Shown here: positions 1 through 64,000 of the stretch, in pieces
Numbering within the stretch: position 1 is the stretch's first letter
Layout of the letters: the number at the start of each line of letters is the position of its first letter
IMG/VR virus record: IMGVR_UViG_3300042465_003139
DNA: 64,000 bases
Source of the DNA: an uncultured virus (IMG/VR IMGVR_UViG_3300042465_003139)
Taxonomy: Duplodnaviria; Heunggongvirae; Uroviricota; Caudoviricetes
Direction: 5' to 3' (one strand)
The notes under the pieces: model-generated
Seen by the model: only the letters and a program-made list of their open reading frames with translations
Database searches by the model: none
Told to the model about the DNA's origin: nothing
Program-made: the position numbers and the translations under genes

Positions 1-250
1 ATTTTCGTATTCTACAAGCCATGAAAAAACTTTTCTGTCCTAAGTGTAAAAAAGACAAGCCATCGAATGGAGATTTCTTCCAACGAAAAGACCTAGATTT
101 AGCATCAAAAAAGGGTCACAATCAAGCAATTTGCACACAATGTATCGAAAAACCTCAAAAAGTAGCAAAAAATCAGACCAAACCTCTCTAAGTTGTTGAT
201 TTTTAAAGAGTTTTTTTGTTGTTTTTTTGCAACCTGACGTAAAATAGTTG

Positions 251-278
251 TTGACATTCTCTCCCATACCTGTATAAT
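251..278 (+). promoter_or_regulatory. sigma70-type early promoter
   Basis: TTGACA (251-256), 16-nt spacer, TATAAT (273-278); upstream IHF-like site (189-201) and GTTG-N8-CAAC (218-233). Confidence 0.8.
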
Positions 279-306
279 AGACTATGTTGAGTTGAGAGAG
301 GACGTT

Positions 307-690
307 ATGGGTCAGACTGTTACATTATGGACAATGAACGGTGTTTCAAAAGCAAAGACTGCTAAGGCTATTCTGTTTTTGAACACCGAAACCAATCAAG
401 AGGCATGGGTGCCTCTCACGGTTGCTAGTGTTCGTTTCATCGGCAAGGACTACAAGGTGCAAGTTACTGTACCTGGTTGGTTCTACGGCAAGATTCAATG
501 GAAGCAACCTTCCACTTTCACCCCCAAAGTAAAACCTGCTAACCCATACATTGGTGCCGATGTTGGCAACATGATGGAAGAGCGAATGGTGCTTAATGAA
601 ATGGCAGATTCGGAAACGGGTGAAGCAAAACAAAAATTGATTGAACGAATTGCATTGATTGATGCGGCAGTCAAAGCGGCTTATGCTTGA
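307..690 (+). CDS. hypothetical early protein
   Basis: ORF after GAGGA RBS, ATG at 307, directly downstream of early promoter. Confidence 0.75.
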   Translation: MGQTVTLWTMNGVSKAKTAKAILFLNTETNQEAWVPLTVASVRFIGKDYKVQVTVPGWFYGKIQWKQPSTFTPKVKPANPYIGADVGNMMEERMVLNEMADSETGEAKQKLIERIALIDAAVKAAYA

Positions 691-715
691 CATTACCAAT
701 CGGCTGTGCTAGAAT
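687..715 (+). promoter_or_regulatory. sigma70-type promoter
   Basis: TTGACA-17 nt-TAGAAT with extended -10 TG. Confidence 0.75.
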
Positions 716-739
716 ATATACATACTGATTGAGGAACAC

Positions 740-2914
740 ATGGATAATTTTCAGAATTCAAAATCCAATCTTGCGAAACTTCTCGCTACAGAAAACATTA
801 CTGTGGAATATCGCAAGGCACAAACTGCCGCATTCAACGTGGCAACCCGCACACTAACCCTTCCTGTATGGAATGATCTTACGCCTGAAATGACTGACTT
901 GATGATCGGTCATGAGGTTGGTCACGCACTTGATACACCAATGCAATATGGTGATGCCGAACTACAAGGCTATGGTAAGGGTTTCAAAACTTTTTTGAAC
1001 GTGGTCGAAGATGCACGAATTGAACGCCGTATCAAGGACCGATATCCTGGTCTTCGCCGCTCATTCTCTAAAGGCTATCAAGAATTTGTGAACCGTGACT
1101 TCTTTGAAGTTAGTGGTAAAGACATTTCTAAAATGCTATTGATTGATCGTATCAATTTGCAATTCAAGATTGGTCCTTTCTTTCCTGTTAAGTTTAATGA
1201 AGCCGAGACTGCACTAGTTAAAAAGGTCGAGGCTTGCGATTCGTTTGATGATGTTGTTGCAGTATGCAAAGAATTGTATGACTACTGCAAGCAAGAATTG
1301 GATGACAAGCGCCAAGAGGCTATGGACGAGTTTCAGGCCAAGGTTGATGCTGGCGAATTTGATGATGAGTATGATGATTCATTCGATAATTTTGATTCGG
1401 AAGAAGACAATGATGATTTCGAATTCAAGAATCCTAACGAATACGATTCGGAAGATGCCGATGATTTTGATGACCGTGATGATGGTTACTCGCATGGTCG
1501 CCAAGAGCCAGAGTATCGCGATCCCGAAGAATTAAAGCAATATGATGAAGTGAAAGCCGCAACCGATGAGAATTTGCAGAAGGCTCTCAAGTCTCTGACC
1601 GAACAAAAAGAATTGATGGTTGGTTCTATGCCTTCCTCTACTCAATTCAATTACAATAATCTGATTATCAATTACAAGAAAATCATCGGCAAGATGTTGA
1701 CGAATGATGTTATCATTGATAACGAATATAAGTTTAATCTAATTACAGAATTCGAAGCCAAGAACAAAAATGCAATTGCATACCTTGTCAAGGAATTCGA
1801 AATGAAAAAGAAAGCGGCTGAGTTGCGCCGTGTGACTATCTCTGATACTGGTGTGCTTGATACCAATAAGTTGCACACATACAAATTCAATGACGATATT
1901 TTCCGCAAGGTTGGTTCTGTAGCCGCCGGCAAGAATCACGGTGTTGTGATGTTCATTGACTGGTCTGGTTCCATGAATGACAACATGAAAGGCACCATTG
2001 AACAGTTGATCACAATGACTACATTCTGTCGTAAAGTGAATGTGCCTTTTGAAGTTTATGCATTTACCACTCAGTATTTCGAAAAGAAGTATGATGAGAA
2101 TGGACTGGCGATTCCTCCCGCACCTAACGTAACTAATGTATCTGGTACACTAGAACTTGATGGCGGTTGGAATTTGTTGAATCTATTTTCAAGCCGAATG
2201 AAGACAAGTGAATATCGCCGTATGGCAAATGACTTGTTGAATTATGGTGAGTTGATCGTCAACTACTACAAGCGTGGCTACATTGAAGAGCGTTTTGGTC
2301 TTGGTGGTACTCCGCTGAATCAAACCATTCTTGCCGCATCAGGCATTGTCAATAACTTCCGTAAGGCTTACAAGGCTGAAATCGTTGACGTTATGTTTTT
2401 GACTGATGGCGAAGATAGCGAGACTATGTGGACTTCTGGTGAGCGTTATGGAATTACAAGAATCGGCGCGTCTACTTACAAATCTGTATCTTATCTTGAA
2501 GATAAAGAAACTTTGAAAAAGTATCGCGTAAGTGATTCTGGCGTTACCCCTACTTTGCTTCAAATTTTGAAAGACAGAACCGGTTGTAATCTGATTGGCT
2601 TCTACATTCTGCCAAAGGGTCGCCGTTACTTTGATAATGCATTGGCGCGGTTCAAAACCTTAACCTCGAATGATGCATTTGCAAAATTCAAGTTTGAGAA
2701 GTTTTACTCTATCGGCAACTATGGCTATGATCAATACTTCCTGATTCCTGGCGGCAATGATCTTTCCGTAGAAGATGAAGACTTGAATGATCTGTTGGGA
2801 GAAAACAACGCGAATGTTAGTGCCCGCAAACTTAGGGGTGCTTTCTTGAAAATGAATAAGAATCGGTTGACTAACCGAATCCTACTCTCGAAAGTGATTG
2901 AGGAAATTGCTTGA
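740..2914 (+). CDS. metallopeptidase-like/vWA-domain protein (CobT-like partner of MoxR ATPase)
   Basis: HEVGH zinc motif, acidic linker, MIDAS DWSGS and LTDGE motifs; adjacent to CobS-like ATPase as in T4-like cyano/pelagiphages. Confidence 0.8.
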   Translation: MDNFQNSKSNLAKLLATENITVEYRKAQTAAFNVATRTLTLPVWNDLTPEMTDLMIGHEVGHALDTPMQYGDAELQGYGKGFKTFLNVVEDARIERRIKDRYPGLRRSFSKGYQEFVNRDFFEVSGKDISKMLLIDRINLQFKIGPFFPVKFNEAETALVKKVEACDSFDDVVAVCKELYDYCKQELDDKRQEAMDEFQAKVDAGEFDDEYDDSFDNFDSEEDNDDFEFKNPNEYDSEDADDFDDRDDGYSHGRQEPEYRDPEELKQYDEVKAATDENLQKALKSLTEQKELMVGSMPSSTQFNYNNLIINYKKIIGKMLTNDVIIDNEYKFNLITEFEAKNKNAIAYLVKEFEMKKKAAELRRVTISDTGVLDTNKLHTYKFNDDIFRKVGSVAAGKNHGVVMFIDWSGSMNDNMKGTIEQLITMTTFCRKVNVPFEVYAFTTQYFEKKYDENGLAIPPAPNVTNVSGTLELDGGWNLLNLFSSRMKTSEYRRMANDLLNYGELIVNYYKRGYIEERFGLGGTPLNQTILAASGIVNNFRKAYKAEIVDVMFLTDGEDSETMWTSGERYGITRIGASTYKSVSYLEDKETLKKYRVSDSGVTPTLLQILKDRTGCNLIGFYILPKGRRYFDNALARFKTLTSNDAFAKFKFEKFYSIGNYGYDQYFLIPGGNDLSVEDEDLNDLLGENNANVSARKLRGAFLKMNKNRLTNRILLSKVIEEIA

Positions 2915-2939
2915 CTTTCCTCCAATTACCGTGTATAAT
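2911..2939 (+). promoter_or_regulatory. sigma70-type promoter
   Basis: TTGACT-17 nt-TATAAT. Confidence 0.75.
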
Positions 2940-2984
2940 ATATTATGTTGAGTGATTGATTTACCCCCTGAAAGGAACTTTGTA

Positions 2985-4160
2985 ATGATTAGCCGTGAAC
3001 AAAAAGTTGCGTTTCTTACCGAAGCCGCGAATCGTTTTGGTGCTACTGTAACTCGCCAGCAAATTGTGTCCCTTGCCGATGAAGGCTTTGGTCGCCACTT
3101 CTGGATTGAGTCTGATAAATATCGTGTTGGTCGTGGCACTTATCAGTTGCCACTTGAAGAATTCAACGTCAATCTAAATGGCGTTTCTGCTAAAGTGATT
3201 GAAATGCCTAAGCAAACTCCTGTGGCTGAAATGAAGCCGATTGCAAAAATCTCCTCTGTTGGTCGTGTTGAAGAAGGCGCGATTGTTCCTAAAGTGAACA
3301 GTCTGTATGTGCCTTTCGGATTCTTTGACAAGATGAAGGCGATTATCGTCAGTCAACGTTTCTATCCTACTTTCGTTTCTGGTCTATCTGGTAACGGCAA
3401 GACTTTCATGGTTGAACAAGCCTGCGCCCAAACCAAGCGCGAGTTTCTCCGTGTGAATATTTCACCCGAGACGGACGAAGATGATTTGATCGGTGGCTTC
3501 CGTTTGATTGATGGTGAGACTAAGTGGTTTGATGGTCCCGTTATTCAAGCAATGAAGCGTGGCTCTGTGCTAGTGCTTGATGAAATCGACCGTGGCTCTA
3601 ACAAACTTATGTGTCTGCAAGGTATCCTTGAAGGCAAGGGTGTGTTGATTAAGAAGACTGGCGAATTTGTTGAACCTGCAAAGGGTTTCAATGTGGTTGC
3701 TACTGCAAACACTAAGGGTAAGGGAGATGAGACTGGTCGTTACATGGCGGCTACGATTCTTGATGACGCCTTCCTTGAGCGTTTCCCAATTACCGTTGAA
3801 CAAGAATATCCTGACACTAAGATTGAGACTAAGATTCTCACCAAGATGTTTGATAGCCTTGGCATTCAAGATAAGACATTCGCTGGAAATCTTGTGAAGT
3901 GGGCTGATATCATTCGTAAGACTTTTGAAGATGGTGCGATTGATGAAATTATTTCCACTCGCCGTCTTGTTCACATTGCCGAAGCATACACTATCTTCAA
4001 CGATAAGATGGATGCAATTCAATACTGTATCAATCGTTTCGATGGCGAAACAAAAACTTCTTTCCTTGATCTGTATACCAAGATTGATGCAGGTATCGAT
4101 CCAACTGCGGCTCCTGCCGAAGTGAAAGTGGAAGAATCTACCGATGAGATTCCATTCTAA
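2985..4160 (+). CDS. cobS: CobS-like MoxR-family AAA+ ATPase
   Basis: Walker A GLSGNGKT, Walker B VLVLDE, ATANTKG, AFLERF, ISTRRL motifs. Confidence 0.88.
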   Translation: MISREQKVAFLTEAANRFGATVTRQQIVSLADEGFGRHFWIESDKYRVGRGTYQLPLEEFNVNLNGVSAKVIEMPKQTPVAEMKPIAKISSVGRVEEGAIVPKVNSLYVPFGFFDKMKAIIVSQRFYPTFVSGLSGNGKTFMVEQACAQTKREFLRVNISPETDEDDLIGGFRLIDGETKWFDGPVIQAMKRGSVLVLDEIDRGSNKLMCLQGILEGKGVLIKKTGEFVEPAKGFNVVATANTKGKGDETGRYMAATILDDAFLERFPITVEQEYPDTKIETKILTKMFDSLGIQDKTFAGNLVKWADIIRKTFEDGAIDEIISTRRLVHIAEAYTIFNDKMDAIQYCINRFDGETKTSFLDLYTKIDAGIDPTAAPAEVKVEESTDEIPF

Positions 4161-4175
4161 ATAAATAACTCTCTG

Positions 4176-4206
4176 AAAAAAGAGGTCACTAAATGTGACC
4201 TCTTTC
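4176..4206 (+). terminator. hairpin terminator
   Basis: AAAGAGGTCAC-TAAAT-GTGACCTCTTT inverted repeat after cobS. Confidence 0.7.
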
Positions 4207-4249
4207 GTTATATATAAATGTATCACAACTCAATAATTATGGAGATATA

Positions 4250-5170
4250 ATGAAATTTGAACTTGATCTAGCACAACTCCGAACTAAAAAACTGTTTATT
4301 GCAACACCAATGTATGGTGGGCAATGTCACGGCGCATACACAAAAGCAATCTCAGACTTAATGATTCTTTGTACCAAGTATGGCATTGAAGCAAAACTGT
4401 TTTTCATCTTTAATGAATCACTAGTGCAACGTGCGCGAAATTATCTAGCGGATGAATTCATGCGAAGTAATTTCGATTACATGATGTTTATCGATAGCGA
4501 TATTCATTTTGAAGCACAAGACATTCTTGTGATGATGCACTTTGCAATCAATAACGATGATATGGATGTTCTATGCGGACCATATCCAAAGAAAGCAATT
4601 TCTTGGGAGAAGATTAAACTTGCAGTAGACAAGGGTTATGCAGATAAGAATCCTAATCAACTAGAAGAATTTGTTGGCGACTACGTTTTCAATCCTACCG
4701 ATGGTGTTACTCAATTCCGAATTGACGAACCTGTTCAAGTGAAAGAAGGTGGTACTGGCTTCATGCTTATCAAACGTAACACATTTGAAAAATTTGACGA
4801 AGTATATCCACAGCAACGTTATCGTCCGGATCACGTTCGCACCGCTAACTTTGATGGCTCTCGCGAAATCACCGCTTACTTTGATTGTCCTATTGATCCA
4901 GAGTCTAGACGTTATCTATCTGAAGACTACATGTTCTGCCAGTGGTCGCGCAAAGCGGGACTTAAAGTTTGGTTGCTTCCATGGCTTCGTTTGAAACACG
5001 CTGGTGCTTATATCTTTGGTGGTTCTCTACAGGCACTTGCGGCGATTGGTGCATCACCAACAGCAGGTCAAGATGTTATGAAGAAGGATATTAGAAATGG
5101 ACTAGCAGTAAATGGAAGTCTTGCGCCAACTGCTAAACTATCCGAAGTGAAAAAAACGAAAAAGAAATAA
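4250..5170 (+). CDS. GT-A fold glycosyltransferase-like protein
   Basis: IATPMYGG, RARN, FIDSDI (DxD), GTGFMLI, YLSEDY motifs. Confidence 0.7.
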   Translation: MKFELDLAQLRTKKLFIATPMYGGQCHGAYTKAISDLMILCTKYGIEAKLFFIFNESLVQRARNYLADEFMRSNFDYMMFIDSDIHFEAQDILVMMHFAINNDDMDVLCGPYPKKAISWEKIKLAVDKGYADKNPNQLEEFVGDYVFNPTDGVTQFRIDEPVQVKEGGTGFMLIKRNTFEKFDEVYPQQRYRPDHVRTANFDGSREITAYFDCPIDPESRRYLSEDYMFCQWSRKAGLKVWLLPWLRLKHAGAYIFGGSLQALAAIGASPTAGQDVMKKDIRNGLAVNGSLAPTAKLSEVKKTKKK

Positions 5171-5179
5171 AGGATAAGA

Positions 5180-5464
5180 ATGATTGACTATCGTTATAAT
5201 GAAGATAAACTGATTGAAGAAATCAAGCGATACATTGATGCCACATATGGTCAACATTACTCCCAAAATAAATTTCAGGCTACAGAATTCATCATTGATG
5301 GTGGACATGGTGAAGGATTCTGTATCGGAAATATTCTGAAGTATGCACAACGCTACGGAAAGAAAGAGGGCAAGAATCGTAAAGACTTGCTAAAAGTTTT
5401 GCATTATGCTATAATTATGCTACATGTTCATGATTTGAATGAGGTGAAAAATGAAACTAAGTGA
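5180..5464 (+). CDS. DUF3310-like conserved phage protein
   Basis: HY...GFCIGNILKYAQRYGKK...DLLKVLHY pattern. Confidence 0.7.
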   Translation: MIDYRYNEDKLIEEIKRYIDATYGQHYSQNKFQATEFIIDGGHGEGFCIGNILKYAQRYGKKEGKNRKDLLKVLHYAIIMLHVHDLNEVKNETK

Positions 5465-6122
5465 AAATACTGTCGGTCTTTTGAAGAACTTTGCTACAAT
5501 TAATTCTGGTATTCAGATTAAGGCAGGTTCTACAATTCGAACAATCTCCAAACAACAAAACGTTCTCGCGAAGGCAACTGTCGCTGAAAATTTTGATTCA
5601 GAATTTGTAATCTATGATCTGAATCGTTTTCTTGCATTGATTACCTCTCTGGACTCCCCTGAGATTGCTTTCAATGCAGAGAAGAAAAATCTAACCGTGA
5701 AATCCGGTTCATCGAAAACCACATACGGTCTGTCCGATGAATCCATGATTGTCGCGCCTCCCAACAAAGAACTTAAAATTGAAAACGCTGAAGTGAATTT
5801 CAAACTCACGAAGGAAAACTTCAATCAAGTTTTGAAACTCTCAGGCATTTTGGGACTCCCTAACATTGCAGTAGTTGGTGACGGCAAGAACATTTCAATC
5901 TCCACATTAGATGTGAAGAATGATGAATCGGATAATTTTTCTATCAAGGTTGGTGAAACTGAAGCAAACTTCAAGATGATCTTTGCTACAGAAAATCTAA
6001 AGATGGTAACTGGCAACTATGATGTTTCCATTTCATCTAAAGGTTTTGCACACTTTAAGCATGAAAAAGACCCAATTGAATATTGGGTTGCACTTGAGGC
6101 TGGCTCTAAGTATGAGGGTTAA
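5451..6122 (+). CDS. 45: sliding clamp (gp45)
   Basis: MKLSENT..LKNFATINSGI N-terminus, IYDLNRFL, YWVALE C-terminus; synteny with gp44/gp62. Confidence 0.95.
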   Translation: MKLSENTVGLLKNFATINSGIQIKAGSTIRTISKQQNVLAKATVAENFDSEFVIYDLNRFLALITSLDSPEIAFNAEKKNLTVKSGSSKTTYGLSDESMIVAPPNKELKIENAEVNFKLTKENFNQVLKLSGILGLPNIAVVGDGKNISISTLDVKNDESDNFSIKVGETEANFKMIFATENLKMVTGNYDVSISSKGFAHFKHEKDPIEYWVALEAGSKYEG

Positions 6123-6124
6123 TC

Positions 6125-6394
6125 ATGAGTAACGTGATCATTCCATCTTCACCAGAAGATCGTAAGAAGATTCGTGGCGCACTTGAAGAAATTTCAAACT
6201 CACTCACACGCATCGAAGCAGAGCGTGAATTGATTAAAGAAATTCTACAAGATGTAGAAGACAAGTTTGAACTTCCTAAGAAGTATACTCGCAAGGTTGC
6301 AAAAATCTTTCACAAACAGAATTTTGCTGAAGTGAAAACTGAACAGGAAGATTTGGAAACAATCTATGAAACTGTAACAGGACCTCAGCCATGA
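6125..6394 (+). CDS. dsbA: T4 DsbA-like double-stranded DNA-binding protein
   Basis: 89-aa helical protein with EISNSLTRIEAERELIKEI...KIFHKQNF pattern. Confidence 0.65.
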   Translation: MSNVIIPSSPEDRKKIRGALEEISNSLTRIEAERELIKEILQDVEDKFELPKKYTRKVAKIFHKQNFAEVKTEQEDLETIYETVTGPQP

Positions 6395-6762
6395 ATCCAA
6401 CACGCAGAAAAATGATAACAGGCACAGGTCTTGCTGGTGCATTCGTTGCAGGATTTTTTGCGCCAAAGGTTGTCGTTGAAGTTAAAGAAAAATTGCGAGA
6501 GACTAAGGTGGAAGATATTCGTCATCTTGCGCCTCATAGTTCAACAACACTTACTCTACAAGGCAATCCAAAACCTGTAGTACCATCTCCACATAATGGT
6601 AATGGATTTTATGTTTCATCAAATCCAGAATATCAAAATAAAGTTGAAATGTCTGTTGGCAAAGACAATCGACTATGGCTCAAAATTGATGGTGAGTGGC
6701 GAAGAGTTGCAATTGACCCTTCTTGGTGTGATCCCACTTACTGCGATCCAGCAGAAGTCTAA
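6391..6762 (+). CDS. hypothetical protein with twin-arginine-like signal
   Basis: N-terminal TRRKMI followed by hydrophobic segment. Confidence 0.6.
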   Translation: MNPTRRKMITGTGLAGAFVAGFFAPKVVVEVKEKLRETKVEDIRHLAPHSSTTLTLQGNPKPVVPSPHNGNGFYVSSNPEYQNKVEMSVGKDNRLWLKIDGEWRRVAIDPSWCDPTYCDPAEV

Positions 6763-6827
6763 CACCAAATTCGCATTCTAACATGTTTTATGTTAGAATA
6801 TATTATTATGTTATTGTGAGGTGATTA

Positions 6828-7766
6828 ATGCTACAAGATTTTCTGTGGGTAGAAAAATATCGTCCAAAGAAGGTAGAAGATACTATTCTTCCTTCTGATT
6901 TGAAGGCGACATTTCAAGAATTTGTAAACAACAAAAATGTACCCAATCTAATTCTGAGTGGTGGTCCTGGCGTAGGTAAGACTACTGTTGCAAAAGCAAT
7001 GCTTGAAGAATTGGATTGTTCTTATATTATAATTAACGGATCGATGAACGGCAACATCGATACACTACGCAATGAAATTAAAAACTTTGCATCAACCGTA
7101 TCTTTTTCAGGTGGTCGTAAATATGTCATTCTTGATGAGGCTGATTACCTTAATCCTCAATCTACTCAACCCGCGCTCCGGAACTTCATGGAAGAGTTTT
7201 CTGCTAACTGTGGTTTTATCCTTACTTGCAACTTTCTTAATCGTATCATCGCCCCTCTCCACAGTCGATGCTCCGTTGTTCCTTTTAAGATAAACGCAAA
7301 AGACAAACCTAAACTTGCTTCACAATTCATGAAGCGAGTAACAGGCATTCTCGAAACTGAGAAAGTAGAGTTTGATCAAAAGGTTGTTGCGGAAGTTATC
7401 ATGAAGTATTTTCCTGACTGGCGCAGGGTAATTAATGAACTTCAACGCTACTCTGCTACAGGTAAGATTGATGCAGGTCTTCTTTCTAATCTAACTGAAG
7501 ACAACACAAAAAATTTAATCAAGATGTTGAAAGAGAAAGACTTCACTGGTATGCGTAAGTGGGTCAATGATAATCTTGATAACGAACCTAACGTTCTATT
7601 CCGTAGAATTTTCGATGGCTGTCACGAATATCTCTCTACTAAGAGTGTGCCTCAAATGGTCATTCTTCTAGGTGAGTATCAATACAAGTCTGCATTCGTA
7701 GTTGATCAAGAAATCAATTTCGTTTCATTCTTGACCGAAGTGATGGCTGATTGTGAATTCAAGTGA
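6828..7766 (+). CDS. 44: clamp loader large subunit (gp44)
   Basis: LWVEKYRP, GGPGVGKTT, ILDEAD, PLHSRC motifs. Confidence 0.96.
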   Translation: MLQDFLWVEKYRPKKVEDTILPSDLKATFQEFVNNKNVPNLILSGGPGVGKTTVAKAMLEELDCSYIIINGSMNGNIDTLRNEIKNFASTVSFSGGRKYVILDEADYLNPQSTQPALRNFMEEFSANCGFILTCNFLNRIIAPLHSRCSVVPFKINAKDKPKLASQFMKRVTGILETEKVEFDQKVVAEVIMKYFPDWRRVINELQRYSATGKIDAGLLSNLTEDNTKNLIKMLKEKDFTGMRKWVNDNLDNEPNVLFRRIFDGCHEYLSTKSVPQMVILLGEYQYKSAFVVDQEINFVSFLTEVMADCEFK

Positions 7767-8301
7767 TATCTACTCTCCAGAACATTGGAACAAAATCTGT
7801 GAACTAGTTGCACAGAGAGCAAAGATAGTTTTGCCTCTTGTAGTTTTGCGTAGGGTGAAGTCTACTCTCATCTCACACTTTTTTGAAATCTGCGCGGCTG
7901 AATATTTCAATTCAATTGACATTCAATGTCAGAATGCTTTGACTGATAAGCAACCAGACTTAAAGTTTAATAATGAGATTTGTGAAATCAAAACTACAAA
8001 TGTGTATAGTAACGCAATCAGTAGAAAAATTACATGGACTGGCAATGTAATATCTAAAGTCGATGCAACATACATGTTCATCATGTGGCATCTATCAGAT
8101 AACGAAACATTGTTTCCGAAGACTATGGATTTTTTCCTAGCAAAGTGTTATGTTGATCAAACCGAGTGGGGCACTCTCGGCAACTATAACGGCGCAGGAT
8201 TTACTACTGATGATTTGATTAGTCATGATTTTGAAGTCATTGTTGGAGATTGTGAAAACCGACATTTTAAATTGAAAAGTTTTGATTATGAATCCGTTTG
8301 A
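7753..8301 (+). CDS. putative PD-(D/E)xK nuclease (restriction/homing endonuclease-like)
   Basis: QPDL...CEIKT motif; inserted between gp44 and gp62, overlapping both. Confidence 0.55.
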   Translation: MNSSDIYSPEHWNKICELVAQRAKIVLPLVVLRRVKSTLISHFFEICAAEYFNSIDIQCQNALTDKQPDLKFNNEICEIKTTNVYSNAISRKITWTGNVISKVDATYMFIMWHLSDNETLFPKTMDFFLAKCYVDQTEWGTLGNYNGAGFTTDDLISHDFEVIVGDCENRHFKLKSFDYESV

Positions 8302-8689
8302 TTTTCTAAAAGCAATCAATGAATCGAAAGAAGACTTAATTACAGACGAATTGTCCGAAAAGGCTTATAATGCATTCATCGTAAACAAAGGACTTTCGTT
8401 CTTTCCAGACACGGTTCTATATGCAAATGAAATGAACCGTTTGAGTACCCTTGATAACAAACCTCAATTTGCCTATTTACTAAATAGTCTCAGACCGCGA
8501 AAGCGATATAGCAAGTGGTTGAAAAATGAGTTGATTGAAGATATCAAGGTTATTTCTGAATACTTTAACTACAGTTATCCAAAGGCTAAGCAAGTAGCGC
8601 ATCTGATATCTCCTGAACAACTCAACACCATAAAAGAAAAATTACAAAAAGGTGGATTGAAAACAAAGGAGAAAAATAATGGCAATTGA
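8288..8689 (+). CDS. 62: clamp loader small subunit (gp62)
   Basis: PFDFLKAIN, ANEMN, RPRKRYSKW motifs; synteny. Confidence 0.92.
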   Translation: MNPFDFLKAINESKEDLITDELSEKAYNAFIVNKGLSFFPDTVLYANEMNRLSTLDNKPQFAYLLNSLRPRKRYSKWLKNELIEDIKVISEYFNYSYPKAKQVAHLISPEQLNTIKEKLQKGGLKTKEKNNGN

Positions 8690-9083
8690 CATTGAAGATT
8701 TGCTTGAAGTTAGGCTTAAGAATGAAGATGACTTCTTAAAGGTTAAAGAAACACTTACTAGAATTGGTGTCGCATCACGTAAAGACAAGACCCTATACCA
8801 ATCCTGTCATATTCTGCACAAGCGTGGAAAATATTACATTGTTCATTTTAAAGAACTATTCGCACTTGACGGAAAAAACACAGATTTTGAAGACAATGAC
8901 TTAGGTCGTAGAAATACTATTACCAATTTGTTAGCCGAATGGGGACTTGTTGAACTTGTAAATAAGAATAGGTCTGAACAACCTGTTGCACCATTGTCTC
9001 AGATTAAAATCATTTCTCACAAAGAGAAAGATGAATGGCAGTTAGTTACCAAATATAATATCGGTAAGAAAAAGGAAATCTAA
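8679..9083 (+). CDS. regA: translational repressor RegA
   Basis: FLKVKETLTRIGVAS..LYQSCHILHKRGKYYIVHFKELF. Confidence 0.96.
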   Translation: MAIDIEDLLEVRLKNEDDFLKVKETLTRIGVASRKDKTLYQSCHILHKRGKYYIVHFKELFALDGKNTDFEDNDLGRRNTITNLLAEWGLVELVNKNRSEQPVAPLSQIKIISHKEKDEWQLVTKYNIGKKKEI

Positions 9084-9523
9084 TGAGTGAAGAACTTATT
9101 AATGCCGCCAAAGTGGTTTTAGCGAACCACTACGCATTCTACGTAAAGGCACAGAACTATCATTGGAACGTGACTGGTCCTGATTTCGTTCAGTATCATG
9201 ATTTGTTCGGTAAAATCTATGAAGAAGTTGGTGACGTAATTGATATGCTTGCGGAAGAAATTCGTGCAATGGATTCTTATGTGCCGGGAAGTTTTTCTCG
9301 ATTTGCTGAATTGTCGCAGATTGAAGAAGAGCAGAATGTTCCTACTGCTATGGAAATGATTCGTAGACTATACAACGACATTGCCATTATGCAGAACAGT
9401 ATTATGAATGCATATCATCTTGCCGAAGAAAACATGCAACATGGATATAGTAACGTTCTTGCCGAAAGACAAGATGCGTTTAATAAACATGCGTGGATGC
9501 TCAGATCAACTTTAAGAATTTGA
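9083..9523 (+). CDS. dps: Dps family ferritin-like DNA protection protein
   Basis: HWNVTGPDF..HDLFGKIYEE..D.LAEEIR, KHAWML. Confidence 0.92.
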   Translation: MSEELINAAKVVLANHYAFYVKAQNYHWNVTGPDFVQYHDLFGKIYEEVGDVIDMLAEEIRAMDSYVPGSFSRFAELSQIEEEQNVPTAMEMIRRLYNDIAIMQNSIMNAYHLAEENMQHGYSNVLAERQDAFNKHAWMLRSTLRI

Positions 9524-9548
9524 CATTCGCATATATATTTGATATAAT
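9520..9548 (+). promoter_or_regulatory. sigma70-type promoter
   Basis: TTGACA-17 nt-TATAAT. Confidence 0.8.
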
Positions 9549-9623
9549 ATACAGAATCTCCGGAAGGAGTATGGGCGCTAAGACCTTTCTTAGCATTTTG
9601 AACTTTAATATGAGGTAAAACTT

Positions 9624-9869
9624 ATGGCTTTCGTAAATTCCAGCAAAACCCAAAACCAACTTCTGGTTTCCTATCTTCGCGGCACTGGTCGTGGTATTTC
9701 TGCACCACAAGCAACCGCACTTTTCGGTATCAAAAATCTTCGCGCACGTATGAGCGACCTTCGTCAAGCAGGTCTTCGTATTCGCAAGACAATGAATACT
9801 GAAGGAAACACAACTTATTTTGTATCTCGCCGCTTGATTGACGGCACTCAGGGATATGTTTCAGTATAA
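9624..9869 (+). CDS. small winged-helix DNA-binding protein
   Basis: QATALFGIKNLRARMSDLRQAG HTH-like pattern; GAGG RBS. Confidence 0.65.
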   Translation: MAFVNSSKTQNQLLVSYLRGTGRGISAPQATALFGIKNLRARMSDLRQAGLRIRKTMNTEGNTTYFVSRRLIDGTQGYVSV

Positions 9870-9872
9870 ATA
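9865..9872 (+). promoter_or_regulatory. T4-type late promoter
   Basis: TATAAATA upstream of structured leader and hsp20 operon. Confidence 0.7.
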
Positions 9873-10026
9873 AACTTATCTCAGGGATGGGAACGTAATT
9901 GGCTCTTCTACCTTAGGAGCGTCTAACGCTGGTACAACGATATGGTACCCCTGTATTCAGTAAGCAGGACTGCTACGCCTAATGGGTAGCGCATTTTAAC
10001 TTAACTCGCTTAATAAGGAGCAAACT

Positions 10027-10236
10027 ATGCTAATGTATGCAAACATGGCTATTGACGCCATTCAATCTGGTAAGACCGCTTGGTTGAACCAATACGTTCA
10101 GGACGAATCTGTCCGCAAACCTCTTCAACACTTTGTAGATGCTCAGACTGAGTTTACTAAACAAATTGCTAAAACTTTTTGGGAAGTAACTGGTTCTGCA
10201 ATGCAAGCAACTTGCGCTAAAGTATTCACTAAGTAA
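10027..10236 (+). CDS. small amphipathic helical protein (phasin-like, tentative)
   Basis: strong AAGGAG RBS; 69-aa amphipathic helix AIDAIQSGK...FVDAQTEFTKQ. Confidence 0.55.
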   Translation: MLMYANMAIDAIQSGKTAWLNQYVQDESVRKPLQHFVDAQTEFTKQIAKTFWEVTGSAMQATCAKVFTK

Positions 10237-10249
10237 GAGGAGAATTAAT

Positions 10250-10741
10250 ATGACATTCATTCCACAACTTCCACAGGCTCTCAAAGACTTCGACAAATTC
10301 TTTGTTGGTTTCGATGATACGTTCAATCGTCTGCATAAGATGCACGATGACTTGACAAAAAGCATTCCTAACTATCCACCATACAATATTCGTAAGACTA
10401 GCGATAACACATACGTTATTGAACTTGCTGTTGCGGGTTTTGGTAAGCAAGATATTGAAATCACAATTGATGACAATAAGTTGACAATCGTTGGTAACTC
10501 AAACGATGACAATGAAAACTTCTTGTTTAGAGGTATTGCAAATCGTGCATTCACTCGCACATTTGCTTTGGATGACAAAATCGAAATTCAAGACGCGGCT
10601 CTTGTAAATGGTATGCTTAAGATTGCACTTGAGCGAATCATTCCCGAACACAAGAAGCCAAAGAAGATTGAAGTAAAAGAAACCGAAGGAACTTCTAAGA
10701 AATCCAAGAAAGAGTTTTTAGTAGAAGCGCCTGAACTTTAA
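10250..10741 (+). CDS. hsp20: small heat shock protein Hsp20/IbpA
   Basis: NYPPYNI, IELAVAGF, RGIANRAFTRTF, NGML.I.LER. Confidence 0.95.
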   Translation: MTFIPQLPQALKDFDKFFVGFDDTFNRLHKMHDDLTKSIPNYPPYNIRKTSDNTYVIELAVAGFGKQDIEITIDDNKLTIVGNSNDDNENFLFRGIANRAFTRTFALDDKIEIQDAALVNGMLKIALERIIPEHKKPKKIEVKETEGTSKKSKKEFLVEAPEL

Positions 10742-10753
10742 TCGGGTGTCTCT

Positions 10754-10909
10754 ATGATAAAAACAATAAAAAATATTCTTTCTGGTATTCTAGAAGGTAT
10801 CATAGCGGCTAAACAATATAACGCTAATCGTTATTTGGCAAATACAATGGATCATGTTGATCTAAAAACTAGAGAAGAAAAACTCAAGTTTAAGGAGAAA
10901 CAATTATGA
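10754..10909 (+). CDS. 51-aa small protein (DUF3563-like, tentative)
   Basis: ORF MIKTIKNILSG...RYLANTMDHVDLKTREEKL below track cutoff. Confidence 0.55.
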   Translation: MIKTIKNILSGILEGIIAAKQYNANRYLANTMDHVDLKTREEKLKFKEKQL

Positions 10910-10971
10910 ACTGGTGGCCAGTAACGGATGAGGAGTGGGAAAGATTAAACTATCCCGAAAAGTTTAGATAA
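10906..10971 (+). CDS. 21-aa micropeptide MNWWPVTDEEWERLNYPEKFR
   Basis: AAGGAG RBS upstream, ATGA overlap with previous stop, followed by terminator. Confidence 0.5.
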   Translation: MNWWPVTDEEWERLNYPEKFR

Positions 10972-10975
10972 TTGA

Positions 10976-11000
10976 TGGGGGTGCAATGCCCCCATTTTTA
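10976..11000 (+). terminator. rho-independent terminator
   Basis: ATGGGGGT-GCAA-TGCCCCCAT followed by T-run. Confidence 0.75.
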
Positions 11001-11012
11001 ATGGAGATTATT

Positions 11013-11315
11013 ATGAGTGAACTTAGAATTGTTAAGTTGTCTACTGGAGAAGAAGTTGTAGGCAACATTGTTGAGAAACTTGGTACTGTATATCGAATTG
11101 AACATCCATGTTTATTGGGTATTGCAATGGGACCAAATGGTAAAGCAAATTTGCAAATGCAACCCATGCTTATTTTTTCTGATCAGAAGGTGGTAGAAAT
11201 TAATCGTGATCATATTATTTACGATGTTTCAGTTGCAATTGAGATCAAAAACAAGTATAATGAGATTTACGGTTCAGGCATTGTTGTACCACCTCAACAG
11301 AAGATTATTACTTGA
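11013..11315 (+). CDS. conserved Sm-like fold protein preceding gp43
   Basis: IVKLSTGEEVVG...YNEIYGSGIVVP pattern typical of T4-like phages. Confidence 0.65.
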   Translation: MSELRIVKLSTGEEVVGNIVEKLGTVYRIEHPCLLGIAMGPNGKANLQMQPMLIFSDQKVVEINRDHIIYDVSVAIEIKNKYNEIYGSGIVVPPQQKIIT

Positions 11316-13807
11316 TGAAATTTTATACCCATTTTACTCGGCATGGAAACAACATTCTTGTGCGTGGCTATCGCAACGGCAAGAGGTTTGCAGAAAAGAT
11401 TGATTACAATCCCACACTATATCTTCCATCACAAAAACCAACAGAGTATAAAACTCTAGATGGATATTTTGTTGCGCCTACACAAATGGGTTCTTTGCGT
11501 GATGCTACAGAATTCATCAAACAATATGAGTCGGTAGATAATTTTAAAATCTATGGCTCTACAAACTTTCCGTATGTGTTCATTAATGAAGCGTATCCAG
11601 GCAAAGTCGATTATGATTCGACAATGCTACGTATTGCTAACATTGATATTGAGGTTGGCTCAGAGAATGGTTTTCCTGAACCCGAACATGCATCAGAACC
11701 TATTACAGCAATCACCATCAAGACGAATGGTCATTCATATGTAATTGGTTGTGGTGACTACACTAATACACGTACCGATGTAACTTATACGAAATGTAAA
11801 GATGAGAATCAACTCATCACAAAGTTTCTAGAAATTTGGCAGTCAATTGATATGGATGTTGTCACTGGTTGGAACATTCAATTCTTTGATATTCCTTATA
11901 TCTACAATCGCATCTGTCGTTTGTTCGATGAGGATGTTGCAAAGAAACTTTCGCCTTGGCGCAAGATTGGTGAACGCACCACTACAATTCACAACAAACA
12001 ACAAACCGCGTTTGATCTTGTTGGCATTGCTATTCTCGACTATCTAGAACTTTACAAGAAATTTACATATACACAACAAGAAAACTATCGCCTTGATACA
12101 ATCGCAAGCATTGAACTCGGCGAACAAAAACTAGATTACTCAGAATATGAAAGCCTACACCAACTCTATAAACACGACTATCAAAAGTTTATTGAATATA
12201 ACATCAAAGATGTGGAACTTGTCGACCGCCTCGATGAAAAAATGAAATTCATTGACATGGTGCTTGCACTCGCATATGACGCGAAGGTGAACCTAACTGA
12301 TGTGTTCACGCAGGTACGCATGTGGGATACTTTGATCCACAATCATTTGATTGCAAATAACATTGTCGTTCCCCAAAATGTTCGCACACCAAAAGACGAA
12401 CAATATGCTGGTGCGTATGTGAAAGAACCAGTTCCTGGTAAATATGATTGGGTTGTATCATTTGACTTGAACAGTCTGTATCCACACTTGATCATGCAAT
12501 ATAATGTTTCGCCTGATACAATTATGTCTGGTATGCGTAAGCAAGTAACGGTTGATGATTTGCTGAACAGCAAAATTAATCATGATGGCGAATATTGTAT
12601 GACTGCAAATGGACAATACTTTCGTAAAGATGTGCAAGGATTTCTTCCTGCAATGATGCAACGCATGTATGATGATCGTGTGTTGTATAAAACTAAAATG
12701 ATTGAAGCGCAAAAAGACCTTGAGAAAACAAAAGACAAAGCGCAACGATATGAAATCGAAAAACAGATTTCAAAATACAAGAACATTCAGATGGCGAAGA
12801 AAATTCAACTCAACTCCGCTTATGGTGCTCTCGGTAACCAATACTTCAGATTCTTTGATATTAGACAAGCAGAAGGCATCACCCTCTCTGGACAGTTAAG
12901 CATTCGTTGGATTGGTGTTAAGTTAAATCAATACATGAATAAATTACTGAAAACAAGTGAGGTAGATTATGTTATCGCGTCGGATACGGACTCTGTATAC
13001 TTACATCTTGGTCCGTTGGTGGATATGGTCTACGGATCGAAGAATACACCGAAAGAAAAAATTGTTGACTTTATCGACAAAGCATGTTCAGAAAAGATCG
13101 AACCATTCATTGATCGTTCGTTTGAAGAACTTGCGGAGAAGATGAATGCATACGCACAAAAGATGTTTATGAAGCGAGAAGTTATCGCAGACAAAGGCAT
13201 CTGGACTGCGAAGAAGCGTTACATTCTAAATGTGTGGGACTCTGAAGGTGTTCGTTACGAAAATCCAAAACTAAAAATGTCTGGCATCGAAGCAGTCAAG
13301 TCTTCAACACCAATGGCATGTCGCAAAAAAATTAAAGAGGCATTGAATCTTGTCATGGAAGGCACACAAGAAGAGTTTCATGAATTTGTGAATAAGTTTC
13401 GAGAAGAATTCAAGACACTACCATTCGAAGATGTTGCCTTTCCTAGAGGTATTTCTGACATGACTAAATATATGAATTCACTGGAACTTTATAATAAAGG
13501 AACACCAATTCATGTGCGAGGCGCAATTGTGTTTAATTCTTTGTTGCAAAAGAAAAAGTTGAATAAGAAGTACCAAGAGATTCGTGACGGCGATAAGATT
13601 AAATTCTGTTATATGAAGGTTCCGAATCCAGTCCAAGAAAACGTATTGTCTGTGCTGAATATGTTGCCGAAAGAACTTGATCTTGAAAAGTATATCGATT
13701 ATGATACACAATTCGAAAAGGCATATCTAGAACCATTGCGTGTCATTGTCAATACGATGAAATGGACTACCGAAAAGAAATCAACATTGGAGAGTTTTTT
13801 CGCATGA
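11312..13807 (+). CDS. 43: family B DNA polymerase (gp43)
   Basis: ExoI DIE, SFDLNSLYP, KIQLNSAYG, ASDTDS, KKRY; C-terminal clamp-binding LESFF; no intein or intron. Confidence 0.98.
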   Translation: MMKFYTHFTRHGNNILVRGYRNGKRFAEKIDYNPTLYLPSQKPTEYKTLDGYFVAPTQMGSLRDATEFIKQYESVDNFKIYGSTNFPYVFINEAYPGKVDYDSTMLRIANIDIEVGSENGFPEPEHASEPITAITIKTNGHSYVIGCGDYTNTRTDVTYTKCKDENQLITKFLEIWQSIDMDVVTGWNIQFFDIPYIYNRICRLFDEDVAKKLSPWRKIGERTTTIHNKQQTAFDLVGIAILDYLELYKKFTYTQQENYRLDTIASIELGEQKLDYSEYESLHQLYKHDYQKFIEYNIKDVELVDRLDEKMKFIDMVLALAYDAKVNLTDVFTQVRMWDTLIHNHLIANNIVVPQNVRTPKDEQYAGAYVKEPVPGKYDWVVSFDLNSLYPHLIMQYNVSPDTIMSGMRKQVTVDDLLNSKINHDGEYCMTANGQYFRKDVQGFLPAMMQRMYDDRVLYKTKMIEAQKDLEKTKDKAQRYEIEKQISKYKNIQMAKKIQLNSAYGALGNQYFRFFDIRQAEGITLSGQLSIRWIGVKLNQYMNKLLKTSEVDYVIASDTDSVYLHLGPLVDMVYGSKNTPKEKIVDFIDKACSEKIEPFIDRSFEELAEKMNAYAQKMFMKREVIADKGIWTAKKRYILNVWDSEGVRYENPKLKMSGIEAVKSSTPMACRKKIKEALNLVMEGTQEEFHEFVNKFREEFKTLPFEDVAFPRGISDMTKYMNSLELYNKGTPIHVRGAIVFNSLLQKKKLNKKYQEIRDGDKIKFCYMKVPNPVQENVLSVLNMLPKELDLEKYIDYDTQFEKAYLEPLRVIVNTMKWTTEKKSTLESFFA

Positions 13808-14211
13808 CAACTAGAACGATACCACAAGAATATTTGTTATTTCGTAAAGAAGATGATTTTGGTTTTAGTGCTGTAGATGAGACTGAAGTAAAACATACAG
13901 TCAATACAGACACACTCGAAACCACAGTCATTCGTGAAACTGTAACACAATCAGTTGAGGGTGTTGCACGTTTGGAAGCAAAGATAGATACGATTTTAGA
14001 TTTGTATAATGATGGCAAGTTAGGACTTGATGCAGAAAGAGACAGACTGCAAGAAGAGGTGAAGTCCAAACTAGTTCAACTTGAACAGTTGGTCATGCCT
14101 CTTTTAGTTAACCTCATGAAAAATCCTGACAAAGAATATATTTACTGGCCTAATCGTAAAGAAAAATTGCAGGAACAAATTGATAAAGTTTTGTCTCTGA
14201 CTAGGGGGTAG
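13804..14211 (+). CDS. conserved hypothetical protein
   Basis: DDFGFSAVDE...PLLVNLMKNPDKEYIYWPNR. Confidence 0.75.
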   Translation: MTTRTIPQEYLLFRKEDDFGFSAVDETEVKHTVNTDTLETTVIRETVTQSVEGVARLEAKIDTILDLYNDGKLGLDAERDRLQEEVKSKLVQLEQLVMPLLVNLMKNPDKEYIYWPNRKEKLQEQIDKVLSLTRG

Positions 14212-14212
14212 G

Positions 14213-15133
14213 ATGTTATTTGCGTTAATGACGCTGGCATGTGCGTTAGCCGTGTCCGGAATTGCCGCTTACTATTCTGTTATAGGTCTTATAGCAATCT
14301 TTGCTTCAGCACCTATACCAATCGCAATCATGGGTGCATCACTTGAAGCATCTAAACTTGTTGTTGCGTCTTGGTTATATAAGAACTGGAAAGAAGCGCC
14401 TAAACTATTGAAGTATTATTTCACTGGTGCGATTGTGATTCTCATGTTCATCACATCATTGGGCATCTTTGGATTCTTATCTAAGGCTCATTTAGATCAA
14501 ACTCTTACAACAAAAGACGTATCAGTAAAGTTGGAAATATATGATGAAAAGATCAAAATTGCGAGAGAAACAATTGATGCAAACAGAAAATCACTTAAAC
14601 AGTTAGATGATAGTGTTGATCAAATTTTAGCACGTAGCACAACGGAAGAAGGTGCTAGACGAGCAAACACAATGCGAATCAATCAAAAAGCAGAAAGAAC
14701 TCGCATTGCTAGTGATATTGAAACTCAACAGAAACTTATTGCCACTATTACTGAAGAGTCTGCCCCAATTCGTGCGGAGGTTCGTAAAGTGGAGGCAGAA
14801 GTTGGTCCTCTTAAATACATTGCAGAACTTATCTACGGAGAAGAAGATGCACAGAATCACTTTGATGCCGCAGTTAGATGGGTAATCATTTTGTTGATTA
14901 TTGTATTTGATCCTCTTGCAGTCTTGCTAGTGATTGCCGCAAACTATTCACTACAACAAGAACGCAAACCAAAGCCGGTAATTAAGACAAAGGTAGATAC
15001 CGATAATCTCAGAGGCGAATTTAAGTCTAAGAAAAAGAAGGTAGACTTAACATCATTGGATCCAATACCAATGAACAAAGATGAAATTGTTAATGCAACA
15101 AAGATATATCATAGAGATCAAGACTCAATGTAA
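14213..15133 (+). CDS. multi-TM membrane protein with coiled coil
   Basis: three N-terminal hydrophobic helices, coiled coil, EAEVGPLKY, C-terminal TM VFDPLAV. Confidence 0.75.
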   Translation: MLFALMTLACALAVSGIAAYYSVIGLIAIFASAPIPIAIMGASLEASKLVVASWLYKNWKEAPKLLKYYFTGAIVILMFITSLGIFGFLSKAHLDQTLTTKDVSVKLEIYDEKIKIARETIDANRKSLKQLDDSVDQILARSTTEEGARRANTMRINQKAERTRIASDIETQQKLIATITEESAPIRAEVRKVEAEVGPLKYIAELIYGEEDAQNHFDAAVRWVIILLIIVFDPLAVLLVIAANYSLQQERKPKPVIKTKVDTDNLRGEFKSKKKKVDLTSLDPIPMNKDEIVNATKIYHRDQDSM

Positions 15134-15150
15134 CAGAAGGTGATTTAATT

Positions 15151-15642
15151 ATGAAAATTGGATTTCAATGTTCCTCTTTTGACATGTTTCATGCTGGACA
15201 TGTTTCTATGTTAAAACAGGAAAAAGAATTGTGTGACTATCTTAAGGTTGCACTTCAGGTCGATCCGACAATAGATCGACCAGGTATTAAAAACAAACCT
15301 GTTCAATCGGTATATGAACGATATGCACAATTACAGGCATGTAAATATATCGATGAAATTTTGGTATATGAAACGGAAGACGATTTGCTTCAATTGATTA
15401 TGACGCAAACAATTCATATTCGGTTTCTTAGTGAGGAATATATTGGTAGAGATTTCACTGGTAAGCAATATTGTGTTGACAATGGAATCGAATTGTGTTA
15501 TCATAAGAGACAACATAAATTCAGTTCTAGTGAAATTAGGACTAGAGTATATGAGTTAGAGTTGGCAAAGCGAAATGAACGGAATACTGAGCCAGCGATA
15601 GAACAGTATTCTCCAGAACTTTTAAAAAAATATGAGAGGTGA
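15151..15642 (+). CDS. glycerol-3-phosphate cytidylyltransferase-like protein (TagD family)
   Basis: [26 protein letters not shown]. Confidence 0.85.
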
Positions 15643-15644
15643 TT

Positions 15645-16709
15645 ATGAGCAATTTCTTTAATGATTTAGTGGAGCAACTTAAAGATGAAGATACAAAAAT
15701 TCTTGCTGATGGTGGAGCATCCGCTGAGTATAGCGGTTGTATCGATACTGGGTCGTATGCTCTTAATGCTTTGCTTAGTGGTAGTATCTATGGTGGTGTA
15801 CCCAATAACAAAGTGACAGCATTTGCCGGTGAGTCTTCGACTGGTAAGACATTCTTTGTGCTAGGTATTGTCAAACAGTTCCTTGACGCAAATCCTGAAG
15901 GTGGTGTTATCTACTTTGATACTGAAGCCGCCGTCACAAAACAAATGATGGAATCTAGAGGTGTTGACACCAAGCGTGTTGTAATCTCCGAACCTGATAC
16001 AATTCAAAAGTTTCGTCATACTGCATTGCAAATTATTGAGAAGTATCAAGCGCAACCAGAAGCAAAACGCAAGCCAATGATGATGGTTCTTGATTCCCTC
16101 GGTCAATTGTCTTCTACGAAAGAAATGGAAGATACTGCTGAAGGCAAAGAAACAAAAGACATGACTAAAAGTGCAATTCTCAAAGCAACATTCCGTGTGT
16201 TGAATTTGAAACTTGCTAAGATTGGTGTGCCTTTGCTTGTAACGAATCACGTTTATGACGTTGTTGGCGCTTACATTCCAACAAAAGAAATGTCTGGTGG
16301 TTCTGGTTTGAAGTATACTGCATCCACAATCGTTTATTTGTCTAAGCGTAAAGATAAAGATGGTACTGAAGTTGTTGGTAACATCGTTCGTGCTAAGTTG
16401 CAGAAGTCACGTTTGACAAAAGAGAACTCTCAAGTCGAAGTGAAGATTACATACAGCAAAGGTCTTGACAGATACTTTGGCTTGCTTGAGATTGCAGAGA
16501 AGTATGGCATCATTAAGAAAGTTTCTACACGTTACGAATTGTCTAACGGCACTAAAGTGTTCGGTAAGAACATTAACGAAGAGCCGGAAAAGTATTTCAC
16601 TAAAGATATCTTAGATCAAATTGACGAAGCATGTAAGAAAGAATTCTTGTATGGGCAAGACAGCATGAGTGTAGTTGAGGAAGAGGAACTAGCAGATGTT
16701 GATGAATAA
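15645..16709 (+). CDS. uvsX: RecA-like recombinase UvsX
   Basis: [27 protein letters not shown]. Confidence 0.95.
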
Positions 16710-17037
16710 AGATTATATGATCACCGAGACTGATGTTCGGTATCGTGATCTAGATGTTGTGGCAACTGTAAAAATTCTCGCAGGCGATTTTAAAGATGTT
16801 GAGTTTCATTTTGGTTCAATTAACATTCCAGAAGAAGAAAATGCAGATGGAACATTGACCATGTCGTTTGATTATGATATAATTAGCGAACACAAGGAAT
16901 TGAAAGATAACGAAACTTTTGAATCTATCCTTGGTCGAATTCTAAATGACATTCTAATGCAATCGTTAGTTGAAGCGGAGAAGAGATATAATAATGAACT
17001 TGGAAAAAAAGATACTCAAACATCTGATCTTGGATGA
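16696..17037 (+). CDS. hypothetical protein, possible gp40 head vertex assembly chaperone
   Basis: position between uvsX and gp41 as in T4; acidic 113 aa. Confidence 0.5.
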
Positions 17038-18397
17038 AGAATATACACGTAAGGTATTGCCCTTCATTAAAACAGAATACTTTTCAGAATCTTCAGAAAA
17101 ACTTCTGTTTGAGCAGATCGGTGATTATGTAACAAAGTATAATACAATGCCAACGAAAGAAGCGTTGGTAATTGAAATTGACAAGAAAATCAATCTTACT
17201 GATGAACAGCACAAGAAATCAGTTGAACTGATTGAATCTGTGACTGAGGTTTCTGATATTAATGACAGCAAATGGTTAGTTGATGCTACTGAAGGCTTTT
17301 GTCAAGAGAAAGCAATATACAACGGCATCATGCAATCCATTCAAATTTTGGATAACAAGAATGGTAAACAGACGTTGGACAAGGGTGCGATTCCGGCGAT
17401 CCTCTCGGATGCTCTCGCGGTTTCTTTTGATCATCATGTTGGTCATGATTTTATCGATGATGCTGAAAGTCGTTTCGATTTTTATCACAAAGTCGAAAAA
17501 CGAATCCCATTCGACCTCGACTATCTCAATCGAATCACCAAAAACGGATTACCTCCAAAGTCGCTGAACATTGTTCTTGCCGGCACTGGCGTTGGTAAGT
17601 CGCTGTTCATGTGTCATTGTGCCGCAGCCAATCTTTCAATCGGTAAAAACGTTTTGTATATTACACTTGAAATGGCTGAAGAGCGTATCGCAGAACGTAT
17701 TGATGCGAACTTAATGAACGTTGAAGTTGATAGACTGGCTGGCATTCCAAAAGAAACTTATATGACAAAGGTTGATAGAATTCGAGAAAAGACTTCTGGT
17801 CGCCTTATTATCAAAGAGTATCCAACGGCAAGCGCAAACGCACAACACTTTAGGCATCTATTGAATGACTTGAAACTCAAACGTCAATTCATTCCTGATA
17901 TCATCTACATTGACTATCTGAACATTTGTTCTTCCGCACGTATGAAGATGGGTGCATCTGTAAACTCTTACACTTACATCAAGAGTATTGCAGAAGAACT
18001 TCGTGGACTTGCAGTTGAATGTAATTTGCCAATTGTATCTGCGACACAAACAACTCGCGGCGGTTATCAAAACACAGACGTTGAACTAACAGACACTTCA
18101 GAATCATTCGGTCTACCAGCAACCGCAGACTTGATGATTGCGTTGATTTCAACAGAAGAACTTGAAGACTTGAATCAGATTATGGTCAAGCAATTGAAAA
18201 ATCGATACAATGATCCAACCACTAATAAAAGATTTGTTATAGGGGTTGATAGAGCAAAAATGAGACTTTATGATGTAGAACAGTCCGCACAAACAGACAT
18301 ACTGGATAGTGGACAAGACGATGGTCCTGCTTTTGATAAAACGGACTTTGGTAAGAGAGAAAAACAATCACGTAACTTTGAGGGGTTTAAAGTATGA
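16994..18397 (+). CDS. 41: replicative helicase (gp41)
   Basis: LAGTGVGKS, YITLEM, IDYLN, SATQTTR, SESFGLPATAD, KQLKNRY. Confidence 0.96.
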   Translation: MNLEKKILKHLILDEEYTRKVLPFIKTEYFSESSEKLLFEQIGDYVTKYNTMPTKEALVIEIDKKINLTDEQHKKSVELIESVTEVSDINDSKWLVDATEGFCQEKAIYNGIMQSIQILDNKNGKQTLDKGAIPAILSDALAVSFDHHVGHDFIDDAESRFDFYHKVEKRIPFDLDYLNRITKNGLPPKSLNIVLAGTGVGKSLFMCHCAAANLSIGKNVLYITLEMAEERIAERIDANLMNVEVDRLAGIPKETYMTKVDRIREKTSGRLIIKEYPTASANAQHFRHLLNDLKLKRQFIPDIIYIDYLNICSSARMKMGASVNSYTYIKSIAEELRGLAVECNLPIVSATQTTRGGYQNTDVELTDTSESFGLPATADLMIALISTEELEDLNQIMVKQLKNRYNDPTTNKRFVIGVDRAKMRLYDVEQSAQTDILDSGQDDGPAFDKTDFGKREKQSRNFEGFKV

Positions 18398-18636
18398 GAA
18401 CTATTCCTGAAATTGTAGCAGACATGAAAGCATTGATCGCCGAATTTGAACAACATACTGAACTGCCAACTAAAAAAGAGTATACTATGGAAAATCCATA
18501 TATCATAAAATATTCTGGTATTCCGTCATATAATTTTGACAATATGAACATGAGTGGGGGTATCATGCCAGTTTCGCATTATGAAAATGATACGATTACC
18601 CTTTCTCCGACAGAGACAATAACCCCAAAATTCTAA
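18394..18636 (+). CDS. hypothetical protein
   Basis: ATGA overlap with gp41 stop. Confidence 0.6.
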   Translation: MRTIPEIVADMKALIAEFEQHTELPTKKEYTMENPYIIKYSGIPSYNFDNMNMSGGIMPVSHYENDTITLSPTETITPKF

Positions 18637-18649
18637 ATACTCACCGAGT

Positions 18650-18711
18650 GTTGGGCTAAAACAACTGTATACTTTTACAGTATTGACAAAGCCTTCTAGA
18701 TGATGTATCAT
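18650..18711 (+). promoter_or_regulatory. sigma70 promoter with LexA-type SOS box and GTTG-N8-CAAC operator
   Basis: GTTG-GGCTAAAA-CAAC 18650-18665; CTGT-ATACTTTT-ACAG 18665-18680; TTGACA 18683, 17 nt, TATCAT 18706. Confidence 0.7.
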
Positions 18712-18733
18712 ATTGCTTGTAGATGGGGTTTAT

Positions 18734-19225
18734 ATGAAGATCACTTTGAGGACAAAAAACGGTGCCGTTCTTACCGCTTTCGAACGAAAAGTGGTAAGAC
18801 TTGCATCCCTATTCTATGCAAATAAACTCATGACTTCGCGCATGGTAAACTCTATTGAACTTGTAATTAATGTTCATGGAGAGTATCATAAGAAGACTGG
18901 GTATTTGGGTGATGTTATGCCGGTCGATGACGAAATTACTAGTCGACCAAAGAAGTTTGAGATTAACTTAGACTGGCCAAAGCGTTTCAAGCGTATGCTT
19001 ATCTCGCTAGGTCACGAAATGGTTCATGTGAAGCAATACGCTAAAGGTGAACTAAAATTTCATGAAAGAGGCAACATTGTTACTTTTCAAAAACAGCAAT
19101 ATACGGATGACGAATATTGGGAATCTCCTTGGGAAATTGAAGCGTATGGACGAGAACCTGGACTCTGGCAAAAATTTAAACCAACCTACCGACTCCTTCT
19201 GGAAGAGAATCGAGGAAAGGTATAA
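18734..19225 (+). CDS. zinc metallopeptidase-like protein
   Basis: LGHEMVHVKQ (HExxH) and PWEIEAY. Confidence 0.8.
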   Translation: MKITLRTKNGAVLTAFERKVVRLASLFYANKLMTSRMVNSIELVINVHGEYHKKTGYLGDVMPVDDEITSRPKKFEINLDWPKRFKRMLISLGHEMVHVKQYAKGELKFHERGNIVTFQKQQYTDDEYWESPWEIEAYGREPGLWQKFKPTYRLLLEENRGKV

Positions 19226-19499
19226 ACAAATTGAGACTGTAACCGTAAAAACTTTTGGCGAAGTTTGCGGTTGGATTGGTCTTGTATTAATTCACGGATC
19301 AACGATACCGATTACACTAGCCGCACTTGCAGGTCAAGCAGTATTACTGCCGCCTATTAGCATGGTTCTGTTAATTTGGTCTGGTTTGTTTCTTTTCTTT
19401 ATTCGTTCGGCTATTCAGCAAGATCGATTATACATGGTCAGCAATGGCGTTGGATTTTTCTTGCAAAGTGTTGTGCTTGCATTACTTATCTTTAAATGA
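19146..19499 (+). CDS. membrane protein (3 TM)
   Basis: three hydrophobic segments; start uncertain. Confidence 0.65.
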   Translation: MDENLDSGKNLNQPTDSFWKRIEERYKQIETVTVKTFGEVCGWIGLVLIHGSTIPITLAALAGQAVLLPPISMVLLIWSGLFLFFIRSAIQQDRLYMVSNGVGFFLQSVVLALLIFK

Positions 19500-19627
19500 A
19501 AAAAGAGTGTTGCAATTTCGATTGCCGACAAGGTAGAGATTGCCCATATCGAAGACCTAGGGAACTAGATCCGATGTGGATTGTATACCTATTTCTAGGT
19601 GTAGTTATTTTGTCGGCTTTTGTATGA
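19496..19627 (+). CDS. 43-aa Cys-rich membrane peptide
   Basis: MKKECCNFDCRQGRDCPY...hydrophobic tail; ATGA overlaps at both ends. Confidence 0.6.
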   Translation: MKKECCNFDCRQGRDCPYRRPRELDPMWIVYLFLGVVILSAFV

Positions 19628-19827
19628 CAGACCCAATTGTTTCCACTAAGTCCAGTTATGATTACATTCCTGGACTCAGCAAAGTCATTCACACTATACG
19701 CAAACATTTTGAGTATAAGGCGGGGAATGATGTTGTCACGATAGAGACATATGTGATACAATTATATAATAAGAACGGTAATTTGACAGAACACAACTCA
19801 TCACCTAAAATTGACAAATTGGCATGA
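19624..19827 (+). CDS. hypothetical protein
   Basis: ATGA-coupled to flanking ORFs. Confidence 0.55.
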   Translation: MTDPIVSTKSSYDYIPGLSKVIHTIRKHFEYKAGNDVVTIETYVIQLYNKNGNLTEHNSSPKIDKLA

Positions 19828-20198
19828 TTATTCACACACACTTTAAAAAGCCTAAGCAAAATAAAAAGCCAGGATGGCAAAAAGCGCAAGCAGAGTATGA
19901 AACGTGGTTAAAAAAACACGGTATTGATCCCAAAAAGAAAAAACCAAAGAGAGAGTTTATACAATATGAACCGGCGAAACATCCTCATTATAGAGAAACG
20001 CAACGCATACCAAGCCTTTCGGAAGAGAATGCAGTATCTAAACTACAAACAATTCGTGGCCACAGCCAAACTCCAAGAGCAGAACCAAAAATTTACACCG
20101 GATCGAAACTTATCGGAATTGGTATGCTTCATAAGTCCAACTTAGTTCCGATCTTCAGTAAAGAAGAAGCCGAAGACCAAGCAAATATGCGAAGGTGA
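19824..20198 (+). CDS. conserved basic hypothetical protein
   Basis: YTGSKLIGIGMLHKSNLVPIF...MRR motif seen in T4-like phages. Confidence 0.75.
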   Translation: MIIHTHFKKPKQNKKPGWQKAQAEYETWLKKHGIDPKKKKPKREFIQYEPAKHPHYRETQRIPSLSEENAVSKLQTIRGHSQTPRAEPKIYTGSKLIGIGMLHKSNLVPIFSKEEAEDQANMRR

Positions 20199-20213
20199 TT
20201 GGTAGTTAAATAT

Positions 20214-20250
20214 TATAAATAAGCCTGTATAATTAATACGGGCTTTTTTT
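20214..20250 (+). promoter_or_regulatory. late promoter overlapping a terminator
   Basis: TATAAATA 20214-20221 immediately followed by AAGCCTGTAT-AATTA-ATACGGGCTT and T-run. Confidence 0.7.
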
Positions 20251-20261
20251 GTTTGGAAGAC

Positions 20262-21488
20262 ATGAAATTTAAAGAATACATTTTAGAGCAAAAAAACACT
20301 CATATGGAACACGCAGAAGACGATGTTCTCAATGGTGGTGTTTCTGGCACTCGCGATAGTATCAATGCACTCAGAGCGGTGCGTGATATGCTTGCAGGTC
20401 ATGCTGAAAAGAAAGTTGATGTAACAGTTAAGTGGGATGGTGCGCCAGCAATTTTTGCTGGACAAGACCCAAGTGACGGAAAATTCTTTGTTGCTAAAAA
20501 GGGTGTATTCAACAAGAATCCTAAAGTGTATAAAACATATGCAGACATTGATGCAGACACAACAGGTGACTTAGCAGACAAACTCAAAGCATGTTTGATG
20601 TGGTTGCCTAAGATTGGTATCAAAGGCGTTATTCAAGGCGACTTGTTATTCACACAATCAGACTTGAAGACTGCCACAATTGATGGCGAAGAGTATATTA
20701 CGTTTCATCCAAACACATTAGTCTATGCGGTGCCTGCAAATAGTGAACTTGCAAAAAGTATCAAATCGGCTAAAATTGGCATCGTATGGCATACAATGTA
20801 TGAAGGCGATTCATTCGAAACAATGAGTGCATCGTTCGGTAAAGATATTTTGTCCACACTCAAGAAAGATAAAAATGTGTGGATGTCAGATGTGGACTAT
20901 AAAGACGTATCTGGCAAAGCAACAATGACACTAGAAGAAACCCAAAAAGTGACGGCAATCTTATCCGAAGCAGGTAAGATATTTCAGAAGTTAGATGCTA
21001 CTATATTGAACGCAATTAAAGACGATGAAGAACTCTTGCAAAGAATTAAAACATTTAACAATACTAAGATACGAGCAAGACTACAAATTACAGACGTAAA
21101 AAAGCATGTGCAAGAGTTGATCGATTACATACAAGATATTTACACAAAAGAAGAAGAAAGTAAGAAAAGCGAAAAGGGTAAGTTGTCCGTCACCCTAAAA
21201 CGAAATCGCATTTTGAGATTTTTCTCTGCGAAAAACAAAACAGCACTTGAAAATATTTTTACAATGATGAACTTGCTTGCTGAAGCAAAGTTGATTTTGA
21301 TTAAGAAAATGGATGAAGTTAAAACGTTGAATACTTTCTTGCTGACGAAGAAAGGTTACGAAGTGACTGGTGTTGAGGGATATGTTGCGATTGATAAACT
21401 GAAAGGAAACGCAGTCAAATTGGTAGACAGAATGCAATTCAGTTATGCGAACTTTTCACCTGATGTGATCAAAGGATGGCAAAGGTAA
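20262..21488 (+). CDS. DUF6267-like protein with ATP-dependent ligase-type nucleotidyltransferase motifs
   Basis: KNTHMEHAED; TVKWDG (motif I), IQGDLL (III), VEGYV (IV), AVKLV (V). Confidence 0.65.
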   Translation: MKFKEYILEQKNTHMEHAEDDVLNGGVSGTRDSINALRAVRDMLAGHAEKKVDVTVKWDGAPAIFAGQDPSDGKFFVAKKGVFNKNPKVYKTYADIDADTTGDLADKLKACLMWLPKIGIKGVIQGDLLFTQSDLKTATIDGEEYITFHPNTLVYAVPANSELAKSIKSAKIGIVWHTMYEGDSFETMSASFGKDILSTLKKDKNVWMSDVDYKDVSGKATMTLEETQKVTAILSEAGKIFQKLDATILNAIKDDEELLQRIKTFNNTKIRARLQITDVKKHVQELIDYIQDIYTKEEESKKSEKGKLSVTLKRNRILRFFSAKNKTALENIFTMMNLLAEAKLILIKKMDEVKTLNTFLLTKKGYEVTGVEGYVAIDKLKGNAVKLVDRMQFSYANFSPDVIKGWQR

Positions 21489-21557
21489 AGTCCATAGGTT
21501 CTTAACAAACCGGACACCTTTATGTATAATAATAAGAATTTCTAGAAGGATTACCAA

Positions 21558-22376
21558 ATGGCGGCATCAGAAGGCGTAGATTTAGAATGGGCAATAGCCG
21601 AAAAAATTCAAATCAAAAATAACAAGATTAAGAAATACACTCGCCCATATTCGGCAACTATTTTGTCTCAAGCCGAAGATTGTGTTGGACACATTTATAA
21701 GTTTGCCGGTAATAAAAAAGTAGAAGCGTGGCATTCGGATGATGCGACAAATCCTTTTGGTGTTGCTATCTCTGCAAAACCAGAACCGAAAACAGACCTT
21801 GTTCTAAAAATAGGAACAAAGGTATATTCCGTATCAGTAAAGATGGCCGGCGGTGTTCAACTTGCATCAGGACAAGGATCATCGACAGCAGAACTATTTG
21901 CCGCTGCCGCAAAGAAAGTGCCAGGCGCACAAAAAAGTAAAGTATTATCGTCAATCATACAAGAACTTAAAACAATGCCTACAAGGCTTTTGTCGGAATC
22001 AAACAAGAAAAGAATTCTTGACGAGGCTTCGGATAAAGTCATTAAAGAATTCATTAAAGGCGGTAAGATTATTAAAGACAAGAGTTACGAATACTGGATG
22101 AAAGAGAACAAAGAACTCCTAATGGAATCTCTTTTGAAGTATATTAACTCAGATAAAGACTATGCAAATGCACTATTATATGAAGCAATGACTGGAGAAA
22201 TCTCTCTAGCACAATACAAAGGTGCAGTTGCAGACAGCATTATCAGCCCAAAAGGATTTTACATCATCGATATGGCTTATGTTGAAAGCGTAAAGAACAA
22301 AGTCAAATTTGACGTTCGAGGTAAATCTAGAAGTGGTATTACAGGGCTCGCATTTCGTATCGATTTAAGACCCTAA
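21558..22376 (+). CDS. putative PD-(D/E)xK endonuclease
   Basis: EPKTDL...SVSVK..QL.S pattern. Confidence 0.55.
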   Translation: MAASEGVDLEWAIAEKIQIKNNKIKKYTRPYSATILSQAEDCVGHIYKFAGNKKVEAWHSDDATNPFGVAISAKPEPKTDLVLKIGTKVYSVSVKMAGGVQLASGQGSSTAELFAAAAKKVPGAQKSKVLSSIIQELKTMPTRLLSESNKKRILDEASDKVIKEFIKGGKIIKDKSYEYWMKENKELLMESLLKYINSDKDYANALLYEAMTGEISLAQYKGAVADSIISPKGFYIIDMAYVESVKNKVKFDVRGKSRSGITGLAFRIDLRP

Positions 22377-22387
22377 ATTGAAGTTTG

Positions 22388-22395
22388 TATAAATA
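22388..22395 (+). promoter_or_regulatory. T4-type late promoter
   Basis: TATAAATA. Confidence 0.7.
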
Positions 22396-22456
22396 ATCGT
22401 AGTAGGCAGTTAGGTCACGGCAAACCTGCATTTTGGATCAGTCTAAGGAAAACTCC

Positions 22457-24799
22457 ATGAAAGAAACAGTAGTCCTCTCATTCGGTAGAATGAATCCCAT
22501 GACGAATGGGCATGAAAAATTAGCCGACAAGATTAAGTCGGAAGCATTGAAGCGTAAGGCTGATGCTAAACTCTACCTATCCCACAGTACCAATCCAAAA
22601 AAAGACCCATTAGACTTTGCAACTAAGGTTAAGTTTGCCAAAAAGGCATTCGGACCTATGGTGCAGAATTCTTCTGCACGAACAATCATTGAAGTTGCAA
22701 AAGAACTGACAGGCAAGTATGACAATTTAGTTGTCGTGGTGGGTAGCGATAGAATTCCAGAATTCAAGACTTTGCTGAACAAATACAACGGCAAAGACTT
22801 TGACTTTAAGTCAATCGAAATTATCTCAGCCGGAGAACGTGATCCTGACGCAGAAGGCGTGGAAGGCATGTCCGGTTCTAAGATGCGAAGTTTCGTATCA
22901 TCGGATGATTTCGACAATTTTAAAAAAGGTGTGCCATCAAAATTATCTGACGCAGACGCCAAGTCGTTGTTTGCCGCAGTTAAAAAGGGGATGAATTTGA
23001 AAGAACAATTAGAACAACAAGACGAAGCGGTATTGGACTTTGCGGCTAGACGTAAAAGAGCAATGATCTTCAAAAAATTAAGCAGTCGTATTCAAAGAGC
23101 AAGAATGCGTCAAATGAGAAGAGTTGCTGATCCAGCAAGATTGAAAAGAAGAGCGGCTAAGGCGGCATATAACTTTTTCCGTAGCAGACTTGCAGGTGGA
23201 CAAAACTATGCAGACTTGGGAACTGGACAAAAGATTTCAGTTGATACAAGACTACAGAAAATGCTTCCTGCAATTCGCAAGTTTGCAGTTCGTTTAGTTC
23301 CTCAAGTTAGAAAAGTAGACCTACAGCGTAGACAAAGCCTAATGGCGAAGAAAATGCAAAAAGAAGAAGTGAACTTAAATGATATGTTTACTCTTTTTGT
23401 TGAAGCAAAATTGCCGCAAGATAAAGACGTTGCAGGTAAGTCAGGAACACAGCCAGCGAAGTATTATAAAGGCTTAGACAAAGACACTAAAGAAAGACGC
23501 GATGCTCATTTCAAACAAATGGGACCGAAGTCTGATTCCGACACTTCAGCGTATGCAGATGCACCTGGAGATAAAGAGGCAAGAGAAAAAGATATGCCTC
23601 AGTCAAAGCACACTAAAAAATATAAGCAGATGTTTGGCGAATCTTCGGATAGAAAATCAACATCAAGATTAGATCAGTTGGTTCGTATGGGACTCGCTGA
23701 TGCAAAACTATTGACAACAATCAAGCGTTCAGTTGACAAATTAAATTCTGGTGATGCATTGAATCCAGCAGAGCGCAAAGCAACACAAGACTTGCTACAG
23801 ACGTTACTCGACATGGTGCTGTCAACAGATTCATTGTTCAGAATGACAAAGCAGACTTTGCAAAAAGAAAATGTTGACTTAAATGAACTTGTCTACAAAG
23901 GCAACATTGGTGTTATGGAAATGTTTGAATTCTTCCAAAAAGCAACACCACAACAAATTGCTGAAATGAAGAAACTCATTGCAGAAAAGAAAAATGCAGA
24001 GGCGCTTCAGTTGCTTGCAAAAGTAACTGGTAAAAAATTACACACAGAGAGTTTAAATCTGTTAGAACAAGAAGATTGGGAAGAAGTTGATGGTTTGCAG
24101 ATGGCACAAATTGAAGTTGCAAACCTAGCGCAAGACGTAGATTATCTTGCACAGATTCTAGATGGCATGGATGAAGAGCCAGAAGCGTGGGTTCTTTCAA
24201 AAATCACAAAGGCAACTGATTACATTGAAAGCGTAACAGACTACCTCGAATTTGAAGGTGAGTTTGATGATTACGAAGGTGAAGATGGTGAAGAAGACGA
24301 AGGTGAATACACTGGCTCAGAAGATGAATTCGAAATGGAAATGGAAGAAACATATCTTTCAATGGACAAAGAAGAGTTTGGTGATCTTTACGAAGAAGTA
24401 AGTCAGTTATTCGAAGAGATCGAAGGACTACAAAAGAAATCAGAAAAGTCAGGCATACCATATGGCATCTTGAAGAAGGTTTATGATCGTGGTATGGCGG
24501 CATGGCAAGGTGGGCATCGTCCGGGAACAACTCCACAGCAATGGGCATTCGCTAGAGTGAACTCATTCATCACCAAGGGCAAAGGAACTTGGGGTGGCGC
24601 TGATAGTGACTTAGCATCTAAAGTAAAGAAGAACGAAGAATTCTCAAAGTTTGCTGAAGCACTCGAATGGGGAACAGACAAAATGAGAATTGAGTATAGT
24701 AAAGATACTCCAGGTCAAGGCATCGAAATCATTACTGCTAAGTATTCTGCACCAAAGCAAGAGATTTCGCAACCAGAGAAAAAAGATGATACCGTTTAA
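22457..24799 (+). CDS. multidomain protein: N-terminal HIGH-type (cytidylyl/nucleotidyl)transferase plus acidic linkers and small domains; probable internal head protein
   Basis: SFGRMNPMTNGH, VVGSDR, SAGERDPD, SGSKMR; C-terminal VYDRGMAAW..GHRPG...WAFARVNSF domain. Confidence 0.75.
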   Translation: MKETVVLSFGRMNPMTNGHEKLADKIKSEALKRKADAKLYLSHSTNPKKDPLDFATKVKFAKKAFGPMVQNSSARTIIEVAKELTGKYDNLVVVVGSDRIPEFKTLLNKYNGKDFDFKSIEIISAGERDPDAEGVEGMSGSKMRSFVSSDDFDNFKKGVPSKLSDADAKSLFAAVKKGMNLKEQLEQQDEAVLDFAARRKRAMIFKKLSSRIQRARMRQMRRVADPARLKRRAAKAAYNFFRSRLAGGQNYADLGTGQKISVDTRLQKMLPAIRKFAVRLVPQVRKVDLQRRQSLMAKKMQKEEVNLNDMFTLFVEAKLPQDKDVAGKSGTQPAKYYKGLDKDTKERRDAHFKQMGPKSDSDTSAYADAPGDKEAREKDMPQSKHTKKYKQMFGESSDRKSTSRLDQLVRMGLADAKLLTTIKRSVDKLNSGDALNPAERKATQDLLQTLLDMVLSTDSLFRMTKQTLQKENVDLNELVYKGNIGVMEMFEFFQKATPQQIAEMKKLIAEKKNAEALQLLAKVTGKKLHTESLNLLEQEDWEEVDGLQMAQIEVANLAQDVDYLAQILDGMDEEPEAWVLSKITKATDYIESVTDYLEFEGEFDDYEGEDGEEDEGEYTGSEDEFEMEMEETYLSMDKEEFGDLYEEVSQLFEEIEGLQKKSEKSGIPYGILKKVYDRGMAAWQGGHRPGTTPQQWAFARVNSFITKGKGTWGGADSDLASKVKKNEEFSKFAEALEWGTDKMRIEYSKDTPGQGIEIITAKYSAPKQEISQPEKKDDTV

Positions 24800-25328
24800 A
24801 AAATTTACTAAAATAGACGAAGCATTACACTGGCACTTTGATAATCAAGTGCCTCTGAGTGAGAATGTATTTCGCGTTGGTTCTAAGAACTATTTTGAAC
24901 TCTATCGTGAAGCAAGAAGACTGCACGAAGAAGGCACACTTCAACTACAAGGTTGGGACAAATATCTTTTAGAAGAAACTGATATTGGTAAGTTTGATAT
25001 TTACGAAGATCAGCCTGTTCCACTTGATTGCCCAATGTATGAAGAAGAGGAAGAAAAAGACCCTCCTCTAAATCAACCAAAGCGTGGTGGTCCTAAGAAG
25101 TTTTACGTTTACGTTCGTAGGCCAGACGGTGGCATTAAGAAAGTTACATGGGGCGATACAACAGGACTTTCAGTTAAGTTGAACGATCCAGAAGCAAGAA
25201 AATCATTCGCCGCAAGACACCAATGTGATATGCAGAAAGATAGAACATCGGCAGCATATTGGGCTTGCAACACACCACGTTATGCTAAACAATTAGGACT
25301 AAGCGGTGGCGGAAACTTCTACTGGTAA
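24786..25328 (+). CDS. conserved hypothetical protein
   Basis: KKFYVYV..KKVTWGD...RKSFAARHQC...AYWAC domain. Confidence 0.7.
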   Translation: MIPFKKFTKIDEALHWHFDNQVPLSENVFRVGSKNYFELYREARRLHEEGTLQLQGWDKYLLEETDIGKFDIYEDQPVPLDCPMYEEEEEKDPPLNQPKRGGPKKFYVYVRRPDGGIKKVTWGDTTGLSVKLNDPEARKSFAARHQCDMQKDRTSAAYWACNTPRYAKQLGLSGGGNFYW

Positions 25329-25590
25329 CCCATATAACGACAAACCGATTGATGTTGGTCGATTTATTAGAAAGTTTAATAAAGACATTGATGATAAAGA
25401 ACTTATATGGCACAGAGATAAGCGAACAAGAATTATAACAGTTATGTCTGGAGAAGATTGGAAATTACAGTTTGATGATTTACTACCATTCATACTAGAG
25501 AAGAATAAAGAGTATAAGATTCTGAAAGAAACTTATCATAGAATTTTAAAAGGTAGAGGAAATTTGATTTTAGAAATCAGAGAGGAATAA
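25306..25590 (+). CDS. cupin-like small protein
   Basis: ELIWHRD...TYHRILKG. Confidence 0.6.
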   Translation: MAETSTGNPYNDKPIDVGRFIRKFNKDIDDKELIWHRDKRTRIITVMSGEDWKLQFDDLLPFILEKNKEYKILKETYHRILKGRGNLILEIREE

Positions 25591-25592
25591 AC

Positions 25593-27506
25593 ATGTCACT
25601 TGCAGATAAATTTAATATACCATCAAGCCTTCTTGATTTAATCAAAGGCAGATTGAAAGAAGAAACAGAGTATCAAGCCAAAGTCAAATCACTTATGGCA
25701 AAGAAAGGCATCAAGTCTTTGGGCGATCTTTCGCCTGAAGAAAAGAAAGAATTCTTCAGCCAGTTAGACGCTATGCATCAAGGACAAGATGAACAGGTTC
25801 ATCCTGAAGACAAAGCAGACTCATCTAACAAACTACAAAAATCTGGAACTAAAAAGTGGTTGACTGTAGATTATAAAGATGGTAAACCAGTAAACGAATC
25901 AGACGGCCCTGTTGTGTGGGAAAAAGGCGAAAACTCAATTGAGAAAAAAGAAGATGGAACATTCTGCCTTTACGTAGGTTCAAAAAAAATTGGAGAATAT
26001 TCATCGTTGCAGGCGGCAAAGGATGCTATTGATGAAACCGAAAAAGAAGATGATGAAGAGAATGACGACATGGAAGAGGCATCTTCACCGGCACAGCAAG
26101 CGGCTATTGCAATTGCAATGAAGAAAGATGGCAAGAAGCCTAAAGATATGCAAGAAGCACCAGTTGGTGGTGGAACTTCAATCAAAGGGTCTGAAGCAGA
26201 CAGAGCAAAAGCAACAGCAGACAGAGCGAAGATCACAATGCAAGCGGCTCAGTTGCGTATCAAGCAAGCCAAAGAACGTGAAGCACTTTCTAAGAAAAAG
26301 CAATCAATTAAGAGCGAATTCGATCCTCTTGAAGAATCATTCTCAGATGCACAAATTGCTAGATTGAAAGCGGAGTATTCTAAAATCAATACTGTTGATC
26401 CATCAGGAGATAGTTATAAGAAGTTGACTGATATGCTCGACAAGTTAGATAAACCTACCTTAGAAAAACTTGCTGGCGCAGGTATTAAGTTTGTTTCTGG
26501 TCTTGCAAAGAATCGCGTCAATCGCACGAAGAACGAAGAATTATCACCAAAGCAAAAAGCGTTAGACAAAAACAAGAATGGTAAGATTGATGGTTCTGAC
26601 TTAGCAAAACTACGCAATGAAGAAGATATGCCACAAGAATTCAAGCAAGGCGGCAAGCCACTTGCCGATAAGTTTAAAAGAGCATTCGAAAAATTAGGCA
26701 TTAAAGCAGACGTTAAAATCAAAACAGTAGGAAACGTTTCTACAAACGAAGCAGTCGTTAAGGGTAAAGGATATGACAATCCCGAAAACGAACGTAAAGG
26801 TCCTGAAGGCAAAGTGCCAATGACAAGTCTAATGCCTGGTCATAACGAAAAGGCGGCCCGTTTGGCTGCGGTACAAGCAAAAGGTAGACTTGTAAAAGGT
26901 AAAGCACAAAGCGCATCACAAAAAGAAGAAGTTGAAATTGATGAAGCAAAGTCTGATTATGATCTTTATCACAAAGACTTTTCTACAGCAGTTCAACATG
27001 CAATTAAAACAGCAGAGAAGCGCGGCTATCAAGTAAACATGGACGATTGGCACGATAAAGTTGCTACGGGTCCACGTAAGCCAAGCGAAGGTAAAACAAA
27101 TTCATATTCTATCACGTTGATGGATAAGAATGGTAAACCTGTAAAGAAAGCACTTCAAATGCAAGTGTATAACAAAGGTGGACAGAATCCGTATGAGTTA
27201 AACATGTATATCGAAGAAATTCAATTGGGCGAAAGTGATGCATACGACAAAAACGTTAAGCCAAGCGACAAGCCACATGATAAAGAAGCCGCCGCTAAAC
27301 GTGCAAAGTTAGCCGCGTTGGCCGCTAGAAAGAAAATGGCGGAGAACGATGATAAAAATATTAACGATCTCTTTGCTGAAGCAATAGCAAAGAAAGAAAA
27401 AGAAGCGACTGCAAAAGATAAAAATAAATCAGTCAAATCTGGAGATAAACTTTCGGGCAAACAAGAACCCGTAGAGATTCAGCCGGAATTAAAAGAAGAA
27501 AAATAA
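25593..27506 (+). CDS. large charged modular protein, probable internal head polyprotein with EF-hand-like loop
   Basis: K/E-rich; LDKNKNGKIDGSDL; repeated xxE-E/A/S linker motifs. Confidence 0.7.
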   Translation: MSLADKFNIPSSLLDLIKGRLKEETEYQAKVKSLMAKKGIKSLGDLSPEEKKEFFSQLDAMHQGQDEQVHPEDKADSSNKLQKSGTKKWLTVDYKDGKPVNESDGPVVWEKGENSIEKKEDGTFCLYVGSKKIGEYSSLQAAKDAIDETEKEDDEENDDMEEASSPAQQAAIAIAMKKDGKKPKDMQEAPVGGGTSIKGSEADRAKATADRAKITMQAAQLRIKQAKEREALSKKKQSIKSEFDPLEESFSDAQIARLKAEYSKINTVDPSGDSYKKLTDMLDKLDKPTLEKLAGAGIKFVSGLAKNRVNRTKNEELSPKQKALDKNKNGKIDGSDLAKLRNEEDMPQEFKQGGKPLADKFKRAFEKLGIKADVKIKTVGNVSTNEAVVKGKGYDNPENERKGPEGKVPMTSLMPGHNEKAARLAAVQAKGRLVKGKAQSASQKEEVEIDEAKSDYDLYHKDFSTAVQHAIKTAEKRGYQVNMDDWHDKVATGPRKPSEGKTNSYSITLMDKNGKPVKKALQMQVYNKGGQNPYELNMYIEEIQLGESDAYDKNVKPSDKPHDKEAAAKRAKLAALAARKKMAENDDKNINDLFAEAIAKKEKEATAKDKNKSVKSGDKLSGKQEPVEIQPELKEEK

Positions 27507-27995
27507 ATGAACGAATTGCCTCAAATTTATTGCGACATGGATCAAGTCCTTGTGAATTTTATGGATGGCGCTAATAAAGCGTTAACCTCACAAGGACTCA
27601 AACCATTTCAGCATACGGAAAAAGATGTGAAGTGGGAAGCACTTAAAAAAGTGCCTAAATTTTGGGCAAATCTCGAACCTATGTCTGATGCAATGACATT
27701 ATGGAGATTCATTCGTCCCTACGGACCTTATATTCTGTCTACACCCTCAAAGCATATGCCTACGTGCAAACCCGAAAAGATTGAATGGGTTAAAAAGCAT
27801 TTAGGTAACGTTGAACAGATTAATCTGGTGCCTAGAGAAGATAAACAGAAATTTGCAATGATTGGGGGAAAACCGAATGTTTTAATCGATGATTATGATA
27901 AAAATTGCAGAGAATGGGAATCAGCAGGAGGCATTGCCGTTCGACATATAAATAGTATGAATACCATTTCACAACTTAGAAAATTAGGATATTAA
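27507..27995 (+). CDS. HAD-family 5'(3')-deoxyribonucleotidase
   Basis: YCDMDQVL, ILST, LIDD motifs. Confidence 0.85.
   Translation: MNELPQIYCDMDQVLVNFMDGANKALTSQGLKPFQHTEKDVKWEALKKVPKFWANLEPMSDAMTLWRFIRPYGPYILSTPSKHMPTCKPEKIEWVKKHLGNVEQINLVPREDKQKFAMIGGKPNVLIDDYDKNCREWESAGGIAVRHINSMNTISQLRKLGY
27947..27954 (+). promoter_or_regulatory. T4-type late promoter
   Basis: TATAAATA upstream of structural gene. Confidence 0.7.
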
Positions 27996-28009
27996 CAAAG
28001 GAGAACACC

Positions 28010-28780
28010 ATGGCACTATGGGGAAGCAGAGATTCATTCTCAATCACAGGTACAGTTTCGTTCGTTAACGGATCTGCAACTGTTACAGGTTCAGGAACAG
28101 CACTTGATACTGAATTAGAAGTCGGTGATGCGATCATCACATCAGGCGGCGCAAAATACAAAGTTACTGGTATTTCTAGTAACGTTGCTATTACTATTGC
28201 TCCGTCTTGGTCTACAGCGAATTCGTCTGGTCAGACAATTACAGGTCAAGATTCACCAAAATTCTTAGCCTCTGAAGGCGCAACAATTCAGGCAATCGAC
28301 AAAGTTTACGGTGTTGATTCTACTGAAGCCGTTGCACAAACAACCGATCCAGGTTGGGTATATGTAAACACGTATACTGATATGCACAGCGTAACTCGCA
28401 CAAAACGCGAGGTTCTAGTTGCATCGTCTTCATACACAGCAGACGCAGAAGATACTGTATATCCAGACACAGTAATTACGATCAACACACAGCCATCTAG
28501 CAATACAGCGGCAGCCGACAGCGCAGTTGCATTTACAGTTGTTGCATCGACTCTACCAGTTGGTACTACAATCAACTATCGTTGGCAGGCAGCCGCTAAT
28601 GCTAACGTAGCATTCAGCGATTTGACAAATACTGGCACATACAGCAATACTACAACCGCAACTCTAAACATCGCAAACAACAGCGTTGCCGGAAGCGGTT
28701 CTATCTATCGCGTTCAGTTGTCATCCGCAGGCGTTACTGCAAACACAGTATCCGCAAACGCAGTATTGACAATTTCTTAA
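28010..28780 (+). CDS. virion structural protein with Ig-like domain
   Basis: MALWG start, S/T/A-rich, ITINTQP...YRWQ...YRVQ..SANAVLTI Ig-like C-terminus. Confidence 0.75.
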   Translation: MALWGSRDSFSITGTVSFVNGSATVTGSGTALDTELEVGDAIITSGGAKYKVTGISSNVAITIAPSWSTANSSGQTITGQDSPKFLASEGATIQAIDKVYGVDSTEAVAQTTDPGWVYVNTYTDMHSVTRTKREVLVASSSYTADAEDTVYPDTVITINTQPSSNTAAADSAVAFTVVASTLPVGTTINYRWQAAANANVAFSDLTNTGTYSNTTTATLNIANNSVAGSGSIYRVQLSSAGVTANTVSANAVLTIS

Positions 28781-28784
28781 TGGG

Positions 28785-28806
28785 TGGGGACGCAAGTCCC
28801 CATTTT
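28785..28806 (+). terminator. GC hairpin with GCAA tetraloop (terminator-like)
   Basis: TGGGGAC-GCAA-GTCCCCA-TTTT. Confidence 0.6.
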
Positions 28807-28866
28807 GACCTGAGTCCCAGGAGTAGCATTCCCATTCAATTGGGTTTATAAAATTAGGAGAAACAA

Positions 28867-29403
28867 ATGGCAGATAAAAAAGTAACGCAGTTAACAGCAT
28901 TGACTGCACCAGCAAACACAGATTTGCTCTTAATCATTGATGATCCAGCAGGCTCACCCGTATCTAAAAAGATTTCGGTTGAAGACTTGTTCGGCAAAAC
29001 CTCAGCAGTAACGCACACCACAATGAACTTTGGTTCAACTGGTGATGCTACTGTTTTTGCAAACACATTAACGTTAGACGCGGCTACAGGACTTGTTCTT
29101 ACTCGCGGCACAGTTATCAATGAAGATGGTGCTGACTCTGATACAAGAATTGAATCAGACAATCAAGCAAACATGTTCTTTGTTGATGCATCAGCAGATG
29201 CAATTGGTATTATGACAAATGCTCCAACAGAAGCACTTGATATTAACTCCGATGCAATTCGTGTTCGCACAGCGCAGACACCAGCATCATCTAATAATAC
29301 CGCGGTTGGTTGGGGTGTTGGAACTATTACGTGGGATACAAATTATATCTACGTTGCAGTTAATGCATCAACAATTATGAGGGCGTCTTTGAGTAACTTC
29401 TAA
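28867..29403 (+). CDS. virion structural/fibre-like protein
   Basis: [12 protein letters not shown] start; [14 protein letters not shown] fibre-type C-terminus. Confidence 0.7.
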
Positions 29404-29404
29404 A

Positions 29405-29767
29405 ATGACTGAATTGAATAATGATAATTTTGATGAATACGCAGTAAGCAACTACAAAAATCCTAATTGCATATCTGTTCTTGAGTTTCTTGATGATTTA
29501 AAAATTATTAAGTATATTAAGAGACTGATTAATAAGTATGTTGATAAGAGTGAACTGAAAGAGAGATTGATACTGAATCATATTATCTCTCTTTCAAATG
29601 TTTTTGGTGTTGAAGCAACTGTAAATATGTTGTGGTTCAAAATTGATAAAAAGGACCATGACGTATTGAATGCTTTTTTTGTGTATTTAAAATATGTAGA
29701 TTTGACAGACGCAGAAGTGTTAGATTTGTATTTGTATAACAAATTGGAAAAAACGATAAATGACTAA
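29405..29767 (+). CDS. conserved T4-like hypothetical protein
   Basis: YKNPNC...EFLDDL..IKYIKRL...RLILNHII. Confidence 0.75.
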   Translation: MTELNNDNFDEYAVSNYKNPNCISVLEFLDDLKIIKYIKRLINKYVDKSELKERLILNHIISLSNVFGVEATVNMLWFKIDKKDHDVLNAFFVYLKYVDLTDAEVLDLYLYNKLEKTIND

Positions 29768-30806
29768 CCTGATTAACATTTACTTAGTGTATAGAATACT
29801 AAGACTGTTTACCACTCCATTCAATGAATGGAATGCTTATGCTACGGGCGTCATTGATGCGGAAGGAAATATTATTGTTCCTCCAGAGAAGCGTTCTACT
29901 GCACAAGATGAATCGTTCACTAAATTTGATTTACTCATTCTAAAACTAAAAAGAGTTTTAGAAAAACTTCCTTTTGGTAAAACAAGATTTGCATCATATG
30001 CGGCCGCATTGTATTTGCTGAAAGAAGACGTTAAGAATATTAACGAAGAAACTATCGAGGAAGATTTTCTAAGATACTTTGAAGACAAAGAAATGATTAC
30101 CGAAGAGATTGCTAATGTGACTGGCGCAAATGTTGCTGGCACTACAGGCGATCCTCCAATGGGCAAAAAATCACAAGCCGCTTTCATTCGTAGATTTGCT
30201 AACAATGATGTTTTCGTTGTTGACACGCAGAGATTCAATCAAGCGAGACTTGGCAAAAAGAAATATCTCAAATACGAAAAGTATGTTGGCAATGATGAGA
30301 TAGGCAATGCTATTCGCGAATATGGGCGCAAGTATCCAAAACGTCCTATCATTATTCAAGATAGTCAAACACACGCAATGACATTTTTACGATATGGTCG
30401 TAGCGGTATGTTTACTGAATCATTCGCGCCAGCAGAGTTAAACGAAGAAGTAACTCAAGCAGATTTAAGAAGCATTGAACAATATGCGGATAAGTTATTT
30501 AAAGCGATTGGTATTGATGTAGGATTTACTCGACACTTTTTAGATAGAGTAAATGACGAAAGAAATAGAAAGCAGATCACTACCGATGAACTAACTGCAC
30601 TATTTAAAAAGACATTTGAAAAGCACGGCAAAAAGATTCCTAAACTAGGACCTGATGCTGAAGCAGTTATTAACGATATGCAATCTGATATTAATATGCC
30701 GTTTGTTTTGAAATGGGATAGAGATTCAGAGGAATTAGATTTGGTTGCTAAGACAGTCATGAGAAAGAAAAACTTTATGACAAGCAATCAAAAATTAACA
30801 GTCTAA
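29760..30806 (+). CDS. multidomain conserved protein (T4-like 61.1-type N-terminus; C-terminal nuclease-like domain)
   Basis: YRILRLFTTPFNEWNAY.TGVIDAEG; C-terminal FTRHFLDRVND.RN...KTVMRK. Confidence 0.6.
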   Translation: MTNLINIYLVYRILRLFTTPFNEWNAYATGVIDAEGNIIVPPEKRSTAQDESFTKFDLLILKLKRVLEKLPFGKTRFASYAAALYLLKEDVKNINEETIEEDFLRYFEDKEMITEEIANVTGANVAGTTGDPPMGKKSQAAFIRRFANNDVFVVDTQRFNQARLGKKKYLKYEKYVGNDEIGNAIREYGRKYPKRPIIIQDSQTHAMTFLRYGRSGMFTESFAPAELNEEVTQADLRSIEQYADKLFKAIGIDVGFTRHFLDRVNDERNRKQITTDELTALFKKTFEKHGKKIPKLGPDAEAVINDMQSDINMPFVLKWDRDSEELDLVAKTVMRKKNFMTSNQKLTV

Positions 30807-30817
30807 GAGGGTTAACT

Positions 30818-31276
30818 ATGTGGATTTTGAGTTGGTTACCATACTGGATTTTTTATGCTATATTTTTTCTAGGAATTGTAGGATTCGTAGCGTCCCTTGT
30901 CATGCGTTTTGTACCTGCAATTTACATGTATAAAACACCAATTCAAGTTGTATCAATTATTCTCATTGCAATTGGTACATATATGTCTGGCGCGATATCA
31001 AATGAAGAAGCGTGGCAGGCAAGAGTAAAAGAATTGGAAGTTAAAGTTGCACAATCCGAAGCAAAAGCGGCGCAACAGAATACACAAATTGTTGAGAAGA
31101 TTGTATATAAAGACAAAATCGTAAAAGAAAAAGGCGATGAGATTGTTAAGTATATTGATAGAGAAGTGGTAAAGAGAGAAGAAGTGGTTAAGTTTATTGA
31201 GAACTGCCCTATACCAAATGAAATCGTAAACATTCATAATGATGCTATCAATAAAATGAAGAGCAATAAGAAATGA
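30818..31276 (+). CDS. Rz-like inner-membrane spanin
   Basis: N-terminal TMs, coiled coil, C-terminal Cys; followed by lipoprotein and endolysin. Confidence 0.65.
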   Translation: MWILSWLPYWIFYAIFFLGIVGFVASLVMRFVPAIYMYKTPIQVVSIILIAIGTYMSGAISNEEAWQARVKELEVKVAQSEAKAAQQNTQIVEKIVYKDKIVKEKGDEIVKYIDREVVKREEVVKFIENCPIPNEIVNIHNDAINKMKSNKK

Positions 31277-31542
31277 AAACAATCATTGTAGCAATTTCAT
31301 TATTGTTCATAACTGGTTGCTCAGTCACTACACCAGTCAAACGTAATTTTCCTCCTGCACCAGAAGCATTAATGAAACAATGCGAAGACCTTAAGTTATT
31401 GTCGGGAGATAAAGTTTCTATTACAGATATGTTAAAAGTTGTGGTAGAAAATTATAGATTACACTATGAATGTGCAAATAAAGTTGAGGGGTGGACCGAA
31501 TGGTACACGGAACAAAAGAAAATATTCGAGGATGTAAAATGA
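31273..31542 (+). CDS. Rz1-like outer-membrane lipoprotein spanin
   Basis: lipobox FITGC, Pro-rich FPPAPEALM, two further Cys. Confidence 0.7.
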   Translation: MKTIIVAISLLFITGCSVTTPVKRNFPPAPEALMKQCEDLKLLSGDKVSITDMLKVVVENYRLHYECANKVEGWTEWYTEQKKIFEDVK

Positions 31543-31808
31543 GAAAAATCATGTTATTAAGCATATCTCTAATGATTTTAACAGGTTGTGCAACATCAAA
31601 AGATTATACAGTCTATGTTGACGCACAGAAATCAATTAGCAAAGATAATACAATCAACGAAACTGCGAAAGTAAATGCGTTGATTGAAATGACAAAGAGT
31701 GCAGACCCCGCGGTTCGTGCAACAGGTATTATGTTGTTACAGCAACTCCAACAAGGAGCAAAGACTGTAACAATAGAACCTCCTAAGAAAAATATCTTAG
31801 GATTTTAA
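31539..31808 (+). CDS. lipoprotein
   Basis: lipobox ILTGC after hydrophobic signal. Confidence 0.7.
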   Translation: MRKIMLLSISLMILTGCATSKDYTVYVDAQKSISKDNTINETAKVNALIEMTKSADPAVRATGIMLLQQLQQGAKTVTIEPPKKNILGF

Positions 31809-31823
31809 GAAGGGAAACAAATA

Positions 31824-32447
31824 ATGGATTTGACGCTAGAACAACTAAAACAATTACTGCCTAAAAATCCCTACGTTCAAAATTGGCACAATGCATTGGT
31901 GCAACTATTTCCTGATTATGAGATTAACACGCCAAAACGTATGGCCGCATTCATTGCACAATGTTCACATGAATCGGCGGGCTTTATGATTCTCACCGAG
32001 AATTTAAACTACAAAGCGGCAACACTTAGAAAGATTTTTCCTAAGTATTTCCCCGATGATGCCACCGCACAAAGATATGCATCAATGCCTAATAAGCAAG
32101 AAGCAATTGCAAACAAAGTCTATGCAAGTCGCATGGGCAATGGAGATGAAGCGTCAGGCGATGGATACAAATATCGTGGTCGTGGATTGATTCAACTTAC
32201 AGGCAAGCAAAACTATTCTTGGTTCGCGGCTTCGTTGGAAATTTCTCCAGAAGAAGCAACCGAGTATCTTGGAACTTTTGAAGGTGCGGCTCAGTCTGCA
32301 TGTTGGTTCTGGGAAACAAATAAACTAAATCAATGGGCTGATAAAGGCGACATTGTAACATTAACTAAGCGTATCAATGGTGGCACCATTGGACTTGATG
32401 ACCGAATTAAACACTATGAACACGCCCTACATGTATTGGAGCACTAA
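31824..32447 (+). CDS. glycoside hydrolase family 19 endolysin
   Basis: AAFIAQCSHES, ENLNY, YRGRGLIQLTG, TKRINGG. Confidence 0.92.
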   Translation: MDLTLEQLKQLLPKNPYVQNWHNALVQLFPDYEINTPKRMAAFIAQCSHESAGFMILTENLNYKAATLRKIFPKYFPDDATAQRYASMPNKQEAIANKVYASRMGNGDEASGDGYKYRGRGLIQLTGKQNYSWFAASLEISPEEATEYLGTFEGAAQSACWFWETNKLNQWADKGDIVTLTKRINGGTIGLDDRIKHYEHALHVLEH

Positions 32448-32729
32448 ATGTCAGCAGGCGTACCTAACGATAGAAAATTGTTCAAGTGGTTAGCAATTCT
32501 AATCGTATTACCATTATTAATCGCAATATTCGGGGGAGATAGATTTAGATATCCTTGCCAAGACCCACAGAATTGGGAAAAGGATATGTGCAAAAAACCT
32601 TTGTGTGATGTGACAAGAACGTGTCCCGAACACGTATTTAAAGGACAGCGCGATCCTAGATTAGGACCGCCTACCGATCAATTGCCGCAAGGCACTCAAC
32701 CAACACAAGGAGTAAACTGTGGAAGATAA
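32448..32729 (+). CDS. membrane-anchored Cys-rich small protein
   Basis: TM then DRFRYPCQDPQNW...C..P.C....CP. Confidence 0.7.
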   Translation: MSAGVPNDRKLFKWLAILIVLPLLIAIFGGDRFRYPCQDPQNWEKDMCKKPLCDVTRTCPEHVFKGQRDPRLGPPTDQLPQGTQPTQGVNCGR

Positions 32730-33255
32730 TATTGAGAAAGGTGGTACATTCGTGTATACTGACGACCAACTGATGGCGCGCTTAAAATTTTTTATTGGCG
32801 TTTGCTTATCACTCACACTAACTGGCATTGTATTCGTTGTTCTATATTCATTGATTTTTGTAACACAACCTCTGAATGCTATTTCACCAATCGATCAAAA
32901 GTTCTTTGAGTTGATTGTACCTATCGCAACATTCTTAACTGGTACGCTATCAGGCATTATGCTTGCCGGCACTAAGAAAGAAGATCAAGAGGCAATGATT
33001 ACTGCACAAAAGTTGGCAAATGAGAACTTTGAAGCAACTAAAAAAGCAATGACTATGCCGCCCCCGGTGCAACCTAAAGAGCAAAACTTCGGAAGTGGCG
33101 GTTTTGGCGGAGGAAGTTTTGGTGGCTTCGGTGGTGCAGACGCTAACATGAGAAGACCAATGAGCGTTGATGAAATTCCTCCATTTAATCCTAGCGTTAA
33201 TACTGGATTTGGCGGTAGACCTGCACCGGTTCAGCCTCCACATCCTGAGATTTAA
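32719..33255 (+). CDS. 2-TM membrane protein (holin-like)
   Basis: two TMs, PIATFLTGTLSGIML, Pro/Gly-rich tail. Confidence 0.65.
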   Translation: MEDNIEKGGTFVYTDDQLMARLKFFIGVCLSLTLTGIVFVVLYSLIFVTQPLNAISPIDQKFFELIVPIATFLTGTLSGIMLAGTKKEDQEAMITAQKLANENFEATKKAMTMPPPVQPKEQNFGSGGFGGGSFGGFGGADANMRRPMSVDEIPPFNPSVNTGFGGRPAPVQPPHPEI

Positions 33256-33258
33256 ACA

Positions 33259-33570
33259 ATGCAATTAAGGACAATGCTACTTGATGGACACAATGGCACA
33301 CTTAGTAGTAAGCGTGTCATAACCTTTCTTGCGTTCATTCTTTGTAGCATTGCTTTCGTAGCAGATTTATTTTGGGACTATAACGTATCGCCAAATGTAT
33401 TTGAGGGCATGATTTATATTGCAATCGCAGGACTAGGTGTGACTGCATCAGAAAAATTTGCAAATAGAAACACCCAACCTCAAAATACGCAACAGCAAAA
33501 CTACTATGTTCCAATAAATAGAAGAGTTTATGGAACTCCATTACCTAAAGCAGAGGAAAAAGAATTATGA
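33259..33570 (+). CDS. 2-TM holin-like protein
   Basis: SSKRVITF + two TMs + EKF. Confidence 0.6.
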   Translation: MQLRTMLLDGHNGTLSSKRVITFLAFILCSIAFVADLFWDYNVSPNVFEGMIYIAIAGLGVTASEKFANRNTQPQNTQQQNYYVPINRRVYGTPLPKAEEKEL

Positions 33571-33770
33571 AGAAACTAGTTGCAATCGCTATGATGATCA
33601 TGGCGTCCACAGTATTCGCCGCAGAAACAAAAAAAGTTTGTATTGATAAGATTGGCAAAGACGGCAAGGTCGTAGTTGACAAGAAAACAGGCAAGCCTGA
33701 ACAAGACTGTAAGGAAATGAAAGTCCACAAGAAACTTGAGGGCACAGAAGTTCCAGGTCAGAAGAAGTAA
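33567..33770 (+). CDS. small secreted protein
   Basis: Sec signal ending VFA, two Cys. Confidence 0.65.
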   Translation: MKKLVAIAMMIMASTVFAAETKKVCIDKIGKDGKVVVDKKTGKPEQDCKEMKVHKKLEGTEVPGQKK

Positions 33771-33772
33771 CT

Positions 33773-34204
33773 ATGTCTACCGATGTGGTCGATCTTAAGA
33801 TCGATGTTGAAGTTTTGAAGACACAAGTATCTAACATCACCGATCTTTGCAAAAAGATGGATTCAGTTATTGAAAAACTGGTGGCTAACCACGACCGCAT
33901 GGTAAATCAAATCTACGATGACATGAACGAGCGTAAGAAGGATACCTTGAGCGATATAAAAGAACTACACTCTAGAATCACAACAGTTGATAGAAATCTA
34001 ACAGATAAGTTAGAATTAACTGAGCGCAGAATCATGGATGAAATTAAGTCATTGCGCGAGGATATAGCGGAACACAACAAAGTGGAAGATAGAGAATTGA
34101 AAAAAATCTTACAATGGAAGTGGATGGCTGCCGGTGGTGTTGTTGCATTGGCATGGGTATTCTCCCATATTAACCTAGATATGTTATCCAAGTTGTTTAA
34201 TTAA
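33773..34204 (+). CDS. coiled-coil protein with C-terminal TM
   Basis: ELHSRITT motif, WKWMAAGG TM; typical neighbour of gp61. Confidence 0.7.
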   Translation: MSTDVVDLKIDVEVLKTQVSNITDLCKKMDSVIEKLVANHDRMVNQIYDDMNERKKDTLSDIKELHSRITTVDRNLTDKLELTERRIMDEIKSLREDIAEHNKVEDRELKKILQWKWMAAGGVVALAWVFSHINLDMLSKLFN

Positions 34205-34210
34205 CATAAT

Positions 34211-34239
34211 TTGACATTTCACTCAGATGAGTGTATAAT
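34211..34239 (+). promoter_or_regulatory. sigma70-type promoter
   Basis: TTGACA-17 nt-TATAAT. Confidence 0.8.
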
Positions 34240-34280
34240 CAACGGTGTTAAGGTTGATATGAAGATAATGGATTTATACT

Positions 34281-35300
34281 ATGAGCATGTGGATCGATCA
34301 GAAATTTATAGGGGCATTGTCTCCTAAATTAGATAAGTTTGCCCGTAAGGGTGATTACTTATACAACTTTCGTTGCCCTATCTGTGGCGACTCCCAAACA
34401 AACAAGAACAAGGCTCGCGGATATGTATTCGCAGGCAAGGGTGGACTTTACTTTAAATGTCACAACTGTGCCGCATCAATGTCTCTTGGAAATCTCATCA
34501 AAGCAGTTGATCCTGCACTCTATAAAGAATACAGTTTGGATAGATATAAGTCCGGCGAGACAGGGCGTAAAGCACATAAAGATCATGGGTTTGTTTTCAA
34601 GCCTGTTACTTTTGGTAGCAACAAAACTGAAACGTTCAAAGGTGTTCTGGTTGCACTTTCATCATTACCCGAATCGCATGAAGCAATTCGTTATGTGAAA
34701 TCTAGACAGATTCCCGAGAACAAATATAATTTACTCTACTATGTAGATGATGTGTCGAAGTTAAAAATTCTTGCACCAAGTTATGAGGAAAAACTTGTCA
34801 CGAATGAACCTAGAATTGTCATGCCTTTTTATGATGAGGAAGATAATCTAGTTGGCTTATCGTGTCGCGCAATGCGAAATGAAAAGCAAAGATACGTTGT
34901 AGTAAAGATTAAAGACGATTTGCCTTTCTTATTCAACATGAATGGTATAGATAAAGAAGATACTGTTTTTGTGACTGAAGGTCCTATTGATAGTTTATTC
35001 TTACCTAATGCGGTTGCGGTTGGTAACTCTAATCTCAAATATGCACTAGATAAGATTGACGGAAGCATAGTTTTAGTGTATGATAATGAACCTCGCAACA
35101 AAGAGATTGTTCGAGAAATGAAAGTTGCAATTGATGCAAATGCGTCAATTTGTATCTGGCCCAAAGACGTAAAAGAAAAAGATATTAATGATATGGTACT
35201 TGCAGGAAAAACGCAGAATGAAATCGTCCATACAATAAATAAAAATACTTTTTTCGGACCGCAAGCACTACTTGAATTTAATAATTGGAGAATGACATGA
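34281..35300 (+). CDS. 61: DNA primase (gp61)
   Basis: NFRCPICGDS, KCHNC zinc finger, TEGPIDSLFL, YDNEPRN, KDINDM. Confidence 0.95.
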   Translation: MSMWIDQKFIGALSPKLDKFARKGDYLYNFRCPICGDSQTNKNKARGYVFAGKGGLYFKCHNCAASMSLGNLIKAVDPALYKEYSLDRYKSGETGRKAHKDHGFVFKPVTFGSNKTETFKGVLVALSSLPESHEAIRYVKSRQIPENKYNLLYYVDDVSKLKILAPSYEEKLVTNEPRIVMPFYDEEDNLVGLSCRAMRNEKQRYVVVKIKDDLPFLFNMNGIDKEDTVFVTEGPIDSLFLPNAVAVGNSNLKYALDKIDGSIVLVYDNEPRNKEIVREMKVAIDANASICIWPKDVKEKDINDMVLAGKTQNEIVHTINKNTFFGPQALLEFNNWRMT

Positions 35301-35974
35301 AAGTTAGATTGGTTAGTTATTCACAGATCGATAAGGAAAGCGACAATGATATTGAACAGTTACTATCAGCACAAGACTTGGTGGCCTACTGCGCCCGTGT
35401 ATCGAATCCAAGCAATCAGTCCAATACCGAGTCTTCAGAAAGACTCATCAAATACCTCATCAAACACAAACACTGGTCACCGTTGGAAATGGTCTCAGCC
35501 TGTCTTGAAGTTGAAACCACAAGAGACATTGCAAGACAACTACTACGTCATCGATCCTTCTCCTTTCAAGAGTTCTCCCAACGATATGCTGACCCTACTC
35601 AAGAACTCTCTTTCGTTCTTAGAGAAGCACGATTGCAAGATACAAAAAATCGACAAAACAGCATCGCAATAAGTGACGATACATTTCAACGTGCGTGGGA
35701 AGTAAAACAAGAACATGTGATTCGTGCGGCTAAACATGCGTATGAATGGGCTATACAGAATGGTATAGCAAAAGAACAAGCAAGAGTTGTGCTACCAGAA
35801 GGTAACACAGTCTCAAGATTGTATGTGAATGGAACTCTCCGTTCATGGGTACATTATATTGACTTGCGTTCCGAAAACGGAACACAGTTAGAACATATCG
35901 AGGTCGCTAAAGCATGTGCTGAAGTGATTAGTAAAATTTTTCCAATGATTAAAACAATAAGAGAGCAAGAATGA
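35297..35974 (+). CDS. thyX: FAD-dependent thymidylate synthase
   Basis: RHRSFSFQEFSQRY motif, HWSPLE. Confidence 0.96.
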   Translation: MKVRLVSYSQIDKESDNDIEQLLSAQDLVAYCARVSNPSNQSNTESSERLIKYLIKHKHWSPLEMVSACLEVETTRDIARQLLRHRSFSFQEFSQRYADPTQELSFVLREARLQDTKNRQNSIAISDDTFQRAWEVKQEHVIRAAKHAYEWAIQNGIAKEQARVVLPEGNTVSRLYVNGTLRSWVHYIDLRSENGTQLEHIEVAKACAEVISKIFPMIKTIREQE

Positions 35975-37770
35975 CAACTGGTACTGTAAACGGAATTAAA
36001 GTAGACTATAATAGGGATCAACTATTTGATGAACTAGGAATTAAGAGATTAAAAGAGAGTTACATGCGCGAGGATGAAAACTCGCCACAGGAGAGATTTG
36101 CATATGTTTCTAAGGCTTTTGGGACAGATAGTGGACACGCGCAAAGGCTTTATGAGTATTCTTCTAGACATTGGCTTTCTTATTCTACTCCCATTTTATC
36201 TTTTGGTAGGTCTAAGCGTGGTCTGCCTATATCATGTTTTCTACCATATCTTGATGACTCCGCTGAAGGTCTTGTTGACACTCTATCAGAAGTTAACTGG
36301 CTAAGCATGTTAGGAGGAGGTGTAGGAATTGGAATTGGAATTCGTTCGTCTGACGATAAATCTGTTGGCGTTATGCCTCATTTACGCACTTATGATGCTT
36401 CTTCTCTTGCTTACAGGCAAGGTAGAACCCGTAGAGGCAGTTATGCTACTTACTTGGATATTTCCCATCCTGATATTCTTCTCTTCTTAGAAATGAGAAA
36501 GCCAACGGGCGATCCCAATCTTCGCACATTGAATCTACATCACGGCATTAACATTCCAGATTCTTTCATGCAGATTATTGAACGTTGCATGATTGATAAA
36601 GATGCGGATGATTCATGGGAACTCAAAGACCCACATGATGGTACTGTTCGTGAAGTTGTTTCTGCAAAAGAACTTTGGCAACGTGTGCTAGACATTCGTA
36701 TGCAAACAGGTGAACCATACATACACTTCATTGATACAAGCAATCGTGCAATGCCAGAGTTTCAAAAGAAACTTGGGTTGTCAATTCGTCAAAGCAATTT
36801 GTGTTCTGAAATTATTCTTCCTACAGATAAGAAACGTACCGCAGTATGTTGTCTATCTTCATTGAATCTTGAATACTTTGATGAATGGAAAAACGATAAA
36901 CAATTTCTGCGTGATGTTGCAGAGATGCTAGATAATGTGTTACAATACTTTATTGATCATGCGCCATCTACAGTCAAACGCGCAAAATATTCTGCAACAA
37001 GAGAACGCTCAATTGGCATTGGTGCATTAGGATTTCATGCTTATCTACAGAAAATAAACACACCATTTGAATCTGCACAAGCAACAGGCACAAACATTAA
37101 AATCTTTAAACACATTCGCCAGGGACTAGATGAAGCAAATCTTCAATTGGGCAATGAAAGAGGAGAAGCACCTGACGCGGAAGGTACTGGCAAGCGTTTT
37201 AGTCATGTTATGGCTATTGCTCCTAACGCAAGCAGTTCGATTATTATGGGCAACACCTCGCCAAGTATTGAACCCTTCCGTGCAAATGCTTATAGACAAG
37301 ATACACTCAGCGGCTCGTCACTAAACAAAAATAAGTACCTTGATAATATCATTAAGGAGAAGTGTAATGGAGATGATAAACACGACTACAATGAGATTTG
37401 GTCCTCAATCATCGCTAACGACGGATCAATTCAGCACTTGGAACTATTCGATCAATGGACAAAGGATGTATTCAAAACTTCCATGGAGATTGACCAAAGA
37501 TGGCTTGTGGATCATGCGGCTCACAGACAAAGTTACATTGACCAAGCGCAGTCCCTCAATCTGTTCTTTAGACCTGATGTTAATGTGAAGTATCTTCATG
37601 CTGTTCATTTCATGGCATGGAAGCAAGGACTCAAAACACTTTATTACTGCCGTTCTGAAAAGATTGGTAAAGCAGATAAAGTTGCAAAGCGCATTGAGCG
37701 TGAAGCAATTAAAGAACTTGATATGAAAGCAATTATTGAAGGCGATACGTGCCTTGCATGTGAAGGTTGA
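35971..37770 (+). CDS. nrdA: ribonucleotide reductase class Ia alpha subunit
   Basis: PISCF, SNLCSEI, APNASSS, LKTLYY, C-terminal CLACEG. Confidence 0.96.
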   Translation: MTTGTVNGIKVDYNRDQLFDELGIKRLKESYMREDENSPQERFAYVSKAFGTDSGHAQRLYEYSSRHWLSYSTPILSFGRSKRGLPISCFLPYLDDSAEGLVDTLSEVNWLSMLGGGVGIGIGIRSSDDKSVGVMPHLRTYDASSLAYRQGRTRRGSYATYLDISHPDILLFLEMRKPTGDPNLRTLNLHHGINIPDSFMQIIERCMIDKDADDSWELKDPHDGTVREVVSAKELWQRVLDIRMQTGEPYIHFIDTSNRAMPEFQKKLGLSIRQSNLCSEIILPTDKKRTAVCCLSSLNLEYFDEWKNDKQFLRDVAEMLDNVLQYFIDHAPSTVKRAKYSATRERSIGIGALGFHAYLQKINTPFESAQATGTNIKIFKHIRQGLDEANLQLGNERGEAPDAEGTGKRFSHVMAIAPNASSSIIMGNTSPSIEPFRANAYRQDTLSGSSLNKNKYLDNIIKEKCNGDDKHDYNEIWSSIIANDGSIQHLELFDQWTKDVFKTSMEIDQRWLVDHAAHRQSYIDQAQSLNLFFRPDVNVKYLHAVHFMAWKQGLKTLYYCRSEKIGKADKVAKRIEREAIKELDMKAIIEGDTCLACEG

Positions 37771-37772
37771 TT

Positions 37773-38081
37773 ATGACACCATTAGAATGGGTTGTTATAT
37801 TTTTTAGTGTAATGTTTGTTCTATCTCGAATTCGTATTCGAGTTGTAAAAGAGGAAGAACCAAAAGAACACGGAGGTGAATTGATTGAACAGGAATATTT
37901 AAATTCAATCAAGCCACCAATAATTTGTAATACTGAACTTATCAATAACCAGATTTATGTTTGGAATAAAGAAACCGAAACGTTTATGATTCAGGGCAAA
38001 TCAATGGAAGACATTGTTGAATATTTTACGCAAAACTTTCCAGGCAGAAAAATCGTATTAGTAGAGAAAAGAGAAAAATGA
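37773..38081 (+). CDS. membrane-anchored hypothetical protein
   Basis: N-terminal TM; between nrdA and nrdB. Confidence 0.65.
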   Translation: MTPLEWVVIFFSVMFVLSRIRIRVVKEEEPKEHGGELIEQEYLNSIKPPIICNTELINNQIYVWNKETETFMIQGKSMEDIVEYFTQNFPGRKIVLVEKREK

Positions 38082-39070
38082 TTAAAAAGACAGAAACACG
38101 ATTGACGGATACAAGAGATTCGTTTAAGCCATTTCATTATCCGTGGGCATACGATGCTTGGCTAAAGCACGAACAATCTCATTGGTTGCATACCGAAGTG
38201 CCTATGGCAGAAGATGTAAAAGATTGGAAGAAAAAATTAACTGATGAAGAAAAGCGTTTTCTCACAAACATCTTTCGTTTCTTTACACAAGGAGACATTG
38301 ACGTTGCTGGTGGCTATGTAAATAACTATCTTCCATACTTTCCTCAACCTGAAGTTCGCATGATGTTGATGGGCTTTGCCGCGAGAGAAGCGTTACACAT
38401 TGCCGCATACTCTCATTTGATTGAGACATTAGGTATGCCTGAATCCACGTATGCAGAATTCTTAGAGTATTCTGAAATGAGAGAGAAGCACGAATATGTT
38501 TTGAACATCTCTTCGAAAAATGGAACGACAGAATCTACTGCTACACATATTGCCGTGTTCTCTGCATTTACTGAAGGTATGCAGTTGTTCTCCTCATTCA
38601 TCATGTTGTTAAACTTTCCTCGCACAGGCAAGATGAAAGGTATGGGACAGATTGTTACTTGGTCAATTGTTGATGAGACACAACACGCAGAGTCAATGAT
38701 TAAACTGTTTAGAACATACATAGAAGAAAATCGCGAGATTTGGAATGATGAACTCAAAGGAAAAATCTACACGATTGCAGAAAGAATGGTTCAACTAGAA
38801 GATAAGTTTATTGATCTTGCATTTGGTATGAATAAAATGGAAGGTCTTACTAATGAAGAAGTTAAACAATACATTCGATACATTGCAGATCGCCGCTTGA
38901 TTTCTCTCGGTATGAAAGGCATTTTCAAGGTCAAGAAAAATCCATTGCCTTGGGTTGAAGAAATGATCAATGCACCAACTCACACAAACTTTTTTGAGAA
39001 TCGAGCAACAGATTATGCAAAAGGCGCTCTGACTGGTAAATGGGAAGAAGTTTGGGGCAAGGCCGCCTAA
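38078..39070 (+). CDS. nrdB: ribonucleotide reductase class Ia beta subunit
   Basis: FFTQGD, EALH..AY, EGMQLFSSF, DETQH, NFFENR. Confidence 0.96.
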   Translation: MIKKTETRLTDTRDSFKPFHYPWAYDAWLKHEQSHWLHTEVPMAEDVKDWKKKLTDEEKRFLTNIFRFFTQGDIDVAGGYVNNYLPYFPQPEVRMMLMGFAAREALHIAAYSHLIETLGMPESTYAEFLEYSEMREKHEYVLNISSKNGTTESTATHIAVFSAFTEGMQLFSSFIMLLNFPRTGKMKGMGQIVTWSIVDETQHAESMIKLFRTYIEENREIWNDELKGKIYTIAERMVQLEDKFIDLAFGMNKMEGLTNEEVKQYIRYIADRRLISLGMKGIFKVKKNPLPWVEEMINAPTHTNFFENRATDYAKGALTGKWEEVWGKAA

Positions 39071-39771
39071 TGATAGAAATCATATATCTTTTGTTATGCA
39101 CCCATATTACAATCATTTGCGTTACACTTTTTCTACATAGAGGTCAAGCCCATCGTGGGATTCAATTCAATCCTATTGTAGAACACTTCATGCGTTTTTG
39201 GTTATGGTTAACAACTGGTATGATCACTAAAGAGTGGGTTGCTGTTCATCGTAAACATCATAGATTTACTGAACAAGATGGTGACCCACATAGTCCGCGT
39301 GTGTTTGGAATATGGACAGTTTTATTTAAAGGTGCATTCTTGTATAATCGTGCATCGAAAGATAAAGAAATGGTAGACACATATGGAATTGGCACTCCTG
39401 ATGATTGGATGGAACGTAACGTTTATAGTAAGTATGCTTTTTTGGGTATACTGGTTTTGCTTTTGGGTAATATTACTTTGTTTGGTAGTATCGGCATCGC
39501 CATATGGGCGATACAAATGATATGGATACCATTTTGGGCAGCCGGAGTAATTAATGGCATCGGACATTTTTGGGGTTATAGAAACGGAGACACGAAAGAC
39601 AATAGTAAAAATATTAGTTTTTTCGGTCTTGTCATTGGTGGTGAAGAACTACATAATAATCATCACCTAGATCCAGCAAACCCTAAACTAAGTAAGAAGT
39701 GGTGGGAGTTTGATGTGGGTTGGATGTGGCTAACATTACTTGTCAAATTAAATTTAGCAAAAATACGATGA
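39070..39771 (+). CDS. delta-9-type membrane fatty acid desaturase
   Basis: His boxes HRGQAH, HRKHH, HNNHH; DPHSP; GGEELH. Confidence 0.92.
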   Translation: MIEIIYLLLCTHITIICVTLFLHRGQAHRGIQFNPIVEHFMRFWLWLTTGMITKEWVAVHRKHHRFTEQDGDPHSPRVFGIWTVLFKGAFLYNRASKDKEMVDTYGIGTPDDWMERNVYSKYAFLGILVLLLGNITLFGSIGIAIWAIQMIWIPFWAAGVINGIGHFWGYRNGDTKDNSKNISFFGLVIGGEELHNNHHLDPANPKLSKKWWEFDVGWMWLTLLVKLNLAKIR

Positions 39772-39781
39772 AGGAAATATT

Positions 39782-40024
39782 ATGATGATGCAAGTCTCTA
39801 CTCTAATTGAATTGGCTAAAGAAGTCGAAGTAGAAGATCCTATCGATTGGGGGATGTTAAATATTAGCGAAAATGATGCATATAAATTAGTAGCATCTTC
39901 TGTTTTAGAAAATTTTAATGAACCTTGGCAGATAGATAAACAAGTCGCAATGCTTGCAACAATCACAAAGTTGACTGTTGAAAACTTTGTGTTAAATATA
40001 AAACTATTACAAAAGAGAGAATAA
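39782..40024 (+). CDS. conserved hypothetical protein
   Basis: EDPIDWG...TKLTVENFVLN. Confidence 0.7.
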   Translation: MMMQVSTLIELAKEVEVEDPIDWGMLNISENDAYKLVASSVLENFNEPWQIDKQVAMLATITKLTVENFVLNIKLLQKRE

Positions 40025-40025
40025 T

Positions 40026-40466
40026 ATGAAACTATACATGTTCTTTGCTTTGCTGATTGCAATTGTAGTTCCAGCACATGCACAAAAAACACCACAGGGT
40101 GCAACCTATGACGCTAAGATCGTTCGTGTAAGTGACGGCGATACAATTGTCATAGCGGCTCCCTTTCTTCCCGCACCACTCAAGCCTGAACTTGCGGTTA
40201 GAATCTATGGAGTTGACACACCAGAAAAAGGACACCGCGCACAATGTCCTTCTGAAGAAAAACGAGGACAAGCCGCAAGCGCATTCACAAAGAATGCAGT
40301 TGCAACTACACAAAAACATCAGGTTATACTCTACGGTTGGGACAAGTTCGGTGGTCGTGTATTGGGAGATATCATTCTGAATGGAACAAGCCTTCGTTCG
40401 GAATTAATTCGTAATGGTTTCGCTAGAGAATATTTTGGCGATGCAAAACAGTCTTGGTGCAATTAA
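40026..40466 (+). CDS. secreted thermonuclease (SNase-like)
   Basis: signal peptide; VSDGDT, RIYGVDTPE, DKFGGRVLG. Confidence 0.88.
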   Translation: MKLYMFFALLIAIVVPAHAQKTPQGATYDAKIVRVSDGDTIVIAAPFLPAPLKPELAVRIYGVDTPEKGHRAQCPSEEKRGQAASAFTKNAVATTQKHQVILYGWDKFGGRVLGDIILNGTSLRSELIRNGFAREYFGDAKQSWCN

Positions 40467-41096
40467 ATGTTTTTAGTTGGCAATATACCAAGAGTTCGTT
40501 GTTACATAAGAAAAGAATATCTCTATGACTTTGAAAAAGGTCATGGAGAATATGTGCCGTGTATTTGGGTATCAATCAAGTCAATGAGCCGTAGAGCATT
40601 TTTCATTGAATCTTATTTGCCTGAGTATGGCGCATTGTATGATAAACTTCCATTAGATGCTTACGTAAGCAGAAATTCTAATTTAGATAGAGATAAATTT
40701 TTACCTCTAGATTATTTACAGATATGGGATTGTTTATCTTATGATTTCACAGTAATACAAAAATCGTTTTTAGCAAATCTGAGTGGAAAATTTTACGCAA
40801 AGGATAAACAATGGTATCCGGGCAACTACATGTTTACTGTTGATAATTGTGCGTCAGATGAATACTTAGATATGGGAGATAGTGAAAATCCAGAAGACCA
40901 TAAATCATATAACTTTTTAGAACTTGAAAATGGTCAGTATGCGGCACAGCCAAATAATCGCTGTATATTTCATGATGCGGCAAGCAATCCTAAAGAACTG
41001 AAGTTTCCGGACTTTAAGGTTTGCACAAGAAAATATGTTGTGGAACAAAATCCTAAGTGGGCATTGGGAGACTCTACAACAGTAATGTATGAATAA
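40467..41096 (+). CDS. conserved hypothetical protein
   Basis: YGALYDKLP...QIWDC...HKS.N..LENGQYAAQPNNR. Confidence 0.75.
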   Translation: MFLVGNIPRVRCYIRKEYLYDFEKGHGEYVPCIWVSIKSMSRRAFFIESYLPEYGALYDKLPLDAYVSRNSNLDRDKFLPLDYLQIWDCLSYDFTVIQKSFLANLSGKFYAKDKQWYPGNYMFTVDNCASDEYLDMGDSENPEDHKSYNFLELENGQYAAQPNNRCIFHDAASNPKELKFPDFKVCTRKYVVEQNPKWALGDSTTVMYE

Positions 41097-41111
41097 GAGG
41101 AATTAAAACGT

Positions 41112-41336
41112 ATGGCACATTACACAGTATTTTGCGAAGATTGCGGTTCTGAATATACCGTTGCAGGACTAGAATTAAGAGATCCACCATCAACTTGCAC
41201 ATTTTGTGGAAGTAAACTTGAAGACACAAACGTAACTGAGCAAGAAGATTTGGGGGAATGGTCAGAAGAAGATTGGGATAAATTAGCCGATGAAGGCTTA
41301 GATGATGATGAGTGGAAGTGGGAAGGTAAAGACTAA
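41112..41336 (+). CDS. zinc-ribbon protein with acidic tail
   Basis: CEDC...CTFC. Confidence 0.7.
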   Translation: MAHYTVFCEDCGSEYTVAGLELRDPPSTCTFCGSKLEDTNVTEQEDLGEWSEEDWDKLADEGLDDDEWKWEGKD

Positions 41337-41339
41337 ACA

Positions 41340-41810
41340 ATGGAAGAAAAATCCAACTCAGCAAAAGGTAGAGATAGTTACGATACAAATATAGGTAACT
41401 CAGTTGTTGCGTTTTTTAATAGAAACGCAACACCTTATCCGACTGAAGTTGGAGGACCAGCGTTTGATCTTATACCAATCACAAAACAAAAAGACATAAT
41501 GGTTAATGTTGCCCGTATGCACGGACAACAAGAGTATAATCGAATTATGGAATTGGTGACTGTGTTACAGAAACAAGCCGAAAGTATTCGAAGACGGCTA
41601 GAAATAACTGACATGGTTCATGCCGCTAAATATGAGTTCCAAACATATCATGGAAATATTTACTGGCTTGTTTTTGATAGCAGAAAACAATTTACTAGAT
41701 TAGTGATGCATGGTCCGAATGATTGGAGCACCGGTGTTCCTCAAGAGTATAATTACATTTGTCGTGTTAAATGGTTGGGTGATTATACATGGGAAGAAGT
41801 TTTTGACTAA
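41340..41810 (+). CDS. DUF2452-like hypothetical protein
   Basis: PYPTEVGGPAF, coiled coil, G.IYWL...GPNDW. Confidence 0.6.
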   Translation: MEEKSNSAKGRDSYDTNIGNSVVAFFNRNATPYPTEVGGPAFDLIPITKQKDIMVNVARMHGQQEYNRIMELVTVLQKQAESIRRRLEITDMVHAAKYEFQTYHGNIYWLVFDSRKQFTRLVMHGPNDWSTGVPQEYNYICRVKWLGDYTWEEVFD

Positions 41811-41819
41811 GAGGTATGA

Positions 41820-42377
41820 ATGATTATTGCAGGCATTGATTATTCAATGACCTCACCAGCAATCTGTATTTACGATACAGACAAAGAATTCAAATTTGAA
41901 AATTGTGATTTTTTCTTTATGACTCAACTCAAAAAGTATGATGATTCACCATTAGACAATGTTCATGGTCAATATTTTGAGTATAATGACAGTATGCATC
42001 GATATGACTTGATTTCTAGTTACTTTATTGATAAAATATTAGATAGCGGTGTGGTCAGCGTTTTCATCGAAGATTATTCGTTGGGATCAAAAGGCAAAGT
42101 ATTTCACATAGCAGAGAATACAGGAGTGTTGAAGTACCGATTATGGATGCTTCAAATTCCAGTTGTTGCGGTACCGCCTACCGTGATTAAGAAATTTGCA
42201 ACCGGTAAAGGTAATGCAAACAAAGAGAGAATGCAAGAGGTATTTGAAGAACAAAATTCCGTTAGACTCAAAGATGTTTTACACATGACTGAGAAGCAAT
42301 GGAATCCTTCTTCCGATCTAATTGATTCTTATTACATATGCAAATATGGAGTTCATCACTTGACGAACACTATATAA
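41820..42377 (+). CDS. RuvC-like (RNase H fold) nuclease/resolvase
   Basis: GIDYSMTSP, FIEDYS, IKKFATGKGNANKE, DLIDSY. Confidence 0.8.
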   Translation: MIIAGIDYSMTSPAICIYDTDKEFKFENCDFFFMTQLKKYDDSPLDNVHGQYFEYNDSMHRYDLISSYFIDKILDSGVVSVFIEDYSLGSKGKVFHIAENTGVLKYRLWMLQIPVVAVPPTVIKKFATGKGNANKERMQEVFEEQNSVRLKDVLHMTEKQWNPSSDLIDSYYICKYGVHHLTNTI

Positions 42378-42406
42378 AAATGTTATAATAACAAAAGTGG
42401 AGTATT

Positions 42407-43042
42407 ATGAAGAAAAACAGTTTACTTAATCTTCTTTCAGGTGATGCAGGAGTTGACAGCAAACCCATCGGTCTATTACATACATTCTATCTGAGTGGTA
42501 CGATAGAAGAATCGAAAGAATATACCGAATGGTTTGATACAATTCGAAACGCAGGAGAGACAGACATTGTTAAAATTCACATAAATTCTCCAGGCGGTGA
42601 TCTATTTACTGCAATTCAATTTATGAGAGTTCTAGCAGAATCAAGTGCCACAATTGTGGTATCAGTAGAAGGCGCATGTATGTCTGCGGCTACAATGATT
42701 TTTCTAGCAGGAGAAAATTTTGAAGTATCTGAACATTCTATGTTCATGTTTCATAATTACTCTGGTATGGCAATAGGCAAAGGCGGAGAAATGTATGACA
42801 ACATTGTGCATGAACGTAAGTGGTCAGAAAATATTCTACGTAGTGTATATGATGACTTCTTGACAGAAGATGAAATTAAATCCATACTAGATAATAAAGA
42901 TATCTGGATGGACGGACAAGAAGTTATTAAAAGAATCAAATTGAAGACTGATAAAATACTGAAGAAGGTGACGAAACAAAATGAGCCAAAACCAAGAGCA
43001 AGAAAACCTGCAACAAAGTCCACAAAGCGACCAGCAAAATAA
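42407..43042 (+). CDS. ClpP-like serine protease
   Basis: INSPGG, CMSAAT, MFHN; promoter TTGACG-18-TATAAT at 42360-42389. Confidence 0.85.
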   Translation: MKKNSLLNLLSGDAGVDSKPIGLLHTFYLSGTIEESKEYTEWFDTIRNAGETDIVKIHINSPGGDLFTAIQFMRVLAESSATIVVSVEGACMSAATMIFLAGENFEVSEHSMFMFHNYSGMAIGKGGEMYDNIVHERKWSENILRSVYDDFLTEDEIKSILDNKDIWMDGQEVIKRIKLKTDKILKKVTKQNEPKPRARKPATKSTKRPAK

Positions 43043-43748
43043 AAGTTTATTTCTAGTATCTTCTGCAATACACACTAAACATGGTGTGTATGATGCTGAG
43101 GCTAGACTGAATCAAACAATCGAAACTTGTAAATCGATTAAATCTAGATGTAACGCAGATATCATTCTTCTGGATGGTGGAGAAAAATCTCTAACCATAG
43201 AAGAAAAGAAAATTTTATCTGATTACATTCATAGATTTTATGATTTTACTGAAGAAGATACAGTAAAACAAATTCAAAAAATTGATAATTGGGATGTTGT
43301 GAAGAACATGATTGAGGTTGTCATGTTTGGATCGTTCTTTGATCTAATGTCAACTACAAATTTAAAGTTACCTCATTACGATAGAATTTTCAAAATGAGT
43401 GGGCGATATACTTTAACCGATGAATTTGATCATGACTTTCATCTTCAACAAGAAGGTAAGATTGTAATTCGGGGTCCATATACTTCTCAATTCAATTCTA
43501 CAATTACTGGTGGCGTTACTCTACAATACATGAGTAGACTCTGGAGTTTTGATTCTTGTCATTTAGAATATATTCGCGATACCTACGTTGATATGTTTAA
43601 TCATATGAATGAACGGCTGAACAATGGCGGATATATTGACATTGAACATTTGCTATATCATCACCTGCATCACACATTGATAGTGACACCAAAACGAATT
43701 GGTGTGCAAGGAAACATTGCACCAAATGGTCATGCTATAATGGAATAG
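42981..43748 (+). CDS. glycosyltransferase-like hypothetical protein
   Basis: RL.QT.ET..SI, IFKMSGRY, DIEH pattern. Confidence 0.55.
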   Translation: MSQNQEQENLQQSPQSDQQNKSLFLVSSAIHTKHGVYDAEARLNQTIETCKSIKSRCNADIILLDGGEKSLTIEEKKILSDYIHRFYDFTEEDTVKQIQKIDNWDVVKNMIEVVMFGSFFDLMSTTNLKLPHYDRIFKMSGRYTLTDEFDHDFHLQQEGKIVIRGPYTSQFNSTITGGVTLQYMSRLWSFDSCHLEYIRDTYVDMFNHMNERLNNGGYIDIEHLLYHHLHHTLIVTPKRIGVQGNIAPNGHAIME

Positions 43749-43750
43749 AT

Positions 43751-44578
43751 ATGAACTATAAAATTTTTCAGATTTGCTTTGAGCCTAGACAGATTGAATT
43801 GATTCAATCTCCACTAACTGCATTTGACAATACTGCAAACGAAAAACCTGAACTGAGAGAATATCACTCTTTTGTAAAGGCAACAGAAAATGGTAGCACA
43901 GATGGGTTAGATGCTTGGGGTTTCTTAGGTCCTCGATGGGAAGCAAAACTTAAATATTCTGCGGATGAAATTAAACGTGCTATTGATGAAAATTCAGAAA
44001 ACGATGTTTGGATTTTTAATCATGCAAGAGCGGTTAATTCATTAACATACAATGTATGGGAACAAGGCGAATTCTTTCATAAAGGACTTAGAAAAGTTGC
44101 TGAAGAAGTATTGACTGTTGCTGGATTTGATAATAGTGCGATTAATGCATTTATGACAGAACACAATACTTGTTATTGCAGTTACTTTGTTGCACGTAAA
44201 GAGTTTTGGGAAGATTATATCGATTTTCTCTCTCGCATTATTGTTGCAACTGATGCTTTGCCTGAAGACGTAAAAGAAATCTATAATAGTAGTGCAAACT
44301 ATGCGAGAGACAATACTCTGAATATGTTTCCATTCTTAGTTGAAAGATTGTTTTCAACATTTTTAGTATTGAGACATAGTAAATACAAAGTATATGCAAA
44401 GCCATATGACTACTCCGTATATGAAAGCCAAGTTGGTGAATTTACTCGCGTGTTACATTCGCTGAATGTTTTAAAAAATCATGTTGTTGAACAAGATTCT
44501 GAAATTACATTTAACGCATGGAATGCAATTCGTATGCATTTTGTGAAAACACAACCTCAGTTGTTTAATTTGGACTAA
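43751..44578 (+). CDS. glycosyltransferase-like hypothetical protein
   Basis: LREY, YFVARKEFW, FLVERLFS pattern. Confidence 0.55.
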   Translation: MNYKIFQICFEPRQIELIQSPLTAFDNTANEKPELREYHSFVKATENGSTDGLDAWGFLGPRWEAKLKYSADEIKRAIDENSENDVWIFNHARAVNSLTYNVWEQGEFFHKGLRKVAEEVLTVAGFDNSAINAFMTEHNTCYCSYFVARKEFWEDYIDFLSRIIVATDALPEDVKEIYNSSANYARDNTLNMFPFLVERLFSTFLVLRHSKYKVYAKPYDYSVYESQVGEFTRVLHSLNVLKNHVVEQDSEITFNAWNAIRMHFVKTQPQLFNLD

Positions 44579-44579
44579 T

Positions 44580-44870
44580 ATGTTGAATGATTTATTTCGC
44601 CCCACTATAGAATGGATAAAAGATGACTGGAATTCTCACCCTTTTCGTTTTGTCGTTGAGTTGTTTGCTTGGGCTATTTCTATTGGCTGTTCAATTGCCA
44701 TGGCTCTCACAGTCCCGAATCCGCCCTTACTTATTCTTTACCCTATTTGGATCATCGGCTGCGGTCTCTATGCTTGGGCTGCTTTTACTCGGAAATCTTT
44801 TGGGATGTTGGCTAACTACCTCTTGTTAACAACTATTGATACTATTGGATTAATAAGGATGATATTATGA
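44580..44870 (+). CDS. small multi-TM membrane protein
   Basis: three hydrophobic segments. Confidence 0.7.
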   Translation: MLNDLFRPTIEWIKDDWNSHPFRFVVELFAWAISIGCSIAMALTVPNPPLLILYPIWIIGCGLYAWAAFTRKSFGMLANYLLLTTIDTIGLIRMIL

Positions 44871-45622
44871 TAATTGATAATTTGGATTATTTAGAAAATA
44901 AAAAACTGATGGAATCTTTAGATTTTAATCGGCATGAGATAATTCCAGTTGTGCTGGACGCATTGACATATTCTTTACATAAACTTGATGATAACATTTT
45001 TAATGCTCTTCAAGAAGAAATTGACGATATGTTGAAAACAAATTTTAATAATGAATTTGCATATAATGAAAGATTGGCAGGAAGTATTAGACATGAATAT
45101 AAATTGAAAAGTCATGAACTAATAAATTCTTACTTGGATGAAGTAATGCCAAAATTTTGGATGGCTAATAGATTTCCAGAAGATTCGGATGTTTATAATA
45201 GTTATTGGAGACTGCAAAAAAATAAAGATGAATATGATGTTTGGGTAAATTTTCAAAAAAAACATGAATATAATCCTCTACATGCACATTCTGGAGACTT
45301 AAGTTTTGTCATATGGATGAAAATGCCATATGATAGACAAGCAGAAATGAACTATGAAAACATTAAATTAAAAAGAGAATCTGATGTATTTGCCGCGTCT
45401 TCTTTCACATTCAGATGGAATTCATTACGAGGTGGAATAAAAAGACATACCATTCCTTTAGATAAATCTTATGAAGGAATAATGGCAATTTTTCCTTCGA
45501 ATTTAATGCATGAAGTATATCCATTTTATACTTCAGATGATTACCGAATTTCTATATCCGGAAATATTGTTGCATATCCTAAAGATACGATTGAATCTAG
45601 AAAATATTTTTTAGGTAAATAA
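44867..45622 (+). CDS. putative 2OG-Fe(II) oxygenase
   Basis: WVNFQ..HEYNPLHAH, FPS.L.HEV.PF, RISISGN. Confidence 0.8.
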   Translation: MIIDNLDYLENKKLMESLDFNRHEIIPVVLDALTYSLHKLDDNIFNALQEEIDDMLKTNFNNEFAYNERLAGSIRHEYKLKSHELINSYLDEVMPKFWMANRFPEDSDVYNSYWRLQKNKDEYDVWVNFQKKHEYNPLHAHSGDLSFVIWMKMPYDRQAEMNYENIKLKRESDVFAASSFTFRWNSLRGGIKRHTIPLDKSYEGIMAIFPSNLMHEVYPFYTSDDYRISISGNIVAYPKDTIESRKYFLGK

Positions 45623-45644
45623 ACTTTATGATTGAAAAAATATT

Positions 45645-45833
45645 ATGAGATTTTGGTTGATTTGGGCAAGAGCGACAAATCACTTGATGGGTAAGACGGA
45701 TGAAGACAAACCTGATGTTCCTATTCTTACCATCAGAGAAGCACACGTAGCATTGACATTGAAGACGTTTTGGGTTATAATACATGTTATCACATGTTTT
45801 TTTATTATGGCGAACGTCATACACAACTGGTAG
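45645..45833 (+). CDS. small membrane protein
   Basis: W.IWARA...hydrophobic C-terminus ending IHNW. Confidence 0.65.
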   Translation: MRFWLIWARATNHLMGKTDEDKPDVPILTIREAHVALTLKTFWVIIHVITCFFIMANVIHNW

Positions 45834-45839
45834 AATACT

Positions 45840-46172
45840 ATGGAATACTGTCCTGACAAATGGGTAATGTTGAAGTTTGTGACTGAGGGTCAGACTACAT
45901 ACAAAATATTAGCATCATGGCTTGAAACTTTTCTGGATGGTGCTGAATGGAAATTGAATAGTGGTTGCACAAAGATTGAAGAAGATGGTGACTGGTATCT
46001 TTTTTATGGCTATAGTGGTAGTGTTTATCGGTGTCACAAAAAACTGTATGGTATGACAGGATACACAATGGGCATTTACTCACGCTGGCAAAACCAAATT
46101 GATGAGAGTGCAGGCGCAACTATGGAACTTGTGTCAGAAGAAACTAACTTTATGGAGATTCGTTATGGGTAA
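45840..46172 (+). CDS. conserved phage hypothetical protein
   Basis: PDKWV...WKLNSG...GYSGSVYRC. Confidence 0.75.
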   Translation: MEYCPDKWVMLKFVTEGQTTYKILASWLETFLDGAEWKLNSGCTKIEEDGDWYLFYGYSGSVYRCHKKLYGMTGYTMGIYSRWQNQIDESAGATMELVSEETNFMEIRYG

Positions 46173-46653
46173 GCAATGGATTATTTCTTTGGAAGAAGAC
46201 CCTGAAACAGGCGATTTGATTCTTCCTTTAAATGATGATATACTAGAAGATGCAGGTTGGAAAACTGGTGACACAATCGAATGGATTGATAACAAAGATG
46301 GATCATGGACTATGAGAAAGAAAGAAGAAACTCAATGGGTTCTTGTTGAAACAGTTTCTATGTTTCGCGAACGCTACATGGTAGAAGTGCCTGTGGGTAC
46401 TGATAGATATGGTAAAGACAAATCGCTGTGGGCGTTGGATACCGTTGCGCTAGAAGAAGCAAAAGAATTTTCACAAAAACACTTGGGTGAGACAATCACA
46501 TCGCATCGCGTTGTGACAAAAGAAGAGGCATTGCAACTGTGTGATGAAGACAATGACTACGCAAAAGTTTGGGCTGATGAAAAAAAGGTAGAAGCATTCT
46601 TCACAACAAAAGAAGAACACATTCAAGAGGATAGTTATGACTCTACCAGATGA
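46165..46653 (+). CDS. AbrB/MazE-like N-terminal domain protein
   Basis: GDLILPL.DDIL...GW.GD.IEW. Confidence 0.6.
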   Translation: MGKQWIISLEEDPETGDLILPLNDDILEDAGWKTGDTIEWIDNKDGSWTMRKKEETQWVLVETVSMFRERYMVEVPVGTDRYGKDKSLWALDTVALEEAKEFSQKHLGETITSHRVVTKEEALQLCDEDNDYAKVWADEKKVEAFFTTKEEHIQEDSYDSTR

Positions 46654-46870
46654 GCGATATCGCGCACTCAAGTGCGGTAAAGAATTTCTTTATGATCTGA
46701 TTAATCCAAAGAAAACTCCAAGGGTACCAAAAGATATTCGTAGACAAGCATTGTGGGTACTGAGACACTATCCAGATGACTATCAATTGGAACTACTTCC
46801 AAAGGTATTGCCTCAATGGTTTGATGATAAGCCATTTATGGTTCGAATTCAGGAGAAAGAAAATGCCTGA
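46637..46870 (+). CDS. BPSL0761-like small protein
   Basis: MTLPDERYRA...PRVP..IR..A..LRHYP. Confidence 0.65.
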   Translation: MTLPDERYRALKCGKEFLYDLINPKKTPRVPKDIRRQALWVLRHYPDDYQLELLPKVLPQWFDDKPFMVRIQEKENA

Positions 46871-47042
46871 AGAAAATAAAACGTTCAACGATGAAGATGT
46901 TTATCGTTTTTTGAAAGATTTACTTCACCCTGAAATGTATGGGTGGGCTGTTACTGCTGAAGTTCGAGACAGAGCGAGAGAATTACTAGGCAAAGAAAGA
47001 GTGGAGACAAAACATGAAAGTTTACATCGGTCCATATACTAA
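46863..47042 (+). CDS. hypothetical protein
   Basis: AGGAG RBS; LLHPEMYGWAVTAEVRD.AR. Confidence 0.65.
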   Translation: MPEENKTFNDEDVYRFLKDLLHPEMYGWAVTAEVRDRARELLGKERVETKHESLHRSIY

Positions 47043-47781
47043 TTGGTTTGGTCCTTATCAATTAGCAGAAAAACTTTGCTTTTGGGCAAAGAACGAAAAG
47101 GACGAATACGGGTTCGAACGCAAACCTGATTGGGTTCACAATTTTGGTGAATGGCTTGCATATGGTAGTGTAGAGCCTGATCCTGTGCCAGGACAACCTG
47201 TAAGAAAATTTATAGATGATCGTCCAGAAACTTGGCTTTATAAATTTTTAAGTTGGATCGAATCTTTCAAAAAGCGCATTGTCTATGTAAAGATTGATCG
47301 CTACGATACATGGAATATGGATTCTACTTTGAATCCTATCATTCTACCTATGCTGAAACAATTGAAAGAAACTAAACACGGCTCTCAATTGATTGAAGAT
47401 GAAGATGTTCCCGAAAAGTTTCGCACCACATACAATGCATATGATTGGGATCAACTTGAACTCTTTCCAGAAAAGAAAGAAGCGGCAGATGAAGCGGCAA
47501 GTGATCTTGTTCACATGCGTTGGGACTATATCATGGATGAAATGATTTGGGCATTCGAGCAATTGTCTACTGATTGGGAATCACAATTTCATACTGGTAA
47601 AACCGACTTCTACAATGAAGTGTGTGAATGGGATGAAAATGGCAAACCTAAACTGTATCGCCTAAAAGAAGGTCCTGAACATACCTCTGTATTTGATGCT
47701 GAAGGCTATACAAAACATTCTGAAAGAATTGATAATGGATTGCGTCTTTTCGGTAAATACTATCGTGGGCTTTGGGATTGA
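47014..47781 (+). CDS. conserved hypothetical protein
   Basis: DTWNMD.TL..II.PML.QL...GL.LFGKYY..LWD. Confidence 0.75.
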   Translation: MKVYIGPYTNWFGPYQLAEKLCFWAKNEKDEYGFERKPDWVHNFGEWLAYGSVEPDPVPGQPVRKFIDDRPETWLYKFLSWIESFKKRIVYVKIDRYDTWNMDSTLNPIILPMLKQLKETKHGSQLIEDEDVPEKFRTTYNAYDWDQLELFPEKKEAADEAASDLVHMRWDYIMDEMIWAFEQLSTDWESQFHTGKTDFYNEVCEWDENGKPKLYRLKEGPEHTSVFDAEGYTKHSERIDNGLRLFGKYYRGLWD

Positions 47782-47789
47782 TATAAATA
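47782..47789 (+). promoter_or_regulatory. T4-type late promoter
   Basis: TATAAATA. Confidence 0.7.
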
Positions 47790-47824
47790 CATGTTCAATG
47801 TTTAATTACTTAGAGGAGTAAGTT

Positions 47825-48133
47825 ATGATAGAAATTATTGTTGTTTTAATTGCTGTTGTCGTTCTTGGTGCAGTTTGGTACGCTAATCGCGGAACTGGAT
47901 TTGATACCAATAAAGATGGCAAAATTGATCTTAAAGATGCTGGCGTTGCTTTAGAGCAAACCGCAAAGGTCGTGGTTGATGAAGCCAAAAAGACAGCCGA
48001 TCTAAACAAAGATGGTAAAGTAGATTCTGCTGATGCTAAAGTTGCAGTTCAGGCAGTCAAGACAACTGCCACAAAGGCTAAAGCCGCAGTCAAAGCAAAA
48101 ACTACTCGCAAACCAAGAGCACCAAAGGCTTAA
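47825..48133 (+). CDS. membrane-anchored protein with two EF-hand-like loops and Lys/Ala-rich tail
   Basis: N-terminal TM; DTNKDGKIDLKD and DLNKDGKVDSAD. Confidence 0.75.
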   Translation: MIEIIVVLIAVVVLGAVWYANRGTGFDTNKDGKIDLKDAGVALEQTAKVVVDEAKKTADLNKDGKVDSADAKVAVQAVKTTATKAKAAVKAKTTRKPRAPKA

Positions 48134-48144
48134 GGTTTATAAAA

Positions 48145-48176
48145 AATGCCGTATATCCGAAAGGCTATACGGCATT
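48145..48176. terminator. terminator between convergent units
   Basis: AATGCCGTATA...TATACGGCATT inverted repeat with flanking A-run. Confidence 0.75.
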
Positions 48177-48179
48177 ACT

Positions 48180-48302
48180 TTATGGTAAAAATCTGAAGCC
48201 ATCAACAAGCCATGATGCAATCATTACGCCGCAAATAACTTTAAGCAATTTATCAAAGTTATCCTTGTAATCGAAAACTTCGTATTTGTGATCTGGTTTC
48301 AT
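48180..48302 (-). CDS. 40-aa membrane peptide
   Basis: MKPDHKYEVFDYKDNFDKLLKVICGVMIASWLVDGFRFLP; ATGA-coupled to upstream ORF. Confidence 0.55.
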   Translation of the reverse strand: MKPDHKYEVFDYKDNFDKLLKVICGVMIASWLVDGFRFLP

Positions 48303-48793
48303 CTGCCGCAACCTATTGCTTTACAGTAATCTATAAACTCTAGCAAGCCCCAACCCACCCCAATAAAAAAGACAACAATAAAGAGTATACCAAAAGTCCA
48401 TTCAAGAGCCTCTTGTAATTCTCTCTTGCGTTTAGCCTCGGCTTCTTTTGCTTTTCTAGCCTCATGTGCGGCTTCAACATCCATAGCGGCACTTCTCATT
48501 TTTATTTTATTCCACACATCAATCTTGCCGGCTTGCATGAATAGTAATTGTAATTCCTTTTCGAATTGAACGGCTTGATCCAAAGCCATTTCAATTTCAA
48601 TTGCCGCCCCCATACTAGATTTTTTGCCACTATTCTTTGCTTCTACGGCTGCCTTTGACGCTACACTTTTTGCGTCAAAGTATTTACCTAGCACAGGACC
48701 TAAAGACGAAACATCATCTACAGTCTTTGATACTTTTTTAATTAATGCTACTGCTGACTGTATGCCCGCAAGTGCTGTTATTGGATCAATCAT
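48299..48793 (-). CDS. coiled-coil protein with C-terminal TM
   Basis: MIDPITALAG start, C-terminal hydrophobic helix. Confidence 0.75.
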   Translation of the reverse strand: MIDPITALAGIQSAVALIKKVSKTVDDVSSLGPVLGKYFDAKSVASKAAVEAKNSGKKSSMGAAIEIEMALDQAVQFEKELQLLFMQAGKIDVWNKIKMRSAAMDVEAAHEARKAKEAEAKRKRELQEALEWTFGILFIVVFFIGVGWGLLEFIDYCKAIGCGR

Positions 48794-49029
48794 TTTTCTA
48801 CCTTACATATATTTTTGTATAATCTATTCGAACAATCTTTTTCTTTCCATTCTAAACACACAACTTTACGATTGTAAACATCTCCGAACCAAGTCCAACG
48901 AATACATTCGTATACTGGAGGTTCTTTCTGTTTAGACAATGCTTGCGACACATAAAAAAGGCATAATGTAATCAATAAAACTTTACTGATTAGCAAGTGG
49001 GTTGTCCAATGCCTTTTTAATTTTGTCAT
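48790..49029 (-). CDS. small exported Cys-containing protein (start uncertain)
   Basis: hydrophobic signal then ECIRWTW.GDVYNRKVVCLEW. Confidence 0.6.
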   Translation of the reverse strand: MTKLKRHWTTHLLISKVLLITLCLFYVSQALSKQKEPPVYECIRWTWFGDVYNRKVVCLEWKEKDCSNRLYKNICKVEK

Positions 49030-49582
49030 CGACTTCCCTACGTAATGCGCGAATTTCTGTTGAAGTTTCTTTTTGAGTTTTTACTAATTCCGAATTCATC
49101 TCTTTAATTGATTGATCAGAATATCTACGAACTTCTTTGAGTGTTACATCAACCTCTCTTTTAATTTCTTTAATAGATGAATCTGTTAATCTTTGATCAG
49201 TTTTAGTGCCTCTCTCCACACTTTCAACAACACCTTCCAGTCTACGAATATCACTCTTTAAATCGTTCTTGATTTCATTTGTGTATTCTACTGTTTTGTT
49301 TGTGCTAACTTCTAGCACTTCAATCTTTTTGTAGATGCCTTCCAAATCTGGAGAAACGTATTCCGCAATCTTTTTCTTCATGCCTTGATAGTCTTTGTAG
49401 ACTTCAAACGCACCATAAAGTCCACCTAGTGTTGATGACACTAATGTGAACGCTACCATAAGTTTTGCTGGCGTGAATTCGTAACCACCAATGCTGATGA
49501 CGGTATCTTTACTCGCATATTTTTTCATTGCCGCTTCGGCGTCATCAATTTTTTTGTTTACGTCTACTTTTTCTTCTGACAT
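48983..49582 (-). CDS. membrane-anchored coiled-coil protein
   Basis: TM LGGLYGAFEVY, heptad repeats, ALDNPLA end. Confidence 0.75.
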   Translation of the reverse strand: MSEEKVDVNKKIDDAEAAMKKYASKDTVISIGGYEFTPAKLMVAFTLVSSTLGGLYGAFEVYKDYQGMKKKIAEYVSPDLEGIYKKIEVLEVSTNKTVEYTNEIKNDLKSDIRRLEGVVESVERGTKTDQRLTDSSIKEIKREVDVTLKEVRRYSDQSIKEMNSELVKTQKETSTEIRALRREVDDKIKKALDNPLANQ

Positions 49583-49583
49583 A

Positions 49584-51446
49584 TTACCTTCCTAAGTTGT
49601 ATTGTTGGTCTATCATTTGTTGATGCAATCTATCGCTACCGCCGGTTAAACCTCTCAATACTCTAGCATTGTCGATCACTCTTTGATTTCTGTAAATTTC
49701 TTTTGGTGCATAAAACTGCGCGTCTGCTAAAGCACCCATATAAGATTCAAAACCCTGTGGCTGTTTTGCGATTGATGCAATTGTAACACCACCAGCCGCG
49801 TCATTATCTTTCACATTCTTTTTAACTGATGGACCTGTTTGTTGTCTTGAAGATGTATCTTCAATTTGAGATTTTTGTGTTGCCATATCAATGATGTTTC
49901 TTTCACCAAATTTAATACCCTCAGATTTTAATTCATCAATTGTAGTTTGAATTTGTCTTGGCGAAACAAGAGAATATGTCACTGGCGCAACGATTGATGC
50001 TACTGTTGAAGTTTCTTGCATTCTGCTTGCATTCTGAAAGTATGAATTTGATACCAATCCAATTTGTATGCCATTAAAAGAATTGCTAGAATCTACTGAA
50101 CCTTGATTAGATGCAGATAGACTCTGATCTCTAGCCGCATTCAATGAGGCAAGACTTGTGGGATTGTTTTCTCTTACTGGCGATATTGCGAACGATTGAC
50201 TTTGTGTTGTCCTTTGATCTACACCGCCTTGTGTTGACGCAGAACTCTGTTGTGCATTAGATGACGCAATGCTTTGTGCCTGTGCAGAAGCGGCTATTGA
50301 TTCTGCTTGTGCTGTTGCTGACGCACCGGCAGAGATTGCCTGTTGAACTGCTTCTTGCACCACCGTCTTTTCAATGTTTCCAATTCTAGATTGTTCGCCT
50401 GATACAATACTCAAAATCTGAGATGTTGATACTGTAGATTTTGGCGCTGAACTAGTCTGAACTTCACCCACTTTTGGTTGTGGATTTGTTGCAGATGGAG
50501 TTGCACTTACGGATGCAACTGAGGATGTAGGCGTTCCTGCTCCAGTTGTTGGACCGCTACTAGTGCTGGTTGTTGCGACAGGTGTTGTTGCGACAACTTC
50601 TGTTGTGGTTGTTGCTGGCGCAGATACGCTAGGTGCTGTTGTGACGGTTGGAGTAATGGTTGCTGTTGTTGGTTCATAAGTTATACTCGCGGTTGGTGTT
50701 GGTGGAACTAACTTAGCCAACGCATCAAGATATCCAGGACATGATGGAGAACTCAATACGTCAACGCTACATGGATCTACAGAATACTTCAGACTGAAAC
50801 TGACGTTATAGATTTCGGGACCATAAGGACCTGCCCATCCATTGTTATCACGACCCACAAATCCATATGTAACATTTCCTAGCGTAGGTGCTGAATATGG
50901 TGTCGTAAAAGTCTTTGAATAATTAAAGTTGGTCCAATTAAATTGATAGTTCAGATTATAAGTATCATACTCTAATAATTTGCCGCCAGAGTCTTTAAGA
51001 TGCACATATGCATACAATGAGTCTGTGCGACCATCATCCCATCCGTTTCCGTTCTTAGCCGTGAAACCAAAATTATATCCATTCACACGCAATCCAGTTC
51101 CTGTGTTTGGAAGAATACTTGCAATCGCTTGAGATTGATATAAGTCTGTCTGACCAAATGAGAAATTGATACTGCCTCCAGGACGAACGATTGCATTTGG
51201 TCCGCAATAACCAGGGTCTCCCCATGCCCAACATGTGAGATTATCCTGATAGACGCCATTCACCCAAGGCGTTGGACCGCCTTGAGTTGTCTGCTGAACA
51301 ACGTTGCCGGTAGTGTAAACTTGCGTAGGGTCTAGTTGACCCGTTGCAGTCACTTGTGCATTACATACCGAATAACTTAAACACAGCAATACCGAGCAAA
51401 CTGCCGATACCAACTTTCTTATATGTGTCATCTGATTTTGGCTCAT
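49584..51446 (-). CDS. exported protein with beta-rich domain and long S/T/Q-rich stalk
   Basis: signal peptide, GRDNNGWAGPYGP, DPC...SPSCPGY, T/S-rich linker. Confidence 0.75.
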   Translation of the reverse strand: MSQNQMTHIRKLVSAVCSVLLCLSYSVCNAQVTATGQLDPTQVYTTGNVVQQTTQGGPTPWVNGVYQDNLTCWAWGDPGYCGPNAIVRPGGSINFSFGQTDLYQSQAIASILPNTGTGLRVNGYNFGFTAKNGNGWDDGRTDSLYAYVHLKDSGGKLLEYDTYNLNYQFNWTNFNYSKTFTTPYSAPTLGNVTYGFVGRDNNGWAGPYGPEIYNVSFSLKYSVDPCSVDVLSSPSCPGYLDALAKLVPPTPTASITYEPTTATITPTVTTAPSVSAPATTTTEVVATTPVATTSTSSGPTTGAGTPTSSVASVSATPSATNPQPKVGEVQTSSAPKSTVSTSQILSIVSGEQSRIGNIEKTVVQEAVQQAISAGASATAQAESIAASAQAQSIASSNAQQSSASTQGGVDQRTTQSQSFAISPVRENNPTSLASLNAARDQSLSASNQGSVDSSNSFNGIQIGLVSNSYFQNASRMQETSTVASIVAPVTYSLVSPRQIQTTIDELKSEGIKFGERNIIDMATQKSQIEDTSSRQQTGPSVKKNVKDNDAAGGVTIASIAKQPQGFESYMGALADAQFYAPKEIYRNQRVIDNARVLRGLTGGSDRLHQQMIDQQYNLGR

Positions 51447-52527
51447 CTAGTTTAGGAATTTTCTCTGGGTTTGCTTCCCAATACATTCTTGCGGCTACTC
51501 CGATTTGACCATCTACTGGACATGGTGTTCCGGCTGCCATCATAGCATCAAAAATTCTACGATCTTGACACATAGTAGCGACTGCCGCAACTTTCATACC
51601 CATATCAAATAGTGTCTTAGATAACTTCAAACGTTCGCAATTCATATCACGAACTGTACCGCCAGAAGACACACCAAAGATTTGCGTCTGAACTGAACCT
51701 GATGTTCCTGTGGTACATAAGTCGTTGTTACCACCACTCATCATTGCAGGCGCAACCGCAGTTGGTGGAGGCTGAATCACACGCTGAGTAATTGTGCTTT
51801 CATTGATGTTGCGATTAGTCATATCACCACTATTAATGTTTTGATTGACGTTCGTATTCTTATTATCGCTTGCTACTGTTGATGTGTTAATATTTCTATT
51901 TGTCATATCACCAGTATTGATATTACGATTTGTATTATCGCTGGTAGACGTTGACGTATTCACATTGTTGTTATTGTTTGTGTTTGTTGTACCACCACTC
52001 ATTACGTTGCGAATAGTTTGATCGCCACTATTAATGTTATTATTAGTGTTTACGTTTGTCGAAGTTGAAGTGCTACTATTGACGTTATTATTATTGAACG
52101 TCTGTGTGCCACTATTAATGTTATTGTTGGTGTTTACATTAGTGTTTGTGCTTGTCGATGCGTTTACATTGTTATTGTTGTAAGTCATCGTTCCGGAATT
52201 GACGTTATTGTTATTATACGTCATTGTTCCAGAATTCACGTTGTTGTTGTTAAACGTCTGAGTACCACTATTAATGTTATTGTTGGTGTTTACATTAGTT
52301 GAAGTGCTGGTGCTAACGTTATTGTTGTTATTTGTGTTTGTGCTGGTGCTGTTTACAGTTGAATCGCTAGTATTCGTGCTTGTTGAAGTGCTATTGTTCG
52401 TGCTATTTACTGTAGATGTGCTTGTTGAGGTGTTATTTGTATTCACCGTTGTGGTTTCTTGGGCTACACCATTCCCATACATCATAACAAAAAGCACCGC
52501 CAATGCGGTCTTTCTGCCGATTGTCAT
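51361..52527 (-). CDS. exported Asn/Thr-repeat protein with Cys-rich C-terminal domain and TM
   Basis: signal peptide; NNNNVNSG/NTNNNINSG repeats; CERLKLSKTL..MGMKVAAV..MCQD...AGTPCP. Confidence 0.8.
   Translation of the reverse strand: MTIGRKTALAVLFVMMYGNGVAQETTTVNTNNTSTSTSTVNSTNNSTSTSTNTSDSTVNSTSTNTNNNNNVSTSTSTNVNTNNNINSGTQTFNNNNVNSGTMTYNNNNVNSGTMTYNNNNVNASTSTNTNVNTNNNINSGTQTFNNNNVNSSTSTSTNVNTNNNINSGDQTIRNVMSGGTTNTNNNNNVNTSTSTSDNTNRNINTGDMTNRNINTSTVASDNKNTNVNQNINSGDMTNRNINESTITQRVIQPPPTAVAPAMMSGGNNDLCTTGTSGSVQTQIFGVSSGGTVRDMNCERLKLSKTLFDMGMKVAAVATMCQDRRIFDAMMAAGTPCPVDGQIGVAARMYWEANPEKIPKLDEPKSDDTYKKVGIGSLLGIAVFKLFGM
51830..52445 (-). repeat. imperfect coding tandem repeats (Asn/Thr-rich)
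   Basis: recurring CCACTATTAATGTTATT and GTTATTGTTG units. Confidence 0.7.
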
Positions 52528-52670
52528 AGTTTTTTACCTCTCTTATTTTTTTGTTTTAGTCATTTGTCCTCTCATATTCATGTTTTAAAATTACCCACCA
52601 TTACGATTTTACAATGCTTATTTAGTAAGTTTGCCGCTTTTGCCTAGTCAGTAATCGCTAACATAACTAA

Positions 52671-52746
52671 AATCAATGACTTAGAGTGTTGTTTTTATGC
52701 AACAAACGCAAAAAACACTTGACAAAGCGTCCCATTGTGGTATACT
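52671..52746 (+). promoter_or_regulatory. early promoter with IHF-like site and GTTG-N8-CAAC
   Basis: AATCAATGACTTA 52671-52683; GTTG-TTTTTATG-CAAC 52688-52703; TTGACA 52719, TATACT 52741. Confidence 0.75.
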
Positions 52747-52752
52747 ATAAGC

Positions 52753-53067
52753 ATGTTGAGAAAAAAACGTTCAGATAGAAACCATGTAATTTATCAGGTG
52801 ACTTGCGTAGACACCGGTGATACCTATATCGGTTTGACTGTCGCACTCGGTCAAGCATATCTTAAGTCCGTCAAAATTCGCTGGCAAAAGCATGTGAGTC
52901 GTGCAATGCGCGAAACTAAAGATTGGACATTCTGCCAAGCAATTCGCGATTTAGCCGATTGTGAATGGCAATATGAAGTTGTCGAAGTTGTTCGTGGTCG
53001 TAAGCCAGCGCACCAGCGTGAGCGTGAATTGATTGCCACTTACGAACCTAGCCTGAATACATTTTGA
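52753..53067 (+). CDS. GIY-YIG nuclease family protein
   Basis: VIYQV...TYIGLT...RWQKH...ERELI...LN. Confidence 0.8.
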   Translation: MLRKKRSDRNHVIYQVTCVDTGDTYIGLTVALGQAYLKSVKIRWQKHVSRAMRETKDWTFCQAIRDLADCEWQYEVVEVVRGRKPAHQRERELIATYEPSLNTF

Positions 53068-53068
53068 C

Positions 53069-53097
53069 TTGACACGGCTCTATAAATATGTTATTAT
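53069..53097 (+). promoter_or_regulatory. nested early and late promoter
   Basis: TTGACA-17 nt-TATTAT with TATAAATA (53081-53088) inside the spacer. Confidence 0.6.
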
Positions 53098-53109
53098 TAT
53101 ATCGTATGA

Positions 53110-53382
53110 ATGGAGAACATTATGGATGCTGATGCAAAGAAAATTTTGAAGGAATCACTAAAGAACATGAATCCTGATGACGCAAAAGCCGCGGCATTGT
53201 GGTTCATTGTTTTCATTACCATAGGAATGTTCCTGTGGTATCTCGGTGCATCTTGGCTAACATTACATGCCGTGAATGCATTGTTTGGTCAAGTTGTTGC
53301 TGTTGAGTTTCCGCAAATGTTTGCAGTTGCGTGGTTTATATTTTTAATTCGTCACTTGGTGGGTAAGGCAAAAGAATCATGA
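53110..53382 (+). CDS. membrane protein
   Basis: two hydrophobic segments. Confidence 0.7.
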   Translation: MENIMDADAKKILKESLKNMNPDDAKAAALWFIVFITIGMFLWYLGASWLTLHAVNALFGQVVAVEFPQMFAVAWFIFLIRHLVGKAKES

Positions 53383-53855
53383 AAATGAAAATGCTTGTTG
53401 GTGCGGTTGTTGCAAGTTTAGCGATGGGTGCATCTGCACAAGAAATTGTTCAACATGGTTATGCTAGAGTTATCTCGGCAGAGCCACTTCAATCTACTGG
53501 ATACAGGACTGTTCCTAGAACCACATGTACCATTGTAGAGAGACAGAGTAATGCTGGTCCTGTTGTGGGTGCAATTGTCGGTGGTGCTGTTGGCAACAAT
53601 ATGGCGAAAGACAGAACCGCAGGAACTGTTGTAGGTGCAATTGCTGGCGCTGTAATCGGAGATCATGTTACTGAAGGTCAAACTGTTCCTCGCGAAAAAT
53701 GCACCACGTATCACGATAGAGAATATTTCAATCAAGTGACTGGATACAATGTCACGATTGAATACGAAGGTGAGTTGAGAACCGTGCGTATGCACCGTCC
53801 TCCTGCTGACCGCGTTCCCGTAAAAGTTGTTAAGCGTGTATATGTGATCGAATGA
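53379..53855 (+). CDS. glycine-zipper 2TM exported protein
   Basis: signal peptide; GAIVGGAVG..GTVVGAIAGAVIG; GYNVTIEYEG. Confidence 0.8.
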   Translation: MKMKMLVGAVVASLAMGASAQEIVQHGYARVISAEPLQSTGYRTVPRTTCTIVERQSNAGPVVGAIVGGAVGNNMAKDRTAGTVVGAIAGAVIGDHVTEGQTVPREKCTTYHDREYFNQVTGYNVTIEYEGELRTVRMHRPPADRVPVKVVKRVYVIE

Positions 53856-54229
53856 AAACTAAATTATGTTATGCTTTGCTTTTTGTAGCAGTTGCCGCAA
53901 AAGCAGAGGTTGTGCTAGTGCAGGATTCTACAAAAGAATCTGGCGATGAATACATGGCAAAGGTTGTGTCGAAGTCTATGATTGTCGACCATATGCCTAG
54001 ACTTGTAAGCAAAAACGTATGCGAAAAAGTTGTAGAGCGAGTTCATATAGATAAGTATGAGAATGTTGTTAGAGTAACGCCTAACAATATGATCAGGTGC
54101 AAAATTATGCACGATGAAGAAATTTTAAATGTTGTTCGTGGATATCAGGTAACGTATGAATATAAGGGTAGACTTGTGACTACCAATATGAATTATGATC
54201 CTGGAGAATTTGTAAAGGTGAAAAATTAA
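53852..54229 (+). CDS. exported protein, paralogous to the preceding gene but lacking the glycine zipper
   Basis: AKVVS...C...C...GYQVTYEYKG...DPG. Confidence 0.7.
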   Translation: MKTKLCYALLFVAVAAKAEVVLVQDSTKESGDEYMAKVVSKSMIVDHMPRLVSKNVCEKVVERVHIDKYENVVRVTPNNMIRCKIMHDEEILNVVRGYQVTYEYKGRLVTTNMNYDPGEFVKVKN

Positions 54230-54230
54230 T

Positions 54231-54557
54231 ATGACACAAGAGGATAAAGAAATGATCAATACTATGATTGATGGATACTATGCACAGGCTACACCCAAGG
54301 AACAAAAGAAGTTTCGAGAGTTTCTGAAGGGTATTCTAAAGAACGAAACCGCAACATTGACTTTCCAAAAGAAAGATGGTACAATGCGTGTTATGAAGTG
54401 TTCTTTGCGTGAAGATCATATGCCGTCTTATGAGAAAAAGACTGAGCGTGTTCGTGCGACAAATGAAGAAACACTTTCCGTTGTCGATCTGGAAAAGAAC
54501 GAATGGCGTTCATTCCGTTATGATTCGATTCGTAGGATTGAATTTTCTATAGGATAA
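54231..54557 (+). CDS. SH3-like (WYL_2-type) protein
   Basis: TFQKKDGTMRVMKCSL...DLEKNEWRSFR. Confidence 0.75.
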   Translation: MTQEDKEMINTMIDGYYAQATPKEQKKFREFLKGILKNETATLTFQKKDGTMRVMKCSLREDHMPSYEKKTERVRATNEETLSVVDLEKNEWRSFRYDSIRRIEFSIG

Positions 54558-54560
54558 AAC

Positions 54561-55691
54561 ATGAAACTGTCGAGAATTTCGACCGGTGGCGAAGAAAAGT
54601 GGTTGGGTCAAGAACCGTCTTGGACTAATCAAGAAACGATGAGTGATGCAGAGAAAAATTCTGCACTCATTGGCGCGTTCAATTGGTATGCTTACTTTGT
54701 TGATACAAAACAATGTAGAACATTCTTACTCGAATACATGCAAGGTGTTGGTCGAAGCAAGGATGAAATTGCTTTGATCAAGTCTTTGACAGATTCCGAA
54801 TTTAATTCTCAGACTGGAAAGATTGCGCGGATGATGAGCCGTGGATTGATTCCTACCGAAAACGTTAAGCAGAAGTTTGTCGAACAATTTAAAGAACTGC
54901 TATTAAAAGCAAAAGAACTTTCCGCAGAAAAACAGGTTGTAGTATCTGTATCTACTGCGCCAGCGCCTTCTATTCAAGATCGTATTCGCGACAAAGCGGG
55001 TGAAGAGATCGGTGAACTAGAAGGCATCGTTGATGACTTTGTGATGAACAAGTGTAAATCAACCATTGACATTGAAAATTATCTCAAAGGACGTAATCTA
55101 TCTTCTGTTGTTGCAAAGAAAATTTGCGACCATTACGTTGGTGTGTCCGAAGAAGTTATGGATGCTATCAATGGCGTTGATGAACAACTTGTTGAAGGTT
55201 ATTCAAACTTTAAGAAGCCAGAACTAAAACGATACAAAGACTTTTTGGATTCAATTGTTGTCGCGACAAACAATCTGAGTGTTACAAATAAACCTGTGCG
55301 TAAGAAGCGCAAGGTGAAAGAAAAGCCCGCAAGTGTTCTAGTTTCGAAAGTAAAGTATATGAAAGACTTTGCTGAACTTGGATTAACAAGTGTGCCGCCA
55401 GAAAAGATGATTGGTGCTTTGCAAGTGTGGACTTTCAATACCAAGACCCGCACGTTGTCTGTATATAACGCATACAATGCAAAAGGCTTGAGTGTTAAAG
55501 GCACTACACTACAAAATTTTGAAGAAAGCACTTCAATCAGCAAGCGACTCCGCAAACCAGAAGTGACTCTCAAAGATGTTCTTGGTGGCGGTAAGATTAT
55601 TCTACGCAAGTTGATGGGTGATTTGTCTACGAAAGAATCCCTAGCCACGGGTCGTATTAATGAAGACACTATTATTGTAAGGGTTTCATGA
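54561..55691 (+). CDS. conserved T4-like hypothetical protein
   Basis: AFNWYAY...QLVEGYS...FNTKTR...KRLRKPE...GRINEDT. Confidence 0.75.
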   Translation: MKLSRISTGGEEKWLGQEPSWTNQETMSDAEKNSALIGAFNWYAYFVDTKQCRTFLLEYMQGVGRSKDEIALIKSLTDSEFNSQTGKIARMMSRGLIPTENVKQKFVEQFKELLLKAKELSAEKQVVVSVSTAPAPSIQDRIRDKAGEEIGELEGIVDDFVMNKCKSTIDIENYLKGRNLSSVVAKKICDHYVGVSEEVMDAINGVDEQLVEGYSNFKKPELKRYKDFLDSIVVATNNLSVTNKPVRKKRKVKEKPASVLVSKVKYMKDFAELGLTSVPPEKMIGALQVWTFNTKTRTLSVYNAYNAKGLSVKGTTLQNFEESTSISKRLRKPEVTLKDVLGGGKIILRKLMGDLSTKESLATGRINEDTIIVRVS

Positions 55692-56155
55692 TCATGACAA
55701 ACTATGAACGACATGCGCGAGATGAATTTCGTGCCGCTGGATGGATTGATGAAAACAATCAATTTGAAGATGAAATGCAAGAAGCCATTTGCAAGCATGT
55801 ATTGAAATTGCTTGATGTATTTGGTGATGAAGGGCATTCAGGTTCTTCTGCTCCATATGCAATTAATCTATTCAAGAAACTTGCATCATTTGAACCTCTT
55901 GTTCCTTTGACTGGTGAAGATTGGGAATGGGTGGATGTTGCAGAACATAATGGTGCCACTCTGTGGCAGAATAAACGTTGCAGTCATGTATTTAAAGACA
56001 ATGACGGCGCATATGATATTAACGGGATTGTTTTCTACGATTGGTACGTAAATGAAGAAGGTGATAAACACAAGTCTTATTTTACTAGTAGAGAAAGCAG
56101 AGTGCCTGTAACTTTTCCATATACACCCACTACAGAATATAAAGAATATGAATGA
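55688..56155 (+). CDS. conserved phage hypothetical protein
   Basis: EGHSGSSA...PL.PLTGED.EW..QNKRCS.VF. Confidence 0.75.
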   Translation: MIMTNYERHARDEFRAAGWIDENNQFEDEMQEAICKHVLKLLDVFGDEGHSGSSAPYAINLFKKLASFEPLVPLTGEDWEWVDVAEHNGATLWQNKRCSHVFKDNDGAYDINGIVFYDWYVNEEGDKHKSYFTSRESRVPVTFPYTPTTEYKEYE

Positions 56156-56714
56156 GAAACTTGATAAAGCATTGTGTGAAAAGTATCCTCTGATCTTTAG
56201 GGATCGCAATGCACCAATGACACAAACTGCAATGTGTTGGGGATTCAGCCATGGTGATGGCTGGTATAACATTATCGATGTGCTATGCGGCATGTTGTAT
56301 AGTCAATATCGACACGCAAAAGACCGATACGAAAATCTTGTAAAATGGAAAGAAGAAGGTGGTGCGTATCCGTGGAAAGGTGGCGAGCCTATCACCAATG
56401 AAATGATTGCCGAAGCAAAAGTAAAGATGGAAGAAGAATCCGAACGTATTCCTGTGGCATCACAAATCAAAGAAAAATTCGGCGGACTACGTTTCTATGT
56501 TGACAGAGCCAGCGAAACGCATTATAATTATATCTCATTCGCAGAAAACATGAGTTACCGAACATGCGAAGAATGTGGTAATGCTGGCACGTATTACCCA
56601 CTTGGATGGCACCGAACTCTATGCGACAAACATGCTGATGAAGCGTATGGCGAAGAAGCCGCAGAATATCGAAATAAAAAGGGCACATGGTCCGATGAGG
56701 AAGAAGAAGCATGA
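56148..56714 (+). CDS. conserved hypothetical protein with zinc ribbon
   Basis: GDGWY, QIKEKFGGLRFY, CEECG, TLC..H. Confidence 0.75.
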   Translation: MNEKLDKALCEKYPLIFRDRNAPMTQTAMCWGFSHGDGWYNIIDVLCGMLYSQYRHAKDRYENLVKWKEEGGAYPWKGGEPITNEMIAEAKVKMEEESERIPVASQIKEKFGGLRFYVDRASETHYNYISFAENMSYRTCEECGNAGTYYPLGWHRTLCDKHADEAYGEEAAEYRNKKGTWSDEEEEA

Positions 56715-57577
56715 TCTTAGTTGACTTGAATCAGGTGATGATTTCAAACCTGATGATGCAAATCAATTCGAATGCATCAAATCAGATTGACGAAAACCTG
56801 ATTCGTCATATGGTTCTCAATTCGTTGAGAATGTATAACGTCAAATTCAAAGATGAATATGGCGAAATGATCATTTGTTCCGATGATAAAAAGTATTGGC
56901 GCAGAGACCTGTTTCCATACTACAAGCATGGGCGCAGGAAGGATCGCGAAGCGTCACCATTTGACTGGAACATGATCTTTGAGACTTTGAATAAAGTCCG
57001 CGATGAGATTCGTGAAAACTTTCCATATCGTGTTGTTCAAGTTGAAAAGACTGAAGCCGATGATGTAATCGGCACACTATGTCATGAATATGGGGTTTAC
57101 CTGAAGAATGCCGATACTGAAAAGATTCTGATTTTATCAAGTGACAAAGACTTTCAACAATTGCAAAAGTTCGTAAATGTTGATCAGTTTAGTCCTATGG
57201 CAAAGAAGTTCATTCGTAATACCGAACCCGATAAATTCCTAAAAGAACATATAATTAAGGGGGATAGAAGCGATGGTATTCCTAATTTTCTTAGTGGTGA
57301 TGATTGCTTTGTTACTGAAAGTCGGCAGAAACCTGTAACTGAGAAAAAACTAAATAACTGGATGGATCAAGAACCTGAGGCTTTTTGTGACGAAAACATG
57401 CTGAGAAACTATCGAAGAAATGAGATGTTGATCGACTTGTCCAAAATTCCTGAGGAATATAAGCAAAACATTCTAGATACATATAAGAACGCTAAACAAA
57501 ACGGTAGAGAGAAGATTTTCGACTACTTAATTAAACACCGCATGAAAATGCTTATGGAACACATTCAGGAATTTTAA
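56711..57577 (+). CDS. rnh: T4 RNase H (5'-3' exonuclease)
   Basis: ILVDLNQ, YWRR..FPYYK, EADDVIG, SSDKDF.QL, GDRSDGIPN. Confidence 0.95.
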   Translation: MILVDLNQVMISNLMMQINSNASNQIDENLIRHMVLNSLRMYNVKFKDEYGEMIICSDDKKYWRRDLFPYYKHGRRKDREASPFDWNMIFETLNKVRDEIRENFPYRVVQVEKTEADDVIGTLCHEYGVYLKNADTEKILILSSDKDFQQLQKFVNVDQFSPMAKKFIRNTEPDKFLKEHIIKGDRSDGIPNFLSGDDCFVTESRQKPVTEKKLNNWMDQEPEAFCDENMLRNYRRNEMLIDLSKIPEEYKQNILDTYKNAKQNGREKIFDYLIKHRMKMLMEHIQEF

Positions 57578-57579
57578 AT

Positions 57580-58026
57580 ATGGCTATTGATATTGGTAAG
57601 ATGACTATACCGGAGATTTTAAAACATGTCTCCGATTTACCTGCCCCTAAAAGGTCAGGCGCTTTGACACAAATTGCAAATCTACGCAAAGAGGTTAAAG
57701 TATTGATGTGGTATGCTTTTCGCAAAGATGTGACTTTTGATTTACCTGAGGGTTCACCCCCATACAAGGAAATGGAAGTTCCCGCAAATATGGGATTGAA
57801 TCGCCTACCTTCCGAAATTCGGAAACTAGAATACTTGCTACCAGCATCAAATCTGAATAGAATCAGAAAAGAAAAAATCTTTATTGAGATTCTGGAAGCA
57901 GTATCACCTGAAGAAGCAAAACTTGTTATTCAGGTGAAAGACAAGAAGTTGTCATATAAAGGCATCAACCGTAAGTTGGTAGAAGAAGCACTACCAGAAG
58001 TTTTTCTAGGAGAACCTAATTCATAA
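57580..58026 (+). CDS. conserved T4-like protein (rnh neighbour)
   Basis: LPEGSPPY...RKEKIFIEILE...EA....KDKKL. Confidence 0.75.
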   Translation: MAIDIGKMTIPEILKHVSDLPAPKRSGALTQIANLRKEVKVLMWYAFRKDVTFDLPEGSPPYKEMEVPANMGLNRLPSEIRKLEYLLPASNLNRIRKEKIFIEILEAVSPEEAKLVIQVKDKKLSYKGINRKLVEEALPEVFLGEPNS

Positions 58027-58030
58027 CGCT

Positions 58031-58216
58031 ATGGCTAAGACTAAAAAATATAACAGTTTTCGCGAATTTTACGAAGACGAAGATCGTCCGCGAAAGAAAG
58101 TAAAGCAGGTAAGTGAATCCCAAAAGAAAAAAGATAAGATGAAGAAGCAATTTAAGTTTCTTGATCCGAAAAATATAAGGGAAGAGGACTTTGATGAATT
58201 CGAAGATTACCAATAG
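58031..58216 (+). CDS. small charged protein
   Basis: basic N-terminus, acidic C-terminus. Confidence 0.6.
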   Translation: MAKTKKYNSFREFYEDEDRPRKKVKQVSESQKKKDKMKKQFKFLDPKNIREEDFDEFEDYQ

Positions 58217-58457
58217 AGACTATGACGGACTCACTCAAAGAGACTTAGACAATTTAAAGTTTCTGATCAACGCATCCAAAGCCACAATCAGGAAGTGGAT
58301 GTCAGTTGTTGACGAAGATGATATACATTATGCACTAGAGTTAATGGCAATGTACCATTTACGTATGTGTGATGCCGCGGTAGAAGATTCTGACCTGAAA
58401 GAGGCTAGAAAACAACTATCCAAAATCGGCATTCATACTACAAACACCGATATCTGA
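58191..58457 (+). CDS. hypothetical protein
   Basis: ORF ending before large intergenic region. Confidence 0.6.
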   Translation: MMNSKITNRDYDGLTQRDLDNLKFLINASKATIRKWMSVVDEDDIHYALELMAMYHLRMCDAAVEDSDLKEARKQLSKIGIHTTNTDI

Positions 58458-58560
58458 CACTAATTTAGACACCCCAAACCGCCCTCTAGGCGGTTTTCTC
58501 GTTGGATTGACACTCTGACACTCACCCCCTAGCAAAAACCGCCCAAAACCGCCCTAAAGC

Positions 58561-58641
58561 GTTGTTTTTTTGCAACATACTGTGTTGTTTTTACCCAACA
58601 TTGAAAATAACCCTTGACATACCCTCCGAATCGTGTAGAAT
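58561..58641 (+). promoter_or_regulatory. early promoter with tandem GTTG-N8-CAAC operators
   Basis: 58561-58576 and 58584-58599 palindromes; TTGACA 58614, TAGAAT 58636. Confidence 0.75.
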
Positions 58642-58671
58642 AGACTCTGTTGATTGAGAAACACGGAGAAA

Positions 58672-59010
58672 ATGATGATGAACGAAGCCCTCGAAACCTT
58701 GAAGAATGACATTGTTGCTGACTATGAAGGTTGGCAAACGTTAAGCGGTAAACCTCGCACCGAGATTCAAGCCCGTATGCTTGATGAGTTTATCAATGGC
58801 ATTCGTATTGATGAAGGTAGCAAGTATATCAAAGTTGTTACTGGTTCTTCCGTTTGGGGTTTTATTGTGAAGACTGATACGGACAAGAAATTCCGTAAAG
58901 GCGACATTCTGAAAGCGGCTGGTTGGGCGGCTCCTGCACGTAACGCGGCTCGCGGTAACATTCTGGATGGTGGCTACACCGTTCGTTGGACTGGTCCTCT
59001 GTATCTGTGA
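58672..59010 (+). CDS. conserved early phage protein
   Basis: KYIKVV..SVWGFIV...GDILKAAGWAAPA..ARGNI. Confidence 0.75.
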   Translation: MMMNEALETLKNDIVADYEGWQTLSGKPRTEIQARMLDEFINGIRIDEGSKYIKVVTGSSVWGFIVKTDTDKKFRKGDILKAAGWAAPARNAARGNILDGGYTVRWTGPLYL

Positions 59011-59018
59011 AAAAAGAC

Positions 59019-59047
59019 TTGACAGGTACTTGGATTGTTGATATAAT
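59019..59047 (+). promoter_or_regulatory. sigma70-type early promoter
   Basis: TTGACA-17 nt-TATAAT. Confidence 0.8.
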
Positions 59048-59076
59048 GGTTGTGTTGAAATTGAGAAAGGCAAGTT

Positions 59077-59310
59077 ATGTCCGCTAAAGAAATTGCAATG
59101 TTCGGTATGACAAAAGAAGATATTCGTGAAGACTACATGGAAGGGCTGACTGCAAAGTTGTCCGGTCTTGAAATGGTCGTAGCAGGTATTCTTTCTGACT
59201 GCCAAGAGTTGACTGCAATGGGTCGAGCCGAAGATGTTCGCAAGCAATTAAATGTTGCGAAGTTTATTCTGTTCGAAATGATGGACGCAAAAAGCACGGA
59301 GACTGTATAA
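59077..59310 (+). CDS. hypothetical early protein
   Basis: ORF after promoter. Confidence 0.7.
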   Translation: MSAKEIAMFGMTKEDIREDYMEGLTAKLSGLEMVVAGILSDCQELTAMGRAEDVRKQLNVAKFILFEMMDAKSTETV

Positions 59311-59657
59311 TGGTTATGCTTGTTATTCGCACCCAATATCACGAAAATTATGGCGCACATGATTGGGATGGTACAGGTGAATGCCCTCAGTATTGGAAAG
59401 CAAAAGGCGGTTCCGAGTATAAGATACTTGACGTTCCTCTTAACATAGACTATAATGAGTTTGTGAAGTTTGCTTTGACCGGTATTGAAACTGATACGGA
59501 TTACTCAAGTGAATACATGGTTGATTGGTCTGTGGAAAGTGATGATTACCTTTCATGGTTTGAGAGGTCTCAGTTACAGTTTGATGGTGCTATCACTAGC
59601 AAAGAACCAGCAATGACGTATCAACAAGTTTTGGATAAACAAAGGGAACTAGCATGA
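59310..59657 (+). CDS. conserved early phage protein
   Basis: TQYHENYGAHDWDG.GECPQYWKAKGG. Confidence 0.75.
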   Translation: MVMLVIRTQYHENYGAHDWDGTGECPQYWKAKGGSEYKILDVPLNIDYNEFVKFALTGIETDTDYSSEYMVDWSVESDDYLSWFERSQLQFDGAITSKEPAMTYQQVLDKQRELA

Positions 59658-59896
59658 GTAAAATGTCTGAAGTTATGATTGATATTGAGGAAATGTATAT
59701 CGCAGGATATACCGCTACCGAAATTCGTGATTTGAAGGGATGGCCAATGCGTTGGATCGAAGAGGTTATCAATTCAATTGAATATGATGACTCTGGTTAT
59801 GACGATTCAATGGACGGTGATGCACAATCGGCACTTGCATCGGCAGGTTGGGGTACCGATGAAGACTATGGTGGTTCGGTGGATGATTCATTCTGA
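59654..59896 (+). CDS. acidic small protein
   Basis: MDGD..SALASAGWGTDEDYG. Confidence 0.7.
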   Translation: MSKMSEVMIDIEEMYIAGYTATEIRDLKGWPMRWIEEVINSIEYDDSGYDDSMDGDAQSALASAGWGTDEDYGGSVDDSF

Positions 59897-60542
59897 AAAA
59901 GATTTTTATAGTGAGATCGAAAGACTAAAACTGCGCCAATCTGTTCTCGCACTCAAGCGAAAATGGACAATGGTAACTGGTCAAGATGCAATTGGATATT
60001 CTCCTGCGAAGAAAACTTTTTTCTACACTCTAGGCGATTCTCTGTATGAAATGGAATCGAACGATAAGAAAGAGGAAGATATCAATCGGGATACGCAAAA
60101 AATTCTGTTGAAGGAATTCAAATGGATTTATGATCGTATCTTCAAACGAATTGAAGACTTGACAGGCAAGAAGGTTAAGTTGTATAATGGGCTTACGGTT
60201 CCAGGATTTCATATCAGTAAAGTGCCAATACAATATTCACCCTCATACTATCATCAAGATCGAAGTATACTTTTGTATCGACCTGATGTAGATATGAATA
60301 CGGTGCATTCTGTATTGTTACTTATAGAGAAACCGAAGAATGGTGCGTGGTTGGATTATCTAGATGATGCTGGCAACAAGTGTGTCAAAAATTATCACTA
60401 CGGACAATTCAACATGTGGAAATCAACAATGTTGCATAAGATCGGTGGGTTTTATACATTGCCGGATGAACATAGAATTACTTTGCAATGTCACTACTGT
60501 ACCGATCCGAATGACAACAAAACGATTATGGTGTATTTCTGA
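59883..60542 (+). CDS. putative 2OG-Fe(II) oxygenase
   Basis: PGFHI, HQD, LHKIG, RITLQCH. Confidence 0.65.
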   Translation: MIHSEKDFYSEIERLKLRQSVLALKRKWTMVTGQDAIGYSPAKKTFFYTLGDSLYEMESNDKKEEDINRDTQKILLKEFKWIYDRIFKRIEDLTGKKVKLYNGLTVPGFHISKVPIQYSPSYYHQDRSILLYRPDVDMNTVHSVLLLIEKPKNGAWLDYLDDAGNKCVKNYHYGQFNMWKSTMLHKIGGFYTLPDEHRITLQCHYCTDPNDNKTIMVYF

Positions 60543-60841
60543 TGATGTATTTTGATGGAATGGGTCCTAGGCAATCGATTGCCACAGAGATTTTAGACAC
60601 CGTGAGATTCGGTGCGCTAGATCGAATCAAAGGCGCAAATGGTTACCGCAAGCAAAAACTTGACAAAGGTGATGCATATGTGATACCATTTGGGTTATCA
60701 AAAGATTGTTATGGTGCAGTCCTAGTGAAAGCACCTAAGAATGTAGAAGTGCAGTATAGGATTAATGGTAAGAAGTTTATAAAGAGTTTTCGCTATGCGA
60801 GTGAAGTGAAAAGTTTCTTAGTGAAACAATTCATTCAATGA
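60542..60841 (+). CDS. hypothetical protein
   Basis: coupled ORF. Confidence 0.6.
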   Translation: MMYFDGMGPRQSIATEILDTVRFGALDRIKGANGYRKQKLDKGDAYVIPFGLSKDCYGAVLVKAPKNVEVQYRINGKKFIKSFRYASEVKSFLVKQFIQ

Positions 60842-60988
60842 TCAGAATGGGGAACTTGCCAATTGGACTTCAATGGCTCAGTTTTAAACAACAGCAGACT
60901 ATTGTGAAATAGACAACCGTGCCCCTTAATAAAAAACTTGAAAAAAACTTTTGATTGTGATATAATTGTAGTGTTCAAAGGATATATA

Positions 60989-61270
60989 ATGAATGAGAAA
61001 CAAAAAGAGATTCTTAGGATCACACAGGAAGAATGTGCAGAGGTGATTCAAGCAATCAGTAAGATTTTTCGATTTGGTATTGATGAAATGTATCTAGATC
61101 AAACCAATCGTCAAAGGCTTGCAGGAGAACTTGGTGACTTACAATGTATGATTACATTGTTGAAACAACATAATGTTGTAGATGACTCAGAAATTTTTAA
61201 AGCAGAACTAAACAAACGTAATAGACTGACACAATGGTCAGATATTTTTAAGGAAGACAAACTTCAATGA
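60989..61270 (+). CDS. MazG-like NTP pyrophosphohydrolase
   Basis: QEECAEVIQAISK..RFG...ELGDL; promoter TTGAAA-17-TATAAT at 60938-60966. Confidence 0.75.
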   Translation: MNEKQKEILRITQEECAEVIQAISKIFRFGIDEMYLDQTNRQRLAGELGDLQCMITLLKQHNVVDDSEIFKAELNKRNRLTQWSDIFKEDKLQ

Positions 61271-61386
61271 AGCAATTATCGAAACTCTCATATAGAAACA
61301 CAATGCCAGCGTCATGCAATTGGCAGGGTGTATCTCGCTTTGAGATTGCCGATAGCCACACACCTGGAATGGGGGCTTGTACCTGA
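61267..61386 (+). CDS. 39-aa putative leader peptide
   Basis: ATGA-coupled to MazG-like gene; MKQLSKLSYRNTMPASCNWQGVSRFEIADSHTPGMGACT; 3' end overlaps antiterminator strand. Confidence 0.55.
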   Translation: MKQLSKLSYRNTMPASCNWQGVSRFEIADSHTPGMGACT

Positions 61387-61452
61387 GGACTAAAAAGTCC
61401 AACTGAATACAAAGACAAGCCCCCTAGCGTAAAAACTAGGGGGTTTTTCTTT
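61371..61452 (+). terminator. terminator with competing antiterminator (attenuator-like)
   Basis: terminator AAGCCCCCTAG/CTAGGGGGTTT+T-run (61417-61452); GGGGGCTTGT (61371-61380) is the perfect complement of ACAAGCCCCC (61415-61424). Confidence 0.75.
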
Positions 61453-61496
61453 GTGTTGCTAGAAAACAACGAAGTGAAAAAAATTTCAAAAAGTTG

Positions 61497-61525
61497 TTGA
61501 CAACAACCAAGATGCGTGTTAAGAT
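61497..61525 (+). promoter_or_regulatory. sigma70 promoter of tRNA array
   Basis: TTGACA-17 nt-TAAGAT; GTTG-N8-CAAC at 61455-61470. Confidence 0.75.
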
Positions 61526-61580
61526 ACGTATCTAGACTGAAAAATCAGTCACCGCTCTTTAAAAATTTGTCTGTCAATTT

Positions 61581-61655
61581 GCACCGTTCGTCTATCGGTT
61601 AGGACGTTGCCCTTTCAAGGCGAAAAGACCAGTTCGATTCTGGTACGGTGTACCA
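61581..61655 (+). tRNA. tRNA-Glu(TTC)
   Basis: cloverleaf, anticodon loop CTTTCAA, TTCGATT, CCA. Confidence 0.92.
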
Positions 61656-61838
61656 TTAATAAACATACTGCCCAGTACCGTTGCGGATGGAAGTAAGTCA
61701 AACCAATGGGGTAACCCATTAACAATGTTTGCATTCCAGAGTTAAGTCTCAAGTCCAAGGAATACGTGATAACAAAAGTGAGCAGAGCAAATGCAATATC
61801 TTAGGAAGGGATTTGCCAGTATGTTTATTAATGGTACA
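61649..61838 (+). ncRNA. putative structured RNA closed by 22-bp stem
   Basis: TGTACCATTAATAAACATACTG / CAGTATGTTTATTAATGGTACA. Confidence 0.6.
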
Positions 61839-61840
61839 AA

Positions 61841-61999
61841 ATTATTATTTGTTTAGTGTTATCAAGGTATCGTCATAGGACGCTATGACTACGCGACAGT
61901 AAGGGTGCGACCGAAACTGTCTGATATAACTGCTATTCGCTTGCCAGTGCTTGCAACATTGTTGGCAAATAGGCGCGATAACACTAAACAAATCATAAT
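61841..61999 (+). ncRNA. putative multi-helix ncRNA
   Basis: 17-bp closing stem ATTTGTTTAGTGTTATC/GATAACACTAAACAAAT plus internal hairpins. Confidence 0.6.
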
Positions 62000-62074
62000 G
62001 GGGGTGTAGTGCTAATGGGAACACATCTGGTTTGCAACCAGAAATTGAGAGTTCGATTCTCTCCACCTCCACCA
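62000..62074 (+). tRNA. tRNA-Ala(TGC)
   Basis: cloverleaf, G3-U70, anticodon TGC, CCA. Confidence 0.92.
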
Positions 62075-62096
62075 AAACATTTTTAAGGAGAAAGTA

Positions 62097-62228
62097 ATGA
62101 AGCGAAAACAGATCGCTAAGAAACGTAACCCGTTCGTTATCTTGGCGTTATTTAAAAAAGCGGGAGCGCACCGCAAGTCTAACAAGGCATTGCGAAAGGC
62201 GCAAAAGCAAACACCTTTGGGGGTATAA
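62097..62228 (+). CDS. 43-aa basic protein whose stop codon lies inside tRNA-Lys
   Basis: AAGGAG RBS; MKRKQIAKKRNPFVILALFKKAGAHRKSNKALRKAQKQTPLGV. Confidence 0.7.
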   Translation: MKRKQIAKKRNPFVILALFKKAGAHRKSNKALRKAQKQTPLGV

Positions 62229-62293
62229 CTTAACGGCTAAAGTAGTAGGCTTTTAACCTATTAATCAGAGTTCGATTCTCTGTGCCCCTACCA
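62219..62293 (+). tRNA. tRNA-Lys(TTT)
   Basis: cloverleaf, anticodon loop CTTTTAA, CCA. Confidence 0.9.
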
Positions 62294-62379
62294 TATAAAA
62301 ACACATTACGAACAGTATCGCTTTTTAGCAAAGCCTGTGCCAAAGTAGTCAGTCTAGGATAGTGTGTTTCTATATGGTA
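62289..62379 (+). ncRNA. fold-back trailer RNA
   Basis: TACCATATAAAAACACATTA / TAGTGTGTTTCTATATGGTA (one mismatch, one G-U). Confidence 0.55.
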
Positions 62380-62386
62380 TTAGTAT

Positions 62387-62475
62387 GGGTCTTGCCCCTT
62401 TCAGCGGACTGTAAATCCGTCGGCTTTGTTACGAAAGGAAGTTGCCACGTGGAGCGTTACCATCAAGACCCACCA
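62387..62475 (+). tRNA. non-canonical tRNA-Tyr(GTA)-like RNA lacking a D-arm
   Basis: 8-bp acceptor stem + A-CCA; GCGGA-CTGTAAA-TCCGT anticodon arm; T-loop AGCGTTA. Confidence 0.65.
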
Positions 62476-62598
62476 ATTCGCACCGTCAGGTGTGTCAATC
62501 CAGCAAAAGGTGCTGGCGTGTAGAATACGGCGCATCAACGATGTTGCTTTCGGTATCCGCGTAAGAGATACGGCTAAAGTTCGTAATGCCAAATATTA

Positions 62599-62673
62599 GG
62601 TCTTGAAGTGTTCATGGACGCACGTAGGCTTGTCACGCCTAAAGACGGGGATCGTTACCCCGCAGGACCGCCA
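62599..62673 (+). tRNA. tRNA-Asp(GTC)
   Basis: cloverleaf, G73, CCA; atypical A8 and T-loop ATCGTTA. Confidence 0.85.
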
Positions 62674-62678
62674 AATGA

Positions 62679-62754
62679 CGCGGTGTATGGAAGTGGTCAT
62701 CCGTTTGGTCTCATAAGCCAAGAATCGCAGGTTCGAATCCTGCCACCGCAACCA
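62679..62754 (+). tRNA. tRNA-Met(CAT), initiator-like
   Basis: C1-A72 mismatch, CTCATAA loop, CCA. Confidence 0.85.
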
Positions 62755-62759
62755 GTTTT

Positions 62760-62816
62760 AGGATACATTCAGCAAATACAAAAACTTTACTGGAAATAAA
62801 GCAAAAGCGTATCCTG
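62760..62816 (+). ncRNA. mini anticodon-hairpin element
   Basis: AGGATAC/GTATCCT stem enclosing CAGCAAA and CTTTA-CTGGAAA-TAAAG. Confidence 0.5.
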
Positions 62817-62826
62817 TTATTTTTAT

Positions 62827-62901
62827 TCCACAGTAGCACAGCGGTAGTGCAGTTGACTGTTAATCAATTGGTCGTAGGTTCGATCCCTGCCTGTGGAGCC
62901 A
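62827..62901 (+). tRNA. tRNA-Asn(GTT)
   Basis: cloverleaf, CCA. Confidence 0.93.
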
Positions 62902-62909
62902 TATTTAAA

Positions 62910-62985
62910 GGTGATGTAGTTCAGTTGGTAGAACACCTCCTTCATACGGAGACTGTCGGGAGTTCGAATCTCTCTATCACCACCA
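62910..62985 (+). tRNA. tRNA-Met/Ile2(CAT)
   Basis: cloverleaf, TTCATAC loop, CCA; elongator Met versus lysidine Ile not resolved. Confidence 0.85.
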
Positions 62986-62987
62986 AT

Positions 62988-63062
62988 GGAGTCGTTAGTT
63001 TAGTGGCAAAACCGCGGGTTGTGATTCCGCTATCATGGGTTCGATTCCCATACTTCTCCCCA
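62988..63062 (+). tRNA. tRNA-His(GTG)
   Basis: G-1:C73, anticodon GTG; two acceptor-stem mismatches. Confidence 0.82.
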
Positions 63063-63063
63063 T

Positions 63064-63139
63064 GCCACTTGAGCAAGTGTGGTCATTGCGGCGGACTGAA
63101 AATCCGTAGAAGTCGGTTCGATTCCGACAGGTGGTACCA
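63064..63139 (+). tRNA. tRNA-Phe(GAA)
   Basis: cloverleaf, CTGAAAA loop, CCA. Confidence 0.88.
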
Positions 63140-63149
63140 AAGTAATTAT

Positions 63150-63224
63150 ACCGGATTAACTCAGCGGTAGAGTAATCGCTTGATAAGCGATAAGCCATTG
63201 GTTCGATCCCAATATCCGGTACCA
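63150..63224 (+). tRNA. tRNA-Ile(GAT)
   Basis: cloverleaf, CCA. Confidence 0.92.
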
Positions 63225-63235
63225 ACAAATTTATA

Positions 63236-63312
63236 GCCCTGGTGACGGAATTGGTATACGTGTCAGTCTTAGAAACTGAATTTTAGGAGTTCGAGTCTCC
63301 TCTAGGGCACCA
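63236..63312 (+). tRNA. tRNA-Leu(TAG), short variable loop
   Basis: cloverleaf, CTTAGAA loop, 5-nt variable region, CCA. Confidence 0.87.
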
Positions 63313-63318
63313 ATTAAT

Positions 63319-63393
63319 ACCCGATTAGTGAAATGAATATCACACCTTGCTACGAACGAGGAGTTGGGAGTTTGATTCTCTCATTGGGTGCCA
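63319..63393 (+). tRNA. tRNA-Arg(ACG)
   Basis: cloverleaf, CTACGAA loop, T-loop TTTGATT, CCA. Confidence 0.85.
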
Positions 63394-63399
63394 AATTGT

Positions 63400-63473
63400 T
63401 GGGGGTTAGTTAAATGGTATAACCACGGATTTTGATTCCGTTGTCAAAGGTTCGATTCCTTTACCCTCTGCCA
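63400..63473 (+). tRNA. tRNA-Gln(TTG)
   Basis: cloverleaf, U1-U72 mismatch, CCA. Confidence 0.88.
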
Positions 63474-63483
63474 AAAAATTAAT

Positions 63484-63561
63484 GGTGCGATGCCGGAGCG
63501 GTCAAACGGCGGAGCCTGCAAAACTCTTGTATCGTGAGTTCGAATCTCACTCGCACCTCCA
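63484..63561 (+). tRNA. tRNA-Cys(GCA)
   Basis: cloverleaf, U73, CCA. Confidence 0.88.
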
Positions 63562-63599
63562 AGATATATAAATGTTATATCAACTAAAAAAATAAACGT

Positions 63600-64000
63600 A
63601 TGAAAAAAATAATCGCAACTATACTCATGATGTTTTCTATGAGTGCAAATGCAATTACATTTTATGCTTATAACATTACACAACATCAACCAATTGTTGA
63701 TTCTGAAATTGGCATTGTTCGACCAATTGCAAGCATTACAAAATTAATGACTGCGATTGTAGTCTTAGAAAGTGGATTGTCATTAAATGAACGAATCTCA
63801 TACAAAGGAATGTTCTACTCTCATAAGAAATTTACTAGAGATGAATTATTGAATCTAATGTTGGTGAAGAGTGATAACAGAGCCGCAGAAGCATTAGCGG
63901 AAGGTATGGGTGGTAAGTTGTGGACGGTTTATCAAATGAATAAACGCGCAATGGCACTTGGAATGTATGATTCGAATTTTGATGATACTTCTGGTTTGAG
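63600..64000 (+). CDS. peptidase S11 D-Ala-D-Ala carboxy/endopeptidase (PBP7-like), runs off the window
   Basis: signal peptide MKKIIATILMMFSMSANA; RPIASITKLMTA (SxxK), KSDN (SxN), MNKRAMALGM..S.F.D.SGL. Confidence 0.88.
   Translation, partial: MKKIIATILMMFSMSANAITFYAYNITQHQPIVDSEIGIVRPIASITKLMTAIVVLESGLSLNERISYKGMFYSHKKFTRDELLNLMLVKSDNRAAEALAEGMGGKLWTVYQMNKRAMALGMYDSNFDDTSGL

Follow-up and report, generated by a model that had tools for sequence, protein, structure and literature searches.

Why would a phage place the stop codon of a small protein gene inside a tRNA? The question is raised by an open reading frame in the tRNA array of an uncultured virus, of which a stretch of 64,000 nucleotides (the window) was analysed. 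The window is T4-like, encoding a gp45 clamp, a gp44 loader, a family-B polymerase, a UvsX-like RecA and a DnaB-like helicase, as well as a ribonucleotide reductase, ThyX and a T4-type RNase H. Its array contains 14 tRNAs according to ARAGORN, including a tRNA-Ala(tgc) (62000-62074, + strand; Rfam 59.7 bits) and a tRNA-Lys(ttt) with anticodon UUU (62219-62293, + strand; Rfam 65.4 bits). The reading frame starts downstream of the first of these and runs into the second.

The phage gene and its junction with tRNA-Lys

The ORF occupies 62097-62228 on the + strand and consists of 43 codons followed by TAA. A Shine-Dalgarno sequence, AAGGAG (62085-62090, + strand), can be read from the sequence and is separated by a 6 nt spacer from the ATG at 62097. 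ARAGORN places the start of tRNA-Lys at 62219, and the TAA (62226-62228, + strand) therefore corresponds to bases 8-10 of the tRNA. The ribosome-binding site, the 43-aa ORF and the position of its stop within the tRNA had been proposed in a sequence-only reading of the window, and are confirmed by the sequence, ARAGORN and Rfam. The ORF is rich in lysine (10 Lys codons in 43) and enters both the acceptor and D arms of tRNA-Lys.

RNase P matures the 5′ ends of tRNAs, and can by itself separate the units of a tRNA precursor. The predicted RNase P cleavage site at the 5′ end of tRNA-Lys (62218/62219, + strand) falls within codon 41, i.e. 5′ of the stop. A cut at this position would leave 40 whole codons and 2 bases with the stop codon lost, and the predicted product is 40 aa long. 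Since the 3′ end of tRNA-Ala is only 22 nt from the ORF start, tRNA processing would define the start of the message as well, giving a mini-mRNA of roughly 145 nt (about 62075-62218) around the ORF.

The protein sequence is clearly conserved. Two alignments define a core, RN.FV..ALF.KAG.H.K..KA.R, that spans codons 10-33 (62124-62195, + strand). For 53 unique phage versions of this 24-codon core, the median dN/dS is 0.087 (1053 pairs), and the entropy is 1.05 at third codon positions vs 0.43 and 0.25 at the other two. The phage ORF is a genuine gene under purifying selection. It was found to have 27 homologs at 65-93% identity in a word-indexed protein search, while the full profile search retrieved 603 clusters at 50% identity with E ≤ 0.001, 80 of them with E ≤ 1e-10. 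Residues N11, G23, H25, K27, K30 and R33 are invariant in an alignment of 59 diverse members. The AlphaFold2 model computed from this alignment contains two short helices (residues 12-18 and 29-38) joined by the KAG.H.K loop, with a mean pLDDT of 78.

The ORF thus belongs to a large, very basic family without a name, with a core of ~40 aa. Searches of Pfam, NCBIfam and PHROGs returned nothing meaningful for this family (in Pfam, the phage ORF had no hit at E ≤ 1 and 28 family members had none at E ≤ 10), PDB sequences searched with the profile yielded no match, and literature searches found no paper on this small basic protein family. One lead, DUF7230 (Atlas rank 9, score 0.89, in 26% of one cluster), had neither Pfam support nor literature and was dropped.

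At the nucleotide level, the tRNA region gave no megablast match among deposited phage records, and a distant blastn search of the same records yielded tRNA-level matches only, with no close relative. Contigs from public RNA runs matched the tRNA parts of relatives, with none over 62139-62209. An Rfam match to tmRNA_permuted at 62047-62228 (22.4 bits, E 0.088), which starts in the 3′ part of tRNA-Ala, was rejected because its score is far under the gathering score of 47.

A conserved long stem follows tRNA-Lys (62289-62379, + strand), in which 62289-62308 pairs with 62360-62379 in the predicted fold. Its 5′ arm starts at the ACCA end of tRNA-Lys with the sequence ACCATATAAAAACACA..., and 53 of 58 unique related loci have this sequence with an inverted partner 20-130 nt downstream that matches at 13 or more of 17 bases. 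The stem may serve for 3′ processing of the module, or may mark the inverted ends of a small inserted element.

Further along, 62386-62476 resembles a tRNA: its acceptor stem has 9 bp, its loop reads CTGTAAA with a Tyr-like GTA, and it ends in ACCA. This element was called neither by ARAGORN, including its intron and relaxed modes, nor by Rfam. An RNA-library contig is identical to 62384-62475 with zero differences. ARAGORN also calls a tRNA-Asp(gtc) at 62599-62673, which Rfam does not list at E ≤ 1. Elsewhere in the window, the ORF at 55688-56155 matches Pfam Tad3, the Type I Thoeris inhibitor (E 3.8e-37), and is an anti-defence gene; an open-ended ORF (63600-63998), whose start resembles a signal peptide, lies just past the tRNA array and matches Peptidase_S11, a D-alanyl-D-alanine carboxypeptidase (E 2e-17).

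Signals between the core and the stop

The junction is not peculiar to the window. Scanning viral contigs yielded 183 relatives, and among the best 80 of these loci the ORF runs into tRNA-Lys(ttt) in 74. With duplicates removed, 57 of the 59 unique junctions from these best 80 enter tRNA-Lys(ttt), so homologs do keep the overlap, and the outcome that the sequence-only reading had named as damaging to it, homologs usually ending before any tRNA, was not what was found. All three reading phases occur across the 57 unique junctions (35/12/10), and the tRNA starts 45-71 nt past the invariant Gly codon (56 nt in 33 of the 57). No in-frame stop lies 5′ of the tRNA in any of these junctions; the first one is met 5, 7, 10, 13, 18, 20, 23, 27 or 77 nt into the tRNA, and the frame is open across the whole tRNA in three unique loci. 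Given the variable spacing and the use of all three phases, the C-terminal tails are whatever the tRNA happens to encode.

The six exceptions among the 80 loci are of two kinds. In two (L067 and L069) the ORF is closed by a TAA of its own, and a tRNA-Lys(ctt) follows after 143 nt; in the other four (L076-L079), visual inspection puts the end of the ORF in the 5′ half of a truncated tRNA-Lys whose 3′ part is gone. Upstream, the neighbouring tRNA varies between Ala, Gln, Arg, Gly, Ile, Asp, Cys, Met and Lys-ctt, or is missing, in these best 80 of 183 loci, and is often 17-26 nt from the ORF in the relatives. The downstream partner in the subfamily of the phage ORF is constant, and is tRNA-Lys(ttt). 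When an alignment of higher GC content was used for a further scan, 13 additional unique loci were found to end in tRNA-Lys(ttt), and the cultured cyanophage BUCT-ZZ01 carries a homolog, 47% identical, with its stop likewise inside tRNA-Lys(ttt). Literature searches found no paper on a phage gene with its stop inside a tRNA as a regulatory device.

Other phage members have stops of their own. This applies to the homologs of Acidovorax phage ACP17 and Variovorax phage V45v66, which have no tRNA nearby, and to five further loci (L209-L211, L237 and L242), again with no tRNA nearby. The ACP17 homolog (L081:1441-1644) is an open frame without an ATG, GTG or TTG start; it is unannotated in the record and begins directly after the stop of an upstream annotated CDS in another frame.

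A second phage subfamily has the core PRNYLVKLALFRKAGSH.KSNKA.RR and was represented by 42 loci in our scan, 31 of them unique. In most of these the ORF ends at a stop of its own, and the tRNA that follows differs from locus to locus. It was found that all 31 unique loci contain an uninterrupted stem of 15-26 bp whose 5′ arm begins 11-26 nt past the core. The stop codon lies between the arms in 5 of these, in the 3′ arm in 17 and after the stem in 9, and never before the 5′ arm. Long perfect duplexes are substrates of RNase III. For five loci of this subfamily (L153, L162 and L169-L171), the stem resembles the extended acceptor stem of a tRNA-like element, and an internal T-arm-like GGTTCGAA hairpin is seen by eye in the folds.

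The family also extends to bacterial chromosomes. A pattern scan of one genome per species gave 5 loci, two of which, in an Oxalobacteraceae MAG and in Niveibacterium sp. 24ML, have an ordinary chromosomal context. A terminator ahead of the stop was considered for these first two chromosomal loci and rejected, as the terminators there overlap the stop instead. An HMM built from the 59 diverse members matched 51 of 301 sampled genomes from the order of the Niveibacterium isolate, in almost every case with a single hit, and 25 of the 400 genomes that were scored from the class of this isolate; the corresponding numbers for Pfam ArfA in the same samples are 3/301 and 5/400. The 301 genomes include three unpublished ones (G029, G208 and G297), none of which matched.

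The 55 chromosomal loci examined are those for which the DNA was retrieved, 21 further order-level matches having been left out. A GC-rich hairpin followed by a T-tract is located inside the ORF, before the first stop, in 13 of the 55. One locus has a terminator spanning the stop, five have one after it, and the other 36 have none within 150 nt; looser settings revealed AT-rich intragenic terminators in two more (L111 and L114). Among 54 flanking Pfam-confirmed genes used as control, none has such a signal in its last 120 nt, with 4 after the stop and 1 spanning it. The odd hydrophobic tails of some products (FPPFVF, GFFI) correspond to the translated hairpin arm and T-tract. The same layout, with hairpin and T-tract before the stop, is displayed by Neisseria-type arfA loci recovered in the same search. 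tRNAs are rare in these surroundings, with a single tRNA-Arg near the homologs in 31 loci.

Time and again, then, the family has an RNA 3′-end-forming signal after its core and ahead of the first in-frame stop. Three devices can be distinguished from the gene architecture: the 5′ end of a tRNA, a long stem and an intrinsic terminator. The non-stop design is not universal within the family. The claim that tRNA maturation programmes a non-stop mRNA is, as far as gene layout can speak to it, well supported by the kept overlap and by the stem and terminator branches; the loss of the stop from the message stays a prediction.

Genomic partners and proposed function

In bacteria, the family has a partner of a different kind. 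The RNA ligase gene rtcB, recognised by Pfam and an RtcB HMM, is found within the 3-kb locus in 18 of the 55 cases, always on the same strand and always upstream. It is directly adjacent in 12 of these (gaps of 3-103 nt), present as fragments only in 1, and separated by a gap of about 0.7-1.3 kb in 5; it is absent from the 3-kb locus of the other 37 homologs. In 4 of the 5 gapped loci, a conserved protein of ~320 aa is encoded between rtcB and the small gene (L093:527-1501, L098:539-1501, L140:1640-2641 on the - strand, and L142:545-1489), with mutual identities of 36-81%. Three of the four were scanned against Pfam without a hit at E ≤ 1e-5, and no meaningful NCBIfam or PDB-sequence match was obtained for this protein. 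A search for rtcB in the phage window and in phage loci L001-L083 found none, and literature searches revealed no paper on a small non-stop gene behind rtcB.

Both ties point to an RNA-damage context, that to tRNA-Lys(UUU) in phages as well as that to rtcB in bacteria. RtcB and the rescue factor PrfH form a rescue-then-repair pair for ribotoxin-damaged ribosomes, as set out in the parts of PMC9304027 used here. PrfH and RtcB2 are encoded in one operon, and the small gene likewise follows rtcB in 18 of 55 bacterial loci. This operon partnership is seen for the bacterial homologs, but not in the phage window or loci L001-L083. Furthermore, PrfH is homologous to release factors and brings its own catalytic (GGQ) domain, while in the family protein, a peptide of 40 aa, no RF-1 domain is detected by Pfam. 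With respect to tRNA-Lys, the T5 tRNA-Lys counters AriB of PARIS by replacing the host tRNA-Lys destroyed by this defence nuclease (PMC11464382, in part). It is this very tRNA species that the phage ORF is always paired with, while the portion of the T5/PARIS work used here describes no coupled protein gene. A tblastn search with the 43-aa protein against 50,697 phage records gave no T5 match.

The closest parallels for the gene layout are arfA and brfA, which are made from non-stop mRNA by means of an RNase III site or a terminator (PMC6299226, PMC11633108, both in part). ArfA (PF03889), an alternative ribosome-rescue factor of Gamma- and some Betaproteobacteria that recruits RF2 to non-stop ribosomes and is synthetically lethal with ssrA, is likewise small and basic with a Gly-containing basic motif, and likewise has a 3′-end-forming signal before its stop, a feature that the family shares at the level of gene architecture. 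The ArfA product is held down by tmRNA, and by analogy the same gating may apply to the family. The sequence-only reading had gone further in suggesting an ArfA-like protein. A profile comparison of 210 family and 46 ArfA sequences by hhalign returned a probability of 0.32% (E 0.19), and Pfam gave no hit; there is thus no detectable sequence or profile similarity, and the family is an analogue rather than a member of ArfA. Differences also include its shorter core (~40 aa), its occurrence in phages, the use of a tRNA 5′ end as the signal, and the link to rtcB in bacteria. The basic Gly motif reads KGKGS in ArfA and KKGGSTNKK in ArfT (PMC6299226, in part). In ArfA it belongs to a basic C-terminal tail by which the empty mRNA channel is bound, and the resemblance of KAG.H.K..KA.R to the ArfA motif is one of composition only.

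BrfA of B. subtilis and ArfT of Francisella are release-factor-dependent mini-proteins, BrfA being the product of a non-stop mRNA and ArfT a protein of 40 aa with the motif KKGGSTNKK (PMC6299226, PMC11633108). Compared with the family by description only, from the parts of these sources used, they show that ribosome rescue arose several times, in mini-proteins that are unrelated to one another.

We propose the following course of events. The tRNA array would be transcribed as one precursor, which RNase P would cut at 62218/62219, maturing tRNA-Lys(UUU) and at the same time stripping the stop codon from the upstream mini-mRNA (about 62075-62218). Ribosomes reaching the end of this message would normally be resolved by tmRNA-SmpB, and the 40-aa product would be tagged and degraded. 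Untagged protein would accumulate once trans-translation is saturated, as might happen in an infected cell in which tRNA-Lys or mRNAs are cleaved by a host nuclease. The same would hold for the other two devices: since each signal is expected to give a stop-less message, tmRNA would mark the product for destruction as long as trans-translation can keep up, following the logic of ArfA and BrfA. By analogy with these factors, the protein may then act on stalled ribosomes as a back-up rescue factor. The basic Gly-containing segment KAG.H.K..KA.R is a candidate binder of the empty mRNA channel, with a host release factor presumably freeing the peptide.

The product of the ORF and the replacement tRNA-Lys may thereby constitute one counter-defence cassette. 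tRNA-Lys is a target of defence and phage tRNA-Lys an antidote, and the fixed pairing with tRNA-Lys(UUU) suggests a cassette that replaces the tRNA and frees the ribosomes. A logic in which any RNase P site will do does not explain this constant partner. In bacteria, the homologs would have the same role next to the RNA ligase RtcB. It should be added that ribosomes might terminate at the TAA ahead of RNase P cleavage, in which case an ordinary 43-aa protein would be made.

Taken together, we consider the family a tmRNA-gated back-up factor for ribosome rescue or for the response to RNA damage, coupled in phages to a defence-targeted tRNA-Lys, and give this reading a probability of about one half.

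Three other explanations were weighed against it. The one that survives best accepts tmRNA gating and the non-stop mRNA and places the protein elsewhere, as an accessory of RNA repair or an anti-defence factor. Its target could, for instance, be tRNA-Lys, which it might bind or shield, RtcB-type ligation, which it might assist, or an anticodon nuclease, which it might block. The exclusive link of the phage gene to tRNA-Lys(UUU), the presence of rtcB in 18 of 55 bacterial loci (4 of which also have the ~320-aa partner) and the failure of Pfam, the PDB profile search and the hhalign comparison with ArfA to reveal similarity to any known rescue factor all suit such a role. Nevertheless, we regard it as unlikely, given that the non-stop-mRNA products described in the parts of PMC6299226 and PMC11633108 used here are rescue factors only, that the protein is too small and too basic for tRNA mimicry, and that 37 of the 55 bacterial homologs have no rtcB in the 3-kb locus.

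Alternatively, the overlap could be a matter of plain packing, with an ordinary small protein ending at a TAA in the unprocessed tRNA precursor and an overlap that has no regulatory meaning, persisting only since overlapping genes separate with difficulty. Phage genomes are compact, and the 5′ region of the tRNA offers stops in all frames, as reflected by overlaps of 5-77 nt. What this account leaves unexplained is the lack of stops in the variable linker across 57 unique junctions, and the placement before the stop of a stem (31/31) or an intragenic terminator (13/55 vs 0/54 in the control genes), which makes it rather improbable.

The idea of a cis-acting sensor, a leader-peptide-like feedback loop in which translation of the Lys-rich ORF into the 5′ strand of the tRNA tunes the folding or maturation of tRNA-Lys to the supply of charged tRNA-Lys, draws on the physical invasion by the ORF of the very tRNA that reads its codons, but is very improbable as conservation covers the whole protein sequence beyond the Lys codons (core dN/dS 0.087, where a leader peptide or attenuator would keep regulatory codons only and act in cis only) and as stand-alone homologs without a nearby tRNA, in bacterial chromosomes (1 tRNA in 31 loci) and in phages, argue for a protein acting in trans.

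Meaning for phages and Betaproteobacteria

Returning to the reading of a tmRNA-gated back-up factor, the gating principle is already known; the protein family is not known to have been described, nor is its setting in viruses, the device made of tRNA and RNase P or the link to RtcB. A more far-reaching version, which we put forward tentatively and with less confidence than the general reading, is that the phage gene is the first virus-encoded alternative rescue factor and the first case of a non-stop mRNA made by tRNA maturation. According to this version, one RNase P cut would yield both a replacement tRNA-Lys(UUU) and a stop-less message, translation would be restored after the host has destroyed its tRNA-Lys, the same family would serve beside RtcB in bacteria, and three devices would have evolved for the same end.

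For bacteria, the presence of the family was compared with that of known rescue factors. A published survey of 1000 Betaproteobacteria reported arfA in 37 and arfB in 709. In our sample, an ArfB-like protein with a third RF-1 domain is encoded by 29 of 51 family-positive and 160 of 247 family-negative genomes, so that the family is not associated with genomes lacking such a protein (odds ratio 1.4, p 0.34). E. coli has both ArfA and ArfB, and because the two are carried together there, we take this co-occurrence result as neutral.

If the proposed reading is true, the principle established for ArfA and BrfA, rescue gated by failure of tmRNA, reaches viruses and a new, much larger family, and RNase P is to be counted, next to RNase III and terminators, among the agents that produce programmed non-stop mRNA. 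The family would then help to close a gap in the published survey, as a candidate extra rescue factor in Betaproteobacteria, found in 51 of 301 genomes of one order, as against 3 of 301 for ArfA. Phage tRNA-Lys genes, RtcB repair and ribosome rescue would, likewise, be parts of one response to the defence nucleases that cut tRNAs and mRNAs.
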